Shown here: positions 1-64,000 of the stretch, piece by piece
Layout of the letters: each line of letters opens with the position of its first letter
Position numbering within the stretch: position 1 is the first letter of the stretch
Assembly: GCF_028641065.1 (NCBI RefSeq)
Contig: NC_073403.1
Coordinates: 14,260,001-14,324,000 of the forward strand
Reading direction: 5' to 3'
Source: Leucoraja erinacea
Taxonomy: Eukaryota
Length of the DNA: 64,000 bases
Translations under genes and position numbers: made by a program
Notes under the pieces: generated by a model
Seen by the model: only the letters and a program-made list of their open reading frames with translations
What the model was told of the DNA's origin: nothing
Database searches by the model: none

Positions 1-74
1 GGCTCTGCAAGCGCTGTAAGGCAACAACTCTACCGCTGCGCCATGGTGCCTCCCTTGTCAGTGGCGAGACACAC

Positions 75-575
75 ATGCAGTATTGTGTACAGTTCTGGTC
101 ACCCAGCTGTAGGAAGATTGTCATTGAGCTGGAATGGGTGCAGAGGAAATTCATGGGGATGTTACCAGATTTGGAGGGCTTGCATTACAAGAAGCTGGAT
201 AGACTGGATTTTTTGAGCAGTGCCCTTAGAGGTATACAGAATCATGAAGGGAGTAGAAAAGGTGGAAGGTCATATCCCCCCCCCCCCCCCCCCCCCCCCC
301 CCAGGTAAGGAATTTTAAAGCCAGACAGCATAGGTTTAAAGCGAGGGAAAGGATTTAAAAGGGACCCAAAGGGCAACATTTTCTACACAAAGAGTGGTGG
401 GTATGTGATACAAGGTGCCAGAGGAAGTGATTACGATGATTAAAAGACATTTAGATCGGTATATGGATGGGAAAGGTTTAGAAGGATAGGAGGCAAACGG
501 TACCAGCTCAGATGGACATCTAGGTCGTCATGGATGAGTTAGGCCAATGGGCCTGCTTCTAAGATGTACAACTGA
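75..575 (+). mobile_element. CR1-like LINE 3' fragment
   Basis: QYCVQFWSP..LEWVQRKF (CR1 ORF2 C-terminus) followed by CR1-type 3' UTR. Confidence 0.8.
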
Positions 576-778
576 GATTTATCTCAATGCTATTTCTACT
601 GCTGGGATCAAATTATACAAAGTAAAACAGTGTAAAAATAACGAAATAAAAAAATAGTACGTTACTTCTGGGGTACAAAAGTCTACAAGTGCATGAATTG
701 TTTTATAGTAGCAACAACTCTAATGTTACCTCTTTGAATGATTATTGTGGATCTGTTAAGTGTATTTGATATACTGAC

Positions 779-12628
<11,850 letters not shown>

Positions 12629-12757
12629 TGTTTAGCTGCATAAACACAAAATGAGAATTACTGAAACTTCATAAAACTTTGAAATCATAGATTCATCTTA
12701 CATGACATATAGAAAAGGGCCCTTTAGTCCATCTCTCACAATTTCAGAATACATAGA

Positions 12758-12917
12758 TACGTTACAAGGCCTTCTACGCCCGTACCTCCAGACTTAGGAA
12801 CAGCTTCATCCCCAGAGCTATAGCTGCTCGGAACCGGCCCTTGCATGAACTGTCTCCCTCGGATAGTCACGTCGCACATCGAGCCTGCACAGACCTATTT
12901 GCGCTTTATAGTGTTTT

Positions 12918-12955
<38 letters not shown>

Positions 12956-13063
12956 TGTTTCTCTGGGTGTCTATATTTTAAGCTAATTAAGTTATTACAT
13001 TGGATGGAAACTGCATACTAAATCTCGTTGTACCTCTGTGCAATGCCAATAAAATATATTATT
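12758..13063 (+). mobile_element. Rex1/Babar-like LINE 3' fragment
   Basis: Translates YKAFYARTSRLRNSFIPRAI (Rex1-type RT C-terminus), then UTR with poly-T and CAATAAA tail; flanking duplication ATACATAGA (12749-12757, 13064-13072). Confidence 0.65.
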
Positions 13064-13067
13064 ATAC

Positions 13068-13315
13068 ATAGACAATAGATGCAGGAGTAGGCCATTCAGA
13101 GCTTCGAGCCAGTACCGCCATTCAAATGGATCATGCCTGATCGTCCACAATCAGTACCCCGTTCCTGCCTTCGCCCCATACTACTTGATTCCACTAGCCC
13201 TAGGAGCTCTATCTAACTCTCTTTTGAATGCATCCAGTGAATTGGCCTCCACTGCCTTCTGAGGCAGATAATTCCACAAATTCACAACTCTCTGCATGAA
13301 AATGTTTTTCCTCAA
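13068..13315 (-). mobile_element. CR1-like LINE 3' end
   Basis: GCAGGAGTAGGCCATTC...CCTCCACTGCCTTCTGAGGCAGATAATTCCACAAATTCACAAC, recurrent in window. Confidence 0.7.
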
Positions 13316-14133
13316 AGCCCTGGATAAATACGTTTGAAATGAGAAAAAGGCAATAAACCCTGTATATTAAAAAGGCAAGAGATTACATAGCAGCTGCTCA
13401 CCAGAATGCAAATGTTAAGAAAAAGACTATTCTACATCATCAGTTATGACAATTAACAAAAAATTATTAGTGTGATAATGTAGATTGATCAGAACTGCTG
13501 GTAGGCAGCTAATTATATAGGTACGACATACATTATGTCTTGTGAATCCATCCTAGTATGTTACTCACAATACCATATATAAACATATATATACATACTA
13601 TAGTATATTACATAATAGTACTCAGTGGAGCAGAGCATTGAAACATTAAGATTTTTACAAAGCAACAACATTGAGTTTAGGTTTATTATTATCATCACAT
13701 GTACAGAGGTACTGCAAACAGCTTTGTTTTGCATGCTATCCAAACAGATAAGATATACCATATAGTCAGTTCAACCTCAAGCATAATAGATACAACAAAA
13801 GGAAGGTACATACAGAAAATAGTTCTCAGCATTGTAGCCTAGTAGACAAAGTCCAACACCCCCGGGGAGGGGGGGGGGGAGAGAGAACTGTTCCTGATTC
13901 TGGTGCTCTTGGCTCTTAGGGTTTGGTTAGGTTGCAAGAGGATCATGTTTACATGTGATCGTGCTGGATAGTATTTTCCTTTTAGTGGCATTTCTCCACC
14001 TACATTTTTTGTTGGAAGTTTTAGAAATGTGTTTGCTGTGAAATAAGGAAGCAGTACTGGCACACGGACCATATGATTTCTCTTTCGTGCCAATATGTTT
14101 TTATATTTGTTGTGGAACCGACAATATCATGCG

Positions 14134-14500
14134 TAGGAAGGAACGGCAGATGCTGGTTTACACCGAAGATAGACACAGAATGTTGGAGTAACTCAGCGGG
14201 ATATGCAGCATCTCGGGAGAGAAGGAATGGGTGATGTTTCAGGTCGAAACCCTTCTTCTAACCCTGCAGTATACTTCTATGGTACCACGTTCCTTCCGTG
14301 CCCTTGCCTACCTTATGTTCACTGCCAGGAGTGAAGTGGGAGTGGAACCGCTGCCGGGCTGTGGATGTGTAGGAAGGAACTGTAGATGCCCGTTTAAACC
14401 CAAAGATGACACAAAATGTTGGGGTAACTCAGCGGGGCAGGCAGCATCTCTGGAGAGAAGGAATAGGTGACGTTTCGGGTCTAGACCCTTCTTCAGACTG
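14134..14500 (-). mobile_element. two Penelope-derived pLTR fragments; second carries a minimal hammerhead motif (14467-14500)
   Basis: Family AAGGAACTGCAGATGCTGG...GCTGGAGTAACTCAGCGGG...GACGTTTCGGGTCTAGACCCTTCTTCAGAC; reverse strand reads CTGAAGA-AGGGTCTAGACCC-GAAACGTC. Confidence 0.7.
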
Positions 14501-14636
14501 ATGGTGGAGATGGGAGGTAGTGTGGGACGCCTGAGGTTGGGGTGGGCTGACCAAGCGCCACTCTAGGCCTTGAACACAAGTAGGCCCGAGAAGCCTGACC
14601 ACTGGAAAAGCACATCGCCGGAGTTTAACACCTTAC

Positions 14637-14900
14637 CCAGCAGATCGTGGCGTGAGCGTGGGGTTGGGGAGTGGCGATGGCGACGCCGCCGGTTCCGTTG
14701 GTGCGTCTATGGCTCGGTGGGTTGTGTGTGGGTGTGTGTGTGTGAGGGTCGGGGCCGCTCCGCCTCCTCCTTCCCTCACACCGAGCAGCGAAACGGCCGC
14801 CGTCTGCCCACCGCCGCGCCTGCGCACTGCCCACCGCCGGCCCCCCCGACCCGCCTGGCTCCGGATCCACACACGGAGGGAGTCGCCGCCTAAACCCCGA
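14637..14900 (-). other. DDX42: probable non-coding exon 1 of DDX42 (5' boundary approximate)
   Basis: Strong donor CTGG|GTAAGG on the minus strand at 14636, inside the CpG island. The ATG-bearing exon begins at an acceptor, so an upstream exon is required. Confidence 0.6.
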
Positions 14901-15299
14901 CTTGGCTCCTTCGGCCCGGTTCTAACTCCTGCCCACTTTCACCCGCGCCAACAAACTTAAAAACTCAGACAACGTCGCGATTAAACTACGTGATGTCACT
15001 GGGTCAAAGTGCAACGACGACGACCCCCACACACACACACACAAAAAAATCGATCACCAAGCGCCTGGATAATAACAGCTGGAGTTCTGCTACGTGCAGA
15101 CAATCGCTCGTTATTTTTTTTAAATCGAAAAGTAATGGAGACCGGGATTGTATTGTATTTAGCAACGTCCTGGCGACCGAGCGCTGGGGGAGGGGCAGGT
15201 GGAGGATGATTGATGGCTGGGTGCTCCAATCACAGGCCGGAGTGGGTGGCCGCTCCCTGGCCGCCGACGTCACGCTCTGGAGCTGCACCAATGGCGGTG

Positions 15300-15367
15300 A
15301 CTGGTGGAGGCGGGACATCTGGCGGATGTACCCGCCCAGAGGAGAGCGCTGGCCGAGGTGCAGTGAG
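15300..15367 (+). other. STRADA: probable non-coding exon 1 of STRADA (5' boundary approximate)
   Basis: Consensus donor GAG|GTGAGT at 15368, just downstream of CCAAT boxes in the CpG island. Confidence 0.55.
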
Positions 15368-16189
15368 GTGAGTGAGTGAGGGGCTGAGGCTTTGCACGGT
15401 CATCGTTGCCCGCCCGCCGCGGAAAGGCAGCCGGAGCTCGTGGTTGCTCGCACTCCCAGTCGCTGGAGAGCGGCCGCGGGTGAGGAGACCAGGCCGCAGG
15501 TTGCGGCAGGTGGGTCGAGCAGCAGCCGCAGCGTTCGGGCAGCTTGGCCTTTGGGGGCGCGGACCTGCGGGTGGTTACTAGAGAGACGGCACTTTGTACG
15601 CATTTAATCGGTGCCGCTGTCCATTACCAGAGGCGGAGGTTGGAGAGCTAACCCCATCCTGGGTGATTGACTCGGGTGCAGTATTGCGAGAGGAAGTGTG
15701 AGATCCAGGCCTTGTCTCTTCCTCTAAAGCAATACTTTCAAGATTCCAAACATCCTTTAGATGAAAGAAATTATTGTATCTCTCCTACACCATAATCTCC
15801 TCAACTCTGGTTTGACAACATGTATAAACCTCTGGTTTTCTATGCCTTTGCAAAGGGGAGAACTTGTTTGCTACCTGTCTAATCTACGCTGCTCATAATT
15901 TGTGTTTCACAATTAGGTTCCTTCGCAGCTTCCTCGGCTCCAAAGTAAACAAATTCAGGCTTGCCTCACAACTGAAATGTTTTACCCTAGAGAGCACCTT
16001 GCAGAATATCCTCTGCACTTTCAGTACAATCATGTCCTTCCTATATTGTGGTCAGAACTATACAGGACCATGATGGTAGATAAATCTCCCAGGTCTTTCA
16101 TAACATCAGGACGCCAATTTTTGCAGCCGTGTGGGATGCAGAAGAAATTGCAGGAATCCTGGCTTAGATAATGAATGATTGTTGGACAG

Positions 16190-17020
16190 GGGCGAAGTGC
16201 TAGAAGACTGGAGTGTGGCTAATTTTGGGCCTCGATTGATGACCAGCTGCTAAGAAAAACCTGGGAACTATAGACCAGTAAGCCTTAACAAATGTGGTAG
16301 GAAAGTTTCTGAAGAAGATTGTGAGGAATATGCATACACATGGATTTGCAAAAAGGGGTTGATTAGGGATTATCAATATGGTTTTGTATGAGGGAGTTGT
16401 GTGTCATGAATTTTATTGAGTTTTTAGAAGAAGTAACCAGGGTTTGGTGAGCGTATGGCATAGACATAATCCATATGGATTCTACCAAGGCCTTTGATAA
16501 TGTTCTGCATCGTAGGGTGCTCTCGAAGGTTTGATTGCATGGGATCCATGGAGAGCTAACTAACTGGATTATCTTCATAGAAGGAAGCAGAGTTTGGTGG
16601 AAGGTTGTTTTTTGGACTGTAGGCTTGTGACTAGGAGGGTGCTTTGGAGATTGATGCTTGGCGCATTGCAATATGCCATCTATATCAATTCTTTGGATGA
16701 GAATGTGCACAGCATGATCAGTAAATTTGCAGAAGACACTGATATAGGTGATATTGTGCCGTGAAGATGGCTACCACGAGGTACAGTAGGATTTTGATCA
16801 GCTGGGTATGTGCACCATGGAATGGCTAATGGAGTTTAATTCGGCAATTCTTATAGAAGTGTATAAGTTCATGAGAGGAATAGATAAGGTAAATGCACTG
16901 AGTCTTTTAAGCAAAGTAGGCACATCAAGATCCAGAGGACATGGGTTTAGGTGAGGGGGGGGAAATATTTAATAGTATCCTGAGGGGCAACCTTTTTTAC
17001 ACAAAGGGTGGTAGGTATAT
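16190..17020 (+). mobile_element. decayed CR1-like LINE RT fragment
   Basis: Remnants such as PGNYRPVSL, MDSTKAFDNVLH and SKFAEDT in shifting frames. Confidence 0.75.
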
Positions 17021-18561
17021 GGACCTACCATACAGTATATGTACAGGTTTGCAGGTCAATTGGCTTGATGTAAATGTAAAATTGTCCCTGGTGTGTGTAG
17101 GGTAGTGTTAATATGCGGGGATTGCTGGTCGGTGCAGACTCGCGCTATATCTCTAAACTAAACTAAACAAAGTTGAGATCTAGAGCTTTGTGGTCTGAGG
17201 GAAACCTTGACTGTATCTTTGTTCACAGGTTATTGATGTGTGATCATACAATAGATTAATACATTTGCAATCCATACATTATATTGATGAATGTAAGAAT
17301 TCCTTTTGCACTATTTTAAAAACTAGATGTTATCCCATGTTCCTGGCCAAGAAGGCTATCTGAACAAGGATGGAATAGATAGAAATATAGAATGTAGGGG
17401 ACTACAATCAGGTTGCTTTTGGGGGGAAAAAATAATGGTCTATAACCAAGAACACAAATTCTAAGGGTTGTGTTACCCTCATGGCTGCTGGAAAAGAGCT
17501 CCTAAATGGAGGGAAAATGTGCTGTTGTGACCAATCTGAAACAAACAGCATTGGTAGGAAGAGAAATAAGTTATTTTTGAAAAAATATCATGTAATAGGA
17601 TCCAAGTTAAAAGCGAACCAAGAGCATGTACAAATTGGCAAATAAGTACTTGGATCAGGAGAATTCATGAGCTGCTGTGGGAAAGAGTTAATGCATTAAT
17701 GCACCATTTCTGATACTGGAGATGGGCCCTTCCTGAACTCGGAAGAAGGGGCACTGATTTTAAGCAAGTAAGGGGAAAAGGAAAAGAAATGTAAGCTGAA
17801 ATATAAACTGAACTTGAAACGAGCATTAACAAGAATAAAGGAAGGGCAATTACAGCTAAGAAATGGGTCTAAAATGATGGTTAGATATTTAGATGATGAA
17901 ATCCTTTTAAAAATGAGTTTTTGTCTGCAGAGCTTTGCACACAGTGCTCAGTATAAAACAAGGAAGCTGGAGGCAGTCAAACATAGGAGGTGACTTAATA
18001 TGAATCAGTGCTGAAAATTAAGCAAAGAGTATGTGTGCTTAGTAAAGATAAATTACAGGCTTTGATGACTGCCTGGGTTTGGTGAGGGACTGAGAAGTGA
18101 TTAGTTGGGGTTTTATTTTCAGTAGAAGGGACTGGGAATAAAGGATATAGAAGCTAGGGCAGTGGTGTGCTCCTCCTGCTGGATTTGGGAGATCAGGGAA
18201 TTTCCATTTTCGTGGTGACTGCCTACAGGAAATGTGCCCAGCTACAAATCTTTTCTGACTGCATTGAGGATTGGGGATGTGGAAAATGTCATAGATTGTA
18301 CCATGTTGGCACACCAGGTATATTAAGAGGTGGATGACCTCCAAGTTGTTCAGGAGTCTCCTGTGGTCATTACCTCTCAAACAGTTGTGCCATTTTGGAG
18401 AAATAAAGAACTACATATGCTGGTTTATACCAAAGATAGACATAAACTGCGAGAGTAACTCAACGAGTGAGACAGCATCTCAGGATAAAAATACACCTGA
18501 GTAACCTATTCATGCCAGCAAAGCATACTTTCTCTTTTGGATTCTGATTCCAGAAGCAGGT

Positions 18562-19228
18562 CAAGTGTTTCAAAGGTCTTTTATTGTCACGTGTACCAAT
18601 AAAGGTGCAGTGATATGCAAATTACCATACAGCCTTACGAAAAAAAAGCAACAAGACACACAACTACATAAAAGTTAACATAAACATCCACCACAGCGGA
18701 TTCCCCACATTCCTCACTGATGGAAGGCAAAAATGTCCAATCTTCTTCCTCTTTATTCTCCCACGGTCGCGGCAGTTGAACCACCATCGAAGCGGTCGAA
18801 GTCCCCGTGTCGGGGCGGTCAAATCTCCCACGGAGGTTTGACCGCCTTTGGAGTTATCGAAGTCGGTCTCTGACCAGAGACCGTGGACTCCGTGATGTTA
18901 AATCCGCAAGCACCCACGGTTGGAGCTCCAAGGTTGACCCTTGGCAAGGGAATCGTGGGCTCCTCGATGGCAAGTCCGCAGGTGACTGCGGTGGAGTTCT
19001 CAAAATCGATCTCCAGCAAAGGCCGCCAACTCCTTAATGTTAGGCCAAGGTGCAGACAGAGATACGATACAGATTGCATTCCCCTCGAGGTAAGAGATTA
19101 GAAAGCATTTCCCCAACCACCTACAGCTAAAGAACACTAAAAACACATTTAACACGTACAATTAAAACACAAGGAAGGAAAGGACAGACTGTTGGCGAAG
19201 AAGCCATTGCTGGCGCCACCCAGTGGTG
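18562..19228 (-). repeat. ~650-bp interspersed retroposon-like family, copy 1
   Basis: Collinear with 26445-27065 and 54548-55180; minus-strand AATAAA plus short-repeat tail. Confidence 0.75.
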
Positions 19229-20876
19229 TATCGCATTGTAATTTTATCTGCAATTTAAGCAGAATGGCAATCGGGTCAATTCTGACTAGGGTTGTCCATG
19301 ATAATCCTGATGTTCCATGTTTCAAACCTCGCCTCTTCATGTGGAGTGCAAAACAGGCCAAATTATATATCTTTGTTCTTAGGGCCGTACTATTTGAGCT
19401 GGTGTGTGTCTGGGACCCTACTCACCCCACCACCCATTCTCCTGAGCATTGCTGCCTCTGATATTTTTTTGGAAAATCTGTGGATGTATGCCTGATACTG
19501 GCAATATGTAATGTTACTGTGTGCTGCAGGGTTGTTCCTGGGTACCACTACATCTTTTACTCTTTTAGGGTGATCCGATTTCCCCTCACTTCAACAGAAG
19601 TGATTCACACCTCAACATCTGCCAGAAGCTTTGATCAATAAAGAATTAATCAAGGCTGATAGAAGTGAAGATGAGACAACATAGAGCCAATAGAAATCAT
19701 AATATATTGTGCTTTAGGGTGAAGATAGTTATAAACATGACAAAAAAACAGATTTATAGATTGGAGTAAAACTGATTTTTGAGGGGCTGAGAATTAAACT
19801 TGGAGGATAAAATAGCTAAAAGTCGGTGAACATTTGAAATGGAATGCAGGAAATGTTCTGCTGCAAGGAAAAACACACTGGACATTTGTGAGAGTCCGTG
19901 GCTGAGTAAAGATAAAGGGAACAATTGCCGTCTAGGTCCAAATCAGCTGAGGTGTCTAAGGTGAGAGAAGATACAAAGGGATTGGTAAAGAAGTAAAAAA
20001 AAAACAACCATAAGTGGAATTTAGAAGTTAAATTATAACGGTAAAAAAATATTACTTTAAACCCTACACCCCGCAAAAAACAGATAAGAATGGAGACATA
20101 AGGAACTGTAGTTTCTGGTTTACAAATAAAAGATGCAGAGTGCTTGAGTAACTCAGTGGGTCAGGCGGCATCCCTGGAATACAGGTACATGGATAGGTGT
20201 CTTTCTGCTCGGAACCCTTCCTCATACTGGAATGGAAGCAGGTATATTCAGGGATTGTCAGTTTAGTATCATTAGAGATGGCAGAAATGTCAAATCATTG
20301 CAGGTGACCCCATGTTATGTTTGGATTACTGATATTTACCCATTGCCAAAGGTTTTTGATAAGAAATGAAATTTTATCTCATGGATTTCATGTGAAAAAA
20401 GTAAATAAATCACTCTATTTCCAACTCCCTACTTGACATATGCACAGATACTTGGCTTCATGATAAAGAAAATTGCAATGTGGAGCATTTTCTAGGAACA
20501 CAAACCCTTTCTCTCTCTTCTTTCCCCCCCACCTCCCATAATGCCTGAATTTTGCTTTAGTATCTACGTGAAATAGAAGGTGGGATGATGAGATGAGGGA
20601 GGAGGAGAAAACAAGTGAATTCATAAATAAACAGACCAAATGTGATAAAGCTTCCATCCTGGATGGATTGCATATGCATTTTATAAATAAAGTCTGGAAG
20701 AAAAAATAGCAGGCACACTGCCACCAATGGTCAATAGCATATTAAGGTGACGGAGGACTTGTGCAGCACTCAATGCGTTCATATGAAATGGGGGCATAGA
20801 ATGTGTCCTGGGAACTGTAGCCCAGCTACCTAAATATCACCTTGGATCAATTAGAAACACCACCAAATAGAAAATC

Positions 20877-21335
20877 GGCACAGTGACGCAGCAGTAGAGT
20901 TGCTGCCTTACAGTGCCAGAGACCCGGGTTCGATCCCAACTACGGGTGCTGTCTTTACGGAGTTTGTATGTTCTCCCTGTGACTGCATGGGTTTTCTCCG
21001 TGTGCTCTGGTTTCCTCTCATATTCCAAAGACATACAGGTTTGTAGGTTGTGTAGGAAAGAACTGCAGATGCTGGTTTAAATCTAAGATAGGCACAAAGT
21101 GCTGGAGTAACTCAGCGGGACAGGCAGCATCTCTGGGGGGGGGAGGAATGGGTGACGTTTTGGGTCGAGACCCTTCTTCAGAAGCATTTTGTGTCTTTCC
21201 AGGTTTGTAGGTTAATTGGCTTCTGTAAATTGTCCCTAATGTGTAGGATAGTGCTAGTGTATGGAGTGATCGCTTATCAACGCGGTCTCGGTGGGCCGAA
21301 GTGCCTATTTACACGTTGTATCTCTAAAATAAAGC
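20877..21335 (+). mobile_element. tRNA-derived V-SINE (HE1-like), interrupted by Penelope fragment
   Basis: A box, B box GGTTCGATCCC (20927-20937), V-core GGAGTTTGTATGTTCTCCCTGTGACTGCATGGGTTTTCTCCG, LINE-like tail. Confidence 0.85.
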
Positions 21336-22617
21336 AAAGTCTAAATGATACCTAGGAATAGAAGGACCGATGACTGCGATAATTCTTTGATTATGATGGC
21401 ATCATGAATTGTAGATGGAGTCACGCCATGGAGCGTGAAGCTCTCAACCATTTGATGCTGATTGGAGCAAATACTTGACTATGCATAACCTACCAGCCGT
21501 ACATCTTGGGGATTTGGGAGGAAACTGAGAACCTGGAGGAGAATTCCACACAGAACACCCAGGGTCAACATTAAACCCCTGTCTATGATGCAGGGTCTCT
21601 ACGAACAGTGCCACAGAACAATATCAGAGTTGTAGTCGTAGGCAATGCAAAGCTCATGGTCACCCTTGGACAATTAGTAGAGAGCCCTTAGACATTTCTG
21701 ACATGAGATGGTGATGTAGAAGGGTTGTATGTTCATGGTGAAAACAGTAGTTAGGACCAGGAATTGGAAATTCAAAGTAGCGAAGGTTTAGGTGGGAAGG
21801 GACCAGAGCAGGAGAGAAAAGATGGAGTCAAGGTAGAAAAAAATAAATAGTCATCTGAATATTTCTTAAATATCTGCCTCCACCACCCCTCAGACAGTGG
21901 GTTCCAGATTCCAACCACCCACTCTGTTGGAAAAAAAAGTATTTTCCAGATCACCTCAAAATCTCTTATCCATTATCCTAAAGCTATGTCTTCTAGTTTT
22001 AGACAGCTTGACCACGGGGGAAAGTTTACCATTATCTATCCTATGTATGCCTCTCATCATTCTGTACAACTTTATCAGGTCCCTCCTCAATTTCCTGTAG
22101 TCCAAGGAAATCTACCCCTCAATGTGTCCTCCTCATACCTGAAAAGCACCATCACAGGGAACATCCTTTTGAATCTCCTTTGCACTTTCTTCAGTGCAAT
22201 CAAGCCTTTCCAATAGTGCGTTAACCAGAACTATGCAGAGCACCCCAGTTATTATAGCCTAATCAATATTTTATAATCTCCATGCACTTCTGTTCTACAC
22301 CCTGAGTAATGAAGGAAGTAAACTAAAGAAGGAAGTAGAGCCACCTTCACCACCCTACCCACCTGTGGTGCCTCCATCAGGGATGTTTGGACTTTAAAAA
22401 ACAAAGTCACTATGTTTCTCAATACTCCCAACCAGACACGTCATCTATCCATGTTCTCCAGAGATGCTGCCTTGCCTCTGAGCTACTCCAGCACTCTTGT
22501 CTCACATATTCACACATGGCATAACTGTCTTTTCTTCCCGATGTTCTTATAACAATTTTCTGTTTTAAACTAGATCTCCTAATGGAAGTGCCTGTTTAGT
22601 GACAATCCAGCTTTCCC

Positions 22618-22629
22618 ATGTCATTTTTG
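22618..22629 (+). CDS. STRADA: STRADA start exon coding part (MSFL); exon from acceptor 22574
   Basis: ATG TCA TTT TTG|GTAAGT; TAG acceptor at 22571-22573. Confidence 0.85.
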
Positions 22630-25600
22630 GTAAGTCAAGTTTCATTTTAGTTCATGTTGTTCCTTATTTGTTTCAATACCCCATAGTTTCCTACCATGGA
22701 ATCAAACGGCACAGAAATGGGTTGTTTCAGCCAACATTATCCATGCAGACTGTGATGCCTATCTACACTAATTCCATTTGCTTACATTAGGCCAGCGTCC
22801 CTTTATGCCTTTTCTATCCAAGTAGTTGTCCAAATTACTTGGAACATTGTCAGTGTATTTGCCCTTACGATATTCTGGCGTCTTGTTCCAGATCACTACC
22901 ATTCTCAGTGTGAAAAGTTTACCCTTCAGATCTCCTTTAAATTTCTCCCATTTCACCTTGAAACCATGTTGTTTCAGTCTCGTCTGCAAACCAGCACATC
23001 TCCCACATTTCCTAAGTAAGTGGCTTCATCCAGTCGGATCCGAGAGTTGGAAAATGGAGACGGCCATTCTGTGAGGAGGGCCAGTGCGTTAGGTGGGGCC
23101 CAAGAGTCAGGTTAAGTCCCTCAAAATTATGTCCCTCATATTTTTATAAACATCTATAAGATTCTCCCCTTAGCCACACTTATTTCATGTTAGATCTATA
23201 TTTGGGGGTCATAATGCTGGGCAAAATCTTTCTCATCAAGATCCTGCTGTAAATCAGTTTTTCACTGGAAGAAAAAATGGCTGAAATATATGCAACAGTT
23301 ACGGATATCTTCTCAAAGGAACCAGAAATGGTTAGGAATCGGGTCAAATGAAAGCAACAAACTTTTTTTGTAAACAAAAGCCATTGTAAAGATTGAAGGT
23401 GATTGCAAGCTGACAAATCTAGATACCACCAACATTCTATCTAAAATACTCCAGAATAGTCAGTGATTATAATTAACAAAGGAGATGGAGAGAGAGAGAT
23501 ATAATTTCTCTATTGAATGCCTACTGCCTAACAACCAAATGTGTTTTGTCTGGTTCTGCACAAAGAGAACAGATGGCCACAAACTATAATTCACAAGGAT
23601 TCTTCTAATAATCAAAAACAGAAAAGAAAAACACCTGTATCTATTCCTCTAGTTTGAGGTTACCCTCCTCCATTGTGGCCTTGTATGATCCGAGTTGTGG
23701 AATTTGTTAAGTCATTACCTTCTGCCATTTCTGGTGGACAGGGTGGTATTCATCTTCATCATCTCTGTGACACTCACTGGAGGCAGGTTTTGGCATCTCC
23801 ATGGTGGTAGTGTGTGGTTCACAATGGTGTTTTTCATCTACCCCAGGGGTTCTTCAGCATTACATGCTGTTCATCTGGTTCTGATGTTGCAATTTGTTTA
23901 TTTTTAGCACAATGAAAGTTATGTAAAATATCACAGAAGTGTATAGTAAAGCTATTAATGGTGGTTCTCTTTTTGTTGCCATGTCTTTTTTTGGAATTGC
24001 TGCCCTAGCGGTGGGTGTCTGAAAAGCTAGGTGTCGAGAGCCTGCAGGACGTGGGACTATTTGGTGGTAAGTTATTGTGCCAATGTTGGCAGGCATAAAT
24101 TTACATTTCAGAAAACTGACAAAGTTTTGTCTGACACTGACATAGACATAGAAGTTGGTGTATGGGTTTGTTGAATCTCATCTAATGCCCCTGTCCCGCT
24201 GTACGAGGTAATTCAATTCTCCCGCGTTTCCCCTGATTCGAACTCGGAGAATTACGGTAATGGCCGTTCGTAGGTACTCGGGGCTCTCGTGGACATTTTT
24301 CACACTGTTGAAAAAACTTCACGAGTTTACCGCGTTTCCAGAACACCTGCCTTTAGTGTTGCGAGCTGCTAAGAGACGTTCCAAGCTCCGACGTACCCGG
24401 TAAGTACATTCTACGTACTTACCACAAGTTTGATTTTTTTTAAAACTCGGGAGACCTCTTGAATTACCTCGTACAGTGGGACAGGGGCTTTAGAGATCAA
24501 TTTGACACTTTCTCTCTGTCTGGGTCATGTCTGATTCAGATTAGTTTATTGTTATAGGGTGCAATGAAGCTCATAGAGAACAGTATACATGGTAACTTTC
24601 TTTCTTAATATCTTTGATGTTCTGAATGCAATTATGTTCATTTGTTGATTTCCCTTTTTATACACTTCTAGTTTGTTTCATAGAAACACCTGAAACATCT
24701 GATCAAATGCACATAATTAAATTAATCAATGAGCTAATGCAACATAAATACCATCATCTGAAGCAGATGAGTTACAAAGATCCACGATGTTTGTATTTCA
24801 TGGAAGGTCGAGACATCAAAATAAAATATTTGCGGTTATATTCAAACCTAAACATGTCTAGATTGAAACTTTCCAAAAGAGCTCCAAATGCATTTTAATT
24901 TTATTTATTTTTAACGTGGAATCAATGTGGATACCATATATCATCGGATTCTGTTCAGACAGTTGGTTCAGATGTTACATAGTCTAAGATTATAGTTAGC
25001 ATTTGCTTTTTCATTGGATGCAAAATAAACTTATTTATGCTGAAGTCCATTTGTGTCTGGTGCCTTTTCACTTTTAATGGTGTTGTAACCTTCAGCCTGT
25101 CAGTGCTCTAGCTCAATATTATATACTTGTATAATAACCTGGGTGAGATTCTTTGCATGATATCCCTACTTCCACAACCCACTTGCCAAAAGAAAATTGA
25201 CTTTCTTGATTTGACTCATATGATTTAAATAGTTTTTAATTTTCTTTACTGTTCAATATTTGCAATATGTTTCCCTGGTTCTCCTGTAAGACATAATTCT
25301 TTGTGTCTATATAAAGCTCTCATACCAATCAGTGAAGCTGATGCTTCCCAGTACTTATCTAAATGAACCCTCGACGATGGTTGTGGAATGGTTGAGTATT
25401 GCGTTAGTTGTTTGTCGTGATGAATTCTAGAAAATGCAGTAATTTCTTAGCCAGATGATCAGATCTGAAAGAGAAAATTTGGGATGCAATTTCTCTGAAC
25501 TTCTGAAAGCTTCCAGCATTTTCCATATTTGGCTTCAAATTTTTATTGTTCATTTTATTATTGAACTGACTGCAATATCCATCGTCACTCAGGTTATCAT

Positions 25601-25717
25601 GCTGGCAATCATGGTGTTCTCATTTTTCATGTAGTTGGGTTTTATTTCACTCCTTGTAAATTAAATCTATCCCGTCTTCCCGTTTCCTCCTCCCTCCCTC
25701 CCCCTTCACACCCTCCG

Positions 25718-25756
<39 letters not shown>

Positions 25757-26033
25757 TGCAAACGCTGTTGGGGAAACAGACCCAACGGGTCTGCACTTGG
25801 TCTAGTATTATATAAAAGTCTGTGGCTGCCGGCGTCCGTCCGGCTGCCTGTCTGCCTTTTGATTCGTTTCCATCGTGTGATGTCACAATGCCCAATGCTC
25901 ACATATGTCCAATCGGGATGGATCCATTTACATATGCCTTTGCACCAGCCCCAGCCAGATTCCCACCCCGCAACCGTGCTTTGGAGGAACAGACCCAATA
26001 GACCCAGGTGGTTAGTGTGACGCCGCACCTCAC

Positions 26034-26078
<45 letters not shown>

Positions 26079-29000
26079 AAACGCGCTTTGGGAAAACAGA
26101 CCCAACGGGTCTGCACTTGGTCTAGTAAACTTTAAAGTTGAATTACCCCATGAATTATGTTATTGGGAGTTAAAATTAAAGTTACCAATTACAATATGCA
26201 CACAAAATAAATGTGCAAAAATCACATTTAATATATTTCCTATATGTAGTAGTGTACACATGCACAATGTATAAATAGATTTTAATATTGAAGTGATTCA
26301 GAATATACTTTCTTTTTAATTTAGTGTAAAAAATGTGTGGATTATTTTTATGCCCAATACTGCAGTAATGAACATAGAATTGACCATGGAAACATCACTG
26401 AGAAATTAAGGCGGACATGTTGTAATGATTGTTCTTCATAATCATAATCGTAATTTATTAGCCAAGTATGTTTTGCAACATACGCGGAATTTGGTTTGCC
26501 ATACGCGGAATTTGGTTTGCCAAAAAAAGCAACAAGACACACAACTACATAAAAATGTGACATAAACCTCCACCACAATGCCCCCCCCCATTCACCACTG
26601 TGATGGAAGGCAATAAAGTTTTATCTACTTTCCTCCTTTTCTCCCACGGTCGGGGCGATTGAAGCTCCCGCAGCCGGCGATCGAAGCTCCTACGTCAGGG
26701 TGATTGAAGCTCCCGCGATCGGGTCGGTTGAAGCTCCCGCGGCTTGGAGCTCCCGAAATAAGGTCGCTGACCAGGGAAAGCAAGCTCCACGTTGTTAAGT
26801 CCGCAGACTTCCTCGGTTGGAGCTCTGAGGTCCCAGCAAGATGCCGCCAGTTCCACGATGTTAGACCGCAGTGCGGACGGAGATACGACACGGTAAAAAG
26901 TCGCATCTCCGTCGAGGAAAGAGATTTTAAAAAGTTTCCCCCACCACCCCACCACTCCCCCACATAATACAAAACGAAAAGTACACTAGAACATACATTT
27001 TACACCAAATTAAAAACAACAAAGAAGGAAAAAGACGGGACAGACCGTTGGCAAGGCAGCCATCGTACGTACCCCCCCCCCCCCCCCCCCGAGCCTTGTT
27101 AATGCTCATAGGGTAATAAATTTGTACAGGGAACAAATTGCAACGGTAGAGCCATAGAGTGATACAGTGTGGAAACAGGCCCAACATGCCTACACCGGCC
27201 AACATGTCCCAGCAACACTAGTCCAACCTGCCTGTGTTTGGTCCATATCCCTTCAAACCTGTCCTATCCATGTAACTGTCTAACTGCATCTTAAACGTTG
27301 CAATAGTCCAACGTAGATCAGATAGGATAACCAGTATCTGAGGGATGAAGTAATTTCCCCCAACTGCATTACCAGTTATTATGGTACATGTGGTAGTAAT
27401 TTTTGAATTGATAATCATGTGCAATTGCATAATATTGATGGTTCCATATTCCTCAGTAGCATGACTCGAGTGTATTCTTATGGTTCAAGATTATGTAATG
27501 GCACATCAGATAGTGACACAGTTTAAAAAGTCAACAGGAAAATGCACAATCGTGTCCATGTCTGTCACAGATTATAGATGTATGTAGCACAGGTTGTCCA
27601 GGGCGCTTCGAAAAAAGGTTTTCATGGCCTACACCGTGTCATTTTATTCAGTACCAAAATTGCTTTTTCACACCACCATTGGCAAATCAAGTTGTGTTGA
27701 GTGACATTTGGAAAAACAACTTGCTTCAGATCATGAAGGAATGAAATAATTTGGCCCACGTTTTTCTTCAAAATTATTCCTTTTGAATCTTTGTGTGTCA
27801 TTTTCTAACAAAGTAAGTTCAAAGCAAACACTCTGGATGGCCTGTATAATGTGCTCATATAATAGTTTTCAAGTGTAATTGTTTAATATTTTCCAAATAT
27901 ATGATGCTTTTGATACAGACTTTCATTTCATCTTGTGGGATTACGATAGTGTTTTGACAAAAATTTCCAACAAGCACTAAAGTAACACCATCTATTAATT
28001 TATAATACAATTATTGTCTTGTGAAGGGTGGTGAATCTCTGGAATTCTCTACCCCAGAAAATTTAAGCATTATCATTAAAATAAAGGTGAAGGTGCATTT
28101 TTGTAAGATTGTAGATTTGAGGGCTGTGTGGCTCTCCCAGAGGAAGAACCGAGGCCAGCATAAAGCAGATCATGTTGAATGGCAGGGGAGATTTGAGAGG
28201 CCAGATGGCCCAACCTCATTCATATTTTGTAATAGTCTTGTGAGGGAAGAAATTCCTTCCTTCACCTACTTGGTCAGACACTAATGAAACAAAAGCGAAC
28301 ACACAATACATCTAGAGCAAAAAAACCCCAAAAAGGCTTGCTGGTTCACCTGGAGTTCTTCCAGAGTTTGTCTTTTGCCCTTAAATAGGCAAAGTTGGAA
28401 AGATGCTGACCTGGTGGGTTGAAGGACCACTTTCTGTTCTGTATAAGTCTAAGATCTTTGCCTCGCATTACTCTGAAATTATGCTCTGCCCCCCAGTTCC
28501 AGATATCCCCATTAAAATAAACAACTTCTCTAAATCCATCCCGTCAATCCTACTTAGAATCTTATGTTTCAATCAGATTACTTGTCATTCTTCTAAACGC
28601 CACTGAGTATCAGTGCAACCTGGTCAAACTTCCTTTGTAAATAACCTTTTTCATCCAGAGCATCGACCTAGTGTGCCATGACTGTGCTGCCTCTTGTTTG
28701 AGTACATCCTTCTTTAAATATTAAAAGCAAAACTACCTACATCACCCCAGGTGTGGTCTCACCACCATGCTGTAAAGTTGCATTAAAACGTTGCTACTCT
28801 TATACTACGTGCAACTAGCCTTCCTAATTATTTGTCGCAATATGCTAACTTCATGTTTCATGTACATGATTTCACAGATCACTTTGCAATATTTGTGGTC
28901 TCATTCCATTTAAGTAATAATACGCCTTTTTTTTCCCATTCCAAAATGGAAAACCCGATCATTTCCCACGGTGCTTTTCATCTGCTTACTCATTTAATAT

Positions 29001-32000
29001 ACCTTTTTTTTTATCCTGCAGTCTCTTTGTGTCCATCTCACAATTTACTAACTCGCCTGCCTTTATATCATCAGTGGATTTGTATACAGTACAGTTGATC
29101 CTGTGTCATGGGCTTTAGCACCTGTGGCTCCCCATAAGTAACCTAATGCAATGAAAATTACTAATTTATCCTGGGTGGCTATTTTCTGTTAGTTGGATAT
29201 GGAGTCATATGGCGTAGAAACAGGCCCTTCAGCCCAGTTGTCCATACCGACCAACATGCTCCATTTACAGTAGTCCCATCTGTCTGCATTTGGCCCATAT
29301 CCCTGTAAACCTATCCTATCCATGTACTGATCCAAATGTGTCTTAAACACTGGGATAGTACCTGCCTCAACTACCTCTTCCGACAGCTCGGTCCATAAAT
29401 CTTCTCTGCACCCTTGCCATTGGATGACATCCTTGCTGATATATTAACACCAAATCTGTGTACTATTGTGCAGTGACTGTTTATGTAGCATAATAGAATG
29501 CTGAATCCTGAGCAAAATACCATCTGCTGTAGGAACGGCAGGTCAAGCAGCATCTGTGGAGCGAAACGAATGGACGCCATTTCAGGTCAAGACCTTTCCT
29601 CTGGGCTGGGTGTTGACCAGAAATCTTGACTTTCTGTTTCCCTCCACGAATGCTGTTTGACTGGCTGAATTCTTAGAGCTGATTGCTTTTTCCACTACAT
29701 GGCAGGTAGACAACTTTAAAAGCACTGTGTGAATTGGGCAACCATAAGTGATTTTGTGTGTAGTCTCCAAGCTTTCCCACCAACCAGAATTCATATTTGC
29801 AGTTCTCATGAAGGATTATTGACCTAAAACGTTGACTGTCTCTGTCCACAGCTGCTGCTTACCTATTGTGTTTTCCCAGCATTTTCTGTATTCAACACTT
29901 ATAGGTTTGCTCAAAAATCAACAAACTGCAGTTTTTTGATTTACAATCAAGATAAAAGATAGAGATGAGTTAGAATTGTTGTGTGTCTTTTGGAACTCCC
30001 TGAACTCCCTGTCCAGAGTCATTAAGTAATTTCAGGGCTTGGGTAGACATTGAACTGCAGGGTATAAGGCAAGAAATGAACTCATTAGTTTGATCTTAAA
30101 AAATCATGAAGAACATTCAAGGAGATCCGTTGCCAGCACCCATTTCATAATTTTGGGTGTTTTTGGAAACGAGCTGCAAATTTCATTTGTTGCCTTCACC
30201 TGGAGGATTTGATACCTGTGGGTAAGGAAATATGTATGGTTGGATGGGTATTGTTGGCCTTTTTCTTGTGCTGTTTTCGGTGTCTTTGTCTCTGGAGTAA
30301 TTCATTTATCATCCATACCCTTCAACTCATTTGCAGCCAACCCTTTCTTGGCTACAACAATGATCTCTTATATATGTTATCCTTGCTACTCTAGGCTTTT
30401 CCCTCGTGCTCTTGTTTCCCTTTCATGAATCCTCATGAAACAATTCTTGCAACATAAAAATGATGCAAGTTGCAACGTAAAAATGGTGCAAGTTTTTCTC
30501 TTCCCACATGTGATGTGATTTACTTTGGATGCATGCAGCAGTCATGCAGGCAATCCACTTTAGTAGTTTAATCTAAATGGTGTCTCGACATTATGGGAGG
30601 GAAACTTTGTGATGTTTTAAATGTATGCTGTATTTCCTATTTTCAATCATTTGCAACCTATGCTCTGATCTCTTAGCATTCTATAGTATTGTTACACATT
30701 TATTCTGTGGTAATGGTCATGCCGTTTTTTTATACATGGAGACTGTAATGTCCATGTGAGAAGGACACTTTGATTATTAAATCATCTGACACCAAATTCT
30801 CATCCTTCAATTACCATAATTATTGATAAAAGGCAGTTTAATAACTCTCATCGATCTATAAATCTCGCACCATATGGCAGTGACTTGGATTGATGACACC
30901 TATGGTCAGGTTTACCAGCCTTGTTTACTAGTTGTTTTGCCCTAATATTAAAAATCAACTTAGTTTCTTTGCTTTAGAGCGGCCTCGAGCGGAGTATCAC
31001 AGGAAGGTGAGTACTCTCCACCAAAAGGGTGTCTTGTGTTGATTGCATGTGAACCTTTGTGCAGTGTGGTATGTGACTCTGACTACAGGAAATATAAGGT
31101 TTGATCTCCTGCATGTCAGACATTTGCTGCAAAGCATTTTACTTTGGTGTTCACATTTCATAGCAACTTTGGTTTTGTTTCTGCATGGGGCAAGTTTGTT
31201 ATACACAGTGTAAAAAAGGGGCGTTTAGCCCAACCCATGACCCTCCCTCCTTGCATTCCTTTTCACCCCACGCTATCCAGATGTCCTTGTACTTATCCAG
31301 TTTCCTCTACCTCAGGCAGTCTGTGTGGAGGAAGTTGCAATTTCTCACAACTCTGGATTTGACGCTGACTGGTTGATTGTCTAGTTTTGGCTCTCTTTGC
31401 AAGATTTGTACACATTTACCCATTTAAACTGCTTTAGATTTATGTATTTGTGTTGCACCAGTTGCCTTTCTATAAAAAAAAAACTACCAGCTTGTTAAAG
31501 TTTTTGATTTATCATCTCTCGGTTCTTGCTATCATCCATATAGGTCATTGCATTTACACCTTTTCCATTGTACAAATTTCCATTGTTGTTTCCGGGGCAG
31601 TTCATTTTGCTGTACTAAATCCATAATACAAATCCTAAAACACTTTGAAATTTGGGAAATAATTGATTGCAGTTGCTCAACTAAGCACCTAAGCCCAAGG
31701 AAAGGGAGCTCTGCCAAATTCTGCTGTATATCTGAATCCTCTCATGACCCATGGCAAAATCCTTCACAATGCTAAGCTTCAGAACCTTCTTGTGGGCTGT
31801 GCTTTTGTGCAGCAGCTACCTTTTTACACATTTCTAGGATTTGTAGAAAATCAAAAAACTGCAGATGTTGAAGATCTGAAATAAAAACAAAATGCTGAAG
31901 CATTCAGCAGGTTAATGGTTAGCATTTGAAGATGGAGACCCTTTGGCAGAATTTAGTAAGTGAAAAAACACATTATGTATAAATTTGCTAGAGAGTTGGA

Positions 32001-35000
32001 TGGATAAAATAAATATTCCATGATGGGGTAAAATTAGGGTTGCCATCTGATGGATTATGGATGAGGTCACTTAGTCGGGTTAATGAGGGCAATTAGAACA
32101 AAGCAATGTAAAAGTTGCAAAGTGCAGAGCGATGGGTCATATCGGCAGGTCAGGCTGTGCAAACAGGGAGACAAAACAAACAATGGATGACACTCGGCAG
32201 AACCAGCCAGTTCTGATGCTGAGAAAAAGCAAGTTATCTAAAATTACAGAATTTAATATTGAGTTGAGATAGCTGCAAAATGTCTGGCAGAAGTTGAGTT
32301 GCAATTCCATAAGATTGCATTGGGCCTTGTTATAACAGTGTAGGAGGCTAGACAAAAAGATTAGAGTGGAAATGAGACTGAAAATTAAAGTGGCAGACAA
32401 CTGTGTTCTGAACTGCCCTTACTGGTTGAATTACGGTGTCCTACATTGCGTTTGTACTGAGTGGAGTGCAGAGCCATTTCAGAGTGCAGTTAACTGTAAA
32501 TATCACTTTGAATCTTGAGACAAAAAAGATAATTTCCTTTGCAGGTAGGTTTTTAAGACATCTGACTTTATTGACATTAACTTTAAACTCCCCTGTTACT
32601 GAGGTAATTTAATCTTTTGGATGTGTCATCTAGAATCACTATTTCTGCACCGAAACCATATGCCAGACATTGAATTACTGATTGAGATGCAGAACTGCAA
32701 GAGTTTTGACAATTTCCAAGTGAGAAAAATTATAACTGGCAGGTGACACTGCTGCACCTCTGAGCTCCAGCTTGGAAGCCGAAGACAAAGATGCTGTCAG
32801 CTGAGAATAGTGCACCATGTCAGGATGAGGTGGCTAAATGTGATAGAAAAGAAACCAGACAAAACAACGAAAGCTTTACAATTTATTGGATTAAGATTGC
32901 GATTTCATTTAATTTTTTTTCATATAAAGATTACCTTTCTTTAAAGATGTGTTCCTAGCCAGGAGTTATTAACACATATCAGAACCTGAGAGGATAGAGC
33001 ATGGCCCCAAATCTGGATAAGTACAACCGTCCAGCGATCAGCATTTCCATGGAATTGTCCAGTACTGTCCGAGCCAAAGCTGTTGATGATCTGCATTTTC
33101 TTTATTCTTAAAATCATCTCTGATCAGAAACGCAAACAGAAAATGCTGGAAACTCTCAGCAGGTCAGGCAGCATCTGTGGAAAGAGGCGGTAAAAAGTAG
33201 ACTTTAACAGGGAAGGTGGGTGTACTGTTGAAAGGGACATGGCATTGATTGGTTGAAAGATACAGCATGGAAACAGGCCCTTCGGCCCACCAAGACCATG
33301 CTGACCAATCATTGTTCACACTAATTCTATATGATCTCACTTTTTGCATCCCCTCCCAACACACCAGGGTCAAATTACAGGGGCCAATTAACCTACAAAC
33401 CCACACTTTGGGATGTGGGTGGAAACTAAAGCATCCGGAGGAAACACATGCAGTCACAGGGTGAACGTGCAAACCAAAGATCCTATAGCTCCGCTATAAG
33501 ATCTTTGGTGCAAACTACACACAGAGCTCTGGCGCACTGGGTCTCTGGTGCTGTGAGGCAGCCGCCCTACATCTGTGATAGGTTGAGGCCTGCGTTGCTA
33601 TGAAGATGAGTTATTAATGGAGCATTTAGAGGGGGACAAAGAAATGTGATGTGTTGCAAATAGTCGTCAGGCTGTGTTAATGGAGAGGGGAGGGGGAACC
33701 AGAGCCAAAATCTCAGTTGAATGACAAGCAAAAATGGCAGCTCCCATATGGACAGAGAGAGTAAATATTCAGAAGTTGGAAAATTTGGTATTGTATCAGG
33801 AATACTATTTATTGTGTAATAACAGCAGAGATGAAGCTGTTCCTGAATCTGGTGGTACATGTTTAGCTGGTGAAAGCAATTGCCTGTGATTTTTTTTTTT
33901 TAATTCTAACTGCGGTGGGAAGCTATGTTCAATGTTCCTTCAAAATATGGCCTCCTAGGTGCTGCACTCCTTATTAGCACTAGATTCATGGCTCTGTGCC
34001 GAGCTGGAACTCTCTTCATTAGGCTGATCTGGAGATCTGAGCCAAAGTGTATTTGCTTTAAAAAATAGCTATTTTTGCTTGAATTTTGTTTGGGGTGTGG
34101 TGGGGGAAGGACTTTGTAAAAAGTGCTCTAAGTGCAAACTGATATCTTGAGTAAGTTTCTTTTATTTCACTTTAGTGGCTCTCTGATAGGCTTGTTTATT
34201 ATACACTGCTTGCACTGATGACATTGTTGCGCCTTGTGCTGTACTGCTTGATATTAAGCTCTACCACGCCCTTGCTGTGAATTTCTGCCTGGTTATTCTG
34301 TAGCGTGAGTCATTGACTAAGGTCAATGAGCCCATTGTAGACTCCTTTGCACCCCTGTGCATGGATGCTGTTTGCCTAATCCCATTCTTCAGCTTTTTTA
34401 TAGTTAGTGGAAATCTTTTACTTTTCTTTGATGAAATATTGTGTGGCAGAGTGCTAGGCTTAAAAGCAGGAAATTCCCTCAAAGGAAAGCATTATTCTTG
34501 CTGGTCTGTTTGCTCACCTAGTGAGTGGGTTCCACTTCCAGTAGCAGATCATCCGCATGGCAGGACAAACAAGAATGATGCATGATCCTTTGATGCAAGG
34601 AATTTAACCTCCTCACCCCTCTTTGAATAAAAATGAAGAATGGATAATGAGTAGAAACTAGCTAATAGCTCAGCTTTTAGCAAAATATTTAGCCTGCGAG
34701 AATCAATAAGTTTATTATAGATGGGCTTTAAGGGATTTCAAGGGGTAAAACTCAAAGGATGTGTGAGCTGCTTATGTAAGGTAGGGAGCAAGGTGATGCA
34801 CTGTGGGAGAACATAAGAGTAAAAACACTGGCCGCTTATGCGTGCTCTGCTATTCAATTATGTTTGTTGCTCTTTCATGCTCTCTGCTCCAGTTCCTTCA
34901 TTATCCAGACACGGTCATATCCATAAGAATGCTAACATTATATGTTTGAGTCTCACATGTGGCTTGAACTGATAGCCTACAAGGGGAATGTGAAATCACT

Positions 35001-38000
35001 GAGCTTGGACACGAACTATCCCTGCCATCAAATTCACTGATTCTTCTCCAAATGACCCTTTAGTCTTGAAAGCGAGTGCTGTCCACATAATTAGATGAAT
35101 TTATATGTGGAACATAGAGCAGTGCAGTACAGCATGGAAACAAAACAGAATATCTGTACTGAACATGATGCCAATTGAAACTAATTCCTTCTGTCTGTGC
35201 ATGATCTATATCCCTCCATTCCCAGTGCATCAATATGATTTTCTAAAAGTCACTCACATGCTGCTATAATGAATCTTTCTTAAACAACTGCTATAATGAA
35301 TGTTTATATGAGCAGTAATGAGGATATGAGAATGTAGCAAGTGAGGTTAAAAAAATGGTGAATCAAAGAAGGTTATTTAAAATAAATTGGTATTGATTTA
35401 TTATTGTTACGTGTGCTGATATACAATGAAAATGTTTGTTTAATCTGCACGTTCTGTTGCATTTGATTATAATCTGTAAAAGTTGCACAACACAAATCTT
35501 GCCCTACTGAAGTCTAGGGTGCAATGCATCTAATGGAAATTTTGTGCAGGGCTTTGCAGTTGTGGACTTCTGGGTGGCCCTGGTATTTATTGCCAGGATT
35601 GAATTACCAAATCTGCTTAATTTTTAAAAATTTATAAATTAACTTATTGCCATTAAAAGGAAAACTGGAGAACTTTAGGAATGTGAAGACCCTTAGATCC
35701 AAGAAACTTGTCCTTTCATGAGAATCAACCAACTACAATCTTACCAAAACCCTTGGTTCCTTCTTTCTTCAATACCTTTATTCAGTGTATCATCTTCCAT
35801 CATGACCTTGCTCAATACTACATTCTATTAAATGTTTGCCTTTGTTACTCACTGCCTACAAACAGACTCTTTCATCGTTCTTTCTCAGTTGCACCTGTTT
35901 ACATTTTGAATCATTTAATGTTATAGTACAACTTTGTCTTAGATTGCTAAATTTTATCCAAAATTTGAAGAGGATTGGAGCTAGCCTGTTGAGTTGAACA
36001 TTACTGTAAGCCGACCTTACTGGAATTCCCCAGTCAGTGGCATTACTGATGATCTATTTATTTTCTCCCTTAGACAGATGAACGCTCATCGGAAAATATT
36101 GCGCCTCCCCAGAACTGGGACACCATGAACAACTACCCAGCAGACAGTGGTTCCTATGAACTGCTGACTGCAATAGGTAATGTGTGTGGCGTGTGGGTGC
36201 GTGTCTGTGAACATGTGTGCATGTTTATGCAAGAAGGTTTTTCCATTATATCTTTTCAGGCAGAGAGTTAAAAATGTTGATCCGGCATTTTGAAGGAATA
36301 GTGAAACGATAGACTGATGGGATAATGAAAGGTAATAATGGTTCCATACTGTTGATGCTGAAGTCCTTTTGTGGCAGAAGACAGAGGAGAGCAATGCAGT
36401 CAGATTCTGATAACAGGTTTCACCTTGGATTGGAAATAGGTCCTTAGACCTTCCAGAACAGTTAAACGTCGAGTAGTCTCCAACCACCAACAAAATGATA
36501 GAATGGAATTTCCTCAGAGTAAAAATAACCAGGATTGCATTCAACTTCATTGACATCTTTGCACATTGGGTCAGGTCAATTTTTCCTCATGATCCTATAA
36601 TTCCGGAGATTGATGATGATCAAGCAATATTCTCCCTATATTTTATTGTGATACAGTAAATATTTTTACTGAGCTTTCACCATCAAAATTTAACTTCCTT
36701 CTGTTATAAATAGTGCCAGCTGCTTCGGAAATTTTTTTTTGGGGGGGATTTTTTTTGCTTCCATTTTTTTGGGAAAGTTTAAGTAAATAACAGATTTGTT
36801 GTTATTAAATCTCTCACTTCAACACATTGAAGAGATGTTCAGTGTTACAGTGCAATGTGTGGTGAATTTGCCCAATTTTATTAAATAGGGAATTGTTATG
36901 TAAACAAAGCTTTAAAGTGACGATATTTCTCCCATTTTCTTTCCCCATGTCAACATCTGCAAGTGAACACAACTAAAGCATAGGTCAGAATTAAAAGGAG
37001 ATGAGCTTTTTCGGGTATTCTTGCCAGTGAACAGCTTTGTACAAAATGTCTTTCACTATGTTAAAGCACTGTTGGTCTTGAAAGCAAATACCTTAAAGCA
37101 CTTTCCTTAGTGAAGCATTATGGTGGGAATTGACTTAGAAAGGCATTTATGATAACACAATTCCAGAAAAAGCTATTGCAGGAACGTCCCAGTAATTTGT
37201 TTATCATGTTTAAAGGAGAACTCTTAATCCACGCACCAGAAAACAAATCCTACTCAAAGTATTTTCATGCAGTTGATTACAATTACTTATGCAGGCAGGT
37301 AAAGCCAAAGTTTGATTATTTCTAACTTCCTTATAACTGCAATGGAGAATGGGCTAATGTTGTGCAATTAATTAAATTCTGGATGGAGCCATGAATATTT
37401 GATCTTTGGTTTTTTGAGAAACCGATGAACTAACCCAAGGTCAACCAGAGCAAGAAGTATGAGGCAAACATCTGCCAACGGAGTATTTGCAAACAGAATG
37501 AATCCCGTCGTTAAATTGGGTGGATGTAGTTGTGAACCGCAACTATTGAGATGATTCCGCACCGACTCTGCTTTAATTGTGGCATTTTAAAAGAAAAGCT
37601 GTCTTTTTCGCCCAGGTAAAGGGTTTGATGATATCATGACTGTAACCCTGGGGAGGTGTAAACGCACTGGCCATCAGGTAGCTGTTCGGAGAATGAACTT
37701 GGACAACTGCACCAACGAGATGCTTGCTTTATTACAGGTAAGGTCCTGTTAGTTACGGAAAGGTGAATGGCCACATTCTCTTCCCTAAGGTAGTGGAGAC
37801 TAAACTAGTCGTCATAGGGTTAAAGTGAGAGGGGGAAGTTAAAAAAGGAGTTAAAAAAATATCCTTGTCCTTCTTGGTGAATACAGATGCAAAGTACTGG
37901 TTTAGTGCCTTTCCTACATCTTCTGACTCCAAGTCTAAATTGATTCCTTTGTCCTTGATTGGGGACTTCTTCCCAACTCTCAACTTACCTCCATGTTTTT

Positions 38001-41000
38001 AATGTACATGTAAAAAGTTTTGAGATTTTCTTTAATCCGACTTGCCAATAATTTCATGGCCCCTTTTGGTTCTTTATATTCCCTGTGTGGGCTCTTTCCT
38101 GCTGGCTTTATATTCTTCAATAGTTTAGAAAGATTAAATGGGTATTCATATTAACCATCTAATAGTCCCATTGAAATGCTACAGACTAGGCTTTGCAGAG
38201 AAGCACAAGCCCAGAAGAGCAACCAGCAAGCTTTCATTTCTTGCACACCAATAGATCCAAAGGATCTCCAAAACTGCATGAATTCATGCCAAAAAACCCC
38301 ATAAAAATGTGATGTTTGATGCAAATTTGGTGAGAGTTTTGAATTTAGAACATTTTTAATAGTGAGAAATGAAATGCGTTGGAAGCACCTTATATGGATA
38401 TTAGAACTTTAGAAGTAATGATGGTTGTCTATCGTGCCTTCTGTTCAGTATATTATTATAAACCTCTAATTGGCTGTGAATAATGTTTTAACACAAAATT
38501 GTCAAAGAAAGAATAGAATAGCGCATTGAACAGATGCACCGAATAGTGGAGAAAGATGTGTTAAGTACTCCACTAAGTGGATACTTTTACTCTGTTAACT
38601 CATTAGCTGCTAAAGCATGTTATTTGGTAACCTAACTGTTTTCGTACACTAGGGTGAGCTCCACATATCAAAATTGTTTCACCACCCCAATATATTACCA
38701 TACAAAGCCACATTGATCACCAACAATGAGGTGTGGATAGTGACTCCATTCATGGCCTATGGTAAGTTTGGCACATCAGTCATGGAGATTATTGTGGCTT
38801 TGAAACTCGTATTACATTTTCACGTTGTTGAGCTCTTTCCAATCCATTAATTGTGGATTGTGCAATGTTAAAGTTATTGATTGCCATGCTGCTTGCAACG
38901 TTGGGGCCATATGTAACTCTGTGATGAGTTTGCCACCAGGCTGCTTGTTTCTACCTCTGTATCGCCTGACTTTGGCTTGCATCCTGACCATATTCTTATC
39001 TTCTCTCTCCCATTAATCCGAGTACATCCCAAACTCAGCAAGCTGCATGTTCCATTCATTCAACAACTTGTGCTTACACTTGGTTTTGTTTTTCCATACT
39101 TATTTTTAAATCCCTATGGCTTCACCCTCCTACCTGTATAATATCCTCTAAGTGTTCCTATAATATTTGCCCCTTGAACATCCTCAAATTTAGTCGCAAT
39201 CACTGACTGTTGGGTCTTCAGATACCATAATTTCCTCCCTTCATTGTTTGAAATGAAAACCTCCTCTTCAAATTTTTCATCGCATTTGTTAATATTTTCT
39301 GGTGATTCTGTGTCAAAGTTTGCTTGATAATGCTCCTGTTCCCGTATAAACACCAGTTTCTGTCTAGTTCTGACAGATTTCCAAACCTGTCGTTCACAGA
39401 TGCGTTCCATTTTAAATAGATGTTAATTATGTTATGTGGTCTCCTTACCAGGTTCTGCTAAAGATCTGATGAACACCCATTTTACTGATGGTCTGAATGA
39501 GCCCACAATTGCCTACATCCTGCATGGGGTGCTAAAGGCCTTGGTTTATATTCATAGAATGGGATATGTGCACAGGTAATGTACAGCGGCTCAGGCTGCA
39601 AGCAACATTAATTGAGTGAGCCTTGCTTTTGAAAATGTATTTATGTGATTCAGCATTTAAACATACTATTGCACAGCCAGACTTGAATTATATGTAAAAC
39701 TGGTATTGAAAAATACAAAAAAATGAAATAGAGTGAAACTGTTTGTTTCTTGGTGTTTGGTTTTATACTTTCGTCAAATCACCCATACATTTTCTGGGTT
39801 AATAGAAAAAAACTTTTTTTTTTCTTCATAGGTGTATTCATATGTATTTTCTAAGTACCTGACAGTAGCCCAGTCATAGAATCATTCAGTTTGGAAACAG
39901 TCCCTTCGTCCCAACTAGTCCATGGCGACGAAAATGTTCCATCTAAGCTAGTCCCATTTACCAAGGACCCAGTAGATTCTTAAGATTATTTTCTGGTGTA
40001 AGACTGATCACTGGAATTGTTCTTTCCCTTTCTCTCATTTTTCAGTTGATGTTAGTCAGTCGCATTCTGGGGTCAATTTTATTTTTATAATTTATACCTT
40101 TATTAATATCCAGACACCTCTGGCAAGGATGACATTGTAGTGAATTAGTCTCACTGCTGTGTAGAGAGTGCCAGGATTTTTATCAGCAACAATGATATAT
40201 CAGCAATATATTTCTAAGTCAATATGGTATGCGACTTGGAGAACATGCAGTTGGTGATACAGCCATTCACCTTCTGTCCTTGTTCTCCTGGACTGTAGAC
40301 ATTGTAGGTTAAGAAGATGTTAGAATAGCTTAGATGAATTTGTAAATTTAGCATTTTGTGAAGACGTACATTGCACCTGGGAGAATACTGGTGGTGAAGC
40401 TAATAGTCAAGTCACATTTATTTATATAGCACATTTAAAAAACAACTCGTTGGCCAAAGTGCTTTACATTTGATATAAGAATAGTATAAACAAACAAACT
40501 ACATACATATATACAAATAGCCCTCGCTCAGTGGACGTTAGGAAAGGCTTGGGAGTATAGATACGTTTTTAGTCTTGACTTAAAGGAGTCGATGGAGGGG
40601 GCAGTTCTGATGGGAAAGGGGATGCTGTTCCACAGTCTAGGAGCTGCAACCGCAAAGGCGCGGTCGCCCCTAAGCTTATGCCTAGACCGCGGGATATTCA
40701 GCAGCTGTAGTGGTGCATGAGGTACCAATTGAGTGGGCTGCTTTATTCAGCACATTGTTTAATATTATTGGAATTGCACTCATCCAGAGTATTCCAATGC
40801 ACCCCTAATCCATGTTTGTAGAAAGGCAGGATGAGAGTATATTATATTCCCACCTTGTCACTATGTCACCATGGTGTTTGGTCCAGTTGAATCTGTAATC
40901 AATGGTGACTTCCCTCTCCTATCATGACTCCCCAGGATGTTGATGGCAGTAAACTCAGCAATGGGAAGGAGTGATGGTTACACTCGTTGAACACAGTGGT

Positions 41001-44000
41001 ACGAATGATTGTTCGCTGAAACCCGCACTCGTCTTCCTTTGTGGAAAGTATGTCTCTAGCCACTGGAGTGTTTTCTCCCTGATGCAGATATTTGATTCAC
41101 ATTGAATGATATTAGTAATTGGCTGAAGACCAAACTCTGTGCTTGTAACCATCTCCGGAGAAAGCTGAGTTGGGACTGGCTGTATTTGGTTGTAAATGTT
41201 TAAGCTGCCACATAGTGAGGGCAGTGATTGAAGGAAGAGTCTTCTCCTTCAGGCGATGTGTACTCCATATGGACTACAATCCCAATCATGCATCCCTTGA
41301 AACTTTGTGAATAGGGTTTTATACACAGTAGTGCTTTTTCATTTTGTGAATCTTTGGAACTCTAGGGGCAGTAGAAGAAGAATCATGGAATATTTTAAAG
41401 GCAGAAGTAGACACTTGCTTGTTAAGGAGGTGAAACGTTACCACAGATAAAATGGAACTTGTGGCATGGTGCAAGTACTAAATGCGTGTAGGAGGTGACA
41501 ATGAATACTGCAGGGATTCCCTAATACACCATTTGCTGATCTGTAAAGCGCAGAGAAACAATATAAGTTTGCACGTGGCATCTTCGTGTAACGAGATCCC
41601 CAATGTACATTGCACAAAGCAGGGGCACCTGGCAAGGAAAGAAGTGTTTATTGGGCTCAATTCACTAAGTCAAAGGATCAAGCTGTCTCATCATTGAGCC
41701 TGCTTAATGAGTTACACTTCCCTAAACTTTCCACTGTCCTTAGATGCAGTGCACCGAATCCCCCACCGATAAAAGATCAGCCAACAGTGGACCATTGTGG
41801 GCTCCACCTTTCCTTGATCATTGTTATTATTTGCATATCTTTCATTCATTTGTTCTATATCTGTCTATATCACTTTATCTTTATCTCTTGTTTCCTGTTC
41901 CCCTGACTCTCAGTCATAAGGTCATAAGTGATAGGAGCAGAATTAGGCCATTTGGCCCATTTAAGCCCACTCTGCCATTCAATCATGGCTGACCTATCTC
42001 CCCCTCCTAACCCCATTCTCCTGCCTTCTCCTAACCATAACCCCTGACACCCGTACTAATCAAAAATCTATCTCTCTGTCCGAAGCAGTGTCTTGACCTG
42101 AAATGTCACCTATTACTTTTAGCCAGAGAGCTGCCTGACCCACTGAGTTACTCCAGCTTTTGTGTCTATCTTTGGATTAAACCAGCATGTGCAGTTCCTT
42201 CCTACCTGGTTGCCTTGTCTCCGGTTCTTTTTTTCTAGCCTCCTTTAGTTAAATTCCTGCTTTTTAACTCTAATAAATTGCACACCTCTGTTAAATCTCC
42301 CCTCAACCTTCACTGGTGTAAACATTCCAGCCTGCCCAGTCTCTGTATCATCAGCATGGTTAAGTAATCAACTTATTTTGTTCTTTTCAGGAGTGTTCAA
42401 GCAAGTCACATTCTAATATCATCAGAGGGACAGGTTTATTTATCAGGACTACGCAGTATTTTCAGTATGATCAGTCATGGACAACGGCTACGGGTGATCC
42501 ATGACTTCCCAAAATACAGTGTTAAAATATTACCATGGCTGAGCCCTGAGTTGTTGCAGCAGGTAAGCCCGCACCTACATACGCATGCTAATTATGAGAA
42601 GAAGTAAACCTACTCTACCTGGTTTGCCAGGTGAGGAAGGGACTGTGGATCCCCAGCAAGACCAAAAACAAGACCTGTCAAAGGGCGGATGAGCTCCCAG
42701 CGAGCCAACGGTCATCCATACTTCAGAAGAAGTTGTGCTCACTGTCGTACATAGCATTGTAAGGAACGATGAAATCACCATGCCCGTCTGAAACCAGCAC
42801 CACTGCGTCACTAATGTTTTCAACGATGATAAATGAATTAATCTACCACTTATTAGTGTCATGGCTGCTGATTGTAACCTCAACTCTGCTTTCCCATCAC
42901 CCCATAATAATTTTTGAACCCGTTATTTAGTAAACATCTACCCACCACTGCCTATAAAACTTTCAAAGATTCAATTTCCCATGCTCTTTGAGAACGAGTT
43001 CCAAAGTCACTCAATTTTCAGGGGGGAAGAAAAGGCCTCTTCATGTTAAATGTGTAATCCATTTTTTTTTTTAACGGCTCACAGACTTAGATCCTCACTT
43101 GAAGAACTATCATCTCCACATCCAACCTGTCAAAACCCCTCAGGGTCTTGTATGTTTCAATATGTCTTCGCTGTTCTAAACTATAGTAGATGCAAACCTA
43201 GCTTGTCCACTTCTCCCTCATCAGATAACTTACCATTCCAGTCTAGTAATCCTTACTTCAGATAAGATCTCCGCATGCCCTATATAACAAAAGCATAACC
43301 ACCCTACTTTGGATTTGAATTTCCTTTGCAATTATTGATAATATTGTTAGCTAGCCTTTGGTAAATCATTCACTTGGACATCCTGATCATCTTCAGAGAT
43401 CTAAAGTCTTTCACTATTTGGATAATATGCCGTTTTAATTTCACTTACCAAACTGGGATATTTTGCATTTTCCCACATTAAATGCCAGGGGCCTTAATGT
43501 TGAGAGACACTGGGGTGCAAGTACACAACTTGCTGAAAGTGGTGGCATGGGTAGATAGGGTAATGAAGAAGATATAAGATATTCTTGCCTACATAGGCCA
43601 GGGCATTGAGAAGAAGAGTTGGTATGTGATATTGTTGCTTTACAAAACAGTAGTGACTGTATTTGGAGTACTGCGAGTAGTCTGGTCGCCACACTACAGG
43701 GAGGATGTAGTAGAGAGAGAGAGAGAGTGCAGAAGCAAATCACCGTGAGGTTGTCTGGAATGGAGGGCTGTAAGTAGAACTTGGGCAGGTTTATTTCTAC
43801 TAGAACGTAGGTGGCTGACGGGTGACATAGATGTTTATAAAATTATGAGGGGCATAGAGGCAAAGATGGAATCATTTCCCAGGATGGGAGAGTCTAGAGC
43901 TAGAGGTCACAGGTTTAAAGAGAGGGAGGATAAATTCTAAGGCTCTCTGAGGGGAACTTTTTTCTACACGGGGTTGGTAGTAATGTAATGAGATCCCAGA

Positions 44001-47000
44001 GATGATGGTAGAAGCAAAAACAGTTAAAGCCCTGTCCCACGGTATGAATTCATTCCAAGAGCTCTCCCGAGTTTGCCCTGATTCGAACTCGGAGATTTAC
44101 GGTAATGGCCACTCGTCGGTACTCAGGACTCTCGTGGACATTTTTTAACATGTTGAAAAATCTTCACGAGTCTTCCCGTGCTTACCTGCCGTTAGCGAGT
44201 CTTCCTGAGTACCTGCCGTTAGCGCAACGAGCCACTAAGAGACGTCCCCGAGCTCCGACGTACCCGCTACGCTCATTCTTTGTGCTTACCACAAGTTGGA
44301 TTTATTAAAAACTCGGGAGAGCTCTTGGAATGAACTCGTACCGTGGGACAGGGCTTTTAGAATGTTTAAAAGGTATTTGCACAGGTTTGCATTGGATTAG
44401 TATAGTTAGGCATCACAATTAGTATGGAGAAGGTGTACTGAAGGGTTAGTTTCTGAGCTGCACAATTCTATAAGGACATGGGCATTATTGCCAAGGCCAG
44501 CATTATGTTAACAATTCCAAAATGCCCAAATGCTCTGAGCCAAATGTAATGCTGGCTTATGGTGGAAATGTACAACACTGGAGGGCATAGCTATAAGGTG
44601 AGAGGGGAGAAGTTTCAAGGTAGTGGAATATAGAAGCTGAGTAGTCGTCGTGCTATTGTCCAAGGCAGGAGTGTATTATGTACAGTTCTGGTCACCTTAC
44701 TTAAATATGTATTATCGCTGGAGGCAGTTCAGGCAAGGTTCACAAGAATGATCCTGTTTATGGAGTGACTGTCTCAAGAGGAAAGGTTCAATAGATCAAA
44801 TCTGCACTCAATGAGGTTCAAGAGAATGAGAGGCTATCGAAACATGCAAGATTTGTATATGATGGGAGAATGTCTCCTTTTGTGAGATGGTCTAGGACCA
44901 TAGGGTAGAGTCTCATTCAAATTAACGAGATGAAGAATTTCTTCTATGAAAGGTTTGTGTGCCTTTGATATCTCTTGCCGTGGAAAACTAAAGATTCAAT
45001 TTGTGAATGTATTCAAAGCTGAGATGGATAGACTTTTAATCAGTAAAGAAACCGTGGGTTATAGATGTAGATGGGCGAGTGGACGAGGAAAGTTGGATCA
45101 GTCGTGATCATTTTCAATGGTGGAGCTTTCTTGAGGGGCTGTAAAGCCTTCTGGTCGGTTTTGTTATGGTCAGTTTATCGTACTTAGAGCTATCAGGTAG
45201 GCATTTCAAAACTTTGGACTCGGCAAAGGCAGGGTCTGCTCATGTTATTTGTATGTCAAAGATTTGTAAATGAATTAAATGATTTTTTTTCCATCTGGTC
45301 AGAGAAGATAAAGAGGTTCATCTTGTCTGTATTAACGTACCCATGCAACTACTATCCTTAAACACTCGAGAAAGATAGTGTTTATTAATCTCTTGTTTCA
45401 AAGCACAACTCGATTACTGTTGGAAATAATTGTGTCATGTTTGGGTTGAGGAATAAGTGGTGAGAAATTGATAATCTCTAAAATCCTCATTCTTATATAA
45501 AATTGGTGTTTCTTTAATGTAAATGCCATTCAGAAATCTAAGTTTAAGGTTTTTAATAGCATGTCAGTACTGCTGTTTTACAGTGGGTTGGTCACATGTT
45601 AACTGGTCGTCAACCACTTGGGAACTGGGTTCTAGTGCTTTACTAATGTTGTTTGCAGATAGTAACTAAAGTACTTTTACAATTTTGACTTTGTTTTTCT
45701 ACAGAATCTACAGGGTTATGATGCCAAATCTGATATTTACAGCCTGGGAATAACAGCATGTGAGCTGGCTAATGGACATGTCCCCTTCAAAAATATGCCT
45801 GGAACTCAGGTATAGGTGCTGTGGAAAACCTGTCAAAACACAAACTGCACTGCAGGTCTTGCCACCTTGGCTTTGGTTGTCCCGTGATAATTGTAAACCC
45901 TGAATATCTGGCTCTGTAGACGAGGAAAAAGCTGAAGAATCGTTAAATTAACAGATTGAGAACTATTCAAACTATCAGTGTGCACTCCGTTTAATTCAAT
46001 CTTCCCTTTTAATTGAATACAATGAAGCCTGGTATTTTCTGACAGAGGAGTGCTCTTTGCCAGTTAGATACGATAGGACATAATGGGTTGAGTGGATTAA
46101 AAAGCAATGTCCAGAACAAAAAAGCCAATGGTTGCAATTCCATGCGAAGGTCTAAATGATGAACTAAACTTTAATTAGTGGTTTTATATTGCAATTGAAA
46201 CTATAAATAGTGAGACTGCATGAGAACACAACTCGGGGCCTTTAGCAGACTCTCCTCAATGTCCAGCAGGTGGAGCAGTAATCAACACAATCAGAAGGGT
46301 GAAGGTGTACAGGTCCTCCCCAGGTTAAGGACACTGACTTTACAGACCGTGCATACATGCGAGCATTTCCGAGACTGCCAGGACTGCAGGCATCTTCTGC
46401 CGCGTAGGAACTCAGTTTGTGACCGCATTTCCTACTTGTGAACTGTCCAGGTTATGAGCAGTTCACAGGAATGGGACCGTACTGAAACCCAGAGGACACC
46501 TGTATTCAGCAAAATCTGTATAGTATGAGTCAGAGCAGCTTGTGAATAGTGTGGCCAATTAGGCAGTGTAGCACATCACTTTGTCTTTCACAATTATATA
46601 AAATGTACAGAGGAGAGGAATCTAGAAGATGATCAGAACCAGGAGAAATAAATTTAAACTGGTGAAAGGCAAAGTTGTATTAGGATGCTCAGGTTTGTAT
46701 GAAGGTGAATAACTGAAACAAGTGGAGTAAAAGTTGAAACCCAAGAACCTAAATAATTTCCGTAATTAAAAGCTATACCAAGGGGAATTTTCTATTTCAT
46801 CTGGATGAATAAACTGGTGTGTTCAATGACTTGTTTACCTGTAATCTTGTAATCTGTAATCTTGTAATCTGTAATCTTGTGATGCTCCACATGTTAACAA
46901 TTAGAAGATAACAATATTAAGGTAATTTAGTTTTTCCAAACCAATAAATTGAAGGGATAAAATACATGCTGCAACAAATGTTAGTGAAACCAGGGATAAG

Positions 47001-49932
47001 ATCTCTGAATTCAATGGTAGTCGTGAGGGGCAGTGGGGAAGTTTGATGATGGCGTGCAGGAAAAAACTGCAGATGCTGGTTTATATCATAGGTAGGCACA
47101 AAATGTTGCTGGCAGTACATGGATGGTGGACTGTATTGTGAAGAAAGTGATATAAGAAAAATGGATTAGAGACAAAAAGCTTGTTTTAAGATCAATCAAT
47201 AGCAAAATAGTGCAGATAATCATGAGACAGAAAACTAGATTATTTGTAGGAAAATAGTCTTGGTATATGGCAACGGAATGGTTTCCAGAGAAGTAGATCT
47301 TTCCTGACTAATATACAAGCTTTTATTTTGAAAAGTGCCTTCCAAACAGTGGCTGATGTTGTAGTTACATTTCCAAATTCTTTCATCTGCCACTTGAGGG
47401 TTGAAATAATGGGTTTCCTTGGTGAAGCTTGAGATGCTTTGCCAGTAAAGACTGCCAGTAAGATAAGAAGTACAATGGTCAGGGATAATGTACGACCTGG
47501 AACCGTGTAATGAGTGGAGTGACCCTTCTTGATTTGGGTGACTGACCTGGATGCAAAAACCACATCAGATAAAGTTCAGGATCAATCGATAAAACGCCTT
47601 GAACTTTTATGTAACTTTAGACACAATGAAGGTTTTGAAACTTTCCATTTATTGTAGAGCAAACAGGATTGAACTGTTGACCCAAGGAACTGCAGATGCT
47701 GGAATCTTGAGTAAATAACAAAGAGTGCTGGAGGAATGCAGCCGGTCAGGCAGGATTTGTAGAGAAAAATAAAAGATCGTCGGGACCTTATTAAGGCAGA
47801 TTAGAGTAGGGGGAGAAACTTTGATAGAGTGGGACAAAACCTGGCAGTGATAGGTGGGTACAGGCGAGATGAGTGGAGTAAGTGACAAAAGCTTAAATGT
47901 AAAAATAAAAAGACAAAATGAGATAACGAAACAAGATGAGGAATGAAATGCAAAACTAGAGGGAACTATTTGGACGGAAGGGAACAGGGGGGAAGGGAAA
48001 GGGTATAATAGAGACGTGGGGCTCGGTGATGGGGATGTGCATGAAGAAGGTGAAAGGAGCAGTGTTACAGGTGGTGGGAGAAATGTGTATGCATCAGGAT
48101 GGTGGGGCAGAGGAAATAGCCTCTGGGGCTGGGGGTTAATACATGAAAATGGAGAATTCATAGTTGGTACCATTGGGTTGTATGCTACCAAGGGGAATAT
48201 CAGGTGCTTTTCTTCCAGTTTGTGTGACGTGTAAAGATGTAACTGATCAAATTCCTACACCCTCCTTTCTGTAAACAAGAACGAATAAAGGGCGCAGTTA
48301 GTTTTATGAAAATTTAATTGTCAGAGAATCTGGGGAGGATTGGAGAGTAAGAAGAGAAATAATTGGAGAGCTAGAAACAACGTGGTCCTTGAGGAAGTAA
48401 GAATGATGAAAACTGGCGTGCGTAGAATGTCCAGTTGCTGTGGCCAATATTTTCTGTAATGCTGGCACTCACTCCACTGGCTGCAAAGTACCAGCCACGT
48501 TTAATGACTTGCATTATTTGAAGTGTTTCCTGAACATGACCAAATTCATTTTGCTTTCTTTGTGATGTTTAGATGGCCAGAGATGTTCTGATTGCCTTTG
48601 CCTGTGTTTCAGATGCTGCTGGAGAAGCTGAATGGTACAGTGCCTTGCCTGCTGGACACCACAACGATTCCCGAGGAGGAGCTTCTGATGACAAACTCTC
48701 AGTCAGCGGTGGATTCTGGCATTGTAGAAAGCTCGGCCGCTTGTGACATGCGAACAACGAATGGGGAACAAGTGCAGCATCCGTACAACAGGACTTTCTC
48801 CAGGCTCTTTCACAACTTTGTGGAGTTGTGCTTGCAACGGGAGCCTGAGCAGAGGTACGTGCTTGGTGAAAGTAGCTGCTATTTGTTGATAAATTGACTG
48901 TCATTCAAGAGACATGGATTAATGCACGATAGCACTACTGTAACAAAAACCAGCTGTGATCTTGCTGAATGGCAAAGCAGGCATACTTTTGCTTCAGTTT
49001 CTGATGATCTTAACATTTTGACCTGGTGTGATGATTACTCATTGGCACATTAATCAGCTGTACCACGGTGGCCATTTTATCTGTGTAACTGTGCAGCTCC
49101 TCCACTGTAATACTGCTGTAAGTGATACTATTTGTTTCAATCCTCTAACACTTTTCTTTGTTCTTTATAGACCCTCTGCCATTGCATTACTCAATCATTC
49201 ATTTGTCAAGCAGGTATGTCCGTGGTACCAAGTTATTGGTGAAAGAAACTTCCATTATTCAAACCCAATCTAATCACAGACCTGCAGTTCCATTTATTGG
49301 ATGTTAATTTGGGGTTGAGCCATAATAAGACTCCAGTCCTTTGATATCCTTTTGGGGAATCCTTTTGCATCCTTTTGGGGAATAAGACAGGAGGCTGGAG
49401 AAGAGAAGGTGAGGAAGACATTGTCAAAGATAATAATAAGGAGTGACTGAGAGTAGAGAAGAATTTACAAAATACTCTCATCTCAATAGGTTACTAGGTT
49501 GACATCTTTTGTGACCTGATGGGGTTTTTTCTGACCAGCTATTTGAAGATATATTGATATGTAAATACACCATGACTCATAGTCAAAAGCACAACAACCT
49601 TTGAGTTTCAGACCATTGGAGGCTCTATATAAAGTCAATGAAGAAGGGGTTTCAGTACAAAGGGCCAGAGTAGGGAGGCGTTTTCATCAGGTTCTAAGCC
49701 ATGTAGCATGTGAAATCATTAAGCTCTGTGCATGTGTTTGAATTGTACCAGATCACTGACCCACCTTCTGTCCTTCCAGCTGAAGCTGCGAGTGGTGGAA
49801 GTGCTTCCCGACCTGCTGCGACCCGTCACGCCCGTGACAGAGCTGGAAGGTGCTGACCCACATGAGTTGCGAGGGATGACTGAACTTGTGTCCAGCCTGG
49901 ACCAGCTGGAGATGGAGGACTGGGACTTCTGA
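22618..49932 (+). CDS. STRADA: STE20-related kinase adaptor alpha (LKB1-activating pseudokinase), complete, 12 coding exons, 1272 nt / 423 aa
   Basis: Spliced translation MSFL|[10 protein letters not shown]...[10 protein letters not shown]...[15 protein letters not shown]...YLSGLRS...[38 protein letters not shown]...[15 protein letters not shown]...LEMEDWDF*. It has STRAD pseudokinase signatures (HRS for HRD, GLR for DFG). Exons 22618-22629, 24009-24066, 30978-31006, 36074-36176, 37616-37737, 38653-38761, 39452-39575, 42391-42562, 45705-45809, 48613-48854, 49171-49213, 49780-49932 are all GT-AG and in frame. Confidence 0.96.
24009..24066 (+). CDS. STRADA: STRADA exon ([19 protein letters not shown])
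   Basis: 58 nt, TAG/GTAAGT, matches RWVSEK of STRADA. Confidence 0.92.
24185..24490. mobile_element. non-autonomous TIR element (Harbinger-like MITE), copy 1
   Basis: TIRs GCCCCTGTCCCGCTGTACGAGGTAATTCAA / TTGAATTACCTCGTACAGTGGGACAGGGGC; TA-rich flanks; homologous to 44027-44356. Confidence 0.8.
25645..26126 (+). mobile_element. tandem non-autonomous Helitron-like units with poly-C tracts
   Basis: Two copies of AAACAGACCCAACGGGTCTGCACTTGGTCTAGT (hairpin AGACCC/GGGTCT followed by CTAG terminus) ending at 25806 and 26126. Confidence 0.55.
26445..27065 (-). repeat. ~650-bp interspersed family, copy 2 (internal GAAGCTCC.. tandem subrepeats)
   Basis: Shared AAAAAAGCAACAAGACACACAACTACATAAAA and GGAGATACGA..AGAGATT blocks. 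Confidence 0.7.
30978..31006 (+). CDS. STRADA: STRADA 29-nt micro-exon ([10 protein letters not shown])
   Basis: TAG/GTGAGT; 29 nt restores frame between flanking exons; resembles human EQPPGDTRRK. Confidence 0.85.
33255..33570 (-). mobile_element. V-SINE carrying a 33-bp hairpin insertion
   Basis: GCCAATTAACCTACAAACC...CCGGAGGAAACACATGCAGTCACAGGGTGAACGTGCAAAC is the reverse-complement V-core. Confidence 0.8.
33475..33507. mobile_element. 33-bp hairpin mini-element with 8-bp TSD (hAT-like)
   Basis: GTGCAAAC|CAAAGATCCTATAGC-TCC-GCTATAAGATCTTTG|GTGCAAAC. Confidence 0.75.
36074..36176 (+). CDS. STRADA: STRADA exon ([35 protein letters not shown])
   Basis: 103 nt, AG/GT flanks. Confidence 0.92.
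37616..37737 (+). CDS. STRADA: STRADA exon ([41 protein letters not shown])
   Basis: 122 nt, CAG/GTAAGG. Confidence 0.94.
38653..38761 (+). CDS. STRADA: STRADA exon ([36 protein letters not shown])
   Basis: 109 nt, TAG/GTAAGT. Confidence 0.95.
39452..39575 (+). CDS. STRADA: STRADA exon ([42 protein letters not shown])
   Basis: 124 nt, CAG/GTAAT. Confidence 0.95.
40405..40705 (-). mobile_element. L2-clade LINE 3' fragment
   Basis: ORF 40528-40728 [42 protein letters not shown] is a typical L2 ORF2 C-terminus, followed by a 3' UTR with AATAAA and short-repeat tail. Confidence 0.85.
42391..42562 (+). CDS. STRADA: STRADA exon ([22 protein letters not shown]...[10 protein letters not shown])
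   Basis: 172 nt, CAG/GTAAGC. Confidence 0.95.
43490..45150 (+). mobile_element. cluster of decayed CR1-like LINE fragments (interrupted by MITE at 44027-44356)
   Basis: LEYC..WSPHY-type remnants and CR1 3' UTR motifs. Confidence 0.7.
44027..44356. mobile_element. non-autonomous TIR element (Harbinger-like MITE), copy 2
   Basis: ~47-bp TIRs AAGCCCTGTCCCACGGTATGAATTCATTCCAAGAGCTCTCCCGAGTTT; TTA duplication on both sides; nested in CR1. Confidence 0.85.
45705..45809 (+). CDS. STRADA: STRADA exon ([35 protein letters not shown])
   Basis: 105 nt, CAG/GTATAG. Confidence 0.95.
46839..46880. repeat. short tandem repeat CTGTAATCTTGTAAT x ~3
   Basis: Direct inspection. Confidence 0.85.
47685..48230 (-). 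mobile_element. longer Penelope-derived fragment (pLTR with purine-rich tract)
   Basis: Begins with the same AAGGAACTGCAGATGCTGGAATCTTGAG motif and continues through a purine-rich tract. Confidence 0.6.
48613..48854 (+). CDS. STRADA: STRADA exon ([20 protein letters not shown]...CLQREPEQR)
   Basis: 242 nt, CAG/GTACGT; ORF 48592-48897. Confidence 0.95.
49171..49213 (+). CDS. STRADA: STRADA exon ([14 protein letters not shown])
   Basis: 43 nt, TAG/GTATGT. Confidence 0.93.
49780..49932 (+). CDS. STRADA: STRADA last coding exon ([18 protein letters not shown]...MEDWDF*)
   Basis: CAG acceptor, TGA stop at 49930-49932. Confidence 0.94.
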   Translation: MKLRVVEVLPDLLRPVTPVTELEGADPHELRGMTELVSSLDQLEMEDWDF

Positions 49933-50111
49933 AAGTGGACATGTTGTTCAAGCTGGGCCTGGTGATGCCATTGGTCTTTATTTGTATTTTTTATGTAAAA
50001 GGCAGTTTTGCTGATTTACAGCGAAGTGTGGCACTAATAGATGCTGAATAGCAGGGGTGCACATCAAACCAGCTTAGGTGGGTGAAGGACCACAACCTGT
50101 ACATTGATTCA

Positions 50112-51188
50112 CAGTGCCCTCCATAATGTTTGGGACAAAGACCCGTCGTTTATTTATTTGCCTCTGTGCTCCACAATTTGAGATTTGTAAGAGAAAAAAT
50201 CACATGTGGTTAAAGTGCACATTGTCAGATTTTAATAAAGGCCATTTTTACACATTTTGGTTTCACCATGTAGAAATTACAGCAGTGTTTATACATAGTC
50301 CCCCCATTTCAGGGCACCATAATGTTTGGGACACAGCAATGTCATGTAAATGAAAGTAGTCATGTTTAGATACAAGTTAATCTTCGTCTCATCAGTCCAC
50401 AAGACCTTTTTTCAGAACTGTGGTTGCTCTTTTAAGTACGTCTTGGCAAACTGTAACCTGGCCATCCTATTTTTGCGACTAACCAGTGGTTTACATCTTG
50501 CAGAGTAGCCTCTGTATTGCTGCGCATGAAGTCTTCTGCGGACAGTGGTCATTGACAAATCCACACCTGACTCCCGAAGAGTGTTTCTGATCTGTCGGAC
50601 AGGTGTTTGGGGAGTTTTCTTTATTATAAATCAGCTGTGGAGGTTTTCCTTGGCCTGCCAGTCCCTTTGCGATTAGTAAGCTCACCAGTGCTCTCTTTCT
50701 TCTTAATGATGTTCCAAACAGTTGATTTTGGTAAGCCTAACGTCTGGTTGATGTCTAACAGTTTTATTCTTGTTTCGCAGTCTCATAATGGCTTCTTTGA
50801 CTTTCATTGGCACAACTTTGGTCCTCATGTTGATAAACAGCAATAAAAGTTATCAAAGGTGATGGAAAGACTGGAGGAAATACTAGGTGCTGAGAGCTCT
50901 CTTATACCTGCATTAAGGAGGCAATTAAACACACCTGAGCAATTACAAACTCCTGTGAAGCTATGTGTCCCAAACATTATGGTGCCCTGAAATGGGGGGA
51001 CTGTGTAGAAATACAGCTGTAATTTCTACATGGTGAAACCAAAATGTATAAAAACACTCTTTAATAAAATCTGACAGTGTGCACTTTAACCGCATGTGAT
51101 TTTTTTCTATTACAAATCTCAAATTGTGGAGTGCAGAGGCAAATAAATAAATGATGGGTCTTTGCCCCAAACATTATGGAGGCCATTG
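50112..51188 (-). mobile_element. internally deleted Tc1/mariner (IR/DR type) transposon
   Basis: ~220-bp inverted repeats (CAGTGCCCTCCATAATGTTTGGGACAAAGACCC ... GGGTCTTTGCCCCAAACATTATGGAGGCCATTG-TA) with inner direct repeats. Minus-strand transposase remnant from ATG 50828: MRTKVVPMKVKEAIMRLR...LGLPKSTVWNIIKK...GTGRPRKT...VLWTDETKINL (GRPR motif, first catalytic D), then deleted. Confidence 0.9.
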
Positions 51189-52763
51189 TACTTGAATACT
51201 AGAGATTTCAGATCACAACCATTACCCTTCTATTACTGTACCAGCAGCCAGTGAGCGCTGAAGCATTGCGCTCACATCTTATGTGAGAACAGAGTGATTA
51301 TCCTTACCTGGTCTCACCTCTGGTGAGTAAGGTGGTAGCTTTCTTACCCTTGTGAGTACGAAAGCATTGTCCTTGCACCTTTCTCACCAGTTAGCATGAG
51401 TTCAGCAGCAGTCCTCAAACCTGCTATGAATGCAGAGATAACGTCCACACTCTTCTTGACCATCTTGAAAACAGAGCCACTGTTTTGGAATCCGTTACAG
51501 ATAGATGCTGTGCTTCATCTCTCCTATCACACTGAGAGCGTGAAATATTCACTGTTTTATTACCTTCTTACATGAAATCCCTTTGTATCTGAATTGTTAT
51601 TTATTCAGAGTCAACCAATATTAAAGTTTCATTTGGTTACAACTATGTGAAACCCTTCTGCACTACATCATCTATGCAGCTTTTGTACCAGCTTTTTACT
51701 TAAGCATTTGAGCAATAGCGAGTCACTTGGCTCAGCTGAGACCGTCACTGGCAGTTGATGTTGGATTCATTGCTTGTCCTTCAGAGCTGGAGTAGGGCCA
51801 ATGTAGTCATTCTTTTGTGGGTCAGAATCCGTTCAAGGAGAATCCTGGCTCAACTGACAACTTCAACTTAACCAGAGTTCTGAAGATTACCGCACAAAGC
51901 AGCCTTACCCTTTTAGATGTTAGCCATTGCAAGAGGCCCCAGTCGGATTCCTTCAATGTATCTGGGGGGTGTCACCAGTACTGCAGCAAGAGTTCCCATA
52001 GTTACAGCTGGGAGCATACAGGAAATCCAAGCTATGATGCCGACTTAGAGGCATCCCCTGGGCAGCTCATGTCAATTCAACATCAACCCATTGACGTTGC
52101 CTTCCTCTACTCGATGAGCATGGTTCTCAGCCAATTTGTGGCTCCAACCAGTGGAGCGGTCAGACAATACAGTGAAGCTGGTAAATTGGCACAAAACAAT
52201 ATGTGCAAGAGTGAATAGTGGCCATGGTCATTGTGGAATGTTTCGACTTACTCTACAATCGCAAATCCACGGTTTCAGTTCCAACATCTGAAGATCTTGG
52301 AGATGTTGTAGTTGTGACCATCTTTAAGAGATATGCAACTATGATAACCACAAAGGGGTCCATTGCTGTTCACCATGGGGAAAGTCATACTCTGTGTCCT
52401 TTTTCAGTGGGTAAAGGGATAAGCGGAATTAGCCATCACAGTCAGCCTGGGTGGGTAAGTGAATGGCCCGTTTCTGTGCTGTAAAACTCCATGACTCTAG
52501 GTCCACTGCTTACTAAATGACATTGTCTTCCGACAATGAATGTTCTTTAAAAAGGACATGAAGTCACTGCAGGAGGGGTGACCAGGTGGACAAAGGATAT
52601 ACTGAAAGCCTTGGAATCTCATGAGCATTTGGAACAATATTGAGAAAACACCTGAATGTCTATTTTCTCCCACCATATGTTCTTGAACCTCCTAACCTGT
52701 AATTTGGTTGTCAGAAACCATCTATTAGATGTCACCGAACAGGATATTATTACCAACACTCTT

Positions 52764-53393
52764 TTTATTTCAAAATATACTTTATTCAAAAAATAAATAT
52801 ATACATGATCGTTACAAAACTCCATCCGACATTCTCGGAGGCTATACATACAGTTTCCTCAAATCACAATTTTTTTACCCCACCCCCTTGCCGCTCATGT
52901 GGCCCACTGGCATGGAATCCCTTCCCTTATTTTGAGGGGCGTCTTCACCACACCCTGACCCCCATGTCCAGCAGCAGAGGGACCCTATACTGTGGTCCTC
53001 CCCCACCGAGCCTTGATGTTGGCTGCACAGAGCTTCAATGGGTCCCTCAGCACGTACTCTCGGGCCAGTCAGCAACATTCCCTGACGGACATCTCGCTCC
53101 GCTGGGTGGTGAACAATGCTCGGGCAGACCAAAGAGCATCTTTCACTGAGTTGATGACCCTCCAGCAGCACTCGATGTCCGTCTCTGAATGCGTCCCTGG
53201 GAACAGTTCGAAAATCACAGAGTCCTCTGTGACGGAGCTGTTCGGAATAGACCATGACAGGGACCCTTGCAGACCTCTCCAGACTCTCTTTGCGAATCCA
53301 CACTCTGCAAAGAGGTGGGCAACCACCTCCTCTCCATAGCCATCCCGAGGGCAGCGTGCGCTGGTAGTGAGGTTCCGATGGTGTAGGAAGGAT
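52764..53393 (-). mobile_element. 5'-truncated Tx1-clade (L1-like) LINE 3' end
   Basis: ORF 53069-53410 shows the zf-RVT pattern RCPRDG..EEVVAHLFAECGFAKRVW; AATAAA-rich 3' tail; 11-bp direct duplication CCAACACTCTT at 52753-52763 and 53394-53404. Confidence 0.8.
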
Positions 53394-54215
53394 CCAACAC
53401 TCTTCATCACAGCCAGGTTGACATAAAGAAGGACTTATGGAGCTGGTGTTCTCCAGTATGATGAATAAAGTTGAAAGGAATGAGTGGGTTAATGTGGGTT
53501 GTCTATGGATGAGCCACCTGATGTGGCTGACTGACAGGATCAAATTCCTCCGTTTCTCATTCCAGCTCTGTCTCCCCTCACATTCCCCAATAATGTGAAC
53601 ACAATTAAGGTCTTCACACTGTGGTGTACAGATCCTGTTGAGACTGTCACGCTCACTGCATGTGTGCATTACTCTTCCGCTTACTGCGAATGGCCACCTA
53701 ACTCTGAGCAGGTTGCTGTACAATGAGGCTGACACAGAGGAGGCTTTTGAATTAACAAGAATGAAGCCCAGCAGGGATTCACGGTATGGGAATGTGCCTT
53801 CCTGGAGACTTTCTCCTTTAAGTAGGACAACCTATTAATAAACATGACGCAGCCACTTACTCTATGCTACACGGTAAATTATAAAGGCTGAACTAAGCTC
53901 TCTGATCTTAGTGATTTGACCAAATTCATTGTGAAGTTTATCTCTTCCAGTGTTCCCAAATCAAATTTCTGCAGAGCAGTAAATCTCTAAAACTGCGCAA
54001 AGTAACACCGCAAGAGATAAAACCAGAAACTGCGAGTAATAAGATTGGGCATGATAAGCAGAGTGGCAATGTCATGCTGAGGAAGTCCCAGCCTCACCCA
54101 GGTGGACTATGCAATGCTTCCCGCAGGTTGGAGGATAACAAATGTGAATCTGCTATTTGAAGGAAAAAAGAGAGAGAAAGCAGGGAGTGACCAACTATTA
54201 GCCTTCTGTTAGCCC

Positions 54216-54345
54216 GTCTGAAGAAAGGTCATGACCCGAAACGCCGCCCATTCCTTCGCTCCATAGATGCTGCCTCACTCGCTGAGTTTCTCCAGCATTT
54301 TTGTCTACCATCGATTTTTCCAGCATCTGCAGTTCTTTCTTAAAC
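54216..54345 (+). mobile_element. Penelope-derived fragment with hammerhead-like motif
   Basis: CTGAAGAAAGGTCATGACCCGAAACG...CCAGCATCTGCAGTT. Confidence 0.7.
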
Positions 54346-54547
54346 ATTAGCCTGCTGTTGATCGCCGGGAAGTTGCTGAATCTATAAAAATGTGGCATTA
54401 AGACAGAAAATAACAGTAGGATTGGCCTATGACAAGGACTTGTCAAATGCAGTTTCCATTTTATTGGTTTATTGGAATTCTTTGAGGATGTATCTGGTTG
54501 AGTAGATGAGGAGGAAGTCGGATGATCTGGTGTACTTCAACGCAAAG

Positions 54548-55180
54548 GTTTCAAAGATATTCCATTGACACATGTACCAGTGATATGCGAATTACCATAC
54601 AGCCATACAAAAAAAAAGCAACAGGCCACACAACTACATAAAAGTTAACATAAACATCCACCACAGCAGATTCCCCACTTTCCTCACTGTGATGGAAGGC
54701 AAAAAAGTCCAAACCTCCCTCTTTATTTTCCCGCGGTCGGGGCAGTCGAACCATCCATCTGGGCAATCGAGGCTCCCACGTCGGGGAGATCAAAACTCTC
54801 ATGCCTTGGAGTTCCCGAAGTCGGTCTCTGACCAGAGACCGCGCGCTCCGTGATGTTAAAGTCTGCAAGCACCCATGGTTTGAGCTACGAGGTCGATCCC
54901 TGGCAAAGGAATCGCGGGCTCCGTGATGGTAAGTCCACAGGGACCCACGGTGGAGCTCTCAAAAGTCGTTCTCCAGCAAAGGCCGCCAACTCCTTGATGT
55001 TAGGCCGCAGTGTGGACGGAGATACGATACGGGGGAAAAAATCAAATCTTCGTCAAGGTAAGAGATTAGAAAAGATCCCCCCCCCGCAACAAAACAAGCT
55101 AAAGAACACTAAAAACATCCATTTAACACATACTATTAAAACACAAAGAAGGAAGGGACAGGCAGACTGTAGGCGATGCA
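54548..55180 (-). repeat. ~650-bp interspersed family, copy 3
   Basis: High similarity to 18562-19228 by eye. Confidence 0.75.
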
Positions 55181-55879
55181 GTTTAAAGGTGTTTTTGAAG
55201 AGATCCCACAAACGAGGATGGCCAAGAAGATCAGGCCACATGGAATTGTGGTAAGATACTGTCATGGATAGAGAATTGATTAACAGAGAGAAAACAAAGA
55301 ATGGTAATAAACAGGTCATTCTCAGGTTGGCAGACTGTAACTAGTGGAGTATCGCAGGGGGGTCCCAACTATTCACCATCTGTGTCAATGATTTGAATGA
55401 ATGAGAGAACCATATGCTAAAATCCTAGGTTTGGTGATGTCTCAAGACAGAATGGGAATGTGAGTAGTAGTGAAAATGATAAGAGTCTACACGGGGATAT
55501 AGATAAGTTGAGTATGTGGACAATAGCAAGGCAGATACAATCTGATTTGGGGATTATTTTATATTTATTGACAATTTTTCTGATTTCTACTTCACTTGTT
55601 CCCTCTTTTGCTCCCTGCTGCCTGTTCCGTGATCTTCTGGTTCTCATCTGTGCTTATGATGCTGTGTTGGTCAGATTGAAGATTGAAGTGCCTTGTTATG
55701 TAGTCTTCATAGGCTGAATCATTTCCCATTAGATATGAAGACTTGCAGAATGTTTATGTGACACAAAGGTAACAGTTAAGGGAGAAAAATTGAGAAAAGG
55801 TGAGCTTCCCCATCCTTATAAAACAGTACGTTTTCAGGTTTGCTCTTCGACAATCCATTGAAACTGAAACTGAAACCCT

Positions 55880-56040
55880 ATATTTAAGAGGGAGTTAGAT
55901 GTGGCCCTTGTGGCTAAGGGGATCAGGGGGTATGGAGAGAAGGCAGGTACGGGATACTGAGTTGGATGATCATATTGAATGGCGGTGCAGGCTCGAAGGG
56001 CCGAATGGCCTACTCCTGCACCTAATTTCTATGTTTCTAT
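55880..56040 (+). mobile_element. young CR1-like 3' end
   Basis: GGGATCAGGGGGTATGGAGAGAAGGCAGG...GGGCCGAATGGCCTACTCCTGCACCTAATTTCTATG(TTTCTATG) tail. Confidence 0.75.
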
Positions 56041-57532
56041 GAAACATTCCCTGATTATACTTAGGCTTAGACTCCTGTGATTTGCTTGTGAATCTCACCC
56101 TATTCCTGGCTTGTAGCCCATAAGATAGTGAGAAAATGCCATGGCAACCAGTTGCTAGATTACATCGTGCATGGTAAATAGTTCTTACTGAAATGCAGAA
56201 CATCTCCCTCTGTGCTCTGCGAAAGAAGCCTCCATAATGCTGAGCAGGCAGCTGGCCAAAGACACAAATGGAAGACAGGCTGCCGATAACATAAACAGCA
56301 TCCTCCCTGTAGAAATGAGGAACTGCAGGTTGACAAGAAAAAAGACAAAGCGCTGGAGTCACTCAGCAATGCATGTCCGCGGCACACGAGATCTCTTGTA
56401 CAGGCTGACCAAACCTGCTCTGTATCGGTGTGTCCTCCACATAAACACAAGCTCGGCATTCAATGTGTTCGTCTTTTATTTCACTGAGTTCTGTACCAAT
56501 TTGTCTCCTGTGGAGAGGATGTGTCCACTAGTGGGAGACTATGGGATCAGAGGGCATAGCCTCAGAATTAAAGGACGTTCCTGTAGGAAGAAGTTGAGGA
56601 GGAATATATTTAGTCAGAGATTGGTGAATCTGTGGAATTCATTGCCACAGAAGGCGGTTGAGGTCGTCGATGGATATTTTTAAGGCAGAGATTGGTAGAT
56701 CATTGATTAATAAGCTTGTCAGGGGTTGAGGGATCTATGCAATTTCCTCGCTTATTTTCCACCAGCACCATGGGGTGTTACCCCTCTAGGCCAGGGGATT
56801 TATCCAATATAAGGATAAAGAGTCTGACTATAAGGGTGAAGGTTCTGAAGAAGGGTCCCGATCCAAAACGTCACCCATCCATGTTCTCCTGAGATGCTGC
56901 CTGGCCCGCTGAGTTACTGCAGCACTTTGTCTATTTTTATTCCATTGGATGCCTGGAGCGCGTTGCCAAAAGTGGGGGCTGGAGGCAGAAACGACAGTGG
57001 GGCTTAAGAGGCGTTTTAGATAGCTGCGTGGACATGCAAGGAATAGAGGAATTTGGATCGTGTACAGGCGAACGCTTAGTTTAGCTTGACAACGTGTTCG
57101 GCACAAGCAATGTGGGCCGAAGGGCCCGTTCCTGTGCTGTACTGTTCCATGTTCTACGTAAGTGTAAGCTAACATTTTGGGTGATTCCGAACAAGGGTCC
57201 GACCTGCAACATTTCTTATCTATTCTATCCACAGATGTTGTCTAGATGTCGGGTCCTCCAGCACTTTGCTTCCCAGTAGCTCTTCTTATCGAATTCTCAG
57301 CTCACGCACAATCTGACCTGCACGTCCCCCTGCTGGGACTCTGGCAACCAAAGATACTAGAGGAGCTCTATAATCTTTGCTGGCAACATCCTCCTTTAGT
57401 GAGGGCGGGTGAACGCCTGCCTTCACTACCACAGCCACGGCCTCTGCCTCTGTGAAATGTTCTGCTTGCCTCACCCCTCCTCCAACTCCTTTTCTGAAAC
57501 GTCGCCGATCCATGTTATCTAGATATGCTGCC

Positions 57533-57570
57533 CAAAGATCCTATAGCAGAGCTCTGCTATAGGGTCTTTG
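57533..57570. mobile_element. 38-bp hairpin mini-element with 8-bp TSD (hAT-like)
   Basis: ATGCTGCC|CAAAGATCCTATAGCAGAG-CTCTGCTATAGGGTCTTTG|ATGCTGCC. Confidence 0.75.
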
Positions 57571-58468
57571 ATGCTGCCTGACCCGCTGAGTTACTCCAGC
57601 ACTTTATGTCTTCTTTTTTGACAACCAGATTTTGCAGTCAATGGAGACGGGTGTGAGTTCGGGGGGAAGGGAGAGTTGTGGTGGCAGGGATTAAATGGGA
57701 ACCAGGTCGTAGGGTCAGTGGCGAGTGATCTACGAGGGACAATGAGGACCAAAGATGATCTTTGATGAGGACCTTCTATCAGTTGGGAGAGAGGCCAGTG
57801 GGGATAGGGTAAAAAAAGTCAGTGGCGACATGGGTCGGTGGTGTCGACGGTCAGTGGTCTATGGGTCAAATGTGAACCTTCCATCAGTGGGAGGAAAGGT
57901 CAATGGGGACAAGGTGAAGGGGTCAGTGGACAGGGGGCAGGTGCGAGCATTGTGTCCCTGGCCCAGTCTCGGGGATTTGAGCTCGGACCGAGATAGGAGC
58001 AGAATTCGGCCATTCGGTCCATCAAGTCTACTCCGCCATTTAATCATGACTGATCTATCCAAAAATACTAGAGGATCTACTAGAAGCTCCTCTAGTATCT
58101 TTGGATCTATCTCTCCCTCCCTCCTAACCCCATTCTCCTGCCTTGTCCCCATAACCCCTGACACCCGTACTCATCAATCAAGTCAGGTCCATTCTTCGAG
58201 CCCTCTGTCCAAATCCTCCTCTTTTTTGAATAAAACGCACCCAGCCCGTCCCTCCCCTCCCTCAAACCCCACCCCTCGCCCCACTCCACTCCACTCCCGC
58301 TCTCCCCGGCCGGGCCAACTCTGTTTTCGCCCTGTGTCAGCAGCAGCCGAGCGGAGCGGAGAGAAGGCGCCCGTCAGCCCCCTCAGCCGTGGTCCCGGGG
58401 GATGCTCGGCGCTTCCATCTATAGTCAGACGCCGCCGGCTCGCCCGTCCGCCCGCCGCCCCGCTCCCG

Positions 58469-58477
58469 TATATATAA
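58469..58477 (+). promoter_or_regulatory. TATA box of MYL4
   Basis: TATATATAA embedded in GC-box-rich CpG DNA about 60 nt upstream of the MYL4 ATG. Confidence 0.8.
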
Positions 58478-58532
58478 GCCTCGCCGGCTCGTCCCGCCCG
58501 CCGCAGCCGCTGCAGACTCCGCTCCCTCCGCC

Positions 58533-58637
58533 ATGGCCCCCAAAAAAGAGGTGAAGAAGGAAGCCGCCAAGCCCGCTCCCCCGCCCGCGGAACCAGAGCC
58601 GCCCAAGGAGCCGGCCTTCGACCCAAAGAGTGTGCGG
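58533..58637 (+). CDS. MYL4: MYL4 exon 1 coding part
   Basis: Kozak CCGCCATGG; donor CGG|GTGAGT; 105 nt. Confidence 0.93.
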
Positions 58638-61600
58638 GTGAGTGAGTGAGTGAGTGAGTGCCCGGTCGCGGGCCGCTGTTTTCCGGGGCTCCGCTCCCTC
58701 CGCTATTGTCTCGGTCCAGGGCGGCGGCAGCGGCCGATACTGCGGGACCGACCCCCCGCCTCCAGCCATCGGGCCGGCGTCCGTGATCCACCCTCCCCGC
58801 CGCTTCGCCGTCTGTCTCTCTCTGCGGTCTAACCCGGCTCCATCCCCGCTGTCCGGGCACCGCTGGCTGCGGGAAGCGGGCGTCTCCCGGCCCCGACGGC
58901 TCAGCCACAGGACAAAGCTGCAGGCACCCCGGCTGCCCACGGGGCCGACACCGGGCACCGATCCCCATTCTCCCCCCCGTCCCCCGGTCTCTCTCACACC
59001 CCCCACCGTGTCCCCCCTCATTCCCAGTACCAACCCCCTTCCCCCCCACCACCAACTTCCGCGACCTTCCCGCCGCTTATTCTCAGTGGCCCCCAGAGCC
59101 CGGACAGTGACCCCCAGAGCCCGGCCAGTGGCCCCCCCAGAGCCCGGCCAGTGGCCCCCCAGAGCCCGGCCAGTGGCCCCCCAGAGCCGGCCAGTGGCCC
59201 CCCAGAGCCCGGCCAGTGGCCCCCAGAGCCCGGCCAGTGCGGGGACGAGCCGCGGGGCCCGCTTGCGTCTCTGCCAGAGCCGCACTGTGTGTGTGGCCCC
59301 CTGATGTGTCACCTCTCCGCCCGCGAAAACAGCGTCACTCTGTCTTCTCCCTTCACGGTGTTAACGCATCTCACCCGGATCTCATCACAGCCTCCACTGG
59401 TCGACGGAGGGGGACGGAGAGTGGGGTAGGGACTGCCGGGGGCCGGTGTCCGCTGTCGGTCAATGGGCGAGCGGCCCCACGGGCAGCCGGGGTGACTGAG
59501 TCCTCGCTCATGTGGCATCGACAGCTGTTACCCGCTGTCCGGTCACCAGACAGCGGGCGGACAGCGGGGTCGGAGTTGCGACGGATCCTAACCGGTGCTT
59601 TATAAAACTGCAACATGACCTCCTAACCCCTACACGAAAAGCTAGAATAACTCAGCTGGACATGCATCATCTCCGGAGAGAAGGAATGGGTGACATTTCG
59701 GGTCGAGACCCTTCTTCAGACTCGACCCCTACTTCCTAACCCCTGCACTGAACGCCCCGACCGGTAAAGGCAAGCACGCCGTTTGCCATATTTTACCACT
59801 CTATCTACTTCTGTTGCCACTTTCAGGGAGCTGCAGACTTGGATCTCAAAATCCCTCTGTATATCAGTGTGAACTTGTGTGAGCAAATTGCCCCTTTTAA
59901 AATTTTCCTCCCTCATCTTAAACATCACCTCCCGAGTTTTAGACTCTTCCTACCCTGGCGAAAAGACTGGCCATTATCCTTATCTGTGCCCCTTATGATT
60001 TTATATACCATTCATCTTCTGTTTGATACTTTGTAATTGGTTTATAGTTTGATACATTATAATGAACAGTAGAGGTTGGGCACATAGTGAAGAATGGCTA
60101 CAGTTTCCCATCACGTGCTCCCAGAGCGGGGACAGTGCAGGTGAGAAACATCTGCCATCTGGGTTATTGAGAAATGTAACATGGTCTCCACCTTTGAGGT
60201 CACGGCTGAGGCCAGTGAGGGACTAGACTGCAAGACTCCACAGTCCATAGCGAATGCTTTCCTCTGCAGCTTGAGCAGTCAGAGAGCAGGGATTCCCAGT
60301 GATCAGGAGGGATGCGGCAGGAGGCTTTGAAGAAGGGTTTCGGCCCGAAACGTTGCCTATTTCCTTCGCTCCATAGATGCTGCTGCACCCGCTGAGTTTC
60401 TCCAGCTTTTTTGTGTACCTTCGATTTTCCAGCATCTGCAGTTCCTTCTTAAATGCTTTGAACCCATCCTTGATTCTTTTCTCTGTCCACCTGTAATCTT
60501 TTCCCATAGAGTCTGGTATTGGGCAAACAATGGGCGTTGCTGCCCACCTTAGCCAACTGAGAATCCCCAGGGGATATTGCCCTGGGAGAGAACACAGATG
60601 TAGGTTCACACACCCGTCCAGTGAATTTGGAGGATTTTGCTGTGTTGGGGTTTCTCTAGTGTCCGTAGGGCATTCTATCGTTAGTGCAGGATGTTCACCT
60701 TAAGTACTCTAGCTAACACCTACAATATTACACGTTAAAGGACATTTGGACAGGTACTTAGATTGGAAAGGTTTAGAGATGAATGGGTCAAAGGCGGGCA
60801 AATGAAACAAGGATAGATGGTCATCTTGGTTAGCATGGACAATTTGGCCTGAAGATCCAGTCACCATGCTTGTATGACTCGTAACAGTTATACATTAGAA
60901 GTAAAATGGTGCGCTTCAGATCAGAGGAGGGACTGAGTAAGAACAGGTGAAGAGCTCAAAGAAAGTCAACTATGAGCAGCTTGTTGCAAAGAGCTGGAGC
61001 TAGGGAAACGCTGGGAGTGAAGGAGAAGTTCAGAGTGGTGTGGCTCCAGGCAGAGGCTCTGACAGTTTTGGTGTGTGAAGTATGAAGGAGTGTGGGGTGG
61101 ATAGGAAAGCAGATGCAGTGTAAATGAACACCAAATTAGAACACCAATTGCTCCTCGCAATGTAACACTGCCCTTCTGTTTGTTTCAGATTGAATTCAGC
61201 AACGACCAGATTGAAGGTGAGTTGATGTCAGGCAGTGACTCCAACCCCAACGCTGAGCTCGACCTCTGTCCGGTTACTGACCTGCTCCCCCGACCTTCAC
61301 CCTCGACCACCACACACCCCCACCCTGAGCAAGGACTGCAGCTTTAGCCCCAGACATTTACCCTGACTCCTGCTCTGGACACTGACCCCAGCCACCGGGG
61401 AGAGCCCCAATCCTGATATTGTTGACATCTAACACTGACCTCATTCCTTACATTGAAGCACCCAGGATCATACTTTATTCACTCTCTGATTCCTATCCCA
61501 GTGAAACTGATCTTGTCTCCTCTACTTGCCGTAAGTTTGATGTGTTGGCAGAGCTGAGTTTGTCTATTTAATTACTGTTCATTCACAGCATAGACACCTG

Positions 61601-62908
61601 TTTGTTTTCTTGTGACTGCGTACCTGCATGCTTTATTCTGAAGTATATCAATATTAATTGATTCTGATTAGTTGTATCTGTCCCTATACCTGGGCAAGTC
61701 CCTAACCCTACACTTGCCCCAATCCCTATATCTGTCTCTATACCAGAAACTGCCCCTATAACTGTACCAGCCTCTATCTCTACCTGTTCCTGTACCTATT
61801 TCTGCCACTATACCAGTTCCTGCAGCTGTCTCTTTATCTGTCCCTCTCTGTGTCTTTGCCCTATACATGTACCTGCCCCTATTTCTACCCCAATACTTCT
61901 ACCTTCCCTGTTCCTAAAACTCTACCTGTTCCTGTCCCTACATTTGTATGTGTATCTGTCCCTATACCTGTACCACCCCCCTTTACCTGTCCCTATATGT
62001 TACCTCGTCACTACCTGTGCTTATACTTATACCATCCCTATACCTGCACTAATTGCTGGACCATTCCCAGTACCCTGGCCCTGTAGCCAGCTCTCAGGTT
62101 TAGCTCTGTATTGTGGTCTGATGTTTCTCACGTCTATGGTTCCAATCCGTTCCTCTTGCCTCCACTTTCAGAATTCAAGGAAGCTTTCGCCCTTTTCGAC
62201 AGGACCCCGTCCTGTGAGATGAAGATCACCTACGCCCAGTGTGGTGATGTGATGCGAGCCCTTGGGCAGAACCCCACCAATGCCGAGGTCATGAAGCTGC
62301 TCGACAAACCCAAACCGGAAGGTCAGTCTCGGGGATGTGCAGCACCCGTCCATCATGACCCTCCAACCCACCGTCCAACGCTGGCAGTAATAAAACCAGC
62401 CGTGACACCAAGTGTGGGCAATAGCGACCAGTTCAACTCAAATGGATGTGGGACGAGACGGAATGGGGGATAAGATAAACACATGTTTGAACAGTAAACA
62501 CCCATTCACATGGACACACATGTACTGTATCTACACACCTATGATCACAAAGGTGGAGGGGTAAAGGTACTAAATTAAATGATAAATACAAATGGGCACA
62601 TACATGAACACAGGTGCAGGAACAGCCTCACCAATGGACACAAGACCAACACCGCTCCATGGTCCGTCCACAGCCCATTCTATCTACAGCTGCCCTAGCG
62701 GTCAGCCCGAACTTCTGCTTGCCTCCCCACACAGAGATGAACCAGAAGATGTTGGACTTTGAGACCTTTCTACCAATGCTGCAACACATCTCCAGAAGCA
62801 AGGACCAGGGCACTTTGGAAGATTTTATAGAAGGTTTGAGAGTCTTTGACAAGGAAGGGGACGGCACGGTGATGGGGGCCGAGCTTCGCCACGTCCTTGC
62901 AACGCTGG
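58533..62908 (+). CDS. MYL4: myosin light chain 4 (atrial/embryonic essential light chain), coding exons 1-4; 3' exons not found in window
   Basis: [35 protein letters not shown]|IEFSNDQIE|[40 protein letters not shown]...|[67 protein letters not shown] and [11 protein letters not shown] favour MYL4 over MYL3. Exons 58533-58637, 61189-61216, 62172-62321, 62735-62908. Confidence 0.9.
59084..59240. repeat. GC-rich minisatellite, ~21-23-bp unit CAGTGGCCCC(C)CAGAGCCCGGC x ~7, in MYL4 intron 1
   Basis: Direct tandem units visible. Confidence 0.9.
60327..60452 (+). mobile_element. Penelope-derived fragment with hammerhead-like motif
   Basis: TTGAAGAAGGGTTTCGGCCCGAAACGTTG...CCAGCATCTGCAGTTCCTTCTTAAA. 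Confidence 0.7.
61189..61216 (+). CDS. MYL4: MYL4 exon 2 (IEFSNDQIE)
   Basis: 28 nt, CAG/GTGAGT. Confidence 0.92.
61675..62085. repeat. degenerate hexamer tandem repeat (CCTGTA/CCTATA/TGTCCC) in MYL4 intron 2
   Basis: 6-bp periodicity; low-complexity ORFs (VPVP, RDRYRD). Confidence 0.75.
62172..62321 (+). CDS. MYL4: MYL4 exon 3 (EF-hand 1 region)
   Basis: 150 nt, CAG/GTCAGT. Confidence 0.95.
62735..62908 (+). CDS. MYL4: MYL4 exon 4
   Basis: 174 nt, CAG/GTGAGT. Confidence 0.95.
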
Positions 62909-64000
62909 GTGAGTAGGTTTGGAGCCGGGTGTAGGCCCAGTGTGTTACTGAGCGTTCCAGCATTGAGCTTACATTTCTACTGGTTAATGACTTCTACCGT
63001 ATTCCTTGCAGATAACAATTCAGCGAACCACACTCATTGGCATCTTCCATCTTTTCCCCTTTCGGCTCACTCCTCTCACAAGGGTCCCAGAGCATGATTG
63101 CCCAATTGGCTGAATCACTTATCTACTTGTTTCTTTTACACCACAGACAGCACTAGGGGGAGGGGAGGGGGGGGGAGGGGAGGGGGGGGGGGGGGGGGGT
63201 GGGGGGGGTGGGAGATGGACAGAAACCTAAATGTTCCATCCCTACCAGTATTGCTTGCCGCTCTGTTACCCAGTCCACAGGCAGAGTAGATGGAGAGGGA
63301 TCTGTGGATGTGATGGTGGGCTGCGGCCCACCCACTGTCAGGAAACACATGGTCCAGGTGAACGTCCAATCAGCAGCAGAACGTCTTGTTGGGTACATGA
63401 GGCAGAGAGGGCAAGGGGTGGGCTGGGTTAGGCCGGGGCGGGCTGGGTAGGCAGGGGTGGGCCAGTCGGTGCAGGTTCTTCACGGGAGGATTCCACAGGC
63501 TGATAGATGAGGATAATGATCAGAGACAAAATATGAAACGGATCTGGCAGTGTCCGTGGACCAGTAGAGTACTGCGTCTAGTGGGAGGGACGTCTTCTAA
63601 ATCTTATGTATCCATTAAAGAACTTCCTGCGAGCTCCAGTCTCGCTTGATGCCTGTCCAATGCACAAGGAACATCCATGGGGTGAACACGGACCATAGAT
63701 GAGATCAACAATTCTCTCCAAACATATTCAGTCAAGTTCCAGTCGCTGGTTATTACTGCAGACTCAGCCTTCAACAGCCCAGGGAGGGCACCTAGTTCTT
63801 GGGTGGTTCGTGGCAAATGGGCATCTAATTAGTAGAGCATTGCTGTGGCCTGTCATAGAGTTATACAGCATGGGAACAGGCCATTCTGCTTCGTCTGTTC
63901 ATGCCGACCAAGTTGCCTAACCAAGAGAAACACAATTGCTTGTCCCTGGCCCAAACCATTTCTATCCATGTACCTGTCCAAATATCTTTTAAATGTCAGA

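Follow-up and report, generated by a model that had tools for sequence, protein, structure and literature searches.

The interval between STRADA and the myosin light-chain gene

The window analysed here is a stretch of 64,000 nucleotides from Leucoraja erinacea (NC_073403.1, positions 14,260,001 to 14,324,000), and between STRADA and a myosin light-chain gene it holds broken pieces with stops on the minus strand (Table 1). An original prediction had joined AG/GT-bounded segments from this interval into a hidden exon chain for a leucine-rich-repeat (LRR) protein with a signal peptide, either divergent or pseudogenised. Checked directly in the sequence, all five segments lie where they had been placed, with AG before and GT after each. 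Read from ATG 56301, their joined frames give the predicted peptide, which runs for 178 residues to the first stop. Segment 5 has its two stops, and the second frame of segment 2 reads as described.

Table 1. Features of the interval, in window coordinates
Feature	Position	Strand	Remarks
Expressed distal 3' UTR	51328..51642	+	ends after ATTAAA at 51620; X1 depth 175, X2 50
Segment 5	51909..52007	-	rest of LRR-CT; stops 52004-52002 and 51974-51972; third cysteine absent
Segment 4	52252..52321	-	last LRR and LRR-CT start (KPWICDCR); donor AGA/GTAAGT; best-preserved piece
LINE 3' remnant	53072..53434	-	in intron; Pfam zf-RVT E 6.4e-5; high multi-copy depth
Segment 3	53518..53831	-	four to five highly degenerate 24-residue repeats; open in the window's allele only
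23-nt deletion site	53542..53548	.	between 9-nt direct repeats
29-nt GT..AG stretch	53832..53860	-	removal sets the LRR core 48 codons ahead of the LVNS motif (hand count)
Exon-like piece missed by the original prediction	53861..53968	-	36 codons; LEEINFTMNLV core; two stops
Segment 2	55830..55863	-	other frame gives the latter half of an LRR-NT cap (VSMDCRRANLKT); splice sites weak
Young repeat insertion	55862..56042	-	short target-site-like repeat at flanks; edge forms the AG of segment 2
Segment 1	56189..56306	-	ATG 56301; signal-peptide-like start; donor TCA/GTAAGA; single-copy body
Old short-repeat tail	56308..56368	-	provides the strong acceptor ahead of 56306

The plus-strand UTR probably belongs to STRADA, and 267 nt separate this gene's 3' end near 51642 from that of segment 5. 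The LINE remnant is presumably a Tx1 element. The UTR end, the zf-RVT match, and the profile ranks and PDB matches given below all support the view of a pseudogenised LRR gene that converges on the STRADA 3' end and has a LINE remnant in an intron. No Rfam family was found in 49900-58600.

PolyA reads of X9 have zero depth on 51722-52429 and 53610-54081, which cover exons 4 and 5 and most of exon 3, although this RNA test is weak, being one run from another or unknown species of which 6% was read, with a depth of about 2 (first mates on the minus strand) on the control UTR. Contigs of X1 and X2 run unspliced through the proposed splice sites, with the introns equally covered, and may be DNA, so they were not counted for or against splicing. 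One X1 contig that stops right at 53831 is without a loose end and was also left out of the count.

Splice sites and open frames

Segment 1 is possibly, and with some uncertainty, the former first coding exon. The hydrophobic core of its start (2.23, equalled by 25 of 2,631 ATGs) was scored by hydrophobicity alone and is only suggestive of a signal peptide. Its donor is at the 88th percentile and the acceptor before it at the 99.9th. Of 40 scored matches to the repeat tail that provides this acceptor, which we take to be SINE-type, 39 are other places (78-91% alike, query 55-129), and there are copies that terminate in identical letters. Segment 2 has the weak donor (54th percentile) and the repeat-flanked acceptor (75th percentile) that had been pointed out for it, the latter made at the edge of a young insertion with 39 other copies among 40 scored (92-98% alike). 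Organism D is without this insertion, 55861 being joined to 56043. Segments 3-5 have donors between the 95th and 99th percentiles (segment 4 at the 97.6th, segment 5 at the 99th), and the acceptor of segment 5 is at the 96th. The bodies of segments 1, 3, 4 and 5 are single copy in a genome search, segment 2 lies outside the repeat match, and only two acceptors are repeat-derived, which argues against transposon ORFs as the source of the segments.

The 104-codon open frame is in itself not beyond chance, since the window has 57 stop-free stretches of at least 104 codons. The LxxLxLxxN periodicity that had been proposed for the joined peptide holds in weak form: the relaxed pattern has two matches against 0.74 expected, one of them within the signal-like stretch, and the strict pattern has none. 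The LRR region together with the missed exon gives the same counts, two relaxed and no strict. Common long frames, two repeat-made acceptors, and the lack of strict LxxLxLxxN, LRR-NT and full LRR-CT matches would all suit an origin by chance, in which free choice of AG/GT ends and frames yields LRR-like words from intergenic DNA that was never a gene.

Probable leucine-rich repeat ancestry

Three separately trained profiles speak against such an origin. The second half of an LRR-NT cap at 55864, in the unjoined frame of segment 2 for which this likeness had been suggested, ranks 4 of 187,924 positions (11.3 bits against a training median of 16.7). The best LRR unit in the window, at 53959, ranks 1 of 127,852 and lies outside the exons of the original prediction, in the missed piece. 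The LRR-CT start at 52275 runs on across the 52252/52007 GT-AG pair, an exon-intron trace, and when spliced it outscores all 187,900 unspliced background positions, while the second half of this cap is matched by 700 of the 187,900. The three sites, at or near the top of 128,000-188,000 background positions, are on one strand and in N-to-C order within 3.7 kb, and the probability of this strand, order and spacing by chance is roughly 0.0009. The profile tests were partly picked once the motifs had been seen, and every score is far under those of real repeats (6.4 where their 5% quantile is 13.3, and 10.6 where the median is 39.8). Segment 3, with four repeats in register, is equalled by 77 of 187,420 null positions.

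Segment 4 is two residues under the usual spacing. Its PDB matches, 14 in number with a best E of 0.13, are without exception extracellular LRR proteins, the nearest being RTN4R, VLRC, FLRT2, TPBG, GP9 and RTN4RL2. The PW-x-CDC-x motif with a GTRAG donor has three matches in 2.19 Gb, of which exon 4 is the sole W-form and the other two are not LRR genes; a control pattern has one match. An intron after CDC-x occurs at no other exact-pattern LRR site of this genome. Judged from sequence comparison, the LRR ancestry is probably real.

The general searches are silent. Pfam assigns no family to five queries or to seven (the segments and three read-through frames), a PDB sequence search with exon 3, two read-through frames and the missed exon gives nothing or weak unrelated matches, and word-based homologue searches with longer proteins give zero, which is weak evidence. 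A full HMMER scan returned just two proteins, repeat-summed and unrelated, and these were rejected. In the skate's own genome, the locus is not among the 26 of 26 LRRCT matches or among the 150 of 185 LRR_8 matches listed. No parent copy was found there by genome searches or with 77 LRR domains, taken from a library that favours long exons and includes only a portion of this genome's LRR genes. Exon 3 is the best block for 1 of these 77 proteins; in a splice-aware test the locus is best for 5 of 77 and second of 40 by mean Z, with one control block above it. In the literature, nothing relevant was found on an LRR gene in the STRADA/myosin interval; supplements or annotations may list one. The higher control block and the absence of Pfam, homologue and significant PDB matches thus favor chance, but the agreement of the profiles, the all-LRR matches and genome-wide uniqueness of exon 4, and the strong donors of segments 3-5 weigh against it, and a chance origin appears unlikely.

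The chondroadherin-type assignment is not established. On exon 3 the highest score of any single gene belongs to one that we take to be chondroadherin-like (L032/L110, C37; Z 4.97 and 5.82; tblastn E 0.081), but the alignment skips exon 4, ends in intron DNA and is partly spurious, and the LRR-CT of that gene lies within one exon. The loci that are presumably CHAD (L031) and CHADL (L033) have Z of 1.4 and 1.6 on the same comparison. A resemblance to what we took by eye for the LRRC4 family was not upheld (Z 2.1, 1.8, 1.1).

Probable decay of the locus and alternative readings

The stops of the missed exon, at 53881-53879 and 53869-53867, are common to organisms A, B and D, and so to 4/4 versions, and with this exon included the extended chain has four stops. 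The adjoining GT..AG stretch may be a shrunken intron or an insertion, its 29 nt being less than the 37-65 nt that the available text of PMC4463651 gives for the shortest conserved human introns. Organisms B and D, 2/2 relatives covering the deletion site in segment 3, have a 23-nt longer allele, the only one seen in B, in which a stop closes the predicted frame and an LxLxxNxI core appears in the frame of exon 4. Exon 3 has diverged as the introns have (16/191 against 41/622, Fisher p 0.42), and 9 of its 23 changes are synonymous against 27% expected (p 0.14). Both caps are incomplete. The regular expression in the available text of PMC2235866 finds no four-cysteine LRR-NT cap, of which the second half alone survives, out of frame; the LRR-CT1 cap has its P(W/F)xCxC half, and the later two cysteines are absent, with stops in place. 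The shared stops, those of segment 5, the long allele, the shortness of the 29-nt stretch, the incomplete cap cysteines, the intron-like exon 3, the lack of X9 reads and the single copy number all speak for a locus that is probably dead.

A divergent but intact four-exon gene, as the original prediction would allow, is unsupported. Two of its acceptors come from repeats, its frame needs the deletion that both covering relatives lack, exon 2 is joined in a non-LRR frame, and the LRR-bearing exon with stops is overlooked. The repeat-made acceptors, the deletion, the shared stops, the intron-like divergence and the absence of RNA reads indicate that this open frame is probably no gene.

The segments are likely the remains of a long-dead multi-exon extracellular LRR gene, probably a unitary pseudogene, that likely makes no protein today. 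The pseudogene would be old and unprocessed. Unitary (unprocessed) pseudogenes, as defined in the available text of PMC5187791, resemble the locus, which is single copy, keeps exon-intron traces, and has disabling changes in its four stops and a frame-changing 23-nt difference. The usual case is anchored by a functional orthologue in another species, of which the protein searches here gave none, and these remains are too degraded for standard profiles to recognise.

It is improbable that a functional LRR gene survives here in strongly diverged form, with exons smaller than those drawn (e.g. 53831-53685), the stop-bearing parts skipped, and expression in a tissue that was not sampled. Its donor at 53685 is consensus-like in all versions, A and D included, and hints of constraint remain in exon 3 of organism A, with 7 of 14 changes synonymous (p 0.057), and in the LRR core, which is unchanged in A over 53873-53977 (105 nt) and has its first three changes in D synonymous. 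Against these, exon divergence overall equals that of introns, and just 3 of 12 changes in D are synonymous. Segment 5 lacks the third cysteine and carries two stops, the donor at 53860 is GC in A and D, one low-depth contig of A carries a G at -3 of the acceptor at 53832, and X9 has no reads. With its stops, length change and intron-like divergence, and with no reads in the weak X9 test, the frame does not look intact, expressed and constrained. It is very improbable that acceptors donated by two repeats, together with a private deletion of 23 nt, have re-opened a spliced, secreted 178-residue product from the dead locus, on an antisense transcript that starts in the CpG-rich promoter region of the myosin light-chain gene. 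Only the window's allele leaves the four-exon frame open, and the acceptor before 56306 is strong, but the ends were chosen to fit the frame, the segment 2 sites are weak, no expression was seen, a single-sequence AlphaFold model of exon 3 is unfolded (pLDDT 33.5, weak evidence), and the stop that comes early in segment 5, ahead of a strong donor, would likely lead to degradation of the message.

The pieces were probably once parts of one LRR gene, read on the minus strand as a signal exon, an LRR-NT exon, some six or seven LRRs and lastly an LRR-CT that would have been split by an intron right after its second cysteine and one further residue. The gene probably died before organisms A and D and this genome separated (about 7% neutral divergence), and the open frame of the original prediction would be incidental, produced by later insertions and a single deletion. 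Like the extracellular LRR proteins with LRR-NT and LRR-CT1 caps (Dolan et al., PMC2235866, as far as its available text describes them), the locus shows, in this order, a signal-like start, an LRR-NT half, apparent 24-residue repeats, PWxCxC, and a leucine/tryptophan-rich helix start; unlike them it has no strict repeat consensus and lacks the first LRR-NT and last LRR-CT cysteines. From the residue after the second cysteine to the presumed third it has 12 positions, against 19-24 in the LRR genes of this genome.

As known now, the locus is an ordinary old pseudogene, and its value hinges on an intact orthologue in sharks or chimaeras, to which we would give about one chance in three as a matter of judgement. 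Such an orthologue would mean that this lineage lost an extracellular LRR gene whose C-terminal cap held an unusual intron, possibly a gene with no mammalian counterpart, and the loss could be dated by the alleles of relatives. The locus is also a clear warning case: a strong AG end can come from a repeat tail, and a dead exon can appear open after a single deletion.

LRR signals at the locus

The original prediction was a minus-strand chain of four in-frame exons and a fifth with two stops, encoding a protein with a signal peptide and leucine-rich-repeat-like (LRR-like) sequence, between STRADA and a myosin light-chain gene. Standard searches were silent. Pfam gave no family in two query sets (five, then seven queries), and the two proteins that the full HMMER scan returned were unrelated and repetitive; three homologue searches were empty. 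Profiles were therefore built from LRR loci of the same genome.

Among 127,852 window positions, the highest LRR-unit score (6.4 bits, against a 5% quantile of 13.3 for real repeats) belongs to minus-strand position 53959, which lies outside the predicted exons. At 55864, the latter half of an N-terminal cap (LRR-NT) ranked 4 of 187,924 by profile; its frame is the other one that had been noticed for the 55830 segment and left unjoined. The start of a C-terminal cap (LRR-CT) across the 52252/52007 junction scored 10.6, which beats all 187,900 unspliced background positions but falls well short of the training median of 39.8; 700 of these positions match the LRR-CT second half. For LRR unit, LRR-NT half and LRR-CT start to lie on one strand, in the right order and at most 3 kb apart, a rough simulation gave 0.0009, which is optimistic because the tests were partly selected once the motifs had been seen. 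Independently of the profiles, a PDB search with exon 4 (E cut-off 10) gave 14 matches, every one an extracellular LRR protein. Exon 4 also has the only W form among three genome matches (one for the control) to P-(W/C/F/L)-x-C-(D/N)-C-x-GTRAG; the other two were rejected as not LRR. Exon 3 holds four 24-residue units in register, and 77 of 187,420 null positions do as well. LRR ancestry of the locus appears very likely.

Alignments of 77 LRR domains count against this reading. In the frameshift-aware version the exon 3 block was best for one domain and in the top 13 for five. In the splice-aware version the locus was second of 40 blocks by mean Z, was best for five domains and had the highest single Z (5.82), in an alignment that omits exon 4 and is partly spurious. 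By the definitions in PMC2235866, the joined peptide retains just the first half of LRR-CT1 and shows neither a strict LRR nor an LRR-NT. A literature search of paper listings gave nothing relevant on an LRR gene between STRADA and a myosin light-chain gene, and PMC5435141 and PMC2768988 offered nothing decisive for the locus.

An LRR gene at L110 / L032 (G000:C37:6991000-7000000) combines a signal peptide with two LRR exons, one fibronectin-like exon and a membrane-spanning segment. What we take to be a CHADL-like gene lies about 20 kb from it.

The predicted exon chain

All five segments have the AG/GT ends and translations predicted, and their joined frame runs for 178 residues ahead of the first stop. 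The 104-codon open frame of exon 3 is unremarkable, as 57 stop-free stretches of such length occur in the window. The frame stays open for 318 codons, from 53518-53831 on to 52878 (minus strand), across a LINE remnant in a non-LINE frame. This is the longest stop-free stretch among those listed for the window and is probably due to chance.

Features of the locus and its neighbours. Splice-site percentiles use rough splice frequencies; donors are ranked among GT sites.
Feature	Position	Strand	Remarks
STRADA exon	42392-42562	+	Matches STRAD alpha, E 4e-26
STRADA last exon	ends 49933	+	By reading of the sequence
Exon 5	51909-52007	-	Donor 99th, acceptor 96th percentile
Exon 4	52252-52321	-	Donor 98th, acceptor 88th; PDB matches (E up to 10, best 0.13) RTN4R, VLRC, FLRT2, TPBG, GP9, RTN4RL2
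Exon 3	53518-53831	-	Donor 95th, acceptor 96th
29-nt GT..AG stretch	between missed piece (to 53861) and acceptor at 53831	-	Length and ends read from the sequence
Missed piece	53968-53861	-	36 codons; AG before, GTAAGT after; two stops
Exon 2	55830-55863	-	Donor 54th, acceptor 75th
Exon 1	56189-56306	-	Donor 88th, acceptor 99.9th
Essential myosin light chain	start 58534	+	Best PDB matches MYL3, E 6e-24

The acceptor before 56306, the strongest of the five, comes from the terminus of an old repeat tail, for which 39 of 40 scored matches lie elsewhere. That of exon 2 arose where a young repeat borders the segment; relative D lacks this repeat, and its contig joins 55861 to 56043. The 5' half of the predicted model therefore rests on repeat-made ends. 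A LINE-type insertion was found in an intron as predicted (zf-RVT match, E 6.4e-5). A 630-nt repeat (54548-55176; 78% to 18567-19198) is also intronic, and its strand-biased RNA depth (311 vs 28) in X9, a run of organism C, probably comes from other copies.

Exons 1 and 2 and the missed piece have phases incompatible with joining in the LRR frame. Removing the 29-nt stretch places the LRR-core Asn exactly 48 codons ahead of the LVNS motif (manual count). The shortest conserved human introns on record are 37-65 nt (PMC4463651), so a functional intron is a less likely explanation for this stretch than an insertion or an intron that has shrunk.

Relatives, expression and history

Contigs of three relatives (A, B and D) were aligned to 53490-54010. 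B differs from the window at 5/478 positions and D at 28/521, with 40 of 42 difference rows listed. Both, the two relatives whose contigs cover the site, have 23 extra letters near 53545. In this longer allele a stop closes the predicted frame and an LxLxxNxI core appears in the frame of exon 4. The open exon 3 is therefore the product of a deletion that, to date, this assembly alone shows. A, B and D all share both stops of the missed exon, and in A and D the 53860 donor reads GC.

Divergence of exon 3 from A (16/191 sites) is like that of two intron contigs (41/622; Fisher p 0.42); for the STRADA UTR the figure is 13/315 (p 0.14). Synonymous changes in the predicted frame number 9/23 overall (expected 27%, p 0.14), 7/14 in A (p 0.057) and 3/12 in D. 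Over 53873-53977 (105 nt) A is identical to the window, with about 7 differences expected, and D differs at 9 sites (40 of 42 rows listed); within 53968-53882, D has three letter changes that are synonymous and three that are not. This is a small hint of constraint, or chance variance.

X9 is one polyA paired-end run (about 6% read). In this shallow sample depth was zero in bins 51722-52429 and 53610-54081 and below 0.5 in 56206-56441, with about 2 over the STRADA UTR, and none of the 15 joints listed (3,336 more lie outside the listing) links the predicted exons. These data are weak evidence against expression.

The most likely history is that the minus strand once carried, in tail-to-tail orientation with STRADA, an extracellular LRR gene of several exons. 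This gene would have been inactivated before the split of A, D and the present genome, and would have decayed since at a neutral rate while gaining the LINE remnant, short repeats and small indels. Homologue searches found no intact orthologue. The locus fits an unprocessed, probably unitary pseudogene as defined in PMC5187791. Of the predicted "divergent or pseudogenised" gene, the pseudogenised reading has support; a divergent but intact gene with the predicted frame does not.

Neighbouring genes

The window (G000:C27:14260001-14324000) belongs to a 2.19 Gb genome. Read coverage over 51328-51642, ending after ATTAAA at 51620, probably marks the distal STRADA 3' UTR. A Tc1/mariner-like remnant (50111-51189; 226-nt inverted ends, 91% alike; transposase pieces broken) lies between the STRADA stop codon and this expressed piece, and is therefore probably inside the 3' UTR. 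Upstream of STRADA are exons of a DEAD-box helicase gene (window 1-14600, minus strand, and L117), which we take to be DDX42; the myosin light-chain gene is presumably MYL4, as originally labelled. Amniote gene order differs from the direct STRADA/myosin light-chain adjacency found here, which may be a rearrangement breakpoint. Short palindromic stretches at 58057-58106, which has letters in common with 57368-57350, and at 57533-57570 may have arisen by inverted duplication on a local scale or be artefacts of the assembly.
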